Of a stretch of 64,000 nt of DNA, positions 1 to 64,000 are shown piece after piece. The translations under genes were made by a program, and so were the position numbers. Under the pieces are notes generated by a model. The model worked only from the letters and a program-made list of their open reading frames with translations, ran no database searches and was not told where the DNA came from. The DNA comes from an uncultured Pirellulaceae bacterium (GTDB lineage Bacteria; Planctomycetota; Planctomycetia; Pirellulales; Pirellulaceae), in the NCBI GenBank assembly GCA_964414815.1, contig CAYPXY010000020.1:3956-67955 (forward strand), in the 5' to 3' direction. Numbering within the stretch: the stretch's first letter is position 1; the number at the start of each line of letters is the position of its first letter.

Positions 1-156
1 GCGATACACCAGTCGCTGTGCCGGTGAAAGCGAATCTGCGGCTGAATGATCCCAAAGGTCTAAAACGTGTTGGTAAGGTGATTTGTCGGTGGTAGGCACA
101 GGATTAAATAGGGTTGCCAGGTTAGGGTGGCCAAGTGTATATGGTTGTCAGGCTTC

Positions 157-187
157 AAGTTTAAACTTTAAGATGTAAAGTTTAAAG
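157..187. promoter_or_regulatory. Candidate operator: perfect 12-bp palindrome AAGTTTAAACTT (157-168) plus a second AAGTTTAAA copy 21 nt downstream, just 5' of the GTG start at 192
   Basis: Palindrome and direct repeat read directly from the sequence. The regulatory function is inferred only from its position. Confidence 0.2.
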
Positions 188-191
188 TGCC

Positions 192-1559
192 GTGGTGACA
201 CGTTATTTCAACGCCGTGAATTCGTTCCAAGCAAAAATCGAATCCCTTACTCGTGAAGTTGCGGAGCAGGTTTTTCCCGGCTTGGCGATCGGCGCTATCT
301 GTGATGGTCAACGACTGGTTTGGTTGAAGGGATTTCGTGACCTTGAACAACAGCATCCTGTTCAGGAGGACACGATGTTCGAAATCGGCTCCGTCACCAA
401 ACCGTTTACAGCTATTCTGCTCACGGAAATGGTGTCGCGTGGGCTGGTCGGGCTGGATGACCCCATCGGAAAGTACTTGCCCGACGACATCGATTGGGTG
501 GCCAATGGAGTTTACGAGATCACCTTTCGCGAGTTGGCCTATCATCAAAGCTCGCTTCCTCGGTTGCCCGTGAATCTGGATGAGACCATCATCGATCCTC
601 ATCAGCCTTATGAAAACTTTTCGGTTGAGGACCTATTGATGGCGCTCCAGAAGCATCAGGCCGGCAAAGGCAAAAAAGTAGAGGAGTATTCCAATTTTGG
701 ATACGGCCTGCTGGGTTACTTGTTGGGGCAGATTCATGGAAGCGATTACGAAACAGCGCTGCGCGAGTTGGTGCTGCAACCTTTGGGGCTTGGTGATACG
801 GCTTGCAAACTTTCCGAAGATCAAACGCGGCGGCTTGCTCAACCTACGATTGTAAAAGGTGTTCCGGTTCCAGCCTGGGTAATGCCAGAGGCCGTGATGG
901 GGGCGGGTGGGCTGAGGTCGACGCTGGCAGACATGATGATATTTCTTCAAGCCAACCTGCATCCGGAAAACACCCCACTTGAGTCAACATTGGGAGCCAC
1001 CCGACAAGTCCGGAGTTTCTGGAAGAAGGCATGGTGGCCGAGCGTTCTGGTATCCATCATGGTTTGGTTGGCGGTTGCCTACTTTTTGTCGAGCCGGATT
1101 CCATTTGGTCCTGCAGCTTCGATGTCCGCATTCTATCTCTATGTGTCGGTGTGTTTCGCCGGAGGCGATACCGGAAAGTTGGGGGCATTGCTTGTAAACG
1201 GTTTGCTGGTACTGGGAACGTGGTGGGTGTGGAGGGAGCAATTTTATTGGTGTCCGCACTTAATTTTCGGGAGTGCGCTCGCGTTATTATTATCGCATGC
1301 ATTCTGGAAAAAGGCGCGCGGAACCTTGGCCTGGTCCGTTGAGGATCACCGCAAGGGGACCGTATTCTGGCATAATGGGATGGTAGGTGGCTCCGCTGCG
1401 TTCATCGGCTTTATGCCCAAACGGTCGTTGGGGGTTGTGGTGTTGGCCAGTGCAGCGAAGGACGTTGACTGGATTGGATTCCAGTTGCTTGAGTTTCTTT
1501 CAGCCAGGCCAAGGCACCAGCCATTGAAGAAGCTCGATGAATTGGGAATTGCGCGTTAG
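192..1559 (+). CDS. Beta-lactamase-fold serine hydrolase with an internal block of hydrophobic, probably transmembrane, helices
   Basis: SxxK motif 'GSVTKPFT', YxN-like 'YSNFGY' and C-terminal 'HNGMVGGS' (KTG/HxG-equivalent). About 110 hydrophobic residues (WWPSVLVSIMVWLAVAYF ... LIFGSALALLLSHAFW) lie between the second and third motifs. Confidence 0.75.
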   Translation: MVTRYFNAVNSFQAKIESLTREVAEQVFPGLAIGAICDGQRLVWLKGFRDLEQQHPVQEDTMFEIGSVTKPFTAILLTEMVSRGLVGLDDPIGKYLPDDIDWVANGVYEITFRELAYHQSSLPRLPVNLDETIIDPHQPYENFSVEDLLMALQKHQAGKGKKVEEYSNFGYGLLGYLLGQIHGSDYETALRELVLQPLGLGDTACKLSEDQTRRLAQPTIVKGVPVPAWVMPEAVMGAGGLRSTLADMMIFLQANLHPENTPLESTLGATRQVRSFWKKAWWPSVLVSIMVWLAVAYFLSSRIPFGPAASMSAFYLYVSVCFAGGDTGKLGALLVNGLLVLGTWWVWREQFYWCPHLIFGSALALLLSHAFWKKARGTLAWSVEDHRKGTVFWHNGMVGGSAAFIGFMPKRSLGVVVLASAAKDVDWIGFQLLEFLSARPRHQPLKKLDELGIAR

Positions 1560-1584
1560 TTTGATCTACTAGACGAAGTTGGCA

Positions 1585-1653
1585 GGAAAATTGAACGCAG
1601 AAAAGTCTTTCGCGTCCAGGCTTCCGCGATCATTTTTCTGCGTTCAATTTTTC
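1585..1653 (+). terminator. Long hairpin between the hydrolase gene and alaS (about 20-nt arms GGAAAATTGAACGCAGAAAA / TTTTCTGCGTTCAATTTTTC)
   Basis: Inverted repeat seen directly. There is no clean U-tract, so a terminator role is tentative. Confidence 0.3.
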
Positions 1654-1715
1654 TGTCAACTGTGTGACTACCCTTTTCCGGTCGAAAAAGATATATTCTC
1701 GGAAAAGGAAACTGC

Positions 1716-4706
1716 ATGAAAACCAACGAAATTCGTCAAAAATACCTAGAGTTCTTTCATTCCAAGGGGCATACCATTGTCCCCAGCGATGTACTCGTCC
1801 CCAAATGGGATCCGACCGTATTGTTCACTCCGGCGGGGATGAACCAGTTCAAGGACCACTTTCTTGGCAAAGTCAAACTTGAATACACTCGGGCTACCAC
1901 TTCGCAAAAATGTCTGCGAACCGGCGACATCGAAAACGTAGGACGCACGGCCTACCACCACACGTTCTTTGAGATGCTAGGGAACTTCAGCTTCGGAGAT
2001 TATTTCAAACGTGACGCCATCCACTGGGCATGGGAATTTCTGACTGACAAAAAATGGCTGGCGATCGATCCGAATCGGTTGACGGTTTCGGTTTACCTTG
2101 ATGATGACGAGGCCGCTGAAATCTGGCAAAACGATATCGGTCTGCCGCTTGATCGCATCACTCGCATGGGCGAGCACGATAACTTCTGGCCCGCCGGTGC
2201 TCCGACCGATGGCCCGGACGGTGTCTGTGGACCGTGCAGCGAAATTTTCTTTCATCCGGACAACGGCCCCGAGTGCGAAATCTGGAATCTGGTTTTCACG
2301 CAGTTCAATCGCGTTGGCGATCCGCCCAACAATCTGATTCCGCTGCCGAGCAAAAACATCGACACAGGAATGGGACTTGAACGCATTGCCGCAACGATGC
2401 AAGGAGTTACCACCAACTTCCATATCGATACTCTGCGCCCGATTGTGAATGCGGCGGCCGAGGTGGTCGGTATCAAATACGATCCCGATTCAGAAAATGG
2501 GCGACGATTGCGGCGCATCACGGATCACATCCGAGCCTGTACGATGGCGATTCACGAGAATGTCTATCCGGGGGCGAACAAGGAAGAGTACGTCATCCGG
2601 CGACTCCTTCGTAGAGCCGTGCTGCAAGGTCATGAAATGGGTTTGCGAGAACCGTTCCTGTACCATCTTGTCCCTGAAGTCGTCAAACAAATGGAGCAAC
2701 CTTATCCCGAACTTCGTGGCACGGTTGATCGGGTGGCTCAGGTGGTCAAAAACGAGGAAAAGAACTTTTTCAGTACGCTCGATGGCGGATTGGCAAAGAT
2801 CGAAACGATCTTCGATGCCATGCGACGTTCCAATCAGGCAACGGTCGACGGAAAAGAGGCTTTCGATCTCTATCAAACGTTTGGTATTCCCGCCGAGTTG
2901 TTTGCCACGATGGCGGAGGAACGAGGGCTTGAGTTTGATTGGAGTGCCTACCAAACGGCCATCGAACAACATGGAATCGACAGCGGTGCCGGTTCCAAGG
3001 GAGTGATGGGCGATTTCGGACCGATCGATGACATCAAGCGGGAAGTTAAATCGACGCCCTTCACCGGATACGCGGAGACGAAAGCGAAGAGTAGCGTTTG
3101 CGGATTGGTTGAAGATGTGGGTGTGCAACAGGCTTCGGTGGATGGCGAAGGGACAGCTAAATCGGATCAGGACCATCAAGCCGTTTCGGAGCAGCGACGT
3201 GTGGGCGCGATTCATGCTCGCGATGATGGGGCCGGGGCGCGCGAGACAGACCGGGAGGTCTATCCCACAAAGTCAGAGGTCTGTCCCACGAAGTCAGAGG
3301 TCTATCCCACGAAACAGTATGTCGTACTGGAAAGCACGCCTTTTTATGCGGAGTCGGGCGGTCAGGTGGGGGATACGGGCCAAATCGTCGGCCCGAGCGG
3401 AACATTTTCTGTAACCGACACGCAGAAGAATGGTGATGTCATCCTTCATATCGGACAAATGATTCAGGGAACGCTATCAGATGGCGATACCGTTTCTGCG
3501 GTCGTTGATGAACCAAGGCGCAATGCCATTCGTAGAGCCCACTCGGCGACGCATATCCTGCACCATGCGCTGCAGAAAAATCTGGGCGAACATGCCCAAC
3601 AACGTGGCTCGAAGGTTGTGGATGACCTGTTGCGATTTGATTTTGCCAATCTCGAAGCCGTACAACCGGCCCAGCTATCGGCGATCGAAACGATGGTGAT
3701 CGATAAGATTGGACTCGGAGGAACCGTTATTGCTGAAATTTTGCCGCTCGAACAAGCCAAGAAAGCCGGCGCGATGATGTTGTTCGGAGAAAAGTATCCT
3801 GATCCGGTGCGTATGGTTTCGATAGGCGATTTCAGCAAGGAACTCTGTGGCGGTACGCATGTCGCTGCGGTCTCGGACATTGAGCGGTTTGAGATTCTGT
3901 CGGAAGAAAATATTTCATCAGGGACTCGGCGCATCCAGGCCATCACTGGGAACCGGGCGCTCGAATATCAAGATCGGGTTCGCGGTACTGCTGAGCAAAT
4001 GGCGACGAAGCTGGGTGTCCGCGCGATCGATCTGCCAAACGCCGTTTTGCAAATCCACGAAGAAGCTAAAAACCTGAAGAAACAACTTGCCGGAACGAAG
4101 AAGGAAGTCCGTTCGCCGTTGGAGACGAGCATCGTCAACCAAACGGACCCAAAGCAACGGTTTCTCAATCAGGATGGAAGGGAGCTGAGTTATCCCGAAG
4201 TTCGCGAACTTTTGAGAACCGTGGCTGGACGGCTCAATGTGTCGCTGCTCGAGGCTGCGGGTCGGGTCGAAGGCATGCTTGCCGAGATTGATCGCTTGAA
4301 AGAACGTCTGGCTCAACAAGGCAGCCAATCGATTGACGTCGATCAGCTCATTGCCAGTGCGGAAACCGCGAGCGGCATGAATTTGATCGTGGCGGAAGTT
4401 CCCGAAACCGATGTGAATCAACTCAAGCAGGTGATTGATCAAATTCGCAAGAAAACAGAATCGGCGGCCATTTTTCTTGCAACCCGACAGGGTGATGACA
4501 AGGTAGTGCTGGTGGCCGGACTGAGCCGAAACCTGGTCGACGCTGGAATGAGTGCCGGCGACTGGATCAAATCAGTCGCTCCGGTCGTCGGGGGAGGCGG
4601 TGGTGGAAAACCCGATCTGGCCCAGGCCGGTGGAAAAGAAGTTGCCAAAATTCCAGAAGCCATTTCCGCCGCAAGAACGTATCTTCAGAATGTTTCGGTT
4701 CGTTAA
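1716..4706 (+). CDS. alaS: Alanine--tRNA ligase (996 aa, longer than the usual ~875 aa)
   Basis: Motifs 'FFEMLGNFSFGDYFK', 'TPFYAESGGQVGDTG', editing-domain 'HSATHILH' and 'CGGTHV', and C-terminal 'GGGGGGKPDLAQAGG'. Confidence 0.97.
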   Translation: MKTNEIRQKYLEFFHSKGHTIVPSDVLVPKWDPTVLFTPAGMNQFKDHFLGKVKLEYTRATTSQKCLRTGDIENVGRTAYHHTFFEMLGNFSFGDYFKRDAIHWAWEFLTDKKWLAIDPNRLTVSVYLDDDEAAEIWQNDIGLPLDRITRMGEHDNFWPAGAPTDGPDGVCGPCSEIFFHPDNGPECEIWNLVFTQFNRVGDPPNNLIPLPSKNIDTGMGLERIAATMQGVTTNFHIDTLRPIVNAAAEVVGIKYDPDSENGRRLRRITDHIRACTMAIHENVYPGANKEEYVIRRLLRRAVLQGHEMGLREPFLYHLVPEVVKQMEQPYPELRGTVDRVAQVVKNEEKNFFSTLDGGLAKIETIFDAMRRSNQATVDGKEAFDLYQTFGIPAELFATMAEERGLEFDWSAYQTAIEQHGIDSGAGSKGVMGDFGPIDDIKREVKSTPFTGYAETKAKSSVCGLVEDVGVQQASVDGEGTAKSDQDHQAVSEQRRVGAIHARDDGAGARETDREVYPTKSEVCPTKSEVYPTKQYVVLESTPFYAESGGQVGDTGQIVGPSGTFSVTDTQKNGDVILHIGQMIQGTLSDGDTVSAVVDEPRRNAIRRAHSATHILHHALQKNLGEHAQQRGSKVVDDLLRFDFANLEAVQPAQLSAIETMVIDKIGLGGTVIAEILPLEQAKKAGAMMLFGEKYPDPVRMVSIGDFSKELCGGTHVAAVSDIERFEILSEENISSGTRRIQAITGNRALEYQDRVRGTAEQMATKLGVRAIDLPNAVLQIHEEAKNLKKQLAGTKKEVRSPLETSIVNQTDPKQRFLNQDGRELSYPEVRELLRTVAGRLNVSLLEAAGRVEGMLAEIDRLKERLAQQGSQSIDVDQLIASAETASGMNLIVAEVPETDVNQLKQVIDQIRKKTESAAIFLATRQGDDKVVLVAGLSRNLVDAGMSAGDWIKSVAPVVGGGGGGKPDLAQAGGKEVAKIPEAISAARTYLQNVSVR
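3255..3317 (+). repeat. Three tandem 21-bp units (GAGGTCTATCCCACAAAGTCA-like) in frame inside alaS, encoding EVYPTKS/EVCPTKS/EVYPTKQ
   Basis: Direct reading of the nucleotide and peptide repeat. Confidence 0.9.
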
Positions 4707-4720
4707 GAAACATTCTGAAG
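4683..4720 (+). terminator. 14-bp-stem hairpin (CTTCAGAATGTTTC / GAAACATTCTGAAG) spanning the alaS stop codon
   Basis: Perfect inverted repeat seen directly. No U-tract follows it. Confidence 0.3.
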
Positions 4721-4880
4721 GGGTGTCGGGAGACGAATCGTGGCTTCCCACGAGCCGCTTTCTGGCGAAAAACGTGTGAATTGGCTCGCTTACCCGTTGA
4801 CCTATCGGGTAGAATGAGCCTAATTTGCTGAAACTCAAAAACTAAAATCAAACTGAAATTAACCCAAACGGAGAAAAGAA

Positions 4881-5930
4881 ATGCGAATTAAGAACACATT
4901 GCTGTGGAGTTGCACCTTGTTGATTGCGGTATCGCAGTCTGCATTTGCCCAAACAGCGCCACTGGCTGAAAAGCAACGAGCCGTACTTGCATTTGAAATC
5001 GATGTGGATCGATTCCTGGCAAGTCCCTTGGCTCAACTTCCTGCACTGAGCCAGGGAATTCAAGGATTTCAGCAAGGTGCTGGAGGGGATAATTTTGATA
5101 TTAAAAACGTATCCAAAATTTCCGGCTTCGCCAGTGCTCCCGAAGGACTGGCAGCTTTTCAGCGAAGCTCCGACAGCGACACACCTGTTGAATTCTTCGT
5201 TCAAATCCACTTCAAAAGTGAATCGGCGATAAAAGAAATGTTGGCCGATCTGGCTGAAAAAAGCACCACCTATGAAGAAGGCGGCCGAACCTATTATCGA
5301 CCCAATAATCCCAATGGGCCTCAAAACATCCGGGGCTTCCAGGCCGACGCATTGACACTGGTCACTGCAACGACCAACTATCTTGGTTTGTCCAGCCCGA
5401 AACAGGCATTCACTTCGAATCTCTCTTCAGCCTGGAGCCACATCGGCAGCCAGGACGACGCCGTTCGAATCGCGGTCGATTTGCATGGTGCTCGTGACTT
5501 GATCAACCAGGCCGTTGACCAAGCCAAGGGGAATGCCGATGCCATGGGCCAGGCTTTTCTGGATTTGGTTCCTGGGATTACCGACGTTCGATTGACACTC
5601 GATTTTAGTGGCAAAAATTTGCTGACCTTCGGATCGACCTGCTCAAGCGAAGACAATGCAACACAGCTTAACGATGCATTGGATTCCATCTTGGGTATGG
5701 CCAAGATGGCAGGCGGCATGCAATTGGGTCAGTTCAAGCAACAAGCAGAGCTTGCCGGCATCGCAAAAGTTGGCGAACAGATCCTGGACGCACTGAGCCC
5801 AAAGCAGAACGGTACTCAAGTAACCGTCACCATTCCGAGGCCGGAAGGCTTTGAAGCAGCCCTGCAGCAAATCGGGGCAATGATGCCGGGTGGACCAGGC
5901 CCCGGTGGTTTCGACGATGATGATTTTTAG
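4881..5930 (+). CDS. Secreted hypothetical protein with an N-terminal signal peptide and an acidic 'GGFDDDDF' C-terminus
   Basis: Signal-like 'MRIKNTLLWSCTLLIAVSQSAFAQ', a GGAG-type ribosome-binding site upstream, and a long ORF with no recognised domain. Confidence 0.6.
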   Translation: MRIKNTLLWSCTLLIAVSQSAFAQTAPLAEKQRAVLAFEIDVDRFLASPLAQLPALSQGIQGFQQGAGGDNFDIKNVSKISGFASAPEGLAAFQRSSDSDTPVEFFVQIHFKSESAIKEMLADLAEKSTTYEEGGRTYYRPNNPNGPQNIRGFQADALTLVTATTNYLGLSSPKQAFTSNLSSAWSHIGSQDDAVRIAVDLHGARDLINQAVDQAKGNADAMGQAFLDLVPGITDVRLTLDFSGKNLLTFGSTCSSEDNATQLNDALDSILGMAKMAGGMQLGQFKQQAELAGIAKVGEQILDALSPKQNGTQVTVTIPRPEGFEAALQQIGAMMPGGPGPGGFDDDDF

Positions 5931-5965
5931 AGATTCATCGTCTGTTTTAATTAAGAATGCAACTC

Positions 5966-5995
5966 AACCGATTCACGAAAGTGAGTCGGTTTTTT
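5966..5995 (+). terminator. Rho-independent terminator after the 4881-5930 gene (stem AACCGATTCAC/GTGAGTCGGTT, GAAA loop, T6)
   Basis: Stem-loop followed by TTTTTT, seen directly. It overlaps the stop of the convergent BON gene. Confidence 0.5.
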
Positions 5996-6237
5996 CATGC
6001 GTCCCAGCAAACTTCCAGATCGTTCTCGATGGACGAGATTCCCGCGACGCGTTTCAGAGCCTCTTGAGCAATCTGTTTTTCGAAATACGTCTGAACCGTT
6101 CCCTCAATCGTGACTTGCTCTCCGCTCGTTTTCAAACGAACGTTCCGTTGTCTCAAATGGGGATGGTTGACAATGACGGCCACCGCCTGTTCATGCAAAC
6201 CAAAGGCAGATGACGGGACAAGGAGAGGTGCTGACAT
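5995..6237 (-). CDS. Small single-domain BON protein
   Basis: 'VTIEGTVQTYFEKQIAQEALKRVAGISSIENDLEV' matches the BON domain pattern. Confidence 0.7.
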   Translation of the reverse strand: MSAPLLVPSSAFGLHEQAVAVIVNHPHLRQRNVRLKTSGEQVTIEGTVQTYFEKQIAQEALKRVAGISSIENDLEVCWDA

Positions 6238-6688
6238 GATGGTATCCGGTAGGCATCCAGGGCATCATTAGGCCGGGATCGGGAGGCTCGGCCCAATTTG
6301 ATTGAAATGCTGACCCCCAATGGATCAACAAACGTTGCCGCACTTATGAAATACCACCGCGTTAGAGAATCTCCAGAAAAATTTCTGACACGATACTCCA
6401 GTTTAGGAAAAGCAGTCCAGTTGTAGCAACTGGAAGGGCAATTCCTCAATAAGGATAGCAGTTTGGTGAATCTGGTTTGATGGAATGATGATTCAATGAT
6501 GGGTAAATCAGTTCGGCGATGATTGGGGTATCCGTTCAGGCTTAAATCTCGAAGAGGCTATGATTTTTTTGGACAGGCCGTCCTGTTAGAAACACAATGT
6601 CGGTAGTCAAATTGAACGGAATTCCGGTTATACTAGAACCGTATTTGCTTTAACGCCTCCTGCAGCGAACCGTTGTTCCCTCAATTCT

Positions 6689-9130
6689 ATGAGCCAAATC
6701 AAATTGCCATTCTGGACTCAGTTCCACACGAGGGCCACCAGATTTCCAGATTCATGGATAATGTTCGCCAGTGTCGCGATGGTGATCGGACAAGTTCTTT
6801 TGATTTCGGCGGCTCATCACGGTTCATTCGGCTTTCGAAACGCAAGACTTTCTCAGCATCAACCTGCAGGTTCAGAACTGGCCAGCGATCAAGAACCTGT
6901 CAATAAAGAACTGGCCGAACGGCTCGACGATACCACTCGAGGCAAACAAATCTACCTCCAACAGTGCGCTCAGTGTCATGGCGAGCGCGGTGAGGGAACG
7001 GAGCAATACTCGCTGTTGCTGACCGGTGATCTGGCCGTGGATGAACTGGCGTCGCTGATTGATGCCACCATGCCTGAAGATGCACCGGAGCAGTGTGTCG
7101 GCAACGACGCGAAAGAAGTGGCCCGGTATATCTACGACGCTTTCTATTCTGCCGAGGCTCAGCGGACGCACTCGAAACCCCAAGTTGATTTCTCACGATT
7201 GACCGAGCGGCAGTTCCGGGAATCGGTGACTGATTTGTTCGGTAATTTCGATCCGCCCGTCTGGCACTCGCCGGAACGTGGATTGAAAGCCCATTATTTT
7301 GCGTCCCGCAACTGGAACGCCAAACGAAAACTTGCCGAGCAGGTCGATGCCAACATTAATTTCGGCGATGGAGTTCCCCATTTCAGTGCAACGGGCGAGT
7401 ACCCCAACGTCGAACCCAAAAAAGAAGATGAAAACCAGATGGGGGACGGATTTTCGGTCTACTGGAGCGGATCGGTTTTGGCGCCGCAAACCGGTGTTTA
7501 TTCATTTCGAGTGGAATCCAAAAACGGTTTCCAGTTGCGAGTCAATCAACAAGAGCCGCCACTGATCGACCGCAAAGTCCGCTCGGATGATGTTGAGAAC
7601 CATGAAGCCACTATTTTTCTGCAAGCCGGAAGAGCCTATCGTTTGAAGATCGAGTTTTTCTCGTATCCCGATCCGCCCGCGCGGATCCGCTTGTTATGGA
7701 AGCCGCCCCACGGTGTCGAGGAAGTGATTCCGCAAGACTACTTGATGCCGCACGAGCTTCCGGTGGCGATGGTGGTTGCCAGCCCCTTTCCACCTGACGA
7801 TTCCTCTCACGGCTATGCGCGTGGAATCTCGGTTTCCCAGGAATGGGATGAAGCAGTCACGGCGGCCGCCATGGAAGCGGCCGAATGGGCGGCAGAGCGG
7901 ATGTGGCATCTGGCTCAGGCAAAGGATTCGGATGAAGATCGGCTGGAGAAAATTAAATCCTTTTGCGTCCAATGGGTTGAGTTTTCTTTTGTGAAAAATT
8001 TAACAAATGAAGAACAGGCGTTTTTTGTTGATCAGCATTTCGACAATGAGCTTTTGTTGAAAGATCAGGTCAAACGGGTAGTGATGCTGGCGATCAAGTC
8101 GCCACGATTTCTTTTTCCGGAGCTGGAGCAGCGCGATCCCCATTTCACAGTCGCGCGGCGATTGGCACTCGGGATATGGGACTCGATTCCGGATCGTGAG
8201 TTGTTTGAACTTGCCGAACAGGGAAAGCTGACTGACCCGCAGGTGATCGAAGGTCAGCTCTGGCGGATGATGAGTCATCCGAAAGCCGCCGCAAAGCTGT
8301 CATCATTTTTTGCGGACTGGCTTCAAATGGATCGCGCCCATCATGCCGCCAGAGATCCAGAACGCTTTCCCGGTTTCGATGCGGAACTGCTGGTCGAGAG
8401 TCGCCGAAGTCTTGAAAATTTTGTCCACCAGATCGCGTGGAGTGACTCGTCCGACTACCGTCAGTTGTTTCTTGCTCCGCATATTTTTGAGAATCCCCGA
8501 TTGGCTCAATACTATGGGCCAGAGACGGAGACGGGGACATCGCGCTATGTGGGCGTGTTGTCGCATCCGTATTTGATGACCGGGTTTGCCCATTATCGCG
8601 ACAGTTCACCGATCCATCGAGGTGTTTTTGTCGCCAGAAATTTGTTGGGGCGAAGCATGAAGCAGCCCAATGAGAATTTTGAGCCGTTGACGGAAGATTT
8701 TGATCCGTCGATGACCAATCGTCAGCGTGTCGAATACCAGACCAAGGAAACAAGTTGCATGAGTTGCCATGCGATGATCAACCCGCTGGGATTCAGTCTT
8801 GAGAATTACGATGCCGTGGGAAGATTCCGCGAGACCGAGAAAGAAAAGCCGATCGATGCGTCGGCGGTCTACCGAACGGCGGCCGGCGAAAACATCCCCC
8901 TCAACAGCTCAATAGATCTAGCCCATTTTCTGGTGGGGGATGAAACCGCACAAAAACACTTCATTCGCCGGCTGTTTCAGCACTACATTCGCCAGCCGAT
9001 TGATGCCTATGGCGAGTCGACTCTCGACGATATTCATCAAGGTTTTGTTGACAGCGACTTCCATATCAGGCAAACTGTGATGTTGGTCGTCAAGGCGACG
9101 GTTTCAGAGTATGTAAGCGAGTTGCCGTAG
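6689..9130 (+). CDS. Planctomycete DUF1592-family protein with an N-terminal cytochrome c motif, a PA14-like domain and DUF1595/1592/1588/1585-type regions
   Basis: 'CAQCHGERGEG' heme motif, PA14-like 'GFSVYWSGSVLAPQTGVYSFRVESKNGFQLRVN', and C-terminal 'CMSCHAMINPLGFSLENYDAVGRFR'. The start may be the internal Met 'MFASVAMV'. Confidence 0.85.
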   Translation: MSQIKLPFWTQFHTRATRFPDSWIMFASVAMVIGQVLLISAAHHGSFGFRNARLSQHQPAGSELASDQEPVNKELAERLDDTTRGKQIYLQQCAQCHGERGEGTEQYSLLLTGDLAVDELASLIDATMPEDAPEQCVGNDAKEVARYIYDAFYSAEAQRTHSKPQVDFSRLTERQFRESVTDLFGNFDPPVWHSPERGLKAHYFASRNWNAKRKLAEQVDANINFGDGVPHFSATGEYPNVEPKKEDENQMGDGFSVYWSGSVLAPQTGVYSFRVESKNGFQLRVNQQEPPLIDRKVRSDDVENHEATIFLQAGRAYRLKIEFFSYPDPPARIRLLWKPPHGVEEVIPQDYLMPHELPVAMVVASPFPPDDSSHGYARGISVSQEWDEAVTAAAMEAAEWAAERMWHLAQAKDSDEDRLEKIKSFCVQWVEFSFVKNLTNEEQAFFVDQHFDNELLLKDQVKRVVMLAIKSPRFLFPELEQRDPHFTVARRLALGIWDSIPDRELFELAEQGKLTDPQVIEGQLWRMMSHPKAAAKLSSFFADWLQMDRAHHAARDPERFPGFDAELLVESRRSLENFVHQIAWSDSSDYRQLFLAPHIFENPRLAQYYGPETETGTSRYVGVLSHPYLMTGFAHYRDSSPIHRGVFVARNLLGRSMKQPNENFEPLTEDFDPSMTNRQRVEYQTKETSCMSCHAMINPLGFSLENYDAVGRFRETEKEKPIDASAVYRTAAGENIPLNSSIDLAHFLVGDETAQKHFIRRLFQHYIRQPIDAYGESTLDDIHQGFVDSDFHIRQTVMLVVKATVSEYVSELP

Positions 9131-9225
9131 GCGAGCTACTGTAGGCGAGTCTCTCCGAGACTCGCGCATTTTTAAGCGAGTGTATCCAAGGATCGTGATT
9201 CAGCGTCTCGGAGAGACGCTGCTAC
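9127..9225. repeat. Family-2 hairpin element in inverted orientation: GTAGGCGAGTCTCTCCGAGACTCGC plus a second hairpin CAGCGTCTCGGAGAGACGCTG
   Basis: Same core as 26974-27090 and 51963-52079. 'GTAGGCGAG' is duplicated at 9127 and 9141. Confidence 0.8.
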
Positions 9226-9262
9226 ATTAGACACTGCTGCACTCCACCAGCGAGACATTAAC

Positions 9263-10585
9263 ATGCCAACATCCTCTATCTTGCGACGTGAATTTTTGAT
9301 TTCTTCTGCGGGGACGTTTGCTTCGCTCTATGGGCTGGGGCGATTGCCGTGGATGATGCCGGGCGACACGGGGGCTGGCCAAACCAAAAAGCGACTGATC
9401 ATTTTGTTTACCCCCAACGGGATGGTCAGCGACGGTTTCTGGCCGCAGACCGAAGGCCCCGATTTTGAATTGACGCATGTGCTCAAACCGCTTGAACCAT
9501 TTCGCGAGAAATTGTTGATTGTCAAAGGGATTTGCAATCTGATACAAGGTGATGGCGACAACCACATGCGCGGCATGAGTTGTCTACTGACGGGCAACGA
9601 GCTATTTCCCGGCAACATTCAGGGCGGAAGCCACACGCCAGCAGGCTGGGCCAAGGGCATTTCGATCGATCAGGAGATCAAGAACTATCTGCAGTCGCAA
9701 GAGAAAACTCGCACCCGTTTCGGCTCGCTGGAGTTCGGCGTGTTGGTCAACAACGAAGCCAATCCGTGGACCCGGATGGTGTATGCTGGCCCGAATCAGC
9801 CGGTGGCTCCTGTTTCCGATCCGTACCGGATGTTTGCGAAACTCCATGGTTCGGTCAAGGATCGTGAAAATCTGAATTCGGTGCTGGATCTGGTACAACT
9901 GGATCTGCAGCGATTCGCCCAACAGCCCGACCATCCGCAAGCTCGATTACTCGACTCGAATCGCGACTATGTCAGTCGCATGCAATCCGACCTGGCACAG
10001 TCGCTCAGCGCCAACCAGACGCTGGTGCCCGTCGAGTTGCCGCGTGACATTCCGCTGCGCAACGAACGAATGCCAGAGATTTCAAAAATGCAAATCGACT
10101 TGCTGGTCAATAGTTTCGTGAACGATTTGACCCGTGTCGCGACGTTCCAGTTTTCCCAGTCTGTCGGTGATTTGCGGGCGCCGTGGCTCGATGTCAACGA
10201 AGGGCATCATCATCTTTCGCATGAGCCGGACAACAACGGGGATGCACAGGACAAGCTCCGCCGAATCAATCATTGGTACAGTGAACAGTTGGCCTATCTG
10301 GCCGGTCAGCTTGACGCAATCAAGGAGCCCGGTTCGAACCAATCGATGCTGGACAACACGCTGATCGTCTGGACGAACGAGTTGGGGCACGGCAGTTCAC
10401 ATACGCTCAACAATTTGCCGATGGTATTGTTGGGCGGTGGTTTCGGTTTTGACATGGGGCGGTATGCCAAGGTAAAACGTGTTTCGACAACGAGACTCTG
10501 GCTCGCGATTGCCAACGCGATGGGACATCCAATCGATGCTTTTGGTCTTGCGGATCTGTGCAAGGACGGCCCGGTGGCGTTGTAA
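9263..10585 (+). CDS. DUF1552-family protein, the usual partner of DUF1592 proteins
   Basis: Tat-like 'RREFLISSAGT', 'EGHHHLSHE', and 'WTNELGHGSSH'. Family assignment is from memory. Confidence 0.85.
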   Translation: MPTSSILRREFLISSAGTFASLYGLGRLPWMMPGDTGAGQTKKRLIILFTPNGMVSDGFWPQTEGPDFELTHVLKPLEPFREKLLIVKGICNLIQGDGDNHMRGMSCLLTGNELFPGNIQGGSHTPAGWAKGISIDQEIKNYLQSQEKTRTRFGSLEFGVLVNNEANPWTRMVYAGPNQPVAPVSDPYRMFAKLHGSVKDRENLNSVLDLVQLDLQRFAQQPDHPQARLLDSNRDYVSRMQSDLAQSLSANQTLVPVELPRDIPLRNERMPEISKMQIDLLVNSFVNDLTRVATFQFSQSVGDLRAPWLDVNEGHHHLSHEPDNNGDAQDKLRRINHWYSEQLAYLAGQLDAIKEPGSNQSMLDNTLIVWTNELGHGSSHTLNNLPMVLLGGGFGFDMGRYAKVKRVSTTRLWLAIANAMGHPIDAFGLADLCKDGPVAL

Positions 10586-10758
10586 TGTGGGGCAAGTTCC
10601 AGATTGACTTTTGTTCATTAGACGAGGATAATTGGGACGCGAATTTACAAACCAACGAAATGACCGGATGAATCTATCGTTCCTGTCTTTGGCTTCCGAT
10701 TCCCAACTTATGCAATGCAGTTCTTGTTGCTGCTGAATTTCAGTTTTCAAATAATGCT

Positions 10759-11007
10759 ATGAACGAATACGAAATATTCCAAGGCATCATCCGGGGGGCG
10801 ACGATTGAACTCACAACAATACTACCCATGCCTGATGGTGCAAAGGTCGACGTGACAGTCAAACCGGCAAAAATGAGTGCCGAGCAACGTCGAGAAAAAC
10901 TGAAAAGTCTATTCGGAAGTTGCGAAGCAGACAGCGATGATCTGGATCAGTTTCTGGTGTGGAATGATCAACAGCGGAAGCGATGTCGAGCTGCCCCGTC
11001 GCCATGA
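10759..11007 (+). CDS. Putative antitoxin of the downstream PIN toxin
   Basis: An 82-aa ORF overlapping the vapC start by 25 nt. It has no recognisable HTH, so the call rests on genetic context. Confidence 0.5.
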   Translation: MNEYEIFQGIIRGATIELTTILPMPDGAKVDVTVKPAKMSAEQRREKLKSLFGSCEADSDDLDQFLVWNDQQRKRCRAAPSP

Positions 11008-11408
11008 ATTTTCTGATTGATACGAACATCTGTTCGGCGTACCTCAAAGGCGATCAGTATGTCTGGAACAAGTTTCTCCAGCATTCAGGCGGCTTGGCAA
11101 TTTCAGTAGTCACGGTCGGCGAACTTTGGACGTGGGTATCACGAGGTCAGGCTTCTTTGCGGTCGCGTCAGTCTGTTCTGGAGTTTTTTGACACTATCGA
11201 TGTCGTTGAGGTTAATTTGGCGGTGGCAATGAAGTTCGGCGAGTTGAGAGGCGTACTTCTGGATCAGGGAACGCCGATGCCCGACATGGACGGATTGATC
11301 GCAGCGTCAGCCTTGGTTGGTAACATGACCCTTGTGACTCACAATGTTGCCGATTTTGCGAATGTACCGAATTTGCAAGTACATGACTGGCTGAACCCCG
11401 GTTCGTAG
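10983..11408 (+). CDS. vapC: PIN-domain ribonuclease toxin (VapC family)
   Basis: 'FLIDTNICSAYL' (first acidic residue), 'DGLIAASAL', 'THNVADF', and about 140 aa in length. Confidence 0.85.
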   Translation: MSSCPVAMNFLIDTNICSAYLKGDQYVWNKFLQHSGGLAISVVTVGELWTWVSRGQASLRSRQSVLEFFDTIDVVEVNLAVAMKFGELRGVLLDQGTPMPDMDGLIAASALVGNMTLVTHNVADFANVPNLQVHDWLNPGS

Positions 11409-11427
11409 TCTCAGTTCACACAACTTC

Positions 11428-12525
11428 CTATATGACAGGAAGCTCCACAACTCGCCCCTCTTTCGCCGACTTCAGCAACGCATCCATCACCGTTTGAGTC
11501 TGTTGCGAAATCGTTGGCCAGTACGAATCGCGCTGGCCTTGGATGACGAGATCTGAAAAGGTTCGGACGAGCGAGACTTCCTGAGCTGCAGGATGAGCGT
11601 TACTGTATTCGTCGGTGATGATCTGGCTGCTTCGCTTCTCGAAATTGAAATCAAAACCCGATTCGTTGAATGTCGGATGGGTGCAATGAATGAGATTGCG
11701 GCTGCCGAACCACGGAAGTGTGAAATCGTCGATCATCGCCGTTCCACGGGTTCCCGAAAAGTGAACCCATTGCTGATTGATGGTTACGAAACTGCAATAC
11801 AGCGAAGCCGTCACTCCGTTTGCAAACGTCAACTCACCCGCAAATTCGGTCGTCGGGCGATCCCAGTTCCCATCGAGATTACGACCAATCACTCGAACGG
11901 GCATCTCTCCGTTCATTGCAGCCAGAATGATGCGAATGTTGTACCACCCCAAATCCCCCAGACATCCCCACGGCTCCATCGCCATATCAAGCCGAATATT
12001 CTCGCCAAAAAAACTCTCGTCGGCACAAAAAGAGAATTGCGAGTTGATTCGTTTCAGGTCGCCGATCCGTTCGCGGTCGCTCAAGACGGCTTTGAGTTTG
12101 GAAAGACGCTGAGAGTGCATGAACATGACGTTGTCCATAAACTGAACGCCGGCGCGATCGCAGGCATCGATCATTTTTTGCATCGAAGCTTCCGACACCG
12201 CACAAGGCTTCTCGCACAAAACATGTTTGCCGTTTTCCGCGGCGGCCACGACCCAACGTTCGCGAACGCCAGTCGGCAGCGGGATATAAACCGCATCGAC
12301 TTCCGGGCTTTGTAATAACGCTTCGTAACTTTCAAAAATAGATGGCGGATTTTTCATCGTAAACCGCTCGTTGCATTCGTCACGAAACTGACCACAACGC
12401 GACTTATCACGACTGGCCAGCCCGGTTAGTGTCGCGTTTTCTGCCCATCGCACAGATTGCCAGAACTTTCTCGCGATGGTGGCGGCTCCAAGAATTCCCC
12501 AGCGACAGGTTGGGTTGTTTGGCAT
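11428..12525 (-). CDS. Gfo/Idh/MocA family NAD(P)-dependent oxidoreductase
   Basis: Rossmann N-terminus 'CRWGILGAATIARKF' and 'EKPCA' motif. The start is set at the internal Met 'MPNNPTC' rather than the ORF-track start at 12588. Confidence 0.85.
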   Translation of the reverse strand: MPNNPTCRWGILGAATIARKFWQSVRWAENATLTGLASRDKSRCGQFRDECNERFTMKNPPSIFESYEALLQSPEVDAVYIPLPTGVRERWVVAAAENGKHVLCEKPCAVSEASMQKMIDACDRAGVQFMDNVMFMHSQRLSKLKAVLSDRERIGDLKRINSQFSFCADESFFGENIRLDMAMEPWGCLGDLGWYNIRIILAAMNGEMPVRVIGRNLDGNWDRPTTEFAGELTFANGVTASLYCSFVTINQQWVHFSGTRGTAMIDDFTLPWFGSRNLIHCTHPTFNESGFDFNFEKRSSQIITDEYSNAHPAAQEVSLVRTFSDLVIQGQRDSYWPTISQQTQTVMDALLKSAKEGRVVELPVI

Positions 12526-12669
12526 TGTACGTTTCCAGAAATGAAGTTTGGTCGGGTTGCTAGGTTGCCATTGGAGAATGAACAACATGTAGACAGCAAA
12601 AGGATTTGCACGATAATAGTATGAAGTTCAGCCCTGTGAAGTGGGTGGCTCAAATCTGCAAGCCAAAGA

Positions 12670-15324
12670 GTGGAAACGAGTATGCGGCAAAAAAAGCAAC
12701 GTGTTGGCATCCGTGCGAAGCAAAACCCGATCAGGGACCGCGAAAGGACCGATTTGCCATCAAGAAATATCGCGATCCGTCTGCAATGGGCCTTAGTCTT
12801 GGGGGCGTTTCTGCTGATCTGCCCTGACAGGGCTTACTCGCTTCAGGAGGACTCGCCTCGAGCCTCGAATCCCCTTTCCAACCCTGACACCCTGACGGAC
12901 GAGCCTTCCGCTGAAGCTCTGGCGTTCTATGAAGACAGAATCAAGCCAATTCTGGTTGACAATTGTGCGGGGTGCCACGCCGATGATCCAGAGGCGTTTG
13001 AAGGTGGGTTGGGCATCACGGGCCGCGCCAGTCTTTTGCGCGGCGGACATTCGGGTCCGGCGGTCGATCTGAAGAAGCCTGACAAGAGCCTGTTTCTGCT
13101 GGCGGTTGAGCACGAGCTGTTGCAAATGCCGCCCGATGAGAAGCTGCCTCAAGAGAACATCGACGATATCAAGAAGTGGATCGAGATGGGATTACCCTGG
13201 ACGCCGGAAGATGACATTGATCACGGCCCGCCAGAAAAGCATTCGCTCGTTGATGAAAAGGCAAAATTGTGGTGGGCCTTTCAGCCGGTTGCTCGCCCGC
13301 AAGTTCCAACTACTCAAGACGACTCCTGGAGTAAGAACGAAACGGATCATTTCATCTACGCCAAGCTGCGCGAAGCCGATCTTTCGCCCGCACCGCCAGC
13401 GGATCGGCGCACCTTGATTCGCCGTGCAACCTACGATTTGATTGGTCTGCCGCCGACACCGGAAGAGATCGAAGCGTTCGTGAACGACGAAAGCCCTGAC
13501 GCATTCGAAAAACGGGTCGAGCAATTACTTGCTTCTCCGCAATATGGCGAGAAATGGGGCCGACACTGGCTGGATTTGGTTCGCTATGCCGAATCTAACA
13601 GTTTCGAGCGCGATGGAACGAAGCCCTTTGTCTGGCGATATCGCGATTACGTGATTCGGGCGTTTAACGATGACAAACCGTACAACCAGTTTTTGCTGGA
13701 GCAACTCGCTGGCGATGAACTGGATGAAGTAACCATCGAATCCGTGATTGCGACCGGGTATTACCGCTTGGGCCAGTGGGATGACGAACCCGCCGATCCC
13801 CAGCAAGCGAAGTTCGACGAACTCGATGATATTCTGGGAACCACGTCGCAGACGATGCTTGGCCTGACCATCAACTGTGCTCGCTGTCACGATCATAAAA
13901 TTGACCCGATCAGCCAGCGTGACTACTACAGCATGCTTTCGTTTTTGGGAAATGTTCGTCGGTACGGAATCCGCTCCAACGAAACCGTGTTTGATGCGTC
14001 GGTTCGAACGATGGAAAATGATCGCAACGATCCGGAGACACTCAAGTCGATCGAGCAGGTTGCCAAGCAGATTTCAGAGGTTGAATCCAACATTCTCGAA
14101 ATCGAAAACAAGGCGATCGCGGGTTTTGAGCCGGTTGAGCACGAAGAGTTCCAATACGAAATGCACAAGGTGCGCCTGATCAAGAAGCAGGTCGGCAACA
14201 CGATTGAGCAAGCCGATATGGAGCAATATGAGCGGCTCAAGCGGCAACATGGGAGACTCAAGCAGCGGCTCGATTCGAACAAGATTCAAATTCTGGCCGT
14301 CAAGGAACACGGAACCCAACTGCCGCAAATGAAGGTCCGCATTCGAGGCAACCCACACGTCGAAGGTGTGGATGTCGAACCGGCTTTCCCGGAAGTTTTT
14401 GGCTTGGGACCGGTATCGATGGCTGCCTCGCAAAGCAGTACGGGTGCGCGACGGGCATTGGCGGACTGGATTGTTTCAGAATCCAACCCATTGACAGCCC
14501 GTGTGATGGTCAACCGGATCTGGCAGTACCATTTCGGCGAAGGGATTGTTCGCACAAGCAGTGATTTCGGATACCAGGGATCGCTGCCGACGCATCCGGA
14601 ACTGCTGGACTGGCTGGCAGCCGAGTTTGTCGAATCGAACTGGAGTATCAAGGCGATCCATCGCAAAGTGATGCTTTCCGCAGCCTATCAAATGTCGGGC
14701 GCGTACAATCAGGTGGCCTACGACAAGGATCCGTTGAACGAACGGCTCTGGCGATTCAAACTTCGCCGTTTGACCGCCGAGGAGATCCGCGATTCGGCGC
14801 TGTTGGCGGCCGGTCAGTTGAACGTGAAAGACATGTTCGGGCCGTCGATTTTCCCCAAGATGCCGAAAGAAATCTTGCAAGGTCAAAGTATGCCGGGGGA
14901 CAACTGGCGAGAATCCCCCAAGGACCAACAAAACCGCCGAAGCGTGTATGTTCACGTCAAACGGTCCATGCAATTGCCGATTCTCGCGACGCATGATACG
15001 GCGGATACGGATGCAGCCTGCCCGATACGTTTTGTGACCACCCAGCCGACTCAGTCGCTGACCATGCTTAACAGCGAGTTTACTGGCGACATAGCAAAGG
15101 AAATGGCCAGTTCGCTCGCCGCAACGTTCCCTGACGATCAGGATCAGCAAATTCGGGAGGCATTTTCGCGAGTCACCCAGCGGCCACCGGTTGAAGCTGA
15201 AACGAACCAGCTAAAGCAGATCCTCGAAGAATGGAAAACGAACGATGGTCTGAACCAGGAACAAGCGATGCAGCAGTTGTGTTTGTTGCTGTTGAACTTG
15301 AATGAATTTGTTTATGTGGATTAA
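12670..15324 (+). CDS. PSCyt1/PSCyt2(DUF1549)/PSD1(DUF1553) protein
   Basis: 'CAGCHADDPEAFEGGL', 'INCARCHDHKIDPI', and C-terminal DUF1553-like 'LLLLNLNEFVYVD'. Confidence 0.9.
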   Translation: METSMRQKKQRVGIRAKQNPIRDRERTDLPSRNIAIRLQWALVLGAFLLICPDRAYSLQEDSPRASNPLSNPDTLTDEPSAEALAFYEDRIKPILVDNCAGCHADDPEAFEGGLGITGRASLLRGGHSGPAVDLKKPDKSLFLLAVEHELLQMPPDEKLPQENIDDIKKWIEMGLPWTPEDDIDHGPPEKHSLVDEKAKLWWAFQPVARPQVPTTQDDSWSKNETDHFIYAKLREADLSPAPPADRRTLIRRATYDLIGLPPTPEEIEAFVNDESPDAFEKRVEQLLASPQYGEKWGRHWLDLVRYAESNSFERDGTKPFVWRYRDYVIRAFNDDKPYNQFLLEQLAGDELDEVTIESVIATGYYRLGQWDDEPADPQQAKFDELDDILGTTSQTMLGLTINCARCHDHKIDPISQRDYYSMLSFLGNVRRYGIRSNETVFDASVRTMENDRNDPETLKSIEQVAKQISEVESNILEIENKAIAGFEPVEHEEFQYEMHKVRLIKKQVGNTIEQADMEQYERLKRQHGRLKQRLDSNKIQILAVKEHGTQLPQMKVRIRGNPHVEGVDVEPAFPEVFGLGPVSMAASQSSTGARRALADWIVSESNPLTARVMVNRIWQYHFGEGIVRTSSDFGYQGSLPTHPELLDWLAAEFVESNWSIKAIHRKVMLSAAYQMSGAYNQVAYDKDPLNERLWRFKLRRLTAEEIRDSALLAAGQLNVKDMFGPSIFPKMPKEILQGQSMPGDNWRESPKDQQNRRSVYVHVKRSMQLPILATHDTADTDAACPIRFVTTQPTQSLTMLNSEFTGDIAKEMASSLAATFPDDQDQQIREAFSRVTQRPPVEAETNQLKQILEEWKTNDGLNQEQAMQQLCLLLLNLNEFVYVD

Positions 15325-15336
15325 AAGGTGAGTTTC

Positions 15337-16794
15337 ATGAAAAAACATTCTGACTTCTGTGGTCGTACGCGACGTGAATTTTTCTGGCAAGCCGGTGCGG
15401 GCTTCTCGGGATTGGCTCTGGCGGGCATGCTCGATCACAAATTTCTCGCGGCTCAAGACGAAACCGCAGACGGCCAGAAGTGGAAAAATCCGCTTGCGGC
15501 GAAAGAACCTCACCTTCCGGCCAAAGCCAAGAACGTTATCTTTCTGTACATGTATGGCGGCCCCAGCCAGATTGATACGTTTGACTATAAGCCGTCGATG
15601 TACGGCATGGACGGCAAGACTATTGCGGTGAAAACCTTTGGTCGCGGGGGACATAAAAATGAAGGCCGGATTGTCGAGCCGCGCTGGAAATTCAAGCAGT
15701 ACGGTCAATGTGGCAAATGGGTTTCGGATCTCTTTCCCACGCTTGGCCAATGCGTCGACGACATTGCATTTATTCACAGCATGACAGCCGATTCGCCGAT
15801 TCATGGTTCAGCCATGCTGCAAATGAACTCGGGTAAAATCACCAGCGGTTCGCCGGCGCTCGGTTCGTGGGTGAACTATGGGCTGGGCAGCGTCAACGAA
15901 AACCTGCCGGGCTTTGTCGTCATGCTCGACCATTCCGGCGGTCCGATCAGCGGTGCAAAAAACTGGAGCAGCGGCTATATGCCGGCGACTTATCAGGGAA
16001 CGGTGGTTCGCAGCAAGGGCGTTCCGATTCTCGACCTGAACCGACCGGAATACATGACCGATGCCGTTCAGCGAAAGACACTGGATGTGCTGCGCGATCT
16101 GAACCAGCAGCATGAATTGTCGCGCGGTGGGAATTCGGAACTGGCGGCACGGATCAGCAGTTACGAACTGGCCTATAAAATGCAAAGCACCGCACCGGAA
16201 GCCGTCGATCTCGGCAGTGAATCCGCCGAGACCCTGAAATTGTATGGCATCGACAGTCCGAAATCAGAGTATTTTGGCCGGCAATGTTTGATGGCCCGCC
16301 GGTTGGTCGAACGCGGCGTTCGTTTTGTTCAAATTTATTCCGGTGGCAACCACAACGATGCCAACTGGGACGCACATGGCGACTTGGTCAAGAACCATGA
16401 ACTTCATGCGGGCGAAACCGATGTTCCGATTGCCGGTCTGATTCGAGATTTGAAGCAGCGCGGGATGCTGGATGAAACACTGATCATTTGGGGCGGCGAA
16501 TTCGGTCGTCAACCGACGGCAGAATATGCCGAGGGAACCGGTCGCGATCACAATGCCTACGGGTTCACGATGTGGATGGCAGGCGGCGGCATCAAGGGCG
16601 GGATCAGCTACGGCTCAACCGATGAGCTGGGCGCCTTTGCCGTGGATAACAAGCTGCACGTCAAGCGAATGCATGCCACGATTCTGCAGTTGCTGGGCCT
16701 TGATCCCAATCGCCTAAGCTACTTCTTCGGCGGGCTCGATCAGAGATTGATCGGTGTCGAACGAGTCGAACCGATCAAGGAATTGATGGCTTGA
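15337..16794 (+). CDS. DUF1501 (sulfatase-like) protein with a Tat signal
   Basis: 'RREFFWQAGAGFSGLALAG' and 'WGGEFGRQP', 12 nt after the upstream stop. ATG at 15337 is preferred over GTG at 15328. Confidence 0.9.
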   Translation: MKKHSDFCGRTRREFFWQAGAGFSGLALAGMLDHKFLAAQDETADGQKWKNPLAAKEPHLPAKAKNVIFLYMYGGPSQIDTFDYKPSMYGMDGKTIAVKTFGRGGHKNEGRIVEPRWKFKQYGQCGKWVSDLFPTLGQCVDDIAFIHSMTADSPIHGSAMLQMNSGKITSGSPALGSWVNYGLGSVNENLPGFVVMLDHSGGPISGAKNWSSGYMPATYQGTVVRSKGVPILDLNRPEYMTDAVQRKTLDVLRDLNQQHELSRGGNSELAARISSYELAYKMQSTAPEAVDLGSESAETLKLYGIDSPKSEYFGRQCLMARRLVERGVRFVQIYSGGNHNDANWDAHGDLVKNHELHAGETDVPIAGLIRDLKQRGMLDETLIIWGGEFGRQPTAEYAEGTGRDHNAYGFTMWMAGGGIKGGISYGSTDELGAFAVDNKLHVKRMHATILQLLGLDPNRLSYFFGGLDQRLIGVERVEPIKELMA

Positions 16795-16856
16795 GTGCGG
16801 AGCAACCGTGTCCAATCGCGAAGTCTTCAGTTTCCGGTTGGTTGTCTGTCTCAATG

Positions 16857-18704
16857 CTAGTCAGGCCTGAAAAATCGCAATTGGATTTTCGTTCCAGGTT
16901 CGACCTTTACCGAGGCTGCGCGATCATCAACTCGATACATTGCAGGATGAGTGCTGAAACGCAGAACCCAATTCCCCGGCGGGCAGGAAGGAATGCTGAA
17001 ATTTCCGTCAGCGTCCGTCATGAATTTGGTGATGTGAGTTACCCCTCCATGGAGATCCATTGTATCTCCCTCATCACAAACGTATCCAAAATAATTTGCC
17101 AGCGGTTTGCTGTCGGATCCGTCAACGGTCCGACCATCCAAAACCGTACCGTTAACTTCAGTTGCTAACAGTTGCAATCCGTCCACATCAATGGGATTCA
17201 ATGATACGTTCGTGTCTTCCACGAGAAATTCTTGTGTCCACGATTTGGAATACCAGTGAGATGAATCCTCAATCCAGTAACCGTAGCTTGAATACCTGTC
17301 TGAACCTTGCGGTGCGAGCAACAACGTATATTCTCCGGGTAGGAGGCCATCGATGTTAAGGAATCCGCCAACCGTAACCGGTACCTCAAACGGGATTTGA
17401 TCTTTCGGAAGAACCCACGCGCGTGGAATATTTCCCAAATGCATCTGAGCCTTTGATTTCAATTGAGCGGTTACTGAATATCCTCGACCGAGTTGCAGTA
17501 AAACGGGAACCTTGATTGCCTCATCCGATGAAAGCTCCTTGGTTAGTCGCACCACACCATCCTGCAAAACTCGAACCGACAGAGAATCCACTTCAGGGGA
17601 AAAGACTTCCCACTTTCCCTGCGGGTAGGGGCCAGGCACGTCGTGATATCGATTGACGGTGTGCTTGTAGTTGAATTTCACTTGAACGATGCAATCTTCG
17701 ATCGCATTCCCTTGTTCATCAATGACCGTCCCTCGGATCAAGGGTTCAGCATCGAACGCGATAACATTCTCGCGTTCTGGTGAAAGCTCAGACAGCCGAG
17801 CCTTTCGGGGAACATGGTTCTTTATGACAAGAGAAATTTGGTGCTCTGGATCTTGAGCGTAACTGGCGTGGATTGCCACCAAGCAACGCCCGGTATCATC
17901 GGTTGGCACCCAACTGTTGCTAACTGCCGCATCACGAATTGGATTGCCAGCCGCATCAATCAAACGACAAGGGATATACAAATTGCGAGACAATAAAAGA
18001 TTGATTTCCCGATCAGACGTTTCGATCTCATCTTCTCCGTATTCATCATGTCGTGCGGCGACTCCTTCAAAGAAAGCACAAGGTAACCGGTAGTATCCCG
18101 TGTCGTCTGTCTGAACGGCTTGACTCCAAACGGCATACGGAAAGTGCGACCCCAATACCAGCGGTGCAACTTGAGCACCGACAATAGGGAGTTGGGTTCC
18201 ATCATCCAGCACTCGTCCGGTGAGAACGACCCCCTTTTTTAGTTCAATGGGCGTTGGTTCGGCGTCAAGATCAGTCGGTTGATCGGAGAGATGGTAAGAA
18301 AATTCGGCCAACCCAAAAATATACTTGTCATCCAGATTGTCAGCATCGACCCAAAGTCGAATGTATCCGAATTTTGGAACTGGTTCAGGGATCGTTAGAA
18401 TTCCATGATCATGACTCAGCTCGATCTTGCTTGCTTCGAGCGCATGGTCGAGCGCGCGGCTGTCAATTCGGTACGTCACTCGAAAGTTTCTGAGGAGCTC
18501 GCTCTCATCGTCGAGAATTTTGAAACGCAAAGCCGAAATGGTTGGCCTCTGAACCTCTCCATGGAACGGAATTGCACGAATATTGTCGTCAGGATTCCTC
18601 TGGACCATTTCCTCGCCTCCTTGAAACGCCGCACACTCGCTAGCACTGCAAACGTCGACAACGCTGTACCCGAGCATCACGAAGCACAAAATAAAGAGTC
18701 TCAT
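16857..18704 (-). CDS. Large secreted hypothetical protein with repeated carboxypeptidase-regulatory-like beta-sandwich segments
   Basis: Signal-like 'MRLFILCFVMLGYSVVDVCSA'. Repeats of the type 'LTGRVLDDGTQLPIVGAQV', 'IRGTVIDEQGNAIEDCIVQV' and 'VNGTVLDGRTVDG'. Confidence 0.6.
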   Translation of the reverse strand: MRLFILCFVMLGYSVVDVCSASECAAFQGGEEMVQRNPDDNIRAIPFHGEVQRPTISALRFKILDDESELLRNFRVTYRIDSRALDHALEASKIELSHDHGILTIPEPVPKFGYIRLWVDADNLDDKYIFGLAEFSYHLSDQPTDLDAEPTPIELKKGVVLTGRVLDDGTQLPIVGAQVAPLVLGSHFPYAVWSQAVQTDDTGYYRLPCAFFEGVAARHDEYGEDEIETSDREINLLLSRNLYIPCRLIDAAGNPIRDAAVSNSWVPTDDTGRCLVAIHASYAQDPEHQISLVIKNHVPRKARLSELSPERENVIAFDAEPLIRGTVIDEQGNAIEDCIVQVKFNYKHTVNRYHDVPGPYPQGKWEVFSPEVDSLSVRVLQDGVVRLTKELSSDEAIKVPVLLQLGRGYSVTAQLKSKAQMHLGNIPRAWVLPKDQIPFEVPVTVGGFLNIDGLLPGEYTLLLAPQGSDRYSSYGYWIEDSSHWYSKSWTQEFLVEDTNVSLNPIDVDGLQLLATEVNGTVLDGRTVDGSDSKPLANYFGYVCDEGDTMDLHGGVTHITKFMTDADGNFSIPSCPPGNWVLRFSTHPAMYRVDDRAASVKVEPGTKIQLRFFRPD

Positions 18705-18913
18705 CAGATATCCTTTGAGTTTGTAAGTGAATCCCTCTCCATCATACCGCATTCCACACACATGCCGAAACACAATGGAAGCCATAATCAAAGCAAATGG
18801 CACGCCTGCAAAGTAAGAAGAAAAAATTATCAGCCGGGTTCCTTCCCTTTCGAAATTTCTTAAACTGGTGTCGTTGTAGTCAGTTTTTCTCGGAGTAACG
18901 AAAGGGGAGAATT

Positions 18914-20266
18914 ATGAAACTGAAACGATGCGTTTATTTTGTGGTTGCAGTCGTCTCTGTGGTACTGGTTGGAGGTCAATCGACCGCTCAAGATGACTTT
19001 GCAGCATTCGTCAAGAAGTTCGAGGAGGAGAAGCCGAAATATGCTCAGCGTCAGCAGGCCTTGCTCAACGAACGGTACGACCTGTCCGACAAGCGGGCCG
19101 AGGGCGTTGCCATGTCGCGCGGCAAAGCGGTGCAGTCGGGTGTGCGTGTGCGACTGCCGGAGGGAACCTCATGGGAGCAACTGGCGGCTCTGACGCCCGC
19201 TGGAATCAAACAGCGGAATCTTTGGCCGGCCGGATTTTATCCGCTTCCACATCCCCATCATGAAAACGGCGGGATGATTTTTCCCAAGTTTTTGATTGAT
19301 GAAACCAAGAAGCAAACCGATCGCGATTTGACCCGTTTTGATCTCGATTTCGATTTGCCAGACCATTTGCTGCCCGAATTTCCGGCCGCCATTTATTTGA
19401 CAACGCGGCCGGATTTGGGTGACGTCTCGCAAGGGCAACTGGTCACGCTGGCGAACTATCACGAGCTGTTCAAGGATATTCTGAATCCGAAACAGCTTGA
19501 AGGGCTGCGGCTGTTGGTGACACCTTTCCCGCAGCAGCAATTCAACGCGACGCATGATCGCAAATCGATGCAGGCTCACCTGGGTGTGACCTGTTTCGAC
19601 TGCCACGCCAATGGACACACCAATGCCGCCACTCATACGGTCGGCGATATTCGCCCGAATGAACATCGACATCGAATCGATACGCCAACATTGCGGGGCG
19701 TGAATGTACAGCGGCTGTTTGGTTCTCAGCGGGCCATCAAAACGATTGAGGATTTCACCGAGTTTGAGCAGCGAGCCGCTTATTTTGATGGCGATCCGGT
19801 ACAAGCTCAGGCCAAGGGAGTCAACATTCTCGAACGCGGAAGTCAGGTTCATTTCATGGCCGAGTTTCAGTCGATTCTGGACTTTCCGCCCGCTCCTAAA
19901 CTTGATCTCTTTGGAAAGCTCAAGCCGGAACTGGCGACCGAAAGCGAATTGCGGGGGCAAGAACTGTTTCACGGTAAAGCCCAATGTTCTGTCTGTCATC
20001 CGGCTCCTTATTATACGGACAACCTGATGCACAACTTGCAGACGGAAAGGTTTTATGAACCCAAAATGATCAATGGTCGCATGGCTTCGGCCGATGGGCC
20101 GATCAAGACGTTTCCGTTGCGAGGGATCAAGGATTCACCGCCGTATTTGCATGACAATCGCTTGATGACACTCGAAGATGCCGTTGAATTTTTCAATCTG
20201 GTGCTGGAAATCAAGTTGAATGAGCAAGAAAAATCGGATTTGGTCGCCTTTATGCGATGCTTATAG
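18914..20266 (+). CDS. Di-heme cytochrome c peroxidase / MauG-like protein with an N-terminal extension
   Basis: Signal peptide and two CxxCH motifs ('CFDCHANGH', 'CSVCHPAPYY') about 140 aa apart. Confidence 0.8.
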   Translation: MKLKRCVYFVVAVVSVVLVGGQSTAQDDFAAFVKKFEEEKPKYAQRQQALLNERYDLSDKRAEGVAMSRGKAVQSGVRVRLPEGTSWEQLAALTPAGIKQRNLWPAGFYPLPHPHHENGGMIFPKFLIDETKKQTDRDLTRFDLDFDLPDHLLPEFPAAIYLTTRPDLGDVSQGQLVTLANYHELFKDILNPKQLEGLRLLVTPFPQQQFNATHDRKSMQAHLGVTCFDCHANGHTNAATHTVGDIRPNEHRHRIDTPTLRGVNVQRLFGSQRAIKTIEDFTEFEQRAAYFDGDPVQAQAKGVNILERGSQVHFMAEFQSILDFPPAPKLDLFGKLKPELATESELRGQELFHGKAQCSVCHPAPYYTDNLMHNLQTERFYEPKMINGRMASADGPIKTFPLRGIKDSPPYLHDNRLMTLEDAVEFFNLVLEIKLNEQEKSDLVAFMRCL

Positions 20267-20292
20267 CTCTTACAACAAACTGTGGGGCACTC

Positions 20293-20345
20293 GCCCTGCA
20301 TTGAATAGACTTTTACAGGGCGGATTTGATTCTGCCCTGTTTTTA
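20293..20345 (+). terminator. Hairpin(s) GCCCTG...CAGGGC...GCCCTG followed by TTTTTA after the peroxidase gene
   Basis: Inverted repeats and a T-run seen directly. Confidence 0.45.
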
Positions 20346-20448
20346 TTTGTACATTTATGCATGAGTTTGCAAGCTTAAATGTAAGTTAAGCACTTGCTTG
20401 AATGCGTCATGGCATGATATTTAATCATTCAATTTTGTGATGCAAATT

Positions 20449-20476
20449 TTGCAACGGTTGCTTTCTTTTGTAGTAT
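20449..20476 (+). promoter_or_regulatory. Sigma-70-like promoter TTGCAA-16 nt-TAGTAT in an AT-rich spacer upstream of the small basic protein gene
   Basis: Hexamers and spacing read directly. Not validated. Confidence 0.35.
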
Positions 20477-20532
20477 GATTAGACTGACGTGCTTAGTATT
20501 TTTGTTTAAGTGTCAACTCTGAATTCTCAACC

Positions 20533-20940
20533 ATGGCAAAAACCAAAACCACAAAGAAACCGGTCTCTGCAACGGAAACCACAAACGATCAGAAAATCAG
20601 TAAGGCAAAACGCGTCAGGGACTATATGGAGGAATATCCGAAAGCTCGCAACGTAGACATTGCTAAAGCATTACACCAATACGGCGTAAAGGAGTCGGAC
20701 GTTTCGAATGCGAAAACGCAAATGAAGAAGAAAAAGAAACGTCGAGGCAAAGTTGGCCGTCCCAAGGCAGCCGCCAATGGAAATGGGCCTTTGAAGCGAG
20801 GTCCCAAACCAGCCGCATCCAAAGAAGGCAGCGTTTCGTTCGCCGAATTCCAATCGGCCCTCAGTTTTGCCCAGTCCGTCGGCGGCTTTGCTCGAGGCCG
20901 ACAAGTGCTGGAAGTCGTAGAGCAGATTAAACAGTTGTAA
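20533..20940 (+). CDS. Small lysine-rich basic protein with AT-hook-like GRP/RGP motifs, a possible nucleoid-associated protein
   Basis: 'KKKKKRRGKVGRPKAAANG' and 'LKRGPKPAA'. No recognised family. Confidence 0.55.
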   Translation: MAKTKTTKKPVSATETTNDQKISKAKRVRDYMEEYPKARNVDIAKALHQYGVKESDVSNAKTQMKKKKKRRGKVGRPKAAANGNGPLKRGPKPAASKEGSVSFAEFQSALSFAQSVGGFARGRQVLEVVEQIKQL

Positions 20941-21044
20941 GTTCAAGTTCAACGAGCAGCAGTAACGGTTTTTTAATCCCGCGACGGCCATCCCGAACAC
21001 CGGAAGCAATTGCTCGGATTTCGAGAGGCTGGGGGGGGGCGAGT

Positions 21045-21167
21045 CTGGGCTGGTGGATTTCACTGCTATCACTGTTGATAATATTCGAATCATAACCCGT
21101 AGCGTAAGCGAGGGACCGGGCTTCTTCCCTCGCTTACGCTTCGGGTTATGATTTCCACCAAGCCAGG
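21045..21167. repeat. Family-1 palindromic element copy A, subtype with CCACCAGCCCAG-type ends. Core: CATAACCCGtAGCGTAAGCGAGGGAC ... TCCCTCGCTTACGCTTCGGGTTATGA
   Basis: Near-identical copies at 42348-42481 and 46235-46352 (inverted). Confidence 0.9.
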
Positions 21168-21288
21168 GCGAGTCCCTCAAAGCTGCCTAAAATAGCCGAA
21201 AACTGGCAATACAGCCCGTTTTTGGCTGAATTAGCGGTTGAGTTTGGCCGTTAAACTGGTATATTCTCCGTCAAGAAATTCCCCCTAA

Positions 21289-21432
21289 GGAATCGTCCCG
21301 AAATAAATTCCTGGTTCTTTTAGTCCATCGTAACCCGAAGCGTAACCGAGGGACGGACTAACCACGCTAGAGTAGTCCCTCGCTTACGCTTCGGGTTATG
21401 ATCAAATACGGAAGTTATTTCAGGATAATTTC
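21289..21432. repeat. Family-1 palindromic element copy B, subtype with GGAATCGTCCCGAAATA / TATTTCAGGATAATTTC ends, about 144 bp
   Basis: About 25-bp core stem. The extended arms match copy D. Confidence 0.9.
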
Positions 21433-21480
21433 TAAACTCTGTAATTTTCAATAGCTGAATTTTAATAGTCGGAAATCAAG

Positions 21481-21744
21481 ATGGCACGCGTTTGTGAAGT
21501 TTGTGGCAAAGGCCCTTCGGTTGGCAACAAAATCGAAACCCGCGGTAAAGCAAAATACCTCGGCGGTGTCGGTACGAAAGTAACAGGCATTACCCGTCGT
21601 CAATTTCGCCCCAATTTGCAAACCGTTCATGCGGCACTGCCCAACGGCGGTGCGAAATCCATGAAGGTTTGTGTTCAGTGTATTCGCAGCGGAGCCATCC
21701 GCAAGAAAGTCAAACAAAAGCCGTTTACCCTGCCACCGTCATAG
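21481..21744 (+). CDS. rpmB: 50S ribosomal protein L28
   Basis: 'MARVCEVCGKGPSVGNKIETRGKAKYLGGVG...RRQFRPNLQ'. Confidence 0.95.
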   Translation: MARVCEVCGKGPSVGNKIETRGKAKYLGGVGTKVTGITRRQFRPNLQTVHAALPNGGAKSMKVCVQCIRSGAIRKKVKQKPFTLPPS

Positions 21745-21814
21745 TGGGCTGGTCGTCATAGTGGGCTGGTCGTCGTAGTTTGAGGTCGGGTAATGGTTCT
21801 ACTTCTACACAGTC

Positions 21815-22123
21815 ATGGCGGTGACGATGTCTGATTCTATCCGTCGTGAGACCGTCGAGGCCGTTGCCCGCTTGGCTCGGATTGAGCTATCTCCTGAAGA
21901 CGTGATCGGGTACCAGCATGACCTGTCTCAGATTCTCGACTATGTTGGGCAACTTGACGAAGTGGAGTTGCTTGACGGGATCGAACCGTTCTTCGGTATC
22001 AGCGGAGAGGCCAATGCGAGACGAGACGATAGGATTCAGCCCAGCCTTCCGCGAGGAGAGGTGTTAGGAAACGCGCCGGATACCGACGGAGAATTTTATC
22101 GAGTACCGCCCGTGTTTCGCTAG
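21815..22123 (+). CDS. gatC: Asp/Glu-tRNA amidotransferase subunit C
   Basis: 'VARLARIELSPEDV...ILDYVGQLDEV' and position directly upstream of gatA. Confidence 0.9.
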   Translation: MAVTMSDSIRRETVEAVARLARIELSPEDVIGYQHDLSQILDYVGQLDEVELLDGIEPFFGISGEANARRDDRIQPSLPRGEVLGNAPDTDGEFYRVPPVFR

Positions 22124-22232
22124 GAGCTTCAATCAAAACCCGAAGCGTAAGCGAGGGACCGCATTAACAAGCTAGGGCGGTCCCTCGCTTACGCTTCGGG
22201 TTCTGATGAAGATACCAGGATAATTCCTAAAT
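22124..22232. repeat. Family-1 palindromic element copy C, filling the gatC-gatA spacer
   Basis: Core AAAACCCGAAGCGTAAGCGAGGGACC ... GGTCCCTCGCTTACGCTTCGGGTTCTGA. The right arm CAGGATAATTCCTAAA matches copy B. Confidence 0.9.
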
Positions 22233-22254
22233 TCGCCAATCAGGGAATCGAGTT

Positions 22255-23694
22255 TTGCCCGAAGAATTTTCTTATCCCACCGCCAACGAAATGGCTCATT
22301 CGGTGCTTAACGGTCGTTGTCCGGCAGGCGAGTTCGCGCATCAGTGTCTCGATGCGATTGATCGCAGTTCATCACTCAATGTGTTCACCTATGTTGCTCG
22401 TGAGGAAGCTCAACTCGCGGCGGATAGAATCGGCCTGGAACGAACATCCAGTGAATCACTCGGACCTCTCGCCGGTGTGCCGATTGCGATCAAGGATGGG
22501 ATTTGCACTCGCGGAATGCCGACGACCTCTGGCTCGGCGATGTTGTCAAAATTTATCCCGCCCTACGATGCAACCGTGGTGCAGCGATTGAAGCAGGCTG
22601 GAGCGATCATCATCGGCAAGACCAATATGGACGAGTTTGCAATGGGCAGCTCGACCGAGAAATCTTTCTTCGGCCCGACGAAAAACCCTCACGATACGGA
22701 TCGCGTTGCAGGGGGTTCAAGTGGCGGTTCAGCGGCCTGTGTCGCCGCCGGGCTATGCCCCGTCGCGCTCGGCTCCGATACAGGCGGATCGATTCGACAG
22801 CCCGCTGCTTTTTGCGGTGTGACAGGGCTTAAGCCAACCTATGGTCGAGTCAGCCGATACGGCTTGATTGCCTACGCCAGCAGTCTCGATCAGATCGGCC
22901 CCATCGCCCGGACGGCGGAAGACTGTGCCCTGGTGATGAACGTGATCGCCGGACATGATCCGCTTGACTCTACTTCGGCCCGTATGGAAACCGAAGACTA
23001 TACCGCCAGGCTCAAACAGTCGATCAAGGGGCTTCGGTTTGGGGTTTGCAAGGAACACTTCAATGAAGGGCTGCACCCCGAAATTGATTCTGCAATTCAA
23101 TCCGCAATCGGAACCATCAGACAATTGGGTGGCGAAATCGTTGAGCTCTCCATGCCTCATTCAAAATGGGCCGTCCCCACCTATTATTTGATTGCTTCCT
23201 GCGAAGCCTCCAGTAATCTCGCCCGCTACGATGGCGTTCGCCACACGCAACGAGCCGACGGAAGCGATCTGGAGCAAATGTATTCCGCAACTCGATCTCG
23301 CTTCTTCGGAACGGAGGTCAAACGGCGGATCATGCTCGGAACCTTTGCACTGAGTTCAGGCTACTATGACGCTTATTATCTGAAAGCATCCAAAGTTCGG
23401 CGACTGATCAAACAGGACTACGATCAAGCATTTTCAAAATGCGATGTGATATTGGGGCCAACCACTCCCACGCCCCCCTTTCGGTTGGGCGAGCATTCGT
23501 CGAGTCCGGTCGAAATGTACTTGGCAGATATTTACACGGTGTCGGCAAACCTGGCCGGGGTGCCCGCCATTTCCATCCCGATCGGATGGACGGCCGACAA
23601 GTTGCCTATCGGAATGCAACTTCAAGGACCTATGTTTTCCGAAGCCATGCTACTGCAGGTGGCGCACCAGTTGGAAGGATTTAGCAAGGGATGA
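22255..23694 (+). CDS. gatA: Glutamyl-tRNA(Gln) amidotransferase subunit A
   Basis: Amidase signature 'GGSSGGSAA' and '[12 protein letters not shown]'. The start is TTG at 22255 as in the ORF track. Confidence 0.95.
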
Positions 23695-23715
23695 GGGATG
23701 AGGGATGAGGGATGA
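23688..23715 (+). repeat. Heptamer tandem array (GGGATGA)x4 containing the gatA stop codon
   Basis: Read directly. Confidence 0.95.
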
Positions 23716-23954
23716 AATCTACCTTTTTTCATTTCACGGACGCAAAGTCAACAGGTGTCATCAAGAAGTCTCGGAACGCTAATTTTCGCTGATCCTCACT
23801 AATCCAAAACAATATGAGTGTTGATTAGCGATGATTAGTGTTCCTGAGTTTTCCACCGGATTCTTGTACCGTTGCAGCTTCTCTCTTGAACGGTTAACCT
23901 TTTTTCGGCTGTCAGCATCCCTATTTACTTTCATATTTAGATAGAACCCGATCC

Positions 23955-25064
23955 ATGTCTCCATCTCCCGCGATTTCTCGTGTGCTCAATTTTTCGGCCG
24001 GGCCGGCGGTATTGCCGTTGGCGGTGCTGCAACAGATTCAAGCCGAAATGGTTTCGTTGCCGGGGGTCGGCAGCAGTGTGCTTGAGATCAGCCACCGCTC
24101 GAAAGAGTTCGACCGAATCCTCGACGAAGCTTTCGCGAGTATCCGCGACCTTGCTCAAATTCCTGAATCGCATGAAGTCATATTCCTGCAGGGCGGCGCT
24201 CACCTGCAGAACACCATGGTGCCTGCGAATCTGATCACGGATTCATCGCAAACGGCGGACTATATCCTGACCGGAAGCTGGGGAAAGAAAAGCGCTGAAG
24301 ATGTCCGGCATTTCGGCAAGCTGAATGTTGCTTGGGACGGAGAATCAGCCAACTACTTTCGAACTCCAAACAACGAAGAATTGTCGCTGACAGAAAGCGC
24401 TGCCTATGTCCATCTAACGTACAACGAAACGATTCAGGGCGTTCAATTTCGTGAGTTGCCTGAAACAAATGGGGTTCCGATTGTCGCCGACCAGTCGTCC
24501 GACCTTTTTTGCCAGCCGATTGATGTCGCGCAGTACGGCCTGATTTACGCTTGTGCCCAGAAAAATCTGGGAATCGCCGGTGTTACCATTTTGGTCATCG
24601 ACAAGCAATTACTGAAGCGATCGGGCCGTCGCCTGCCGAACTATCTGAATTATGCGCTGCATGCTGAAAATGGGTCCCGGTACAATACACCGCCAACCTT
24701 TGCCATTTATGTGACGGGACTGGTTTGCAAATGGTTGCAGGAAGAAATGGGTGGGCTGGAACGCTTGGGCGAAATCAATCGGCAAAAGGCCGAGTTGCTG
24801 TACAATGTGATTGACGGCAGCAATGGATTTTATATCGGCCACGCTGAAAAATCTTCGCGATCGATAATGAATGTCGTATTCAAAATGAGCGATGAAGAGA
24901 CCGACAACCAGTTTCTCGCTGAAGCCAAATCCGAAGGCATGACCGCACTCAAAGGGCACCGAAGCGTCGGTGGAATTCGCGCATCGATTTACAACGCCAT
25001 GCCGCTCGAGGGCGTCCAGAGCCTTGCCGATTTCATGCAGGATTTCGCACGGCGAAGGAGTTAG
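23955..25064 (+). CDS. serC: Phosphoserine aminotransferase
   Basis: 'NFSAGPAVLP', 'YNETIQG' and 'AQKNLGIAGVT' (PLP lysine region). Confidence 0.95.
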   Translation: MSPSPAISRVLNFSAGPAVLPLAVLQQIQAEMVSLPGVGSSVLEISHRSKEFDRILDEAFASIRDLAQIPESHEVIFLQGGAHLQNTMVPANLITDSSQTADYILTGSWGKKSAEDVRHFGKLNVAWDGESANYFRTPNNEELSLTESAAYVHLTYNETIQGVQFRELPETNGVPIVADQSSDLFCQPIDVAQYGLIYACAQKNLGIAGVTILVIDKQLLKRSGRRLPNYLNYALHAENGSRYNTPPTFAIYVTGLVCKWLQEEMGGLERLGEINRQKAELLYNVIDGSNGFYIGHAEKSSRSIMNVVFKMSDEETDNQFLAEAKSEGMTALKGHRSVGGIRASIYNAMPLEGVQSLADFMQDFARRRS

Positions 25065-25209
25065 GAATTGTCATGAAATAACATCCGTATTTTCATCATA
25101 ACCCGAAGCGTAAGCGAGGGACGGCATCACCAAGCTGGAGTGGTCCCTCGCTTACGCTTCGGGTTATGATGGACCTTCATAAAGCCGGGAAACTATTTCG
25201 GGACAATTC
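25064..25209. repeat. Family-1 palindromic element copy D (~146 bp) in the serC-serA spacer, starting at the last base of the serC stop codon
   Basis: Core CATAACCCGAAGCGTAAGCGAGGGAC ... GTCCCTCGCTTACGCTTCGGGTTATGA with terminal GGAATTGTCATGAAATA / TATTTCGGGACAATTC. Confidence 0.9.
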
Positions 25210-25270
25210 ATTCGGGGACGATCCCAGGCAATTCAATTCGCACAATTTCGATTCATAACCAAGTCAAATC

Positions 25271-26935
25271 ATGTCTATTGCAACCACACCCAGGAAAACC
25301 AAAACTCAAAACCAGACACGGATCATTGTTCTCGATGATCTGGCCGAGGAAGGGATCGCGCTGCTCAATGCTGCTGGAGGAATTGAATACGACATTCGGA
25401 CTGGCCTCAAAGGCGAGGAACTTCGGCAAGCATTAACCGAGTATGATGGGGCGGTCTGCCGAAGCGGCGTCAAAATCACGGCAGAGGTACTCGAAGGCAA
25501 CCGTCGATTGCGGGCCATCGTTCGGGCGGGCGTCGGTACGGATAACATCGACAAAGTGGCGGCAACGCGACTCGGGATCGTGGTGATGAACACGCCTGAC
25601 GGAAATACGATCAGCACCGCGGAGCATACGATCGCGCTCATGCTGGGTTTGTCGCGGAACGTCGCGCCGGCTCACGCAAGTCTAAAATCCGGAGCATGGG
25701 ATCGCAAAAGTTTTCAGGGAACGCAGCTTGCCGGTAAAAAATTGGGCATCGTCGGCTTGGGTCGCATCGGCGTGGAAGTCGCTAAACGAGCCAACGCCTT
25801 GGGTATGGAGGTGATCGGCTACGATCCGTTCATGTCGGCAGAACGGGCCACCGGACTGGGCGTGACCAAGATGGAAACGGTGGATGAAATGTTGCCGCTG
25901 GTAGACTACTTGACGGTACACACACCTTTGACGCCGGAAACCAAGGGCCTGATCAGCACCGAGCAACTCGATAAAATGAAAACAGGTGTGCGGCTCATTA
26001 ATTGTGCCCGCGGTGGAATCTATGACGAATCGGCGCTTGTGGCGGGGCTACAGTCAGGAAAAATCGGTGGCGTGGCATTGGACGTTTACGAAATCGAGCC
26101 TTGCGTAGACAGCCCGCTGTTTCATTTGCCTCGAACGTTGTGTACGCCGCATTTGGGAGCGAGTACGGATGAAGCTCAAGTCGAAGTAGCGGTTGAAGCA
26201 GTCGAGTTGCTAATTAACTATCTGACCAAGGGAGAAATTCGCTCGGCAGTCAACGCATTGTCGCTCGATCCTCAAACGCTCAGCCAGATGCGTGGCTATC
26301 TCAACGTTGCCTATCGATTGGGCCTGCTGGTCGGCCAGTGGCATGATGGTTCGATCGAGAAGTGTGAACTCGATGTCGAGGGTGAAATTTCGACCAAGGA
26401 CACACGCATTCTGGTTTCGGCGTTTTGTGCCGGGCTCATCGGTGACAAGATAGAAGGAACGAACATCGTCAACGCGGAAGTCTTCTGTCGCGAACGGGGC
26501 ATTGAAGTCGTTCACCGGACCACGCAGGAACATGGGACATTCAGCAGCCTGATTTCCGCAACCGTGACGGGGGAAGGCAAGTCATTGACGGCCGCCGCCA
26601 CATTGTTCGGCAAAAGTATGCCGCGTCTGGTGCAGCTCGGTGAGTATCGAACCGATGCCTTTATGGACGGAATTTTGTTAATTTTTACACATATTGATGT
26701 GCCGGGAATTATTGGCTATGTCGGGCAAATTCTGGCCGCGAGTAAGGTCAACATCGCCCAGATGGCGGTCGGTCGCGAAGGGACTACCAGCGGCGGCCCG
26801 GCGATCGGGGTACTGAACCTCGATTCACGGGCCGACGAAGCGGCCATGCAGAAAATTACAGAACACGAAGGCATTGAATCGATCCATCAGATTGTGCTTC
26901 CGAGTGTTGGTCAGTTGCCTGAGTGGCTCGTGTGA
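25271..26935 (+). CDS. serA: D-3-phosphoglycerate dehydrogenase, long form with a C-terminal ACT domain
   Basis: 'GIVGLGRIGVEVAKRA' NAD motif, 'NCARGG', 'PHLGAST', and an ACT-like tail. Confidence 0.95.
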   Translation: MSIATTPRKTKTQNQTRIIVLDDLAEEGIALLNAAGGIEYDIRTGLKGEELRQALTEYDGAVCRSGVKITAEVLEGNRRLRAIVRAGVGTDNIDKVAATRLGIVVMNTPDGNTISTAEHTIALMLGLSRNVAPAHASLKSGAWDRKSFQGTQLAGKKLGIVGLGRIGVEVAKRANALGMEVIGYDPFMSAERATGLGVTKMETVDEMLPLVDYLTVHTPLTPETKGLISTEQLDKMKTGVRLINCARGGIYDESALVAGLQSGKIGGVALDVYEIEPCVDSPLFHLPRTLCTPHLGASTDEAQVEVAVEAVELLINYLTKGEIRSAVNALSLDPQTLSQMRGYLNVAYRLGLLVGQWHDGSIEKCELDVEGEISTKDTRILVSAFCAGLIGDKIEGTNIVNAEVFCRERGIEVVHRTTQEHGTFSSLISATVTGEGKSLTAAATLFGKSMPRLVQLGEYRTDAFMDGILLIFTHIDVPGIIGYVGQILAASKVNIAQMAVGREGTTSGGPAIGVLNLDSRADEAAMQKITEHEGIESIHQIVLPSVGQLPEWLV

Positions 26936-26973
26936 GGCGACCAAGTTTACGCCAGCAATATTTTGTTTCCTAA

Positions 26974-27090
26974 GCACTCAGTTGCGAGTCTCGGAGAGAC
27001 TCGCCTACACTGTGTTCCCCAGGCGCTCGGTTGCGAGTCTCGGAGAGACTCGCCTACACTAGGGTAGCTTTTTATCTGCCGGTCGCCTAA
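26974..27090. repeat. Family-2 element: two tandem copies of GC(A/G)CTC(A/G)GTTGCGAGTCTCGGAGAGACTCGCCTACACT plus the tail AGGGTAGCTTTTTATCTGCCGGTCGCCTAA, between convergent genes
   Basis: Perfect 9-bp hairpin GCGAGTCTC-GGA-GAGACTCGC. Copies at 9139-9168 and 52014-52079. Confidence 0.85.
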
Positions 27091-27094
27091 TACG

Positions 27095-28015
27095 TCAGCG
27101 CACCGCCACGATGTACGCGAGCCAGACGGGGTGGCTTGGTGCGGTGTCTCGGCGTTCCCAGATCGAATCGTCTTCTTCATTCTCGAAATAGACGACGGAA
27201 TCCGAAAATCCGGCTTCGGCCAACATCTCGCGGACTTCGGGGATTGTCCAAAAACGCCAATCGTATTCGAAGGCGTTTTTGATTTCGCTTCCGTCCTTGA
27301 ACTGAAATGAGATAGAGAATTTGGCGTCGTTATTGAAGGGATTGAAGCTGACCTGCTTCCAGAAATAACTAAACTTCTTTTTGCCCTTGCCGATGACTTT
27401 CTCGTCTTCGTTGCCTTCTTTGTAGCAATCGCCTCCACCCATCATATCCAGCACCATGATGCCGCCCGGTTTCAGGTTCTGACGAGCGACCCGAAGGTAG
27501 TGAACGACTTCGGGGCGAGTTTTGAAAATCCAGAAGGAAAAATTTTGCGCCGCCAGCACATCCACTGGGGGCGGATTCTCGAAACGGACATCCTGTTCCA
27601 GCAGTTGAATGCGATCCTGTTGTTTGGGTGTGAGTTTCGACAGATTGTGTTCGCGGCCCCACGCCAGCGTCTCCGCACACAAGTCGACTCCCACCGCCGT
27701 TCCGTTCTTCCGTGTGCGAACCCATTCGCAGCAAACTTCAAACGTCCCGCAAAAATCTTCTCTCAGCGATTGTGGCTTTTTCTGGTTGAAGTCGCGATAG
27801 GCCTGATCAAAGAACGAGACATCGTGCTCGGGGCACTGAACCGACTTCTGGTAGCAAATGTGCTTGTCGGCTTTTTCGGCCAGCGTCCGTTTTGATTTTT
27901 GCTTGCCTTTGGATTTCTCGGATTCTTCGAATTGGTCGAATTGGTCGAATTGGTGGCCAGACTCTCTGTGATTCCTGCGTTGGTTGTGCTTCTTGTCTTT
28001 GTCTTTTTTGGCCAT
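27095..28015 (-). CDS. Class I SAM-dependent methyltransferase with a K/D/Q-rich N-terminal tail
   Basis: 'GIMVLDMMGGGD' motif-I-like segment and a Rossmann-fold pattern. The start is set at 'MAKKDKDKK'. Confidence 0.75.
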   Translation of the reverse strand: MAKKDKDKKHNQRRNHRESGHQFDQFDQFEESEKSKGKQKSKRTLAEKADKHICYQKSVQCPEHDVSFFDQAYRDFNQKKPQSLREDFCGTFEVCCEWVRTRKNGTAVGVDLCAETLAWGREHNLSKLTPKQQDRIQLLEQDVRFENPPPVDVLAAQNFSFWIFKTRPEVVHYLRVARQNLKPGGIMVLDMMGGGDCYKEGNEDEKVIGKGKKKFSYFWKQVSFNPFNNDAKFSISFQFKDGSEIKNAFEYDWRFWTIPEVREMLAEAGFSDSVVYFENEEDDSIWERRDTAPSHPVWLAYIVAVR

Positions 28016-28110
28016 GATCTCAATTCCTGTTGCAGTGGGGCGAAACGCCACCGACCATTGTAACCGAACTTGAAGCCCAATGACACTCATTTCAATCAAA
28101 CGAATGGTCG

Positions 28111-28386
28111 CCGTTCACGGGAAATGAAACCGTTTAGCCGCAAGCCGTCGGGGGTTGCTGCCAGAAAGTTCGCTAATACCGAGATCGCTCCATCAGCAAC
28201 CCCCAAAGGCGCGCCGGCCACCGGGTTGCGGCTATTTATGGAGTGCGGGACTTTTGTACCGCTTTGGATATTTGGATTTCATCGGTGGTCGAAACCGTCG
28301 CAAACCATAGAAACAATAGCGGTACAAGAGTCCCGCACTCCATAGAGGCTCCATAGCGGCTAAACGGTTTCATTTTCCGTGAACGG
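28111..28386. repeat. Family-3 nested palindromic element, ~275 bp. Outer arms CCGTTCACGGGAAATGAAACCGTTTAGCCGC / GCGGCTAAACGGTTTCATTTTCCGTGAACGG. Inner hairpins at 28239-28342 and about 28150-28205
   Basis: Inverted repeats read directly. The core TACCGAGATCGCTCCATCAGCAACCCCCAAAGGCGCGCC is shared with 30300-30345. Confidence 0.85.
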
Positions 28387-28474
28387 TTACCAAAATTGTC
28401 TCCATCGCATAGGCCGCGTATCCGATGTAGAATGAGCGGGAATTACCGACTAACTTTTTGAAACTCAACTTTCC

Positions 28475-30103
28475 ATGTCAACTCGAACACGATTTTTGCT
28501 GGTTTTTACGCTGATCACCGTCTTGATCGGAAACGGCCCGTTTCAATCGCCTGCCCTGGCCGATGATTCCTTCGAGTTCAAGGCGATGACCTGGAATATC
28601 TGGCGCGGTGGTCGGGAAGACGGCAAAGACATCGGACCCGCACGCGTGATAGAGGTGATTCGCGAGAGCAAGGCGGACATCATCGCAATGCAGGAAACCT
28701 ATGGATCAGGCGAACTCATCGCCAAGGAGCTTGGGTTTCACTTTCAACCGCGAGGAACCAATGTTTCGATCTTCAGCCGGTTTCCGATTGTCGAAGATAT
28801 TTCTGTCTTTGAAGAGTTCAAGTGCGTCGGGGCCATCGTACAACTTCCGAACGACCAGCAAATTGCTTTCTATTCGATCTGGCTTCCCTACGCAAAAGAA
28901 ATCTGGGAGGAAGGCACCCGCAAACCTGACGATGTGGATTCCTGGTTGGCGGCCTGTGCTCCATCGGCGGTCGATTTGAAAGTCATTCGGGACGCCATTG
29001 ATGAAAGGCTCAGTGATTCGAAGTACAGCGGGATTCCGGTGATGATTGCGGGTGATTTCAATTCGATGTCCCACCTGGACTACACGTCCGTTGCCAGATC
29101 GGAGTATGGCGGGATTGTCCAATGGCCGACCAGTCAAGTAATGACCGACCATGGATATCGCGATACCTGGCGAGAATTGCATCCCACCATTGATCGGGCC
29201 AAGGATCGAACCTGGACGCCTCGATTTCCCAAGCAGGAGCAGGATCGAATTGATTTCATTTATTATCGCGGGGATCGGCTCGAAGCCATCGATTCCTCCC
29301 TGATGGATCAACACGCCGAGCTGTTTCCTTCCGATCATGCGGCGCTGCTGGCGACCTTTCGTTGTCAAAAAACGCCTGCCTCCAGTGATTCATCTGAGTT
29401 GAAGGTGCTCTGCTACAACATCCGGCGCTGTCTCGGAACAGACAACAAAACCGATACGCAGCGAACGATCGACGCGATAGCCAAGTACGGCGACCTTGAT
29501 TTCATTGGGCTTCAGGAAGTCGATGTCGAATGTCAGCGAAGTGGTTCGATCAATCAACCACGTGAATTTGGAGCGGCATTGAACATGCACTCCTCGTTTG
29601 GCAGCTTTTTCGAATTGCAGGGTGGAAGATACGGTCTGGCGATTCTCTCGAAGCACCCGATTTACCGAGCCGAGGAAGTTGTACTGCCAGAGGGAAATGA
29701 GCGTCGCGTAGCCTTGGCTGCGGAAGTCCGGCTCCCAAGCGGAGAACGAATACTGGTGGTCAATGTTCACTTTGATTGGGTCCAAGACGACCAATTTCGC
29801 TTTGCACAAGCATCGGAACTTCGCAAATACCTGTCGGAGCAAAAGCTGCCCTATGTTTTGTTGGGCGATTTCAATGACACGCCTGAATCGAGAACCTTGG
29901 CGCTATTTCAGGACGACTTGCTGGCCGCTAAAAAACCGGAGACGGATCGATTCACATTCTCTTCGGAGCATCCTCGGGTGGAAATCGATTTCATTTTTGC
30001 TTCGCCAACGTCGCGTTGGGAGTTCCAAGAAGTGAAAGTAGGCGATGATTCAGTAACGTCCGATCACCGCCCCGTTTTCGCAAGGTTAACTCTATCGAAG
30101 TAA
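28475..30103 (+). CDS. Secreted protein with two tandem endonuclease/exonuclease/phosphatase (EEP) domains
   Basis: Signal peptide. Each half ends with the EEP catalytic motif ('FPSDHAAL', 'VTSDHRPV') and each starts with 'MTWNIW'/'LCYNIR'. Confidence 0.8.
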   Translation: MSTRTRFLLVFTLITVLIGNGPFQSPALADDSFEFKAMTWNIWRGGREDGKDIGPARVIEVIRESKADIIAMQETYGSGELIAKELGFHFQPRGTNVSIFSRFPIVEDISVFEEFKCVGAIVQLPNDQQIAFYSIWLPYAKEIWEEGTRKPDDVDSWLAACAPSAVDLKVIRDAIDERLSDSKYSGIPVMIAGDFNSMSHLDYTSVARSEYGGIVQWPTSQVMTDHGYRDTWRELHPTIDRAKDRTWTPRFPKQEQDRIDFIYYRGDRLEAIDSSLMDQHAELFPSDHAALLATFRCQKTPASSDSSELKVLCYNIRRCLGTDNKTDTQRTIDAIAKYGDLDFIGLQEVDVECQRSGSINQPREFGAALNMHSSFGSFFELQGGRYGLAILSKHPIYRAEEVVLPEGNERRVALAAEVRLPSGERILVVNVHFDWVQDDQFRFAQASELRKYLSEQKLPYVLLGDFNDTPESRTLALFQDDLLAAKKPETDRFTFSSEHPRVEIDFIFASPTSRWEFQEVKVGDDSVTSDHRPVFARLTLSK

Positions 30104-30106
30104 GTG

Positions 30107-30510
30107 GCGTTTAGCCGCAAGCCGGAGCCGACCGCCAATCGTTTGCAGCTACAGCAAGAAGCCGATCCATCAATGATTGAAGCTGGAAGATCGAGTGATG
30201 GTCGGCGCAGGCGCGTCGGGTAGGGGCAATCTCCATAACCAACCTGTCAGCCAATCAATTACATGCAAAACCTAGGAAAGGTACCAAAAACGTGTGGTAA
30301 TACCGAAATCACTCCATCAGCAATCCCCAAAGGCGCGCGGGGCACCAGGTTGGAGGTATTTTATTGGTAGGCAGGTTGATTGCGGAGGCGGCACGCTGCC
30401 GGCGCGCCTGCGCCGACCACCTCTCGATTTTCCCGAATCCATCATTGGCGAATTGGATACGTAGGGTAACTGCAAACCACTTGCGGTCGGCTTCGGCTTG
30501 CGGCTAAACG
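30107..30510. repeat. Family-3 long imperfect palindrome, ~400 bp. Arms GTTTAGCCGCAAGCCGGAGCCGACCGCC...TTTGCAG / CTGCAAA...GGCGGTCGGCTTCGGCTTGCGGCTAAAC
   Basis: Read directly. Internal GGTCGGCGCAGGCGCG / CGCGCCTGCGCCGACC arms are shared with 46125. Confidence 0.85.
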
Positions 30511-30557
30511 AAAACATAGACAGTGTCTCCACGAATGCCACTAACCCTCCGATTCCA

Positions 30558-31955
30558 CTAATCCTCCGGCAGCGGTTTGCCTTTCGTCTCCGGCAGGAAG
30601 AGGATCGCCACGATGCCCAACAGGAAAATGATGCTCATGTACGACGCCGCATTGCGGAAGGCGTCGACCTTGATTTCTGCGGTGGCTCCGGTGGGCACGA
30701 GCGCCTTTTGCAATGCGCCGAGTGTCAAGGGACCGGTCGCAGCAATAAATCGACCGACGTTGTAACAAAAACTGGTGCCGGTGCTGCGCAGCCGTGTCGG
30801 AAACAACTCCGGTAAATAGATTGCAAAACCTGCAAACAGGGCAAACTGGCAGGCTCCCATCAAGGCCGACATCCAGATATCGCCGATACCACTGAACCGC
30901 TGGAAGAAGAAAATCGTGGCCAGCATTGCAACGGTCGGTGCCAAGATAAAAGAAAGCTTTCGTCCGAGCCGCTGCGCGACCCAGGCAAAACCAAGCATTC
31001 CAAAAAAGCCACCAATATTTTGACAGATCGAATTAATCCCGACCCATTTACTTCGCTCTGCTGAAATCTGTGATTCCTCAACGCCCCGTTCTCGCAGTGA
31101 ATTTTCGATTACGTCGCCGACCAATTCGGGAGCAAAAAAGCCGATCCCCCATAACCCGATAATGCCCGAAATGCACAGCAACATCCCCATCAAGGCATGT
31201 CTTCGCCAGCGTGCGTCGCTGAAGAGCGATGTATAAGACCCGAATTTGGCGCCCGTCAATCGGCCTGCTTCGCGGGCTCTGACCCATTTCTCAGGTTCCT
31301 TCAATCGGTACTGAATGAAAACGCAAAGGAAGGCGGGAATTGCTCCAATGAGAAACATGTATTTCCATTGCGAACCGGCTTCAATCGTTCCATTGGTAAT
31401 CAGCCGCCCCATCCACATACTGATCAGTCCGGCCGTAATGTTTCCGACTGCGGAAAGAGCTTGCAGCAACCCGAGTGCACCGGATCGCGATTGGTCTGGA
31501 AGGCTGTCTGCCACCAAGGCAACCGCCAGTCCGAACACGCCGCCGACGCCCAGTCCTGTCAGAAAGCGATAAATCGCAAAGTCGATCCAGCCAACCGAAA
31601 ACGCTGACAGCCCCGTACACAATGAATAGATCAGAACCGTGAGCGTCAATGTTTTGGCTCTTCCGATCCGGTCGCCGATGGCACCAAAGAGCAAGCCGCC
31701 TGTCGCCCAGCCACACATAAAAATCGACGTCGCATAACCGGCAAATTGTTTGATGACGGGGCCATCCGTTTCCATCGGAAGCAGCGCCGTCAGTGCATCG
31801 TTGCGAGCCAACAGGAAAATCTGCTGGTCGAGGCAATCAAACAACCAGGCCAGCGCAGCCATCGCAAAAACAAACCAATGGTAGCCGCTAAGGTGTTTCC
31901 ACCAAGGACCGGTTGAGAGATGTGGGGCAGTCTGAGAGTCGGAATTCATCGTCAT
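30558..31955 (-). CDS. MFS transporter
   Basis: About 12 hydrophobic segments and 'GDRIGRAKTL' (MFS loop 2-3 motif). Confidence 0.9.
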   Translation of the reverse strand: MTMNSDSQTAPHLSTGPWWKHLSGYHWFVFAMAALAWLFDCLDQQIFLLARNDALTALLPMETDGPVIKQFAGYATSIFMCGWATGGLLFGAIGDRIGRAKTLTLTVLIYSLCTGLSAFSVGWIDFAIYRFLTGLGVGGVFGLAVALVADSLPDQSRSGALGLLQALSAVGNITAGLISMWMGRLITNGTIEAGSQWKYMFLIGAIPAFLCVFIQYRLKEPEKWVRAREAGRLTGAKFGSYTSLFSDARWRRHALMGMLLCISGIIGLWGIGFFAPELVGDVIENSLRERGVEESQISAERSKWVGINSICQNIGGFFGMLGFAWVAQRLGRKLSFILAPTVAMLATIFFFQRFSGIGDIWMSALMGACQFALFAGFAIYLPELFPTRLRSTGTSFCYNVGRFIAATGPLTLGALQKALVPTGATAEIKVDAFRNAASYMSIIFLLGIVAILFLPETKGKPLPED

Positions 31956-32073
31956 TGCTTTCCATTGAGTTACTGGGGAGGCCGTAATCTCGCCTTAACA
32001 ACAAGAAAGACATTGTAGTGCTTCGTTCGCTCGGTGTTGACCCTACTGCCAGATTTGCCTGGACTGGATTCTT

Positions 32074-33066
32074 CTACCTGAACCGAGTGCGAAATTCACT
32101 TGGAGGCATCCCGATTCGTTTCGAAAAAGTCGTTGTAAGATGGCTGTGGCTGGAAAAACCAGTATGCAGGGCAATGGCTGTGATATCGTCGCGCGTATGC
32201 AGCAATCGCCATTGGGCTTGCCGCAACCTCTGCGTCAACAAGTACTGCGCTGGCGTGGTTCCGAATGCTTTGCGAAAAGCGATTAGTAAATGATGAGTGG
32301 TCATTTCCACGAACTCCGCCAGGCCTTGCAAGGTGATCCGCTCGCCCAGTCGATTCAAAACGTATTCCTGTAACGCCTGAGTTTGTGCCGATGTCAACGC
32401 GGGCAGTTTTGTATCTTGATCGCGATCGAGCCTCACGCCGGCCTGGCAAGTCAAGATCGCTCGCCCCGCGATGGATTCGGCTAGCGTCGCTCCCGCCAAA
32501 CCTGAACCATCGTCACCCGCCATCGCTATTTGCACCAACCGCCTTGTTTGCTCAAACAGGGTATCGTCACGAGTTCCTGCCAAGGGGTGTGCCAATCGGT
32601 TGGCGAGGCGGTGCTGCGGTCTTTCAAGTGTATTGAAGGTCGAGGGCGAAATGGTCAAAACCGCGTACTGAATGAAATCGCCAACCGCCGAACTGACATA
32701 GCGGCTACCGGCCGGGATGCTCCAGATTTCGCCAGCGACGGCAGGCCCGCAACGGTTGCATCTGCCGTCCAGCTCCGTTTCCAGGAAATCCATCCGTCCC
32801 TCCAAATGGACGATCACAACGTGGTTGTCTTCATGCACTTGCCAGTCGGTCCGCTTTGAAATGTCTTGACCGACGACCTGAAGTTGCAATCCGCACCACG
32901 AAAATCGGCGGTCGAGTTGCCTGACTAAATGACTGCCAGAAATAGCAGGATCGTCCATGGTTTGAGGCACTCGCATAAAAACAGAATGAAAAAATGGATT
33001 AAATGATCTGGATTCGGGACTCTCGGAGAATTTGGAAGCCTTGGAAACTGGAATATGGTATCCCAT
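32074..33066 (-). CDS. AraC-family transcriptional regulator with a cupin-like N-terminal domain. The start is uncertain, with internal Met candidates at 32976 and 32958
   Basis: C-terminal double HTH 'LQGLAEFVEMTTHHLLIAFRKAFGTTP...IALHTGFSSHSHLTTTFSKRIGMPPSEFR'. Confidence 0.85.
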   Translation of the reverse strand: MGYHIPVSKASKFSESPESRSFNPFFHSVFMRVPQTMDDPAISGSHLVRQLDRRFSWCGLQLQVVGQDISKRTDWQVHEDNHVVIVHLEGRMDFLETELDGRCNRCGPAVAGEIWSIPAGSRYVSSAVGDFIQYAVLTISPSTFNTLERPQHRLANRLAHPLAGTRDDTLFEQTRRLVQIAMAGDDGSGLAGATLAESIAGRAILTCQAGVRLDRDQDTKLPALTSAQTQALQEYVLNRLGERITLQGLAEFVEMTTHHLLIAFRKAFGTTPAQYLLTQRLRQAQWRLLHTRDDITAIALHTGFSSHSHLTTTFSKRIGMPPSEFRTRFR

Positions 33067-33159
33067 GACATTCTGAAATACAACAAAGGCGGACCGTTGA
33101 CACTGATTGTTCAGTAGTCATCCGTCCCACCCCCTCCAACCCATCAAGGAAAACAAAAA

Positions 33160-33918
33160 ATGAGTCAACACACCATCGAAGGAAAGACTGTACTGATTGC
33201 GGGCGGAGCCAAGAATCTGGGAGGATTGATCGCCCGAGATTTGGCGGCGTCCGGAGCGGCGGCAATCGTCGTCCACTACAACAGCGATGCAACGCGCGGT
33301 GCCGCAGAAGAAACACTGTCCGCTGTAAAAAGCGCAGGAGCCAAAGGGATTGTGGTGCAAGGCGATTTGACTCAAGTTGCGGCATGTCAGGATCTGTTCA
33401 AACAGGCCGTCGACCAGTTTGGCGCACTGGATGTAGCGATCAACACGGCTGGCATGGTGCTGAAAAAGCCTTTGCTGGAAACCACCGAAGCGGAATTCGA
33501 CCAGATGTTTGCCGTGAATACCAAGGCCGCGTTCTTTTTCCTGCAGGAAGCTGCTAAACACTCCAATGATGGCGGGAAGATTTGTACCATTGTAACCTCG
33601 TTGCTGGGAGCTTTCACCGGATTGTATTCCACTTATGCGGGAGCCAAGGCCGCCGTCGATCATTTCACCCGCGCCGCCGCGAAAGAACTTGGTCCGCGCG
33701 GTATTTCAGTAACGGCCGTCGCGCCAGGGCCGATGGACACGCCCTTTTTCTATGGACAGGAATCGCCTGAAGCCGTTGCCTACCATCAATCGGCATCTGC
33801 GTTGGGGGGCCTGACCGACCTCAAAGACATCGTACCGCTGGTCAAGTTCCTGATCACGGATGGCTGGTGGATCACGGGCCAAACCATCTTTGCCAACGGT
33901 GGCTATACCACTCGGTAA
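33160..33918 (+). CDS. SDR-family oxidoreductase
   Basis: 'IAGGAKNLGG' cofactor motif and 'YAGAKAA' (YxxxK). Confidence 0.9.
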   Translation: MSQHTIEGKTVLIAGGAKNLGGLIARDLAASGAAAIVVHYNSDATRGAAEETLSAVKSAGAKGIVVQGDLTQVAACQDLFKQAVDQFGALDVAINTAGMVLKKPLLETTEAEFDQMFAVNTKAAFFFLQEAAKHSNDGGKICTIVTSLLGAFTGLYSTYAGAKAAVDHFTRAAAKELGPRGISVTAVAPGPMDTPFFYGQESPEAVAYHQSASALGGLTDLKDIVPLVKFLITDGWWITGQTIFANGGYTTR

Positions 33919-34000
33919 ACGCCCATACTGTTCGGGTGATTTTCGTATGATAAGATGAGAATCGTTGTTTACCGATGTTAACCCGTTGAACAGGAAATAC

Positions 34001-34867
34001 ATGATGATAAAACAAGCTGGCTGGTTGGGATGTCGTTTTCTTTTGGTTGCCCTGGTTTGTAGTGGAACTGGCTGGATTTGCACGCCGGCGGTTTCTGCTC
34101 AATCGACCGAAAAGGAGAACGATGTGATTGAGGGAGACACGGCCGAAGTGGTCGATGCGGAGGAGCGAGTGTTGCAGCTCGTTGCTGGAGACGGCAAATA
34201 CAAAATCAAAATCGATACTTTGGCGGCGCCGGAATTGACCGATTGGGCACGGGATGAGTTGGCTCCAGTCGTGGTGGAGTGGTATCCCAAGATCGTCGAG
34301 TTATTGCCGAGTGACGGCTACTCAGCTCCTGACACGTTCTCGATTACATTCAGCCCCGAATTCAGTGGTGTCGCGTTCGCATCCGGGAGACGAATCAGTG
34401 GTGCAGCCACTTGGTTCGCAAAAAATCTGAAAGGAGAAGCCAAGGGCGCGATTGTTCATGAAATGGTTCATGTCGTTCAGCAGTACGGCTCCGCACGACG
34501 AGGCAACCGTCAAGCAACTCGCCCTCCTGGATGGTTGACGGAAGGAATTGCGGATTACGTCCGGTGGTTTTTGTACGAACCGGAATCCGGTGGTGCGAAG
34601 TTGACGACCAGAAGCCTACCTCGGGCACGACACGATGCCAGCTACCGGGTCAGCGCCAACTTTCTCGATTGGTTGGTGGCCAATCACGATCCTGAGTTTG
34701 TCCGAAAGCTGAACGCTGAGATTCGTCAGGGAACGTGGCGAGATGAAATTTGGGAAGAGCTGAGCGGAAAGTCGGTGGTCGAGCTGGAGAGAGACTGGAA
34801 ACAGGCCCGGGCCAAGGAACTGGGAATCGACAGCAGCGAGTCTTCTGACTCCGATACCGAAAATTAG
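34001..34867 (+). CDS. Secreted basic-secretory-protein-like (BSP/PF04450-type) putative metallopeptidase
   Basis: 'HEMVHVVQ' zinc motif and 'GIADYVRW', with a signal peptide. The start is set at 'MMIKQAG'. Confidence 0.7.
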   Translation: MMIKQAGWLGCRFLLVALVCSGTGWICTPAVSAQSTEKENDVIEGDTAEVVDAEERVLQLVAGDGKYKIKIDTLAAPELTDWARDELAPVVVEWYPKIVELLPSDGYSAPDTFSITFSPEFSGVAFASGRRISGAATWFAKNLKGEAKGAIVHEMVHVVQQYGSARRGNRQATRPPGWLTEGIADYVRWFLYEPESGGAKLTTRSLPRARHDASYRVSANFLDWLVANHDPEFVRKLNAEIRQGTWRDEIWEELSGKSVVELERDWKQARAKELGIDSSESSDSDTEN

Positions 34868-34938
34868 GCGTGAACCGTGGGGTAGGCTTCCAGCCTGCCT
34901 TGGTAGTTTCGGCAGGCTGGAAGCCTACCCCACGAACC
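34868..34938. repeat. Perfect 23-bp-stem hairpin element (GTGGGGTAGGCTTCCAGCCTGCC / GGCAGGCTGGAAGCCTACCCCAC) between convergent genes, flanked by a 20-nt direct repeat (34847-34866 and 34939-34958)
   Basis: Read directly. Confidence 0.9.
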
Positions 34939-34955
34939 GACTCTGATACCGAAAA

Positions 34956-35747
34956 TTAATACGACATATATCGCAGCAGGTTCCGGATCGGCTCGCCATC
35001 AATGTAGGCCTTGGGCTGACCGAGAATTCCTTGGCCGATGTACGTTCCGGGCGGCAGGTTGCGAAGGCTCAGCAGCGGTGAATAGTTCGTTCGATTTGCC
35101 GGAGCCAAGGTTGGGTTGTTCCATGTTTGCGGCACGCCGTAGTACCCGGCCGCTGGATCAACGGGTGCATATTGAGGCACGCCATAGGTGACCGACGGTT
35201 GCGGTGCGCTGAGCGAGGGAGTTCCAATGATGGCCGGCGCCGAGGTACCAACACCGGTTCCCGATTGGACGGGCGAGTAATTGGGAACGGGATACGTTGT
35301 GGTCGTCGTGCCACCCACGCAGGTCGGGCAGTTTTGAGCGATCGTGTAGGGTTGGTTTGGCTGGTAGAAACTGGTTGGCTGATAGGGCTGATTCCCGAGC
35401 GGTGCCAATCCGAGGGTGTTGGTAGGCCGAGTCCCGGCAAACGCGTAGTTGGGTTGTTGGGTGGGATAGGCATAGCCGGGGGTAGTTGCAGGAGGACTGC
35501 TTGACCACTGGCCTGCATAGACCGTTCGGGGCTGATAGCCGACGGTCGGTGTGTGGCTGTAGCGAACAGGAAGCTGCGCAATCGTGGTTGTCTGAATGCC
35601 CTGATTCGGTGTTGCCTGACTCATGACCGCTCCGCCACCCGGGAGTGGAGAGCTGGATCGAATGTACTCTTGGCCGTTTCCTGTTTGTGCCGGGACCGGC
35701 GAAGCAAGGAGAGCAAGAACAATCAGGGTGGTCGAGATTCGATACAT
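34956..35747 (-). CDS. Secreted low-complexity P/Q/T/Y/G-rich protein
   Basis: Signal-like 'MYRISTTLIVLALLASPVPAQ', strongly biased composition, and an ordered C-terminal tail 'GQPKAYIDGEPIRNLLRYMSY'. Confidence 0.5.
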   Translation of the reverse strand: MYRISTTLIVLALLASPVPAQTGNGQEYIRSSSPLPGGGAVMSQATPNQGIQTTTIAQLPVRYSHTPTVGYQPRTVYAGQWSSSPPATTPGYAYPTQQPNYAFAGTRPTNTLGLAPLGNQPYQPTSFYQPNQPYTIAQNCPTCVGGTTTTTYPVPNYSPVQSGTGVGTSAPAIIGTPSLSAPQPSVTYGVPQYAPVDPAAGYYGVPQTWNNPTLAPANRTNYSPLLSLRNLPPGTYIGQGILGQPKAYIDGEPIRNLLRYMSY

Positions 35748-35882
35748 AAAGTTGAGCCGCTGGTTAAACAAAGTTCGCAGAATGATCTACATTATAAGTA
35801 GCAAAGTCAACCAGGTGACTCAATGTTCGTAGCGCTTCGAGCTGCATTCATCTGCAGCTAGCAAGCATCAATCATACCGTAC

Positions 35883-36770
35883 TCAGAACTCGAATAGGAC
35901 TGTCTCTCCTGCACTTTTGGTGCCCAGGGCCTGCATCGTTGCTTCATCGATGCTGTAGGGAATCAAGTGAACCGACCCATCGGCCAAGCCAAAATGGGCG
36001 CCTGATGGATGATAACTCCAGAAATGGAGTGTGTCACATTGTTCGTTGCGACCGGGACCGAAGCGATAGGGCCCGGGAGGACAATTTTCCAGATGCGACA
36101 AGGATGGGTTCACTTCAGCCACACCCAGCGTGACATCAAGCATGGTGCCGCTAGCATACCATCCTCCATACCAGAAGTCGGCAGAGGGCGGTCGTTCCCC
36201 AATCATCAGTGTGTTCGACTGCCCATCGGTAATCTCAGCCAGAAAAGTCGGTCGACCATAAGTGAAAACTCCATCTCGAGTTGTATGGTTCGTTCCGCTG
36301 ATCCCCAGATAATTGGTGCAGGCAACGAAATGGTCTTGATGAGTCCAATGGGCCTGGCCAGATACCGGATCGCTGGGACAGCCCAGTAGAGGCAATACCG
36401 TACTCAACCCACGATGTAGTTGAGGTACAAACACGAACGGATCGTGTTGTTGATAGTCTTCGATGGCCTGATTCCATACCGATGACTGTTCCATAAACGG
36501 CAAGGTCCGGGTGATCCAGGTCATAAGGAAATAAGGTCTGTTGTTTGACACGCCAACCGGTAAATGCCCATGGGTCGATTCATAGCTCATCAAGGCCAAC
36601 GACAACTGACGAACCTGATTCGAGCACGTTGTGCGGCGTCCGGCCTCACGAACCATTTGTACCGCTGGCAACAGCATGGTAGTTAGAATCCCAATGATGC
36701 CGATGACGACCAACAGTTCGATCAATGTAAAACCCAACCTGGGTGTTCTGAATCGCAGTCTTCGTGTCAT
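35883..36770 (-). CDS. DUF1559 protein with a prepilin-type N-terminal cleavage/methylation domain
   Basis: 'GFTLIELLVVIGIIGIL' and the C-terminal H-X9-DG-like 'HPSGAHFGLADGSVH'. The start is set at 'MTRRLRF'. Confidence 0.9.
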   Translation of the reverse strand: MTRRLRFRTPRLGFTLIELLVVIGIIGILTTMLLPAVQMVREAGRRTTCSNQVRQLSLALMSYESTHGHLPVGVSNNRPYFLMTWITRTLPFMEQSSVWNQAIEDYQQHDPFVFVPQLHRGLSTVLPLLGCPSDPVSGQAHWTHQDHFVACTNYLGISGTNHTTRDGVFTYGRPTFLAEITDGQSNTLMIGERPPSADFWYGGWYASGTMLDVTLGVAEVNPSLSHLENCPPGPYRFGPGRNEQCDTLHFWSYHPSGAHFGLADGSVHLIPYSIDEATMQALGTKSAGETVLFEF

Positions 36771-36858
36771 TTCTTCACCTTTGCATTCGATCTTAATCGC
36801 AACCGTTTCCACCCGCATCCGCATTGATTTGTTTTGTGGGAGAATCTGTGAAGCCATT

Positions 36859-37827
36859 TTAGGATCGCTGGCTGTGGCGCCAGTAAAGGAACAAACCCAT
36901 TGCCAGGATACCGACTGCAATTCCAACCGTCAATTTTTTTGAGAAACGGGTTGGTACTATAGGCTCTGGTAACCCATAAAAATCCAAGTAACACTCTTGT
37001 TGGTCGGGGATCCGGGGAACGGCGTCGAACTCTCTTTCATAAACGTTGCGAGATCCCGCGCCTGGACTACCTTCGGGAATCGCAGCCGCCTCGGTTTGCC
37101 AAAGCGGATATCCTTCAAACTGAATCCATTTAGAGAATTCCTTGGTTCTGGTGGTTTCTGGATATTCAATGTGAACAAACTCAGGAAAAAAACCATTTTC
37201 CCTCGACACGGTGATTTTAACCGTTTTGATTTTCTCATCTACATTTTTAAAGGTCAATTCAAATCGTTGTGCGCCATCGATGGAATCGAGATCGATCGCG
37301 GACCGTTCCGAGCAGTTGCGTAACTTCTGGACGGGCACAAAATCAAACAAGGTTCCCCACGCCCAATTTCTTATGGGTTTTGTAAGTTCTTCGTACTGTG
37401 GTTCGGTGTAGATCGCGACGGTGTCAACGTACCAGTTTCCATCAGGCTTTTTTCGGATCGTGGCGGCATATCCAGGGTTCATCAGCGACTTAATCTGATC
37501 TTCCGGGAACAAGCCGCCTTCGCTTGGCAAAATATGGGTGGTACTCACGCCATATCTTCCGTCCGTTTGAAGGGTCCAACGCATCGTCAGATTGGTGGGG
37601 GACGGTGGAAACTGCTTAGAAGTTATTTGAACCCCGCCGACTTTGGAAAAGTCCTGTTGGCATTTTGTCCAGGAATCAAAAGCGGCATCAAAATCAAAAC
37701 TCTCGAACGCCACCGGCCTTTGGGCTTGAGCCACCCTGCAACTGAATACAGCACACAAGAAAATCAGGAAGCAAAGACCGGGGTCTACATTCCAGCATGT
37801 GCTGGACGAACGTGCTTGAATTCCCAT
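36859..37827 (-). CDS. Hypothetical protein with an N-terminal signal and a C-terminal transmembrane anchor
   Basis: 'LCFLIFLCAVFSCRVAQAQ' at the N-terminus and 'LTVGIAVGILAMGLFLYW' near the C-terminus. No recognised domain. Confidence 0.5.
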   Translation of the reverse strand: MGIQARSSSTCWNVDPGLCFLIFLCAVFSCRVAQAQRPVAFESFDFDAAFDSWTKCQQDFSKVGGVQITSKQFPPSPTNLTMRWTLQTDGRYGVSTTHILPSEGGLFPEDQIKSLMNPGYAATIRKKPDGNWYVDTVAIYTEPQYEELTKPIRNWAWGTLFDFVPVQKLRNCSERSAIDLDSIDGAQRFELTFKNVDEKIKTVKITVSRENGFFPEFVHIEYPETTRTKEFSKWIQFEGYPLWQTEAAAIPEGSPGAGSRNVYEREFDAVPRIPDQQECYLDFYGLPEPIVPTRFSKKLTVGIAVGILAMGLFLYWRHSQRS

Positions 37828-38003
37828 GTTGTTCTTACCTCAAAACCTTGAATGAAACGACGCCGTAAATATCCTCCTCAAGCAACCCAATTTAAAAAAT
37901 TGTATTTTTTTTTTACACAAATGAAAAGGCATTTTCGATGAAATTTGCCGGTATAAAATCAAGTAACTTCACACCCTCGAAGAACCGATCTAACATCCAG
38001 ACT

Positions 38004-39719
38004 CTACTGCCGGGCGATTCGAATGCCGCACCAGGCGAAGAAGATGGTCATGAGTGGGCTGATCCAGTTGAAAAAGCAATACGGAGCATACTCCAGGGCA
38101 TTGATTCCAAGCGTGGCCCCCGCAAAGGCGCCGCAGGTATTCCAGGGGACAAGCACGCTGGTCACCGTACCCGCGTCCTCCAGCGTTCGGCTCAGATTTT
38201 GCGGAGCCAGCCCGCGTTCTTCAAACGTTTTCCGGAACATTCTGCCTGGCACAACGATGGCCAGATATTGATCGGATGCGGTCAGGTTCAGCACCAGGCA
38301 ACTAGTGGCCGTGGTTGCGATCAATGACCAGGTTGAACGGGCGAAAATTAATAGCGACTGTGTGACTCGCTGGAGCAATCCGGTCGCTTCCATCACACCT
38401 CCGAAGGACATGGCACAGAATACAAGCCAAACCGTATTCAACATTCCATACATCCCACCGGACTCCGAAAATTTGGCGGCAGCCAGTTTTGCCTCCAGTT
38501 CAATCATTTGCGAAGTCGATCGTATCTGGCCCTTGGGCAACGCCTCAAGTTCTTCCGCAGTGAGTTCAGGGTTTTTCAACTGTTCGCGGGCGGCAGCAAG
38601 TTTGAGCTCATCGAGTTCTGATTTCCATATCGAGGTGTACTCGTTGGGGATGACCGCTATTTCGCCCGCCATAGTGTTGATCACCGCTCGATAGGCTTTT
38701 TTGAGGGATAGCAACATTCGGTTTTTGTTGGGTTCTGATCGCTCGTTCTCCGCTGGAACGATCAGATCTCCTGCAGCATTGTCCGCTCCGGCAGCCTCGT
38801 TGGAAGCGACTTCCGCAACGGGTACGATGCCGGAAACGGTATCGATCACTTTCGGCTGAAACGCCACCGCGAAGGCGGCTCCCAACAAGGTACCGACGAA
38901 GAGCGCCATCAACGCATCGACTCGCATCATCACCATGACCAGCACCGCTAATGGAACCAGAAACAGAATCGGCGAAATATAGAAATAGTCGCTGATCACG
39001 TTTTGCAGGGCCTCGATTTGTGTGATCGTGGTGTCCGACGATGAGGAGAACCCGATCGCGAAAAAGATTCCTGTGGCAATCACAAGGCTGGGGACGGTCG
39101 TATACAACATGTAGCGGATATGAGTAATCAACTCCGTTCCCGCCATCGCCGAGGCCAGATTCGTGGTGTCAGAAAGCGGTGAAACTTTGTCGCCAAAATA
39201 GGCGCCGGAGATAACAGCCCCCGCTGTATAGGCGGGGTCAATCCCCAGCGCATGACCGATCCCCAGCAGCGCTACCCCCACCGTTCCCATCGTGGTCCAG
39301 GAGCTTCCGGAGGCTAACGAGACAATGGAGCAGACGATGACCGAAGCGCCCAGAAAAACCTTGGCATTGAGAATGTCCAGCCCGTAGTAAATCATCGCGG
39401 GAACAATGCCGCTGATGACCCAAGTTCCGATCAGCGAACCGATAACCAATAAAATCAAGATGGCGGTCAAGGCAGAGTGGATACTGGTTTTGATACCCTC
39501 CATCATTTTTGAGAATGGCACCCCCAGAGTCATACCGACGACGGCGGCTACGGCTGCGGCCAGCAAGAGCGAAATCTGGTTGGCTCCTTCCGTCGCTGTG
39601 TCCCCATAAACGGCGACAGCAACCGCCAGCAAGGCAATGAGCGCCGTCAGAGGAATCATGGCCTTCCAAAGCGGGATGGAACTGACAAAGGCCGGCGTGA
39701 GTTCTTCGGGAATGTTCAT
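38004..39719 (-). CDS. nhaC: NhaC-family Na+/H+ antiporter with a ~120-aa hydrophilic insertion
   Basis: Multiple TM segments, plus 'GSSWTTMGTVGVA' and 'LVPWNTCGA' motifs typical of NhaC. Confidence 0.85.
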   Translation of the reverse strand: MNIPEELTPAFVSSIPLWKAMIPLTALIALLAVAVAVYGDTATEGANQISLLLAAAVAAVVGMTLGVPFSKMMEGIKTSIHSALTAILILLVIGSLIGTWVISGIVPAMIYYGLDILNAKVFLGASVIVCSIVSLASGSSWTTMGTVGVALLGIGHALGIDPAYTAGAVISGAYFGDKVSPLSDTTNLASAMAGTELITHIRYMLYTTVPSLVIATGIFFAIGFSSSSDTTITQIEALQNVISDYFYISPILFLVPLAVLVMVMMRVDALMALFVGTLLGAAFAVAFQPKVIDTVSGIVPVAEVASNEAAGADNAAGDLIVPAENERSEPNKNRMLLSLKKAYRAVINTMAGEIAVIPNEYTSIWKSELDELKLAAAREQLKNPELTAEELEALPKGQIRSTSQMIELEAKLAAAKFSESGGMYGMLNTVWLVFCAMSFGGVMEATGLLQRVTQSLLIFARSTWSLIATTATSCLVLNLTASDQYLAIVVPGRMFRKTFEERGLAPQNLSRTLEDAGTVTSVLVPWNTCGAFAGATLGINALEYAPYCFFNWISPLMTIFFAWCGIRIARQ

Positions 39720-40045
39720 TCAGGTCTTCTTCTGCGTGTGATGAAATGTGAACCGTCATTGTCCGACTTTGAGCAGTCTGGCTTTTGCATCGGCCCAAGT
39801 TGAAATGGTCGTTTTATTCCCCATAGTATCGTGACTGGGAGTGACCAAGTCAATTCTTGAGTCGTGAACGGGTACTTCTTTCTTGACCTGACTGGCAGTA
39901 GTAAAAAATCAGATTACAATCAACGTTCTGGCTTGTCGTGAACGGTTGCCAATAAACATCCTCCTCCATCCTCTGAGATTGCTGCCACTTCCAAACCAAC
40001 GCAGTTCAAACGACTCTTCAATCCGCAGGTAGAAAATCCATAGCA

Positions 40046-41317
40046 ATGAAAACGCAATACCGGTTATCCCAATGGTTCGTCAAGGCAGCTTTCCTTTTGC
40101 TTGGAGGGTGCAGTATCGGGAATATCGATGCCCAAACGCTCACCACGGTTGTCAATAACGGGGCTCCCTCGAACCGAGCCGATATCGTTTTCATTGGTGA
40201 CGGCTATCAGTCTCATGAACTGGGAACCACCTATAGGTCGCATATTGAGTCGACCTTGGATCACATGTTCGTGAATTCGCTCTCATCTCCATTCAATCGC
40301 TATCGAAACTTTTTCAACGTACATGCCGTCAATATCGCAAGTAATCAATCCGGTGCGGATGATCCCATCAACAACATTTATGTGAATACAGCACTCGATG
40401 CCAGTTATCGATGGGACGGTGTCACTGACCGGCTGTTGTATTTCAGTACCAGCAAGGCGAATAGCGCGGTCAACGCAGCGCTCTCGGGTTCTGGAATTGA
40501 CGTCGATATGCGAGTGGGATTGGTCAATCACGCGAAGTATGGAGGTGGAGGAGGACAGTGGGCTGTCTACTCAGGCGGGAATGCTACGGCGCGTGAAATT
40601 GCACTTCATGAGATCGGACATTCGTTTTCGGGATTGGCAGACGAATATTTCTATGATCCCGACGCCACCTATACCGGAGGCGAGTTGTCTCAGTGGAACG
40701 TCACGAATAACCCGAACTCCGGAAAGTGGGATCGTTGGGTCGGATACAACGATCCCACTACAAACATCGGCCCTATCGGCTACTACGAGGGCGGTCGATA
40801 CTACGCAAAAGGAATTTGGCGGCCATCAGACAATTCCAAAATGCGTGCCCTGGATCGTCCCTTTGACGCGATCAGTCGCGAAAAAATTATTTACGATATT
40901 TACTCACACGTCCGTCCGCTTGACTCCTGGCTTGACAATTCCAGTCTGTTGCTGGATCCGGAATATCTTTGGGTTTCGTCCGTCGATTCGGACGTGATCA
41001 AGGTCAAATGGTACCTCAACGGCGAGTTCCTGAATCGGTTTGGTGAGGACCTCAGTCTTGCGTCGCTGGGATTGACAACCGGTACTTATGAAATCTCTGC
41101 ACTGGCCTACGACGAGATCTTGGACTATTCATTTTCGGGTGGATCCATGGATTGGTGGCGATTGGATTCTTCGAGATTGCAACAATCGGTTTCATGGAAC
41201 GTTTCCTGGACCGCGATCCCTGAGCCTGGCTCCGCCTTCACGATCGTGCTGCTGGCAGGAATGATGTTTTATCGAGTGCGTCCTAAAATGAAATCAAATT
41301 TTGCCCCAGGCGAATAG
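40046..41317 (+). CDS. M64 (IgA peptidase-like) metallopeptidase with a PEP-CTERM sorting signal
   Basis: 'ALHEIGHSFSGLADEY' and C-terminal 'IPEPGSAFTIVLLAGMMFYRVRPK'. Confidence 0.8.
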   Translation: MKTQYRLSQWFVKAAFLLLGGCSIGNIDAQTLTTVVNNGAPSNRADIVFIGDGYQSHELGTTYRSHIESTLDHMFVNSLSSPFNRYRNFFNVHAVNIASNQSGADDPINNIYVNTALDASYRWDGVTDRLLYFSTSKANSAVNAALSGSGIDVDMRVGLVNHAKYGGGGGQWAVYSGGNATAREIALHEIGHSFSGLADEYFYDPDATYTGGELSQWNVTNNPNSGKWDRWVGYNDPTTNIGPIGYYEGGRYYAKGIWRPSDNSKMRALDRPFDAISREKIIYDIYSHVRPLDSWLDNSSLLLDPEYLWVSSVDSDVIKVKWYLNGEFLNRFGEDLSLASLGLTTGTYEISALAYDEILDYSFSGGSMDWWRLDSSRLQQSVSWNVSWTAIPEPGSAFTIVLLAGMMFYRVRPKMKSNFAPGE

Positions 41318-42957
41318 TCGGGATCCAGCAAAACGTTTCCGCCATGATTTTGAGCGATCCGCCAAGCCTTGGATAGCCCGAACCCCAGCCCGCGGCCGGC
41401 TTCACGCCCCGAAAAGAATGGATCAAACAAATGCGACTGAATCGAAGCCGGTACACCTGGCCCGGTGTCGGTAACGGAAAAGCGGATCGAATCTTGAGTG
41501 GGACGATCGACTCTCAGTTCGATTTGATTCGAATCCTTTCGCTGACTTGATCCCTGAATCGACTCGATCGAGTTTCGTATCAGTGCCCTCAATGCGACCG
41601 TTAGTTGTTTTGGATCACATTCCACCGTGGATAGCCCCGGTGCGATGCGAATCCTGAACGGAATTCTGCATGATGGGCTGGATTCCGCTTTTTCATCAAG
41701 CGTAGCAAGTACCTGGCGATTGAGTTCGCAAAGAAACTCTCTCAGGTCCACGACTTCAAAATGGGGCTGGGGCGGGTTCGCAAACAGCATCAAGTCCGAA
41801 ATCATCTCGTGTGTTCGGATGGCCTGCTCGTAGATGATTGCCAGTTTGGCTCGTTTCTCAAGATCGGTCTCATTTTCGATCAGGGTCTGTGCTCGGGACG
41901 CAATATTGGCCAGCGGGTTATTGATTTCGTGGCTTGCTCCGTAGGCCAGTTGTTGCAGCGCACTCATCTTGGCCTGAAGTAGACAGCGCTCGAAGTGATC
42001 AGGCTCTGCCACAGCGACACCCGCCTCAGTAGTCTGCGGCTGGCCAGGTGGAAATCCCAACCCGAAGCGTAAGCGAGGGATAAAACGCGGTCCCTCGCTT
42101 ACGCTTCGGGTTAAGATGGGAATATGATCAACCGTGGTACCCGAGGTTTCCACCCGCTCAGTCTCTGGTACCTGGAGTTGGGAAAGCCAGAATCTGGCGA
42201 CGGGCCTGAGTCGATCATCGTCTTTCCAGTTGCGAACTGCTCGTTTGATCAGGCGTTTGGGCAAATCTTCCGAATCCAGGAGGGAGACCTGAAAAAAGTC
42301 GGCGAGCACATTATCTACCAAGAGGGCTGCTACACCGGAGTCGTCGGCTGGGCTGGTGGATTTCTCTGCGATCACTGTTGATAGCTTTGGAATCACAACC
42401 CGAAGCGTAAGCGAGGGATAAGGCGAGGGACCGCGTTTCTTCCCTCGCTTACGCTTCGGGTTATGATTTCCACCTGCCCAGTCTTCGGTCGTGATCTGCT
42501 GGAGCCATAGCCGGAGAAATTTCAGTCGCTTGACTGGGTTTCTTTCACGTAGAAAACGTTTGAGGGGTCGTTTCCAAATTGAACGACCCCTCATCGCAGG
42601 TTCGGTGTTGCTGTGGTCCATTGAATGGTAATGACTCAGCTCGTTGAGAAGCTTCGCGCGATCGATGTCCAGCCAATCAGCCGTTTCCGAAAGAGACTCA
42701 GGCGAACGATGGTGTTGCTCCCGAAATCGCAACACCGAATGAGCCAGTAACGCTGGGTTGAGCGCCAACAAATATTCCAGCGGTTGCCGTGATTCTTCGG
42801 GCAACTCTTCTGCGTCCGTGCATCCTGGGAAGACTTTATTGCAGTCCGCTTGTCGATCAAGCGACAACAAATACAAAATGTCGGATGCCGGACAGGGAAA
42901 CACCAGGGTGTACTCCCGGTCGGCATGTCGAAAGGCAACGGGTGGGAGAGACAGCAT
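41269..42957 (-). CDS. Sensor histidine kinase whose N-terminal ~330 codons contain two family-1 palindromic elements in frame
   Basis: H-box 'GASHEINNPLANI' and G-boxes 'DTGPGV' and 'GRGLGFGLS'. The ORF starts 54 nt after the stop of the upstream response regulator. Confidence 0.75.
   Translation of the reverse strand: MLSLPPVAFRHADREYTLVFPCPASDILYLLSLDRQADCNKVFPGCTDAEELPEESRQPLEYLLALNPALLAHSVLRFREQHHRSPESLSETADWLDIDRAKLLNELSHYHSMDHSNTEPAMRGRSIWKRPLKRFLRERNPVKRLKFLRLWLQQITTEDWAGGNHNPKRKRGKKRGPSPYPSLTLRVVIPKLSTVIAEKSTSPADDSGVAALLVDNVLADFFQVSLLDSEDLPKRLIKRAVRNWKDDDRLRPVARFWLSQLQVPETERVETSGTTVDHIPILTRSVSEGPRFIPRLRFGLGFPPGQPQTTEAGVAVAEPDHFERCLLQAKMSALQQLAYGASHEINNPLANIASRAQTLIENETDLEKRAKLAIIYEQAIRTHEMISDLMLFANPPQPHFEVVDLREFLCELNRQVLATLDEKAESSPSCRIPFRIRIAPGLSTVECDPKQLTVALRALIRNSIESIQGSSQRKDSNQIELRVDRPTQDSIRFSVTDTGPGVPASIQSHLFDPFFSGREAGRGLGFGLSKAWRIAQNHGGNVLLDPDYSPGAKFDFILGRTR
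42041..42116. repeat. Family-1 palindromic element copy E, inside the kinase ORF
   Basis: TGGCCAGGTGGAAATCCCAACCCGAAGCGTAAGCGAGGGA...TCCCTCGCTTACGCTTCGGGTTAAGA. Confidence 0.9.
42348..42481. repeat. Family-1 palindromic element copy F, inside the kinase ORF. Same subtype and orientation as copy A
   Basis: CTGGGCTGGTGGATTTC...CACAACCCGAAGCGTAAGCGAGGGA...TCCCTCGCTTACGCTTCGGGTTATGATTTCCACC. Confidence 0.9.
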
Positions 42958-43010
42958 GTTAAATTCGCATCTGACCCGCTGCCCGACAATCCAAAAACCA
43001 AAAATCCAAA

Positions 43011-43604
43011 CTAGCTCGCTGCGGCTTCCTGATCTTCCATTTCCAGCATTTCACAGCAGCGTCGGATCAAATCTTCTACTTCGAACGGTTTGTTCATGAA
43101 ATCATCGGCTCCGGCAAGCCGCAAATCATCGATCTTGTTTTGCTCGACCATGCCCGAAATACAAATCACCCGAACCGACTTCATCGTGGGATCGTTCCGC
43201 ACTCGTTGGCAGACTTCCTTGCCATTGATGTCCGGCAGCATCACATCGAGAACCACCATTTCCGGGCGAAAATCCTTGACCAGCATCCCGGCACCGAATC
43301 CGTTGTTCGCCGTACGAATGTCCCAGCGACCATCGGCTGTGAATGCATCCACCATCAAGTCTACCAGTTCCTGATCGTCATCCACGATCAACAAGCGATG
43401 CTTTCCATTTTCAAGAGCATCGGTGGGGATTCCGTTCTCTTTCATGAAGGCATAGAGCTGCTCGCGGGGAATGCGACGAAAACGGCTTCCGGGAACTCGG
43501 AACCCTTTGAGACTGCCGTTGTCAAAACAGCGAATAATGGTTTGCTGGCTGACTTTACAGATTTTTGCGGCTTCGCCCGTCGTGAAGACCGTTTTATAAC
43601 TCAT
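43011..43604 (-). CDS. Response regulator with an N-terminal excisionase/MerR-like HTH and a C-terminal receiver domain
   Basis: 'FTTGEAAKICKVSQQTIIRCFDNGSLKG', 'LLIVDDDQ', 'DVMLPDINGKE'. The start is set at 'MSYKT', 6 nt after a GGAGAGG site. Confidence 0.85.
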   Translation of the reverse strand: MSYKTVFTTGEAAKICKVSQQTIIRCFDNGSLKGFRVPGSRFRRIPREQLYAFMKENGIPTDALENGKHRLLIVDDDQELVDLMVDAFTADGRWDIRTANNGFGAGMLVKDFRPEMVVLDVMLPDINGKEVCQRVRNDPTMKSVRVICISGMVEQNKIDDLRLAGADDFMNKPFEVEDLIRRCCEMLEMEDQEAAAS

Positions 43605-44056
43605 GACCATCCTCTCCCTAGGTGGTGAAACCAACCTCAAAACACGAGGTAGCGGCTTCGTTCGTTCAGTTTGAATTGACGAAGACTGGGTTCTTGAATC
43701 GTGCGGTCGAGCTTCTTCATCCGGCAAAGATTCGCCAAGATTCCCTACAAGAGTCTTTAGCTTGTCTCACTGACCGTGTTTACCGATTTCAATCAAATTG
43801 TGGATTTGATGCAATCAGCAACGTCAACCGAATTCGCCACGCTGACCAGGATTACCAATCTTAACTTACTGCCGATTATAGCGAGCTGGAAAAGCTGGTC
43901 AAGATTGATTGAAACTGCGTAAATCACACAAGAATCGCTTGTTCGCTTTCGATGTTCTCGCTAAACTTCGCCCGAAACCAGGCGAGAATTTGAAGAGATT
44001 CGGGCTCATTTCATTTTTCTAACAAACCTTCCATTGCATCTTTTGATCCCCAAACA

Positions 44057-44953
44057 ATGGCCTTCACATCAGTTCATCCCCATTTCACCCGGCTGCTTCG
44101 ACGATCCGGCGCTCTCTCGTATCGCTGCAGTGCGGAGCGGGTGGCTTGCGGAATGGTCGTGTTCCTGCTGGTCCTGATCCAGTCAACGGGTTGTGCGGTG
44201 AAGTCCCAGCGTGGAGCCACCGAGCAACTCTTACTTTCGGACGCCGTGGATCAGGCAATTGGCGGAATCGACTTTTCAGTGCTGGCCGGGAAAAGCGTCT
44301 TTCTGGATACTTCCTATATCACCCGAGCCAACGGTCCCAACATCATCAACTCGGATTACGTCATCAGTTCGATCCGCCATCAGTTGACCGCCGCGAGTTG
44401 TATGATTCAGCCGAAGCGTGAGGATGCTGAAATCGTGGTCGAACCTCGCGTGGGAACCCTTGGCACCGATGGCAACGAAATTATTTACGGGATTCCAGCC
44501 TCGGATCTAGGAAAAGCCATGACCGCAGCCTCGGCTTCGCCGGTTTCGTTGGGGTTGCTGCCGGAAGTGTCTTTGGGACGTCGGCATTCCCAGCACGCGG
44601 TCGCCAAGGTGATTGTTTATGCGTATGACCAACAGACATTGGAACCGATTTGGCAATCCGGCATTGCCAAGGCCGAAAGCACCAGTCGTGATACGTGGAT
44701 TCTCGGAGCCGGCCCCATCCAGAAGGGCACTCTCTACGAAGGCACTCGCGTTGCGGGTAAGCGGCTCGAAGGTTCGCCCATCGATGACTTGCAGCGAGTG
44801 GTCGCTGACGAAGATACCAAACGAATGCCGCTCAAGTACGAATCGCCGCGCCAGTTTTCAAGTTTTGGAAAGCCCAACGCATCCTCCGAGGAGCCAGCGA
44901 GTGAACCGGAGGTTCAGCCTGCCGGACATACGGAAGAGGGTGATGGGGGATAG
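44057..44953 (+). CDS. Hypothetical lipoprotein
   Basis: Lipobox-like 'LIQSTGC'. No recognised domain. Confidence 0.5.
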   Translation: MAFTSVHPHFTRLLRRSGALSYRCSAERVACGMVVFLLVLIQSTGCAVKSQRGATEQLLLSDAVDQAIGGIDFSVLAGKSVFLDTSYITRANGPNIINSDYVISSIRHQLTAASCMIQPKREDAEIVVEPRVGTLGTDGNEIIYGIPASDLGKAMTAASASPVSLGLLPEVSLGRRHSQHAVAKVIVYAYDQQTLEPIWQSGIAKAESTSRDTWILGAGPIQKGTLYEGTRVAGKRLEGSPIDDLQRVVADEDTKRMPLKYESPRQFSSFGKPNASSEEPASEPEVQPAGHTEEGDGG

Positions 44954-44980
44954 TTGTCAGTTGTCAGTTGTCAGTTGTGC
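44953..44980. repeat. Heptamer array (GTTGTCA)x3 + GTTGTGC forming the whole spacer between two convergent stop codons
   Basis: Read directly. On the minus strand it reads (TGACAAC)x3. Confidence 0.95.
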
Positions 44981-46005
44981 AGCTTCTTCAGCTCATCTCC
45001 AGTACATCCAATCAAATCACTCGCAACCAGTGACACCTCACCGAAACGGCGGGCTGCTTCGTCACCGGCAAGTCCGTGAAGGTGAACGCCCAGTCTTGCA
45101 GCATCAAGCGGCGACATCGCTTGGCCGATCAGCGCGGCGATGATCCCCGTCAGTACGTCGCCCGTTCCGCCCGTTGCCATTCCGGGATTGCCCGTTTGGT
45201 TGTGGAATAATTGCTTTCCGTTTGAAATGAGGGTTCGGTTGCCTTTCAAAACCACAACGATCGAATGGGTCTCGGCGAGTCCGATTGCTGCGTCCTCTCG
45301 CGTCTGGCGACTGCCATACGACGTCCCGGTGACTCGCTCGAATTCGCGATCATGGGGCGTCAGAATTCTTGGGCCAGCATGTTGACCCAACTCAACGCCA
45401 CCATCGGACAGGCTGTTCAGTCCATCGGCATCAACGATCAGGGGTTGGCTGGCAAATTCGTAGACGTATTGGACCATCGCCTGCTGCGCATCGCCGCGCC
45501 CCATGCCGGGGCCGATCGCCACCACGTCCGCCCAAGCCAGTTCCTGCTCGACGGCCTCGAGGCTACTCAGAGCAAAGTGCCCATCGCGGCTCTCGCATCC
45601 GCGGGTCATGTAGCAGGGCGAAAACCCGGCGACGATGGACTGGATTGCATCGGGGACCAAGACTTTCACCAGTCCCGCTCCAGCGCGTGTTGCCGCCATG
45701 GCGGTGAGGCCGATCGCACCTGCCATTCCCATCGAGCCGCCAATCAGCAGTACCTTGCCGTAGTCGCCCTTGTGCGAGTCGGGCCGCCTCGATGGCAATT
45801 TTAGCATAGGTATCGCATCGGCTGTCGGTGGTTCGCCGGGGCCAGCGACCGAGGGAGCGGATTCGGTTGTCCCGCTGGCAAATACCTGCGAGGTAAACTG
45901 CTCCAGACTCAGCCGACCCGCTCGAAACGACTTGGCCAGCTGTTGAAATTGGTTTCGGTTGATCATAATGGAAGGCAACTGTACAGGGATACTGTGGAAA
46001 AGCAA
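44971..46005 (-). CDS. nnrD: ADP-dependent NAD(P)H-hydrate dehydratase (YjeF C-terminal family) with a ~75-aa N-terminal extension
   Basis: 'KGDYGKVLLIGGSMGMAGA' and 'GGTGDVLTGIIAAL'. Confidence 0.85.
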   Translation of the reverse strand: MLFHSIPVQLPSIMINRNQFQQLAKSFRAGRLSLEQFTSQVFASGTTESAPSVAGPGEPPTADAIPMLKLPSRRPDSHKGDYGKVLLIGGSMGMAGAIGLTAMAATRAGAGLVKVLVPDAIQSIVAGFSPCYMTRGCESRDGHFALSSLEAVEQELAWADVVAIGPGMGRGDAQQAMVQYVYEFASQPLIVDADGLNSLSDGGVELGQHAGPRILTPHDREFERVTGTSYGSRQTREDAAIGLAETHSIVVVLKGNRTLISNGKQLFHNQTGNPGMATGGTGDVLTGIIAALIGQAMSPLDAARLGVHLHGLAGDEAARRFGEVSLVASDLIGCTGDELKKLHN

Positions 46006-46021
46006 GGAGATACTTATCGTA

Positions 46022-46213
46022 ACCGTTCACTGAGGTTTAGCCGCAAGCCGAAGCCGACCGCCATTGGTTTGCAACGATCACAAAAAGCAGATCGGCTCAT
46101 GGGTTGAAGCTGAAATATCGAGAAATGGTCGGCGCAGGCGCGCCGGAAGACGGTAGGGTGTCGTCTCCGTACTCAAACAGCCTGCCAATAAAATACGTAC
46201 GTCCGTGAACGGT
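46022..46213. repeat. Family-3 element, partial or half copy, bounded by CCGTTCAC ... GTGAACGG
   Basis: GTTTAGCCGCAAGCCGAAGCCGACCGCC and GGTCGGCGCAGGCGCGCCGG are shared with 30107-30510. Confidence 0.8.
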
Positions 46214-46234
46214 TGAACAGCAGGTTGCAGATGG

Positions 46235-46352
46235 CCTGGTGGAAATCATAACCCGAAGCGTTAGCGAGGGAAGAACTGCGGTCCCTCGCTTACGCTTCGG
46301 GTTATGATTCGAATATTATCAACAGTGATCGCTGAGATATCCACCAGCCCAG
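46235..46352. repeat. Family-1 palindromic element copy G, inverted relative to copy A
   Basis: CCTGGTGGAAATCATAACCCGAAGCGTTAGCGAGGGA...GGGTTATGATTCGAATATTATCAACAGTGATCGCTGAGATATCCACCAGCCCAGG. Confidence 0.9.
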
Positions 46353-46466
46353 GTTGTGGCTCCCCCCATCTGCAAATGACCAAGAGACGGTAAACTATGA
46401 GGTGCATGAAAGCCACGCAATCTCCAATTTATCAACGCAATTCAAATCGAAAAAGGTAACCCATAA

Positions 46467-47681
46467 ATGTCTGACTGTGTTTTGGCCTATTCTGGAGGAC
46501 TCGATACATCCGTGATTCTCGGCTGGTTGATCGATCAAGGCTATGATGTTCATGCCGTTTATGTCGATCTGGGTCAGCCGTGCGAAGATCGCGAAGCCGT
46601 TTTAATCAAGGCCCGAAGTGCGGGCGCAAAATCGGCTCGTATCGTCGATGCACGCGAGGAACTGTGTCGTGATTTTGCATTTCCAGTTCTAGCCTGGCAA
46701 GCCAAATATGAAGGGCCGTATCTGCTGGGGACGTCAATCGCTCGTCCGCTGATTTCCAAAGTCTGTTTGCAGGTCGCTCGCGAAGTCGGCGCGACTGTCT
46801 TTGCGCACGGCGCCACCGGAAAAGGAAACGATCAATGCCGTTTCCAATTGGCGGCCGAAGCGCTCGATGCCAATATCACCGTCGTCGCGCCCTGGCGAAT
46901 CAAAGCCTTCCGCGATCAGTTCCCCGGGCGGACGGAGTTGATCGCGTACTGCGAATCGAAAAATATTCCGGTCAAAGCATCGGCGGCAAAACCGTACAGC
47001 AGCGATGAAAACTGCCTGCATATCAGCTATGAAGCTGGAAAACTGGAATCGCTTGATGTCAATGGCGTGGAACTGGTAGAGTTCGGGATGGGCGTATCAC
47101 CTGAAGCCGCTCCCGACAAAAAAGAAACGGTGACGATCGATTTTGAATCCGGCGTGCCCGTCGCTGTCAACGGAAAATCGTTGACCGCACTGGAAATCGT
47201 CGAAACCTTGAATCAACGGGGCGGTCGCAATGGAGTCGGGCGAATCGACATGGTGGAAAATCGCTTTGTCGGAATGAAGAGTCGCGGAGTTTATGAAGCT
47301 CCCGGCATGACGATTCTGTATATGGCCCATCGGCTCGTGGAACAACTGACGATGGATCGGGATTTGATGCACTTGCGAGATCGACTCTCGCCCGAAGTCG
47401 CCGAAATGGTCTACTACGGTTTCTGGTACTGTCCCAAGTTTGATGCGCTGCTGGCGTTCAACCAGCAAGCCCAGAAGAATGTCACCGGCAGCGTCACGCT
47501 GGACCTCTACAAAGGAAACATCGCGGTCGCCAAACGGTCAAGCCCGTTGAGCCTCTATGATGAGTCGATCGCCACGATGGAAGGCGGTGGCGCCTACAAT
47601 CAGGACGACGCGGAAGGTTTTCTGAGAATTCAGGGATTGCCGGGACGAGTTCAAGCTCGAATGAATCCGAGAGAGTATTGA
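46467..47681 (+). CDS. argG: Argininosuccinate synthase
   Basis: 'LAYSGGLDTS' and 'HGATGKGNDQCRF'. Confidence 0.97.
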   Translation: MSDCVLAYSGGLDTSVILGWLIDQGYDVHAVYVDLGQPCEDREAVLIKARSAGAKSARIVDAREELCRDFAFPVLAWQAKYEGPYLLGTSIARPLISKVCLQVAREVGATVFAHGATGKGNDQCRFQLAAEALDANITVVAPWRIKAFRDQFPGRTELIAYCESKNIPVKASAAKPYSSDENCLHISYEAGKLESLDVNGVELVEFGMGVSPEAAPDKKETVTIDFESGVPVAVNGKSLTALEIVETLNQRGGRNGVGRIDMVENRFVGMKSRGVYEAPGMTILYMAHRLVEQLTMDRDLMHLRDRLSPEVAEMVYYGFWYCPKFDALLAFNQQAQKNVTGSVTLDLYKGNIAVAKRSSPLSLYDESIATMEGGGAYNQDDAEGFLRIQGLPGRVQARMNPREY

Positions 47682-47688
47682 TTTATAA

Positions 47689-49335
47689 ATGTTAAATTTT
47701 ATACATATCGTGGTTTTCGCTCTCTTCGTAGTTAGCCATTGGTTTGGAGGGGCGATTCAGGCTCAGTCGCAAGACTCCAAAACTCCGCCCCCCGTCGAAG
47801 TGTATATGGGGCGCCGGATTGCCCAGACGATGCACTTTGGGGGTGCGGAGTGGTTGATTCGCGATGAGCGCGAACGCGAGGAGCGATGTTCGCTGATGCT
47901 GACCAACCTGGGGATCAAGCCGGGGCAGGTGATCTGCGACATGGGCTGCGGCAACGGGTTCTACACCTTGCAGCTTGCCAAAATGCTGGGCGATCATGGA
48001 ACGGTCATCGGTGTGGATGTGCAACCTGAAATGCTGTCCATGTTGCGGGACCGAATGGAGCAGCAAGGTGTCGAAAATATTATTCCCATACTCGGCTCCT
48101 ATCACAGTCCCCGGCTTCCGGCGAACACGGTCGATCGGGTGCTGATGGTCGATGTTTACCATGAGTTTTCGCACCCGGAATCCATGCTCGCGGGCATTCG
48201 CAAAAGTCTTAAACCGGACGGTCAAATTGTGCTGGTGGAATATCGGGAGGAGGACCCAAGCGTTCCGATCAAGCCTCTGCACAAAATGAGCAAGCAGCAA
48301 ATCGACAAGGAAATGCAGGCCAACGGTTTCAAGCTGGTTTCGCAATTTGAGCACCTGCCTTGGCAACACATGATGTTCTACGGGATCGACGATCAGTGGC
48401 AAGGTCATGCAGTGGAACCGGAGCCGGCCTATGATCCCATGGCGGTCAACGAAGAGGGAATTGATCAAACGACGTTTACCGTCGAAGACAAAACGCGCAG
48501 CCGCGATATTCCGATTCGGGTTTACCTGCCAGCCGATACTCGTCCAGCGCCCGTGATTCTGTTCAGTCACGGCTTGGGTGGAAGCCGTGACAACAACCCG
48601 TATCTGGGCAGACATTGGTCGGCTCGCGGATACGTGGCGGTCTTCATGCAGCATCCCGGCAGCGACGAAGACGTTTGGCGCGGCGTTCGTTTGGGCCAGC
48701 GGCTGGCCGAGATGCGCAAGGCGGCCAGTGCCGAAAACTTCCAGTTGCGAGTCAAGGATGTACCCGCCGTCATCGATCAACTGGAACGATGGAATCAGGA
48801 AGCCCATCATGAGCTTGGTCAGCGAATGGATCTGACGCGAATCGGCATGTGTGGCCATTCGTTCGGTGCCGTCACCACGCAGGCCGTCTCCGGTCAAACC
48901 TTTCTGGGCCAGCAGGCATTCACCGACGCGCGCATCCAAGCGGCATTGGCGATGAGTCCGAGTAAAAGCAAAACGCTAACTCCCGAACGGTCGTTTGGCA
49001 ACGTTTCGATCCCGTGGCTATTGATGAGCGGAACCAACGACACGTCCGTCATCAACGATACGACTGTCGAAGATCGTTTGGCGGTTTATCCGGCGCTGCC
49101 AACGGGCCATAAATACGAATTGGTACTTGATGAGGCGGAGCATTCGGCGTTTAACGAGCGCGGCCTACCGGGCGATCGCGACCGCCGTAACCCCAACCAT
49201 CACCGCGCCATTCTCGCGATCAGCACCGCCTTTTGGGACACTTACCTAAAGGAAGAAAAACCCGCACGGGAATGGCTCGACAGCGATACCGTTCGTCAAG
49301 TTCTTGAGCCCCAGGATCGCTGGCAGCGGAAGTAG
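47689..49335 (+). CDS. Fusion protein: signal/anchor + class I SAM-methyltransferase domain + alpha/beta hydrolase (PAF-acetylhydrolase/dienelactone-hydrolase-like) domain
   Basis: 'VICDMGCGNGFYT' motif I and nucleophile elbow 'GHSFGA'. Hydrophobic N-terminus 'IVVFALFVVSHWFGGAIQA'. Confidence 0.75.
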   Translation: MLNFIHIVVFALFVVSHWFGGAIQAQSQDSKTPPPVEVYMGRRIAQTMHFGGAEWLIRDEREREERCSLMLTNLGIKPGQVICDMGCGNGFYTLQLAKMLGDHGTVIGVDVQPEMLSMLRDRMEQQGVENIIPILGSYHSPRLPANTVDRVLMVDVYHEFSHPESMLAGIRKSLKPDGQIVLVEYREEDPSVPIKPLHKMSKQQIDKEMQANGFKLVSQFEHLPWQHMMFYGIDDQWQGHAVEPEPAYDPMAVNEEGIDQTTFTVEDKTRSRDIPIRVYLPADTRPAPVILFSHGLGGSRDNNPYLGRHWSARGYVAVFMQHPGSDEDVWRGVRLGQRLAEMRKAASAENFQLRVKDVPAVIDQLERWNQEAHHELGQRMDLTRIGMCGHSFGAVTTQAVSGQTFLGQQAFTDARIQAALAMSPSKSKTLTPERSFGNVSIPWLLMSGTNDTSVINDTTVEDRLAVYPALPTGHKYELVLDEAEHSAFNERGLPGDRDRRNPNHHRAILAISTAFWDTYLKEEKPAREWLDSDTVRQVLEPQDRWQRK

Positions 49336-49399
49336 GGAGCAGGGTAACGGGCAAACTTTTTTTGTAGCCGTTCACGAATTTAAGGTTTGGGAGTACGAG

Positions 49400-50467
49400 T
49401 CATTCGCTTTTGCGTTTTCTGTGCAGCTTGTTTTTCTTTGCTTCCGACTCGATCCTCTTCAGTTCGTCGATCGACTTCTCAAAATGTTCATCTACCGGCT
49501 GGCGGCGCGACGCTTGCTGCTGCTTGAATCTGGCAAACTCGGTTTCAGCTTTCTCTTTCGCTTCATCGTGTGAGATTTTGCCAGCGTGATCGAGAATCTC
49601 GCGACCGGAAAGTCTCAGGAAGTCATCCAGCTTGGTTATCCAGTCTGCCATGGTCATCGGCTTGCGATTGAGCGCCTGTAGTTCGGCAAACTCCAGGTAG
49701 GCCGTGACGATTCGGTTCAGCGCCTCAATCTCATCGGACTGAAGATAGTTCTTCGCAATCGATACATCGGTTTTGCGAGGACGGGTTCCGTCCCAGGTGG
49801 TCAAGCCCATGTGGAACTGCGATGAATCAGCGCGGGCATGAACGATTTCCGCAGCCGTATGACCGTGTGCTGCCCAGTGCATCTTGTTTTGTATGGTTTT
49901 GAAGAAGGCTTGGGATGCCTCGACTGTTGGGTCGTAGTCGATGCTGGTGGCGTAGATGTCAAGCACTTTTCGCCAAAACACCCGCTCGCTGCTGCGGATG
50001 TCGCGGATGCGGGCGAGCAGTTCTTCGAAGTAGTTGCCGCCACCGGCCTGCTTGAGCCGGGAATCATCCATCGCAAATCCCTTGACGAGGTATTCGCGCA
50101 GTCGCTGCGTGGCCCAAATACGAAACTGCGTGCCTCGGTGCGACCGGACGCGGTAGCCGACTGAGATGATTACGTCGAGGTTGTAGTGTTCAATTTGACG
50201 GGAAATCTCGCGATTTCCTTCAGTTTGAACTATTAAGTAACGCTTAATAGTTGCCTCGCGCTCGAGTTCGCACTCCTCATAGATCGTTGTAAGATGCTGA
50301 TTGATGTTGGGTACGGTCGTCTGGAACAGTTCGGCCATCTGTCGCTGGGTCAGCCACACGGTTTCCTGCTCCATGCGAACGTCGATACGGGTCTGACCGT
50401 CTTCAGTCTGATAGAGAATAAACTCACCCGCGCCATCGGGATCGGGTGATGGTAAATTTCCGGTCAT
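49400..50467 (-). CDS. RhuM-family (virulence-associated, Fic/DOC-neighbourhood) protein
   Basis: 'YNLDVIISVGYRVRS..GTQFRIWAT..L..YL.KGF' pattern recalled as RhuM family. Confidence 0.7.
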   Translation of the reverse strand: MTGNLPSPDPDGAGEFILYQTEDGQTRIDVRMEQETVWLTQRQMAELFQTTVPNINQHLTTIYEECELEREATIKRYLIVQTEGNREISRQIEHYNLDVIISVGYRVRSHRGTQFRIWATQRLREYLVKGFAMDDSRLKQAGGGNYFEELLARIRDIRSSERVFWRKVLDIYATSIDYDPTVEASQAFFKTIQNKMHWAAHGHTAAEIVHARADSSQFHMGLTTWDGTRPRKTDVSIAKNYLQSDEIEALNRIVTAYLEFAELQALNRKPMTMADWITKLDDFLRLSGREILDHAGKISHDEAKEKAETEFARFKQQQASRRQPVDEHFEKSIDELKRIESEAKKNKLHRKRKSE

Positions 50468-50518
50468 GAGGATTCCTTACGGATAATAAGCAGGACCACA
50501 TACTCTCGAGTGAAGCGT

Positions 50519-50701
50519 TGCTGATCCTGGCCCCCACCGAATAAATTCGGTGGGGAGCGTTTGGTCTGACATGACGTTTTAGCAGCTGATCCTCACTTCC
50601 ACCGAAATAAATTCGGTAGGGAGTTGTTCCACTGTTTAAGTTTGCGGTATTCGGGCTTGCCCCTGCGGACTGCAATCGGGCTTGTCCCTGTGGACAGCCA
50701 T
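50519..50701. repeat. Two pairs of direct repeats between recA and the RhuM gene. First pair: CTGATCC...CCACCGAA(A)TAAATTCGGT(G/A)GGGAG hairpins at 50519-50557 and 50584-50622. Second pair: tandem CGGGCTTG(C/T)CCCTG(C/T)GGAC units at 50652-50701
   Basis: Read directly. Confidence 0.8.
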
Positions 50702-50718
50702 CAACCCGATGCCGTTTT

Positions 50719-51843
50719 TTATGAATCGCCGACATCATCGGATGCGTCGTCACCCGGTTCTTGACCGCTGCCGAATGCCGTAGCGATCTCTTCCGTGTAG
50801 CCGCCGGCGGCCATGACTTGGTCGCGGATTTGTTCGCAGACATCGGGGTTCTCAAGCAGATAGTTGCGAGCTTTTTCCTTGCCTTGGCCAAGATGAATCG
50901 AATCGAACTTGAACCAGGCACCGCTGCGGACGACGATCTTGTGGGCCACACCGAGATCGAGTACATCGCCCTCGTAGCTGATCCCGTTGGTGTGCATCAT
51001 ATCGAACTCGGCAACGCGGAACGGAGGAGCGACTTTGTTTTTCACGATTTTTGCTTTGACGCGTTGGCCGACTTGCGTTTCACCGTCTTTCAACGTGCCG
51101 ATTTTGCGAACGTCGATCCGAACGGAAGTGTAAAATTTCAATGCCCGGCCGCCGGGGGTGGTTTCGGGGCTGCCAAACATCACACCGATCTTTTCACGGA
51201 TCTGGTTGATGAAAATCGTACAGGTTTTGCTGCGAGCGATCGCACCGGTCAGTTTTCGCAGCGACTGGCTCATCAAGCGGGCTTGCAGGCCGACGTGCGA
51301 GTCGCCGATCTCGCCTTCAAGTTCCTTTTTAGGAACCAGTGCGGCCACTGAGTCGACAACGATCACGTCCACCGAGTTCGATTTGATCAGCATCTCGACG
51401 ATTTGCATCGCTTCTTCACCGCTGCTTGGCTGGCTGACCAGCAGCGTATCGAGCGACACGCCGACTTTCTTGGCCCACGTCGGATCGAAAGCATGTTCCG
51501 CATCGACAATCGCGGCGATCCCGCCACTTTTTTGGGCCTGTGCAATGGTATGCAGAGCCAGCGTTGTTTTACCGCTGGATTCGGGGCCAAAAATTTCGAT
51601 GATCCGCCCGCAAGGAAGCCCCGCTCCGCCGAGAGCCATATCCAGCGACAGACTTCCGGTCGGAATCCCACGAATCTGTTGAGTCGAATCGTTTCCGAGT
51701 GCCATAATCGAGCCGGCTCCGAACTGGGCTTCGATTTGCTGGACCGCCGTTTTGAGGTGTTCGTTTTCAGCCAGCATCTTTTCGACGGCTGTTGCACCTT
51801 GAGCTTTTTCGTCAGACTTTTTGACTGTTTTGGTCTTTGCCAT
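50719..51843 (-). CDS. recA: Recombinase RecA
   Basis: Walker A '[10 protein letters not shown]' and 'IVVDSVAAL'. Start at 'MAKTKT'. The ORF track extends 3 codons further, to 51852. Confidence 0.97.
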
Positions 51844-51962
51844 GATATGCATCCTTTATAAGAGTGGGTCGCCTGCGATTCGAGCGAATTGCAGTCAGTT
51901 TACGATAGGGTTGTGTGAAGTGGATTTCAAGTACGGTAAGCGGTCTTTTTCGGGACTCCCTT

Positions 51963-52079
51963 TAGGCGACCGGCAGGCAAAAGTTTACCCAAGCCGAATT
52001 GTGTTTCTCAGATGCTGAGTTGCGAGTCGCGGAGCGACTCGCCTACACTAGGGTACGTCTTTATCTGCCGGTCGCCTTA
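51963..52079. repeat. Family-2 element with flanking inverted arms TAGGCGACCGGCAGGCAAAAGTTTACCC / GGGTACGTCTTTATCTGCCGGTCGCCTTA around the hairpin GCGAGTCGCGGAGCGACTCGC
   Basis: Read directly. Homologous to 26974-27090. Confidence 0.85.
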
Positions 52080-52257
52080 TGGGGCTTGCGTTTCCTGATC
52101 CTCAACAAGTATCGCGACCCGATTGTCACATTGGGTCACTGGCGAAGGCTATTTTTGAAAATTTCGAATTTTTTTCTGGTGAGACGGGGAACCTCTTGGA
52201 GAAGGTTCGTTATTTGGTCCATCAGGCGGGAGAACCAGGCGTGAAATTGTATTTCAA

Positions 52258-55200
52258 ATGAGTTACACTATTTGGAGTACGGAAATTCAAATATTTTCTC
52301 GGACGGTGCCTTACATGTTGATTCGTGTTTTTATCATTGGGTGCATTGTCACCGTTGCGGTCGGAGCCTTCAGCGTTGATCAGGATCAGGATTCGCCCGT
52401 CCAGCCGACCTCCTTGCCTGATCGCGTTTCTTTCAACGCTCACATCCGCCCGATCATGTCGAACACCTGTTTCGTCTGTCATGGGCCGGACGAAGAAGCC
52501 AACCTCAGTGATCTGAGGCTCGATTCGTTTGAGGCCGCAGTGGAAGGAGGCGCGATCAAGCCGGGAAACGCGCTGGCGTCGGTGCTGTTTGAACGTCTCA
52601 CCGACAAGGATTCTCCGATGCCGCCCGCCGATTTTAGGCATCAATTAAGTCCTCACGAAATCGAGCTGTTGAGGAAATGGATCGAACAGGGCGCCGACTA
52701 CGAACAGCACTGGTCGTTCATGTCGATCGAGCGACCCGACGTCCCTGAAGTCGCTCATGCAGATCGAGTCGCGAATCCGATTGATGCATTTATTTTGCAG
52801 CGACTGGAGCAAACATCGCCGGAACTGGCCGATCGGGCCTTGGTGAGAGCCGACAAGCGAACGCTGCTTCGCCGGTTGAGTCTCGACCTGACTGGATTGC
52901 CGCCCACGAACGCGGAGCTTGAGCAATTTCTGGCCGACGATTCGGCGGACGCCTACGAGCGGCAGGTCGATCGACTTCTGGCGTCGCCCCGATATGGTGA
53001 GCGGATGGCGTCAAGTTGGCTCGATGTCGTTCGGTTTTCGGATACGGTCGGTTTTCACGGCGATCAGAACCATCGCGTGTTTGCCTATCGCGACTATGTG
53101 ATTGAGTCGATCAACGACAATAAACCGTTTGATCAATTTACAAAAGAACAACTGGCTGGCGATCTGCTGGACCATCCAACCGACCAGCAGCGAATCGCCA
53201 CCGCATTGATTCGACTGAACATGATGACTCGCGAAGGCGGAGCACAACCGGGCGAGTACATTGCGAAATACACGGCGGATCGGGTGAGGACGATTGGAAC
53301 CGCTTGGCTGGGGCTGACGACGGGTTGCGCCGAATGCCACAATCACAAATACGATCCGCTGACAATTCGTGATTTTTATTCCTTGGGAGCATTTTTTGAC
53401 GACATCCAGCAATGGGGTGTTTATCACAGCTACGACTATACGCCCAATCCTGATCTGCGAGGATTTTCCAACGATCATCCGTTTCCACCCGAGTTGCGTT
53501 CGCAAAGTCAATCGCTGATCGATCAGATTAAAAGGCTTGAGCTGGCGATGGCTTGTTCGATCGTGCAGGAAGTCGGTCAGAAGGCGTGGCATCAGCCTGA
53601 ATTTCTGGAGTGGCTGGAAAAGATGCATGACGATCTGAAAAAACATCCCGACGGATGGACGCCACTTGCAATCACGGAATTTGCTTCTGAGAAAGGGACT
53701 GATATCAAAGCGCTCGATGATACGCTGTTGCCGACCGGACAACCCAACGCGGAGGATGTCATCACCGTGACGGCGAACGTCGATCAACCTACAACGATCA
53801 AGGCGATTCGGCTCGAAGTGCTCCCGGATGAAGCCAATGGCGGAAATGTGGGGCGAAGCAACGGGCGGTTCAGTATCTCGATGTCGGTTTTCAGTCCGGC
53901 CGATCAAGAAGCAAAAATTGCGTTTGCTCAGGTTGATCGCCTGAATCCAAATCGATATTACAGCGGGTTTGAATCGCGATTTCTTTCGGGGGCTTGGCGA
54001 TCCGGGCCAGCCAGATGGCAGCTCCCGGCGGACGAGATGCGTTATCCACATACGGCGGTTTATCATCTGGAGTCACCCCTGGAAATTACAGAAGGCCAGG
54101 CGATCGTTTTCAAGATCGCCAGTCCTGACATCGGCCGATTCAGGATTTCGATCTCTCCGCTGACTCGATATGTTGCAGGGATGACCGCATTGACGGACGG
54201 ATTGCAATGGTCGGCTGATCGGATCCATGAGCCTCATGTGATTGCGGGTGAGCAACTGGCCATGTGGATTGCCGCTTGGGTGCTCGCCAAGACTCCGGCC
54301 AATGATCTTTCCGAATCGGTGAAACGGTTGCGCGATGAGATCGCGGAATGCCGAAGTGGCTATGCGATGACGATGGTGACCGAGCAGGCTGATCCGAAAA
54401 AGCGACAGCAAACGCGCGTTCTACCTCGCGGGAATTGGCAGGACGAATCGGGGGAGAAGTTACTGCCCGATACTCCATCATTCCTTCCGAAATTGCCGGA
54501 CGTTGGTGAAAGGCAAATGACACGACTCGATCTGGCGAACTGGTTGACTTCGAAAGAAAACCCGCTGACCGCACGGCACTTTGCGAATCGGACGTGGAAA
54601 CATTTTTTTGGCACGGGGCTTTCAAACCAGCTTGACGATCTGGGCAATCAGGGTGAGTGGCCCAGCCATCCCGAATTGCTGGATTGGCTGGCCGCCGAGT
54701 TTCAGTCGGATTGGGATATGAAAAAGCTGGTTCGATTGATCGTGACCAGCAACACGTATCAACAATGTGTCGCGGGTGACAGCCGCAATGCTGAAATCGA
54801 TCCGTATAACCGCTTGCTGGCGTCGCAGGCTCCGCGACGGCTGGAAGCAGAAACGGTTCGTGACAATGCGCTGGCGATTTCTGGGTTGCTCAACGTCGAT
54901 TACGTGGGTGGGCCGAGTGTGTTCCCCTATCAACCGGAAAATTACTACGCGAATCTGCAGTTTCCGGATCGACGTTACGTCGCCAGTCCTGATTTTCTTC
55001 AGTACCGCCGCGGCGTGTATGTTCACTGGCAGCGAACATTTTTGCATCCTTCCCTGCTCAATTTCGACGCTCCGGCGCGCGACGAATGCGTGGCCGATCG
55101 ACCCCTGTCCAATAGTCCGCAACAGGCCTTGACGTTGCTCAACGATCCTCAGTTCGTTGAGATGAGCGTCGCCTTTGCAAACCGATTGTTAAATGTCGCC

Positions 55201-55557
55201 AAGCAACCCATCCCAACCCGAAGCGTAAGCGAGGGACCATCAGAACTCTTAGGTGGAAATGCACGTGACGATGATGTCAAGGTCCATTCTGATTTCACGA
55301 CGCTGCTCGACCAGGCTTTCACGATCGCGCTCTCCCGACCGCCATCGCCCATGGAACGCGACGGCCTCGAGCGGCTCTATCAACGCCAGAAGGAACACTA
55401 CACTCACAATGCCGAAGATCGCAAGTCGCTGTTGGCGAACTTGCGATCCATCGATTTACTCAAATCCTCGTCGGACACCGATCAAATTGAATTGGCCGCA
55501 TGGTCGCAAGTCTGTCGCGTGATTTTGAATTTGCATGAAACCATCACACGATACTGA
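52258..55557 (+). CDS. PSCyt1/DUF1549/DUF1553 protein, 1099 aa. The probable start is the internal Met at 52315
   Basis: 'CFVCHGPDEE', 'CAECHNHKYDPL', and C-terminal 'VILNLHETITRY'. Confidence 0.9.
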   Translation: MSYTIWSTEIQIFSRTVPYMLIRVFIIGCIVTVAVGAFSVDQDQDSPVQPTSLPDRVSFNAHIRPIMSNTCFVCHGPDEEANLSDLRLDSFEAAVEGGAIKPGNALASVLFERLTDKDSPMPPADFRHQLSPHEIELLRKWIEQGADYEQHWSFMSIERPDVPEVAHADRVANPIDAFILQRLEQTSPELADRALVRADKRTLLRRLSLDLTGLPPTNAELEQFLADDSADAYERQVDRLLASPRYGERMASSWLDVVRFSDTVGFHGDQNHRVFAYRDYVIESINDNKPFDQFTKEQLAGDLLDHPTDQQRIATALIRLNMMTREGGAQPGEYIAKYTADRVRTIGTAWLGLTTGCAECHNHKYDPLTIRDFYSLGAFFDDIQQWGVYHSYDYTPNPDLRGFSNDHPFPPELRSQSQSLIDQIKRLELAMACSIVQEVGQKAWHQPEFLEWLEKMHDDLKKHPDGWTPLAITEFASEKGTDIKALDDTLLPTGQPNAEDVITVTANVDQPTTIKAIRLEVLPDEANGGNVGRSNGRFSISMSVFSPADQEAKIAFAQVDRLNPNRYYSGFESRFLSGAWRSGPARWQLPADEMRYPHTAVYHLESPLEITEGQAIVFKIASPDIGRFRISISPLTRYVAGMTALTDGLQWSADRIHEPHVIAGEQLAMWIAAWVLAKTPANDLSESVKRLRDEIAECRSGYAMTMVTEQADPKKRQQTRVLPRGNWQDESGEKLLPDTPSFLPKLPDVGERQMTRLDLANWLTSKENPLTARHFANRTWKHFFGTGLSNQLDDLGNQGEWPSHPELLDWLAAEFQSDWDMKKLVRLIVTSNTYQQCVAGDSRNAEIDPYNRLLASQAPRRLEAETVRDNALAISGLLNVDYVGGPSVFPYQPENYYANLQFPDRRYVASPDFLQYRRGVYVHWQRTFLHPSLLNFDAPARDECVADRPLSNSPQQALTLLNDPQFVEMSVAFANRLLNVAKQPIPTRSVSEGPSELLGGNARDDDVKVHSDFTTLLDQAFTIALSRPPSPMERDGLERLYQRQKEHYTHNAEDRKSLLANLRSIDLLKSSSDTDQIELAAWSQVCRVILNLHETITRY
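55212..55237. repeat. Half copy of the family-1 core (CCCAACCCGAAGCGTAAGCGAGGGAC) inside the DUF1553 coding region, translated as PTRSVSEGP
   Basis: Read directly. Followed by GGTGGAAAT, as in the arms of copies E and G. Confidence 0.85.
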
Positions 55558-55558
55558 T

Positions 55559-56992
55559 ATGAACCCATTGAATCCCGTTGATCTTTCAAGACGAACGTTC
55601 CTCGCCCATTCCTTTGCCGGAGTCGGTTCATTGGCATTGGCGACGTTGATGAATTCGGAACTGAGGGCGAATCATGGGGCGGCTCCCACCGATCATCCGT
55701 GGCCGGCGCTGCCCTTGTTTCCCCATTTCGCGCCGAAAGCGAAACGAATGGTTCACTTGTGTATGGCGGGCGGGCCTTCGCATCTGGAGTCGTTTGATCC
55801 CAAGCCGGAACTGGACAAACTCGATGGCCAGCCGTTCCCGGATTCATTTACGGCGGGACAGCAGTTGGCTCAATTGCAAAACGCAACCCTGCTGGCCCGT
55901 AAGTCATTTGCAAAATTCAAACATTGGGGAGAGTCGGGGCTGGAAATTACCGAACTGTTTCCCCAGATCGGTTCCGTGGCGGATGACATTTGCGTGATTC
56001 GCTCGATGGTCACCGAGCAGATCAACCACGATACCGCCCATGCGTTCATGAACACCGGTTCGATTATCAAGGGGCGGCCCAGTATGGGTTCGTGGCTGTT
56101 GTACGGGCTGGGCGCGGAGACCGAGAATCTGCCGGGCTACGTTGTGATGATTTCGCAGGGGGCAGGAGCACAGCCCGTTTCAGCCCGGCAGTGGTCGGCA
56201 GGAGTGTTGCCAAGCAAATATCAGGGCGTGGCGTTTCAGAGCAAAGGCTTGCCAGTCCACTACATTGGGAATCCCGAAGGCGTCTGTCAATCGACCCAGC
56301 GGCAGGTTGTCGATGAAATCCAGCGGATGAATGGCCTGGTCAGCGAACGCTATTATGATCCCGAAGTCGCCACCCGAATTTCACAATACGAGATGGCGTT
56401 CAAGATGCAGTCTGCGGTTCCCGAACTGGTGGATATGAGCGGCGAGACACAGGACACGCTCGATCGCTATGGCGTTAAGCAGTCGGGGGATGGGTCGTTT
56501 GCATCCAACTGTTTGCTGGCTCGGCGCCTGCTCGAGCGAGGAGTGCGTGTGGTTCAGCTTTACCATCGCGGCTGGGATCATCATGCCAACCTGGAAAATG
56601 ATTTCACCCGTGCGGCGCTGGAATGCGACCGCCCCAGCGCTGCATTGATTTCAGATTTGAAAGAGCGAGGTCTGCTCGACGATACGTTGATCGTTTGGGG
56701 GGGCGAATTTGGCCGGACTCCGATGGCCCAAGGGTCCGGTCGCGACCACCATATCAACGCGTTCAGCATCTGGATGGCTGGTGGAGGCGTCAAGGGAGGA
56801 ATGACCTACGGCGCGACGGATGAATTGGGTTACAACAGCGTCGAAGATGTCGTCCATGTCCGAGACCTTCACGCGACGATGTTGCATCTGTTCGGCGTTG
56901 ATCATGAACGATTCACCAAAAAGTTTCAGGGCCTCGATTTGAAGTTGACCGGCGTGGAACACGCGAGAGTGATTAAAGAGATTGTTGCTTGA
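55559..56992 (+). CDS. DUF1501 (sulfatase-like) protein with a Tat signal
   Basis: 'SRRTFLAHSFAGVGSLALA' and 'WGGEFGRTP'. The ATG lies 1 nt after the upstream stop. Confidence 0.9.
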   Translation: MNPLNPVDLSRRTFLAHSFAGVGSLALATLMNSELRANHGAAPTDHPWPALPLFPHFAPKAKRMVHLCMAGGPSHLESFDPKPELDKLDGQPFPDSFTAGQQLAQLQNATLLARKSFAKFKHWGESGLEITELFPQIGSVADDICVIRSMVTEQINHDTAHAFMNTGSIIKGRPSMGSWLLYGLGAETENLPGYVVMISQGAGAQPVSARQWSAGVLPSKYQGVAFQSKGLPVHYIGNPEGVCQSTQRQVVDEIQRMNGLVSERYYDPEVATRISQYEMAFKMQSAVPELVDMSGETQDTLDRYGVKQSGDGSFASNCLLARRLLERGVRVVQLYHRGWDHHANLENDFTRAALECDRPSAALISDLKERGLLDDTLIVWGGEFGRTPMAQGSGRDHHINAFSIWMAGGGVKGGMTYGATDELGYNSVEDVVHVRDLHATMLHLFGVDHERFTKKFQGLDLKLTGVEHARVIKEIVA

Positions 56993-57014
56993 GTAGGAAA
57001 AACTCGATGTATTT

Positions 57015-57090
57015 GACGCAAGGGCGCTATGACGCGAAGGCGCAAAGATAAAAGAAAAATTTCATTGCGTCCTTGCGTCCTTGCGTTTTA
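57015..57090. terminator. Imperfect hairpin built from ACGCAAGG / CCTTGCGT octamer repeats (TTGCGTCCTTGCGTCCTTGCGTTTTA) between convergent genes
   Basis: Read directly. The pairing is imperfect. Confidence 0.3.
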
Positions 57091-57131
57091 TGTGCCGCAA
57101 TTCTTCGGCTTTGCAAGGAATCCGCAAAAAG

Positions 57132-57707
57132 CTATTTTCCGATTAGCTTGATTGTGGCCATCGGTGTATAGGTCGGCCCACTCTTCTCCAGAAAACTTGA
57201 AAACACGATCACTCGATCAACATGGCAGTTGCCGGCGTCGTGGGATCGCAGACGGTGAATTTCTTCCGATAGTACGGGGTTCGTTCGTCCGTTTCGCTGA
57301 AGTCGCCCGAGTGTGAGATGAGGCGTGTAGCTTTGGCGATCACGTCGGGTGGCCCAGCGCTCAACCACGGGCGCGAGATCTCGATAGAGTGTGGTCAGGG
57401 CTTCACTCCCCTGCTCTACCCCGACCCAAAGCGTCTTCGGATAGTCGGTGTTCGGGAATCCGCCCACTCCTTGAAGCACGAGATCAAAGGCGGCATGGGT
57501 CTCGGCGACTTGTTTGATTTCTCGACAGAGTGTTGCCACCTCACGGGATGGAACGTCGCCCACAAAGTTCAGGGTCACATGAAAGTTTTCGGCTTCCACC
57601 CAATTGTAGCCTGTGCCGGCAGCCGCCAAACGTTGCACGACCCGCGCAAGATTGTTGCGAATTCGCTCAGCAACGGGAACGGCAATAAAGGTGCGGATGG
57701 TATCCAT
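57132..57707 (-). CDS. thpR: RNA 2',3'-cyclic phosphodiesterase (2H phosphoesterase, ThpR/LigT)
   Basis: Two HxT motifs, 'HVTLNFVG' and 'HLTLGR', with N-terminal 'RTFIAVPV'. Confidence 0.9.
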   Translation of the reverse strand: MDTIRTFIAVPVAERIRNNLARVVQRLAAAGTGYNWVEAENFHVTLNFVGDVPSREVATLCREIKQVAETHAAFDLVLQGVGGFPNTDYPKTLWVGVEQGSEALTTLYRDLAPVVERWATRRDRQSYTPHLTLGRLQRNGRTNPVLSEEIHRLRSHDAGNCHVDRVIVFSSFLEKSGPTYTPMATIKLIGK

Positions 57708-57716
57708 GCAATCAAA

Positions 57717-57989
57717 CTATTTTTTTGGCGGGAAGGGAGAGACTGTATCGTCAACGTCTTCAAGTTTGATCCCCTTACCATTCTTGATGCTGGACCGTGC
57801 CTGCTCGATGCGTTTGAGAAATCGAGGGTCGTTTTCAAGCTGGTAGTCAAACCAATCATCCTCCGACCCGAATCCAACGAGTACTCCCGCCGGTCGACCA
57901 TGTCTTGTAATGACGATTTGCTCCTTTTCCGCCAAACGAAGGTACTTCGATAAGTCATCTTTAAGCTCAGTCAGAGGCACTTTCTTCAT
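57717..57989 (-). CDS. Phd/YefM-family antitoxin-like protein with no recognisable toxin partner
   Basis: 'VPLTELKDDLSKYLRLAEKEQIVITRHGRPAGVLV'. The stop lies 9 nt upstream of the thpR start. Confidence 0.7.
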   Translation of the reverse strand: MKKVPLTELKDDLSKYLRLAEKEQIVITRHGRPAGVLVGFGSEDDWFDYQLENDPRFLKRIEQARSSIKNGKGIKLEDVDDTVSPFPPKK

Positions 57990-58108
57990 TTTTTTCACCA
58001 TGCTTTTCAAGCCATTCCACTGCTTTGGATTTTTGAACGATTGCCAGGATCTCGACGTTGTCGCCGTCTACTCTAGCCAGAAATTCATTTAGGGCAAGTT
58101 CAAGCTGC

Positions 58109-59107
58109 TCAGCCGACAACCGATTCGACATGTTTTCCGATTTCAAACCCATCATTCAACCGCGGGCCGATTTGTTCGACGACCCGTGAGGCGAGATAGT
58201 TGCCCCATTTGGCGGCGTTAATGGCCGACATGCCATGGGTCAATCCATACAGGGCACCGCCGGCAAATGCATCTCCCGCGCCGACCGTATCGAGGGCTTT
58301 GACCGGGAATCCGGCAACGGGTGTGATGGTTCCGTGCTCGATGACAAAGCAGCCGTCGCCACTGCGGGTGATAAACGCAAGGTCGCTGATCTGGGCCATC
58401 CGTTGGCAACATTCTTCCAGATTGTCCGTCTCAAAGAATTCCGTCGCCTCTTTCGAATTGCAAAACACGATATCGCAGTATTCTTTGACCACTCGGTGAA
58501 AATCATCTGAAAATCGGTCAATCAGAAATGAATCGGAAAACGTAAACGCGGCTTTGACACCCAGCTTTTTGGACTGTTCGAAGACGTCGAGACACGCCGC
58601 ACGCGGTTCATCGGCGTCCCACAAGTAGCCTTCGATGTAACAGCATTTCGCTTGACTCAGCAGATCGGGATCGATATCGGATCGGCTGAGTGTCGTCGAA
58701 ATGCCGAGATGCGTACACATCGTTCGTTCCGCATCCGGTGTGGTTAACACCACGCAGGTTCCTGTCGGCAAACTGGCTTCCGGCGCCATCGAGACAGGAA
58801 ACTGAATGCCCAGTTGTTCCAAATCCTCCTTGTAGAACTCGCCGTTGGTGTCACGTGCGACTTTGCCGACATAGATTCCGTTTCCGCCGGACTGGGCGAT
58901 CCCCACCATCGTGTTGGCCGCAGACCCGCCAGAGGCGAGTTGAAGATTGCGATGCTCGAGCTTCTTCAGCACGTTCGCTTGATGGGCGGAATCCATCAAT
59001 GACATACTCCCCTTGGGGATCGACAACTCGTCAATCAGGTTCTCATCCACTTGTGCAAGAATATCAACGATGGCATTGCCAACGCCGAATACATCGAATT
59101 TTTTCAT
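58109..59107 (-). CDS. PfkB-family carbohydrate/adenosine kinase
   Basis: 'GGSAANT' and 'DTVGAGDAFAGG'. Confidence 0.85.
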   Translation of the reverse strand: MKKFDVFGVGNAIVDILAQVDENLIDELSIPKGSMSLMDSAHQANVLKKLEHRNLQLASGGSAANTMVGIAQSGGNGIYVGKVARDTNGEFYKEDLEQLGIQFPVSMAPEASLPTGTCVVLTTPDAERTMCTHLGISTTLSRSDIDPDLLSQAKCCYIEGYLWDADEPRAACLDVFEQSKKLGVKAAFTFSDSFLIDRFSDDFHRVVKEYCDIVFCNSKEATEFFETDNLEECCQRMAQISDLAFITRSGDGCFVIEHGTITPVAGFPVKALDTVGAGDAFAGGALYGLTHGMSAINAAKWGNYLASRVVEQIGPRLNDGFEIGKHVESVVG

Positions 59108-59349
59108 TTCGTCTCTATTTCAAAAACTTTTAACTTTCCTTTGGATCCCCGCACTAATGTAACGGAAGACTTGCTGATGCCAAAGAAGGCAGCGATCTGT
59201 TCGATGATTTTTTCGTTTGCCTTGCCATCGACCGGCGGTGCGGAGACTTCAACCACCAGCACGCCTTCACGCGTTTGAGCCAGCGATTCATCCTGCCAGT
59301 AGGCTCGGTTGGTACGTTTGTTGGGCTTGGCGAGTACGCTGATTCTCAT
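59104..59349 (-). CDS. DUF167 (YggU) family protein
   Basis: 'VSAPPVDGKANEKIIEQIAAFFGISKSSVTLVRGSKGKLK'. It has a 4-nt overlap with the kinase start. Confidence 0.85.
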   Translation of the reverse strand: MRISVLAKPNKRTNRAYWQDESLAQTREGVLVVEVSAPPVDGKANEKIIEQIAAFFGISKSSVTLVRGSKGKLKVFEIETK

Positions 59350-59439
59350 GGGGGGCGTGCGGCTTTCCGGTTACGTTTTTTTTCGGGTTTTTGGAAGTAG
59401 GTGTTGAAAGCAGGCGAAAAGGGGGACAAGCAGCCTGAA

Positions 59440-59625
59440 GGGCTTGGGCAGGGTAGCCCAGGGCAAGTTCGCGAAGCGGACGCCGCCCTGGGAAAGTGAT
59501 CCGTTCACCCCCAAGTACGCTGAAGGCGTGCGGCAGGTCGGGCCGCACGCCTTCAGCGTGCAATGGGTTCAACATCTCTAATCCCTGGGGCGGCACTCGC
59601 TGCGCGAGCTTGCCCCAGGCTGTCC
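59440..59625. repeat. Nested palindromic element: a central 19-bp-stem hairpin (59515-59561) flanked by inverted CCCAGGGCAAGTTCGCGAAGCGGACGCCGCCCTGGG / CCCTGGGGCGGCACTCGCTGCGCGAGCTTGCCCCAGG arms
   Basis: Read directly. Confidence 0.8.
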
Positions 59626-59733
59626 TGCCATGCACCTTCGGTGCGCTTCCCGATCAACCTAAGCCGCACGACCTCCATGGAGGGGTCAGGGGCTGGCAGA
59701 AATTTCGGTTGTCACGTTTGACAATCCTCCAAT

Positions 59734-59786
59734 CTTAACCCGCAGCGTTAGCGAGGGACGACGATTTTTATCCCTCGCTTGCGCCT
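59734..59786. repeat. Degenerate family-1 core (copy I)
   Basis: CTTAACCCGCAGCGTTAGCGAGGGAC...ATCCCTCGCTTGCGCC. Confidence 0.7.
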
Positions 59787-59807
59787 TTTGAAGTTGCACA
59801 AACAAGT

Positions 59808-59974
59808 AGGCCGGAACAAGCAAACGCCGAATAAAGCAAGCGATTCCGTTGGTCTTTGTGCGCTTTGTGCGTTTGTGCAGTTCCGGCAACAACCGGTGGC
59901 GATGCCGGAACTGCGGTCGCGGTGGCAAATTTGGCGATCTTGTGGCCCTTTTTCCCGCGACCTTGTTCCGGCCT
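59808..59974. repeat. Nested inverted repeat (AGGCCGGAACAAG / CTTGTTCCGGCCT outer, GCAGTTCCGGCA / TGCCGGAACTGC inner) containing a TTTGTGCG tandem tract
   Basis: Read directly. Confidence 0.75.
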
Positions 59975-60238
59975 ACAAAATGGCTAAATTCTAACTGTTT
60001 TAGGGAACGCAGGGGCAAAAACGACGCAATCAGTCGCCGCCTTTATGTTGCTCAATGCTGCTTAAGGATTGGTTTAGTGGTGCCCGATTCTTCGCTATGT
60101 GCCTCCAAGCAATGTTTACATAACTTTTACAAAGCCCAAACAAGCGGTCAGTACATTCCGTCGTTATTTCCTATAGACTTTGGCAACGCGATTCGATGGC
60201 TGGAGTCGCGACCACAACCTCAACCCAGGAAATCACTC

Positions 60239-61390
60239 ATGGCGATTGTCAATCGACCTCAGCAACGAGCCCCTAAACATAATCCTAATCCGCAATCGGT
60301 CGTGATCGAAACGGAGGGAATTGAATTACTCGATAACCCCGAGCTTGCCGCTTCGACGGTGGTGACCCCCGACTTGTTTGGTGGTCATCTTCCGGTGGGA
60401 GACTATGTCGCCGACCACGAGATTGATGAATTGCTCGAGCACTCGCATCATCATCATGAAGAAGAGCAGTCGATGGGCGACAAGCTGATCATGCTGGCGT
60501 TTGTGGTGTTGCCCTTGGTCGCTATGGCGGCCTGCATCGTGATGGCCTTCGGGTATCAGATGGTGACTTGGCTCGATGTGGTGATGTTGATCGGTGGATG
60601 GTATTTGACAGGTCTGGGAATCACGATTGGTTTCCACCGCATGTTGACCCACGGTTCATTCAAAGCCGTTGCACCGATCAAATTTATGTGGACGGCATTG
60701 GGTTCGATGGCGGCAGAAGGTTCGCCGATCGACTGGTGCAAGGTCCACCGGCGTCACCATCAATTCAGTGATGATCATGGCGATCCGCATTCGCCGCATT
60801 TGCATGGCGAAGGCTGGTGGAATGCCGTGAAAGGTTTCTGGCATGCTCACACGGGCTGGTTGTTTACCAATGCAATGTCTCGCGACGAACGCGAAAAGTA
60901 TGTTCCGGATCTGATTCAGGACAAAATGTTGATGTTCTTTGATCGAACGTTTATCTGGTGGGTGACGGCGAGTTTGGTGATTCCGATGATCATCGGTGGA
61001 CTGGCGGCACCGTTCTTCTACGGGGCAACCGTGGGTGCGATTGTCAAAGGCGCCTTGTTGGGGCTGTTGTGGGGTGGCTTGGCACGGGTTTGCTTGTCGC
61101 ATCACATGACGTGGTCCATCAACTCGATTTGTCACATCTTCGGTTCCAAAGATTTTAAATCAGCCGACGATTCACGGAACAATGTGGTGTTCGGTGTTCT
61201 CAGCCACGGTGAAGGCTGGCATAACAACCATCACGCGTTTCCCACCTCCGCTCGCCACGGATTGAAGTGGTGGCAGTTCGATCTGAGCTGGATTATCATC
61301 CGGTCATTGGCCGCCGTCGGTCTGGTCTGGGATGTCAAGCTTCCGTCGGAGCGTCAGTTGAAGATGCGAGCGATTAAAAAGGAAGATTGA
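60239..61390 (+). CDS. Acyl-CoA (delta-9-type) fatty acid desaturase
   Basis: His boxes 'HRMLTH', 'HRRHHQFSD' and 'HNNHHAF'. The start is set at 'MAIVNRP'. The ORF-track start at 59849 runs through the repeat-rich spacer. Confidence 0.9.
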   Translation: MAIVNRPQQRAPKHNPNPQSVVIETEGIELLDNPELAASTVVTPDLFGGHLPVGDYVADHEIDELLEHSHHHHEEEQSMGDKLIMLAFVVLPLVAMAACIVMAFGYQMVTWLDVVMLIGGWYLTGLGITIGFHRMLTHGSFKAVAPIKFMWTALGSMAAEGSPIDWCKVHRRHHQFSDDHGDPHSPHLHGEGWWNAVKGFWHAHTGWLFTNAMSRDEREKYVPDLIQDKMLMFFDRTFIWWVTASLVIPMIIGGLAAPFFYGATVGAIVKGALLGLLWGGLARVCLSHHMTWSINSICHIFGSKDFKSADDSRNNVVFGVLSHGEGWHNNHHAFPTSARHGLKWWQFDLSWIIIRSLAAVGLVWDVKLPSERQLKMRAIKKED

Positions 61391-61397
61391 GGTTCCT

Positions 61398-62132
61398 CTA
61401 ATCCCGATTTCCATTTTTTACAAATCGGTATCCTGCATCCCGGATGGTCAGGAAATGGACGGGACGGGTCGGATCGGGTTCGAAAAATTTTCGCAGTTGC
61501 CGCATGACCTGATCGGGAGCCCGGGTACTGATGTGGCCGGGCATTCCCCATACGTTCTCCAGTAGTTGGGCTCGGGTGATGACCTGCCCCTCGTGTTCGA
61601 TGAAGAATTTCAATGCCTGAATCTGAAGTTGGGTGAGCCGAACCGGCTTGTTTTTGACAGTGACCTGATAAGTCTGGAAGTTGATTTTCGTGTCGCCGAA
61701 TTCGTATTCAACCAGTTTGGTGGATGAAGGGGGGCGCAACGATCCTCCTGATTGTGACAGCAGGTTCTTGACGCGACTGAGTAACTCATCGAGTTCAAAC
61801 GGTTTGAGCATGTACTGGTTGGCCCCCACATCGAACCCGCGTGTTCGGTCTTCCGACAACGTGCGGGCGCTGAGCATCAATACCGGCATGGTTTTTCCCG
61901 AATCGCGGATCTGTTCGCAGACCTCGTATCCGCTCATGCCAGGCAGCATCAAGTCCAGCAAAATCACATCGACCGGCGACTCCAGATCTTCAACCGCTCG
62001 TAACGCTGCCGGTCCGTTCGAAACGGCGGTGACACGATAGCCTTCTGCTTCGAGATTGAATTTGATTCCAATCGCGATGTGTTCTTCGTCTTCGACGACC
62101 AGGATGTGAGGCTTGGGAGAGGATGCTGGCAT
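61398..62132 (-). CDS. OmpR/PhoB-family response regulator
   Basis: 'ILVVEDEEHI', 'DLMLPGMSG', and a winged-helix C-terminus 'TIRDAGYRF'. Confidence 0.92.
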   Translation of the reverse strand: MPASSPKPHILVVEDEEHIAIGIKFNLEAEGYRVTAVSNGPAALRAVEDLESPVDVILLDLMLPGMSGYEVCEQIRDSGKTMPVLMLSARTLSEDRTRGFDVGANQYMLKPFELDELLSRVKNLLSQSGGSLRPPSSTKLVEYEFGDTKINFQTYQVTVKNKPVRLTQLQIQALKFFIEHEGQVITRAQLLENVWGMPGHISTRAPDQVMRQLRKFFEPDPTRPVHFLTIRDAGYRFVKNGNRD

Positions 62133-62153
62133 GGGGACTGAGGGTTGGATAGC

Positions 62154-62216
62154 GTTGTCAGTTGCGGGGTTGCGGGTTGCGGGTTGCGGGTTGCGGGGTT
62201 GCGGGTTGCGGGGTTG
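62154..62216. repeat. Heptamer array: one GTTGTCA unit followed by about 8 (G)GGGTTGC units, giving seven G3-4 tracts separated by TTGC
   Basis: Read directly. It lies 22 nt upstream of the response-regulator ATG on the template strand. Confidence 0.95.
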
Positions 62217-62460
62217 GAAATGAGATTAGTGTAGATTAGCGAAGATTAGTGTTCATCTTTTCTTCTGATCCCCTCCTCCCTCATCCCGCCCGCTTGGCGT
62301 TGCGGCGCGGTTAAACGCAATACCGTTAAAGTTCTGGAGACATCACCCAGTGGCAACCGCTTGGCGGCGCAAATGGGGCGGTTTATATAAACGAAATGGT
62401 AAGCTGGATAAACGCCCCATTTGCTCTGCGGCGCGGTTAAACGACTCATCTCTCATCCCT

Positions 62461-63378
62461 TCACCCCTCATCCCTTCTCGCCAGCGGCAATCTTAGTTCG
62501 AACGTCGTTCCATTTTCACCGGAGTGAAGCAGTTTAACCGTTCCGCCATTTTGTTTCACCAAGGTCCGAACGAGGTATAACCCCAATCCTGTGCCGGGTT
62601 TTTTGCGCTGGAGTTCATTACCAAGTCGATGGAAACGGCCAAAAATCTTTCGTCGCTGAGCGTTGGGAATCCCCGGTCCGTTGTCGCTGATTTCGGTCAC
62701 CACCTGCTCGCCTTCAATGCGCATCGAAACAGAAACGAGCGGAGGATCGCCGGCGTATTTGATCGCATTGTCGATCAAATTACGAAAGATAATATTGGCA
62801 TCCACGGGTGAAGCATGGATGTCGGCCTTTATTGGATTGAGCTCAATGATCGAGTCCGAAACCTGATATCGGGAGCAAACGGTGCGAATGCAATCCCGAA
62901 GGACCATGCTGACGTCCAGCCACTCCTTAAGAGGGACTTTATTTGGGTTGTCGGCATGGCCTGCATCCAGCAAGTGGCTGATCAATCCGTCCAGTCGTTC
63001 GACATCGGCCAGCATGTATTTGTAAAACTGACCCCGTTCCTGTTCGGAAACGTTTCGCAGATTCAAGGTCTGCAAATACAGCTTGAGCGACGCGATCGGC
63101 GACTTGAATTCGTGGGTGACACTGTCAATAAAGTTCGATTGCCGCCGGGTCAGGTTGATGGCCTTGATTGACAGAACCAGATAGATCACGACTCCCACCA
63201 ATACAAACAGGAATAGAATGGATCCAACGGTCAGCAGGGTCCAGTAAAATGCTTTTTGAGATGCTTCCTGAGCGCTTAAAACGGTGATCAGCACCCAGCC
63301 CACGATCAGCGCGACGATCACCACAATCATCAACACGCCAAGCACAATAGGAGTCCGTAGTGATTTGCGTTCCAGCAT
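62461..63378 (-). CDS. Sensor histidine kinase (two N-terminal TM helices, HisKA and HATPase_c)
   Basis: 'SVTHEFKSPIASL', 'DNGPGI', 'GTGLGLYLV'. Confidence 0.9.
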   Translation of the reverse strand: MLERKSLRTPIVLGVLMIVVIVALIVGWVLITVLSAQEASQKAFYWTLLTVGSILFLFVLVGVVIYLVLSIKAINLTRRQSNFIDSVTHEFKSPIASLKLYLQTLNLRNVSEQERGQFYKYMLADVERLDGLISHLLDAGHADNPNKVPLKEWLDVSMVLRDCIRTVCSRYQVSDSIIELNPIKADIHASPVDANIIFRNLIDNAIKYAGDPPLVSVSMRIEGEQVVTEISDNGPGIPNAQRRKIFGRFHRLGNELQRKKPGTGLGLYLVRTLVKQNGGTVKLLHSGENGTTFELRLPLARRDEG

Positions 63379-63452
63379 AACGTAGTGTTAAATTTTTAAC
63401 ATTCAGGTTTCGGTCAGAATTTCTGTAACTTGGAAAACGGGACACCAAAGGC

Positions 63453-64000
63453 TTATTTCTTCCAGCCATCTTTGAGTGTCACCGTTCGATTAAAGACCAT
63501 TTCCCCGGGGCGACTGTCCTTGGTGTCCACGCAAAAGTAGCCGTTTCGTTCGAACTGGAATCGGTCCCCCGGTTTGGCAGATGCGAGGGACGGTTCAAGT
63601 TTGGCATCGTTGATGACGGTCAAGGCGTTAGGATTGATCAGGTCTTTCCAATCTTTTCCTTCTGGCACATCGCTCGGATCATCCTGTTCGAATAGCTGAT
63701 CGTACAGACGGACTTCGGCGTTGATGGCGTGGGGCGCAGAAACCCAATGAATCGTACCTTTGACTTTGCGCCCGTCTGGGGCTTGGCCCCCTGCCGTTTC
63801 CGGATCGTACGTGCATCGGAGTTCAATCGGCTTTCCGTTCGTGTCCTTGATGACTTCGTGACACTTGATGAAATAGCCGTATCGCAAACGGACTTCATTG
63901 CCGATGGTCAGCCGGAAGAAACCTTTGGGAGCCGTTTCCATGAAGTCTTCCTGTTCGATGTAAAGCTCGCGGCTGAAGGGGATTTCGCGCGTACCGGCCG
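63453..64000 (-). CDS. glnS: Glutamine--tRNA ligase, C-terminal part. The gene runs off the window
   Basis: C-terminal '[14 protein letters not shown]...[10 protein letters not shown]' is typical of GlnRS. The reading frame stays open to position 64000. Confidence 0.85.

Follow-up and report, generated by a model that had tools for sequence, protein, structure and literature searches.

Insertion of palindromic elements in frame into protein genes is already known from Rickettsia and from other bacteria. The Rickettsia palindromic elements (Ogata et al. 2000, as cited in PMC3733652) lie both between genes and in frame within genes, and their host proteins are probably functional. REP and REPIN sequences are short imperfect palindromes, often arranged as inverted doublets with a spacer (Di Nocera et al. 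2013, PMC3733652; Bertels & Rainey 2011, PMC3116915); most are intergenic, and a minority lie wholly within ORFs, including uvrA and other repair genes, with the frame preserved (PMC3733652, PMC3116915). The REP-like hairpins that flank class-3 TnpA_Y1 (HUH) genes reach high copy numbers, and it is chiefly in Planctomycetes that class 3 is found (Quentin et al. 2018, PMC6006769); that study gives no account of in-frame insertions of class-3 hairpins or of a phylum-wide spread. MITEs that alter proteins have been described in Coxiella burnetii (PMC5896051), and the cyanobacterial Nezha, cited in PMC3733652, is another.

Here we analysed a 64,000-nt stretch of DNA (the window) from an uncultured Pirellulaceae bacterium, in which a sensor kinase gene stays open through two palindromic elements. 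The PSCyt/PSD proteins encoded in the window and the taxa of the kinase homologues likewise point to Planctomycetota. An initial reading of the sequence alone had named the Rickettsia elements as the only well-known precedent, with none known to it from Planctomycetota. The precedent is apt as an analogy but is not the sole one of its kind, as insertion in frame has been described for REPs and MITEs too (PMC3733652, PMC6006769). Our literature search, which covered the sequence, the peptides and planctomycete MITEs and REPs, likewise found no direct published description of the phenomenon, and the planctomycete 'NLS' paper (PMC5381049) does not mention the motif. The kinase is clearly a new example, in Planctomycetota, of a known kind of insertion.

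The kinase gene and its regulator

The kinase ORF was assigned by domain search and homologue profile, and lies downstream of a response regulator gene:

41269-42957, minus strand: sensor histidine kinase ORF, 562 codons, 562 aa
43011-43727, minus strand: cognate response regulator with HTH_17 and REC domains; likely start at the ATG at 43606

Translation confirmed that this 562-codon ORF is open through both element copies and encodes both peptides quoted in the initial reading; NCBI has annotated the identical 562-aa protein (P0001). An N-terminal domain without a Pfam match is followed by HisKA (aa 334-394; PF00512, 4.7e-10) and HATPase_c (aa 448-558; PF02518, 2.3e-15). The H, N, G1, F and G2 boxes are all present, the invariant residues H343, N462, D497, G499, F511 and G521-S529 are intact, and the GRGLGFGLS motif is kept. 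The gap between the regulator stop and the kinase ATG, previously put at 54 nt, measures 53 nt (42958-43010). The arrangement is conserved at the P0005 homologue, where the same HTH_17 and REC regulator is followed 36 nt downstream by the kinase homologue. Neither homologue locus examined (L117, L118) contains the 22-nt arm that characterizes the elements described below.

Anatomy of the element

The element, which we call family A, is a 122-nt composite bounded by terminal inverted repeats (TIRs). As in MITEs, a 17-nt TIR, CTGGSCTGGTGGAwwTC, stands at both ends, here in all four full copies, which also share an asymmetric 26-nt segment. The element ends can also be written CTGGGCTGGTGGATTTC. 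At its core two inverted 22-nt arms (AACCCGAAGCGTAAGCGAGGGA) form a REPIN-like doublet; each arm is a small hairpin by itself (CCC-GAA-GC-GTAA-GC-GA-GGG), with the fold ..(((...((....))..))). at -7.4 kcal/mol. The inner stem covaries, pair 9-16 being GC in 242 arms and AT in 16 with mismatches rare, and loop position 13 is the most variable, which gives GTNA. At up to three mismatches the arm matches the window at 16 places, whereas shuffled sequence leads one to expect 0; the matches include inverted pairs at 42059-42112 and 42397-42462. With these 16 arms and more than 112 loci elsewhere, the arm is a short multicopy imperfect palindrome of the REP kind.

Family A is small (122-134 nt) and non-coding, as MITEs are: five of the six consensus frames contain stops. 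The sixth is stop-free, and a second frame is open in variants with GGGA in place of ATGA beside the right arm. The 7-mers that flank the four full copies agree at 7/7, 6/7, 5/7 and 5/7 positions, where the chance of one match of at least 5/7 is ~0.013 by binomial calculation. Such flanks suggest that family A duplicates 7 bp of its target, again as expected of a MITE, and excision of an element with one repeat restores a collinear protein; the counterpoint is that this evidence consists of four copies, two of them at 5/7. Simple REPIN cores from other genomes showed no such duplication above expectation at their borders. Searches of Rfam gave no match at gathering thresholds, and we rejected a miRNA or snoRNA identity for the hairpins, as the sub-threshold matches to such models were judged to be due to chance.

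Comparison with described systems

Family A resembles the Rickettsia elements, as cited in PMC3733652, in being a repeated hairpin element of ~100-150 bp that lies between genes and in frame and adds peptide segments; in the kinase, homology is retained on both sides of the in-frame element. It belongs to an unrelated phylum, however, and is an analogue rather than a member, so that a sequence relationship is not expected. In addition, two features of family A, the structure of TIRs with a 7-bp duplication and the 22-nt REP-doublet core, are respectively unreported for and absent from the Rickettsia elements.

With REPs and REPINs, the arms of family A share the short-palindrome unit, the inverted doublet with a spacer, a mostly intergenic placement and some frame-preserving copies in ORFs, including uvrA. 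In contrast, they lack the GTAG or CGTC tag that defines those superfamilies: neither was seen in the arm consensus or flanks, and the arms start AA-CCC and end GGG-A. The doublet is also enclosed by a longer shell that has TIRs at its ends and 7-bp repeats beside it.

Using the sequences of Planctomyces limnophilus, Legionella and Solibacter in Table S1 of PMC6006769, we found that the class-3 TnpA_Y1 hairpins have the same plan as the arms: a stem of 3-4 bp, then a GA(A)/GA internal loop, then a second stem of 2 bp closed by a GTNA loop. The P. limnophilus hairpin GCCGGAAGCGTGAGCGACGGG closely resembles the arm ACCCGAAGCGTAAGCGAGGGA; ~16 of 21 positions agree, and in the stem a G-C pair is swapped for C-G, a compensatory change. 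The arms differ in that the published 5' foot, CnGA, is absent; an AA that is constant and a stem extension that varies precede them instead, the bases ahead of the AA being lineage-specific (e.g. ATCAT, CACT, TCGT). Finally, like MITEs, family A is small, non-coding and TIR-bounded, forms stable hairpins and occasionally enters coding sequence with effects on the protein, whereas its sequence is different and its core is a REP doublet rather than the remnant of a degenerate IS.

Copies in the kinase gene and elsewhere in the window

The copies and their parts are as follows:

42348-42481, plus strand: copy 2 of family A, 134 nt, near-consensus, read by the gene as WAGGNHNPKRKRGKKRGPSPYPSLTLRVVIPKLSTVIAEKSTSP (aa 159-204)
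42411-42422, plus strand: internal duplication of 12 nt, GCGAGGGATAAG, within the left arm of copy 2, identified by alignment
42397-42462: REPIN-like core of copy 2, its two inverted 22-nt arms set 22 nt apart
42341-42347: flanking repeat of copy 2, TCGTCGG, a 6/7 match to its partner
42482-42488: partner flanking repeat of copy 2, TCTTCGG, 7 bp
42040-42161, minus strand: family A copy 1, 122 nt, oriented opposite to copy 2, read as ERVETSGTTVDHIPILTRSVSEGPRFIPRLRFGLGFPPGQ (aa 266-306)
42059-42112: REPIN-like core of copy 1, its two inverted 22-nt arms set 10 nt apart
42033-42039: flanking 7-bp repeat of copy 1 (pair CCGCAGA / CCAGAGA on the gene strand, 5/7)
42162-42168: partner flanking 7-bp repeat of copy 1, a 5/7 match
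21045-21166, plus strand: reference copy of family A lying between genes, 122 nt; its flanking 7-bp repeat, GGCGAGT, is perfect
46231-46352, minus strand: family A copy of 122 nt in the intergenic space that separates the NAD(P)HX dehydratase gene from argG
21332, 22137 and 25100: core-only copies
55215-55236, plus strand: lone 22-nt arm of an old, decayed copy, in frame (PTRSVSEG) in the PSD1 domain of ORF 52258-55557 (plus strand)

The boundaries first proposed for copy 2 (42348-42481) stand, but those for copy 1 (42041-42116) covered only part of a full 122-nt element with a diverged shell, in the opposite orientation. Copy 2 measures 134 rather than 122 nt because of its 12-nt internal duplication, itself a multiple of three; the gene reads it in the single frame that is open in every family A copy, and as RNA it folds at -80.9 kcal/mol (z=-13). 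Copy 1 folds at -68.7 kcal/mol (z=-8.9), and matches the consensus at 44/44 arm positions and 51/68 shell positions. In the gene's frame the consensus TGA is GGA in copy 1. We considered whether this GGA was a stop mutated away after insertion; that idea is weakened by a stop-free second-frame variant (GLGF) in another copy, within the 85-aa ORF P0126, apparently of the same genome. P0126 was the sole match of a protein search with the element-encoded peptides, a search that is not a census of in-frame copies.

Outside the kinase the element had been described as intergenic. This holds for the full copies at 21045-21166 and 46231-46352 and for the core-only copies at 21332, 22137 and 25100, none of which is spanned by a long ORF, but not for the decayed copy at 55215, which has lost its second arm and lies in frame in a PSCyt1-PSCyt2-PSD1 protein. 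Cutting 20-27 aa around this arm raised the PSD1 score from 294.4 to 300.8 bits.

Evidence for in-frame insertion into the kinase

Alignment with homologous kinases showed both segments to be insertions, neither being present in any of the 101 aligned homologues. With one 7-mer counted, the net insertions are 122+7=129 nt and 134+7=141 nt, both multiples of three. When each element and one 7-mer were excised in silico, the frame was kept, no stop arose, and the 472-aa product fell within the homologue range of 430-500 aa and aligned end to end as one domain. The family-profile score rose from 428.5 bits for the intact protein to 434.7 and 440.4 bits for the single excisions and 449.7 bits for the double excision. 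That chance alone would leave the frame open had been thought unlikely, and the frame counts (one of six in the consensus, two of six in the variant) bear this out.

Structure prediction agrees with the alignment. The AlphaFold2 model has pLDDT <50 for most of aa 159-203 and for aa 268-317, >90 for most of the N-terminal domain upstream of copy 2 and 63-90 between the inserts, and confident helices flank the inserts on the sides of the conserved domains. Both inserts thus fall in low-confidence loops at linkers, one within the N-terminal domain between helices and the other between the N-terminal domain and the DHp helix, and are predicted to add disordered loops of 47 and 43 residues. Peptides predicted to span the junctions are QQITTEDWAGGNHNPK and GFPPGQPQTTEAG. 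We found no close orthologue of the kinase: every window protein that we checked is a singleton at 90% identity, and overall identity to homologues reaches ~45% at best, so there is no true empty site for comparison. Alignment, insertion lengths and structure prediction together support the in-frame insertion proposed in the sequence-only reading.

The 22-nt arm across Planctomycetota

We found the exact 22-mer across Planctomycetota, also in frame within other genes. A uvrA gene (L015) carries arms in frame, and when it is aligned to PDB 9gxk a break falls between residues 691 and 703; a PSCyt/PSD protein (L070) likewise carries arms in frame. The fetched loci contain 79 doublets with spacers of 0-56 nt, the REP/REPIN arrangement, and 66 singlets. 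Patterns specific to family A, on the other hand, gave 0 matches in a first metagenome scan and one unrelated intergenic match (L116) in a second, and family A appears to be private to the source genome.

A search for the mobilizing enzyme found no transposase among the 28 window ORFs scanned, and a motif scan found no class-3 tnpA_Y1 ORF (NHVH ... YV[VI]xEQ) in the window or the fetched loci. The HUH/Y motif scan of the window and 776 kb of loci did find one class-2-like RAYT ORF (L051:3816-4385), which we rejected as the enzyme, as it is not flanked by the 22-nt REP. We also rejected inverted arms 2 kb apart (L010) as transposon ends: they enclose lipA and a membrane protein gene and no transposase.

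One reading of this distribution, which we offer tentatively and regard as somewhat doubtful, is that Planctomycetota contain an ancient REP system with the arm as its working unit and probably a little-studied class-3 HUH-Y1 enzyme to service it, the arm sequence being actively maintained even in genes. Maintenance would occur through recognition, gene conversion or selection, and would account for the perfect arms (44/44) of copy 1 beside a shell of 75% identity.

Proposed history and alternatives

Our data make it highly probable that two family A copies entered the N-terminal domain of a genuine kinase in separate events and in opposite orientations, with the frame kept and the insertions tolerated. 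Family A would be a non-autonomous mobile element that duplicates 7 bp of target on insertion, each event adding 129 nt, or 141 nt with the 12-nt internal duplication. Because element plus 7 bp is a multiple of three, insertion could not shift the frame. The kinase copies occupy exactly the two open frames, the always-open one and the variant-only one, and selection would have purged disruptive insertions and spared these. Hairpins are depleted from deep ORF positions (17% versus 64% for random intervals; 116 loci), which fits such a selective filter. That the kinase protein is still made and active is our assumption.

We also considered that the arms in genes are kept for a DNA- or RNA-level function of their own, rather than merely tolerated; candidate functions are a binding or cleavage site for HUH-Y1 or a host factor, and an mRNA-processing or stability element. 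This we judge unlikely. The contrast between arms and shell in copy 1 favours it, as equal decay would leave 44 intact arm positions with a calculated probability of 0.75^44, ~3e-6, and so do the covariation at pair 9-16 and the sharing of the exact 22-mer by several Planctomycetota orders amid variable spacers and flanks. However, copy 1 may descend from a diverged subfamily whose arms were conserved because mobility needs them, and the covarying arms may all be one lineage. Decay in place does occur, moreover, in that the 55215 copy lost its second arm, and the motif scan of window and loci identified no interacting protein.

Less probable still is that the insertions inactivated the kinase, leaving a young pseudogene or a dead N-terminal domain whose frame is open through the multiple-of-three length and lucky frames. 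As insertion always adds a multiple of three and one or two of six frames are open, the open frame alone is weak evidence of continued function; the prior chance of two open insertions is a few percent, which is not negligible genome-wide. The very stable hairpins, of -69 and -81 kcal/mol in the kinase mRNA, could also impair expression. Against inactivation, the gene has zero stops or frameshifts over 1.7 kb, and its catalytic motifs and conserved N-terminal residues are intact. Copy 1 is open even though its shell is 25% diverged and its flanks are down to 5/7, which suggests long residence. Both inserts fall in predicted loops rather than helices, and genes of an essential type, uvrA among them, tolerate the same element family.

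The sequence-only reading had raised a different alternative: that the kinase initiates at the internal Met331 (MSALQQ) and that the 330 upstream codons, with both elements, are an untranslated leader or decaying ORF. Met331 does lie just ahead of HisKA, with both elements upstream of it. We built a family profile from 101 homologues with the query left out, and found that it matches aa 1-157 of the ORF (E=5.6e-15) as well as the kinase core (4.9e-119); between the two matches, 161 query residues stand against 64 profile positions. The homologues, 430-500 aa long, start with the motif that the kinase also has (ML.LPP...LPCP), and M1, P68, W95 and W257 are invariant among 15 sequences. Judged by this protein-level homology, the ~320-aa N-terminal region is genuine coding sequence. 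The ORF start also directly follows the regulator, as at the P0005 homologue, and untranslated DNA would be expected neither to remain stop-free over 330 codons nor to regain a collinear alignment on excision. An internal start is already contradicted for the ancestral gene, and we consider it very improbable here.

That both elements are artefacts of repeat-induced misassembly of a metagenome bin is, although the source is a 69-kb NCBI contig and repeats are a classic cause of such errors, the least credible explanation and close to negligible: both flanks of each copy are the same gene in the same frame and become collinear with homologues on excision, each copy has its own flanking 7-mers and private substitutions, and misassembly joins unrelated flanks rather than making precise in-frame insertions.

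Significance

The kinase provides a nucleotide-precise case in which a signalling protein gene has gained peptide-coding segments from mobile palindromic DNA with its frame undisturbed, and the constant relation of element length plus 7 bp to a multiple of three offers a simple mechanical reason for tolerance in genes. When planctomycete genomes are annotated, the peptides TRSVSEG...PRLRFGL and NPKRKRG...SLTLRV are to be expected within proteins, as are spurious small ORFs made of them. The likeness to class-3 hairpins ties a widespread planctomycete repeat to the poorly characterized class-3 HUH-Y1 'REPtron-like' systems, with the 22-nt hairpin as a concrete substrate for biochemistry. If the arm is indeed the working unit of an ancient, maintained REP system, then proteins throughout the phylum, uvrA and sensor kinases among them, would repeatedly gain peptide loops from that system.

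Two palindromic elements lie within an open sensor-kinase ORF

We confirmed that a 562-codon ORF stays open through two palindrome copies, as the sequence-only reading had claimed. The ORF encodes 562 aa, with HisKA at aa 334-394 and HATPase_c at aa 448-558 (Pfam); its translation contains both peptides quoted in that reading, and an NCBI protein on a 69,107-bp contig (P0001) is identical over 562 aa. The gap from the upstream regulator to the kinase ATG measured 53 nt, not the 54 nt first counted from the regulator stop.

41269-42957 (-), kinase ORF
43011-43727 (-), response regulator HTH_17+REC (Pfam), upstream neighbour of the kinase
40046-41317 (+), convergent Peptidase_M64-family gene; its 3' end and that of the kinase ORF overlap by 49 nt (41269-41317)

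The repeat is built around a 22-nt mini-hairpin, the arm (AACCCGAAGCGTAAGCGAGGGA). The arm has 16 matches in the window at ≤3 mismatches, compared with 0 in 100 shuffles, and inverted arm pairs lie within the kinase ORF at 42059-42112 and 42397-42462; from these results, we conclude that the repeat family and its intragenic presence are real. Alignment of the four longest copies, the only four seen, defined a composite element of 122 nt, family A:

21045-21166 (+), family A copy
42040-42161 (-), family A copy 1, inside the kinase ORF
42348-42481 (+), family A copy 2, inside the kinase ORF
46231-46352 (-), family A copy

The core consists of two inverted 22-nt arms with a 10-nt spacer; around it lie a stem extension of 5-6 nt (ATCAT/ATGAT), an asymmetric 26-nt segment on one side, and 17-nt terminal inverted repeats (CTGGSCTGGTGGAwwTC). 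Direct repeats of 7 bp flank each of the four copies, agreeing at 7/7 (GGCGAGT/GGCGAGT), 6/7 (TCGTCGG/TCTTCGG) and, in the other two pairs, 5/7 positions each. The alignment reproduced the original boundaries of copy 2, which a 12-nt internal duplication lengthens to 134 nt. Copy 1, previously taken for a 76-nt segment, is instead full-length, in the opposite orientation, with a diverged outer shell: its arms match the consensus at 44/44 positions and its shell at 51/68. The RNA folds are stable for both copy 1 (-68.7 kcal/mol, z = -8.9) and copy 2 (-80.9 kcal/mol, z = -13.2). Arm doublets with a 22-nt spacer also occur in a second shell, 'family B' (window 21332-21397, 22137-22202 and 25100-25165), whose flanks resemble TTAGGAATTGTCATGAAATAACATCCGTATTTTCATCAT; thus, two or more composite elements of a single genome have this core module in common.

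Homology supports in-frame insertion into a genuine gene

Close orthologues were not found, the window proteins checked being singletons at 90% identity. Kinase homologues are mostly 430-500 aa long (top 120 listed), and we aligned first 14 and then 101 of them. The aligned homologues share the kinase's N-terminal region, including the motifs ML.LPP and LPCP, and residues M1, P68, W95 and W257 are invariant (n=15 sequences). This alignment, proposed as a check in the sequence-only reading, revealed neither inserted segment in any of the 101 homologues. A profile HMM built from these homologues, with the query left out, matched query aa 1-157 (E=5.6e-15) and 319-558 (E=4.9e-119); the 161 query residues between the two matches correspond to just 64 profile positions. 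When each element and one flanking 7-mer were deleted in silico from the DNA, the double excision gave a 472-aa ORF with the frame kept and zero stops, and its product matched the profile from end to end in one domain (HMM positions 6-434). The profile score was 428.5 bits for the intact protein, 434.7 without copy 1, 440.4 without copy 2 and 449.7 without both. One homologue, P0005, has an HTH_17+REC regulator 36 nt upstream of its kinase, and the arm is absent from both homologue loci examined (that of P0005, L117, and L118).

AlphaFold2 (102-sequence alignment; mean pLDDT 78.4) predicted the N-terminal domain and kinase core confidently and placed both inserts in low-pLDDT loops, the question put to structure prediction in the sequence-only reading: the elements span aa 159-204 and 266-306, and pLDDT is <50 at 268-317 and across most of 159-203. 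It ranges from 63 to 90 between the inserts, reaches ~93 in the helix upstream of copy 2, and climbs from ~78 to >90 along the DHp helix from aa 319.

The sequence-only reading had offered the alternative that the kinase starts at an internal MSALQQ (aa 331), behind a decaying ORF. We rejected this start on the basis of the N-terminal homology, the collinear excision product, the synteny at P0005 and the AlphaFold2 model. Together, these results support the in-frame insertion of two elements into a genuine gene.

Reading frames through the element

Whether the inserts are multiples of three once the target duplication is counted had been posed as a check, and they are: element length plus the 7-bp repeat is 122+7 = 129 nt for copy 1 and 134+7 = 141 nt for copy 2. 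Only one of the six frames of the family A consensus is stop-free (WxGGNHNPKRKRGKKxGPSLTLRVMIRILSTVIAxKSTSP), and copy 2 is translated in it. Copy 1 is translated in a second frame (...ITRSVSEGPxFFPRLRFGL*FPP), whose one TGA in the consensus is GGA in copy 1. Copy 1 may have arrived with its frame already open, with no later repair, because a stop-free version (...RLRFGLGFPPG) exists in another family A copy, in an 85-aa ORF (P0126) on a 93,752-bp NCBI contig.

On the gene strand, copy 2 encodes a strongly basic stretch at 42433-42459, NPKRKRGKKRG, which resembles a monopartite nuclear-localisation-type motif. Peptides of this origin could lead motif-based methods to over-predict in planctomycete proteomes; this motif is not listed in PMC5381049, the one paper checked.

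Other intragenic copies

Hairpins lie deep in ORFs (≥60 codons on either side) in 17% of cases, compared with 64% for random intervals in the same loci. We found in-frame examples in three further genes:

L015:4873-5038, in uvrA ORF L015:2387-5851 (+) of a Planctomycetaceae MAG; four arms in tandem, all in one orientation, with a fifth inverted
L070:4070-4139 and 4679-4737, in-frame hairpins in the 1250-aa PSCyt1/PSD3/PSD5/PSD4/PSCyt3/PSD2 open frame L070:1736-5485 (+) of a Pirellulaceae MAG
55215-55236 (+), third intragenic window copy, decayed, in the PSD1 (DUF1553) domain of ORF 52258-55557 (+)

The uvrA arms encode ITRSVSEGSPPVTRSVSEG...PSLTLRV and add ~45-50 residues, interrupting the alignment to PDB 9gxk chain A between residues 691 and 703. 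Both L070 hairpins are complete and fall between Pfam domain matches (PSD/PSCyt). The window copy retains one intact arm (PTRSVSEG), its partner having decayed; the PSD1 match there spreads 243 profile positions over 286 aa, and deleting 20-27 aa around the arm raised its score from 294.4 to 300.8 bits.

The arm as a REP-like hairpin

The arm folds as a small hairpin, CCC-GAA-GC-GTAA-GC-GA-GGG (-7.4 kcal/mol), and the family A core matches the REPIN layout of two inverted arms and a spacer. The REP-like hairpins published as flanking class-3 TnpA_Y1 (HUH) genes are built in the same way (PMC6006769, Table S1); the main changes in the Planctomyces limnophilus sequence, GCCGGAAGCGTGAGCGACGGG, relative to the arm are a compensatory stem swap (G-C to C-G) and the base in the GTNA loop. 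Across the 265 arms collected, the N of this loop is the most variable base, and inner stem pair 9-16 is GC in 242, AT in 16 and mismatched in 7, counted per sequence rather than per independent event. The arms lack two defining features: the CnGA foot of published class-3 hairpins and the GTAG or CGTC tag that marks classical REPs. Neither the window nor the fetched loci (776 kb) yielded a Y1 gene. We therefore call the core REPIN-like, a close relation of the class-3-associated hairpins, and do not claim REPtron membership. With its terminal inverted repeats and apparent 7-bp duplication, the family A shell resembles a MITE and points to a transposase of the DDE type; no transposase was identified among the window ORFs scanned. 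A 189-aa RAYT-like ORF (L051:3816-4385, minus strand; DHLH ... YIHYNP) lies 3 kb from an arm-family hairpin in a Planctomycetaceae MAG, with no arm on its flanks.

Exact copies of the 22-mer lie in more than 112 stretches of a species-representative genome set, a lower bound, nearly all from Planctomycetota, where they cover several orders: Pirellulales, among them the isolates Novipirellula sp. SH528 (L052) and Neorhodopirellula pilleata Pla100 (L082/L100), and also Planctomycetaceae, Schlesneria, Planctomyces, Gemmataceae (e.g. L003) and Ca. Kuenenia (L032). Such phylum-wide constancy is unusual for a REP-type repeat. In the fetched loci, arm spacers span 0-56 nt and flanking stem extensions are lineage-specific. 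Head-to-tail, single-orientation arrays with a period of ~33-34 nt occur at L035:22-111, L015:4873-4993, L017, L069, L072 and L079; these cannot form the long hairpin, which points to the individual 22-nt mini-hairpin as the relevant unit. The exact arm also lies on three viral-collection contigs (L113-L115, IMG/VR) and on three labelled non-planctomycete:

L038, Abditibacteriaceae chromosome OZ255721.1
L081, Novosphingobium MAG, 2.2-kb contig
L108, Alphaproteobacteria MAG, 120-kb contig

Contamination during binning, horizontal transfer, or carriage by a phage or prophage could account for these occurrences.

A possible route of insertion and its precedents

The elements would have transposed with a 7-bp target duplication, each insertion thus adding 3n nucleotides. 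A selective filter would spare an insertion only where one of the one or two stop-free frames is used and the protein structure permits it, and a functional kinase would still be produced, with two extra loops predicted to be disordered.

In-frame palindromic insertion is already an established phenomenon, and in more systems than the Rickettsia RPEs, the one precedent named in the sequence-only reading. Besides the RPEs (as cited in PMC3733652), GTAG/CGTC REPs occur in frame in several phyla, including in Opitutus uvrA (PMC3733652), REPs lie within tnpA_REP genes (PMC6006769), and Coxiella MITEs are another case (PMC5896051). In agreement with that reading, which was aware of no such elements described in Planctomycetota, our literature search found no paper with the arm sequence, its peptides, or such insertion in this phylum. 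What appears new is this sequence and its planctomycete setting. Less ordinary are the 3n rule, set by element length plus duplication, and the phylum-wide conservation of the arm, perfect even in the diverged intragenic copy 1. These two features justify a tentative, if rather doubtful, reading of the arm as the working unit of an ancient Planctomycetota REP system, one that would be actively maintained even inside protein-coding genes.
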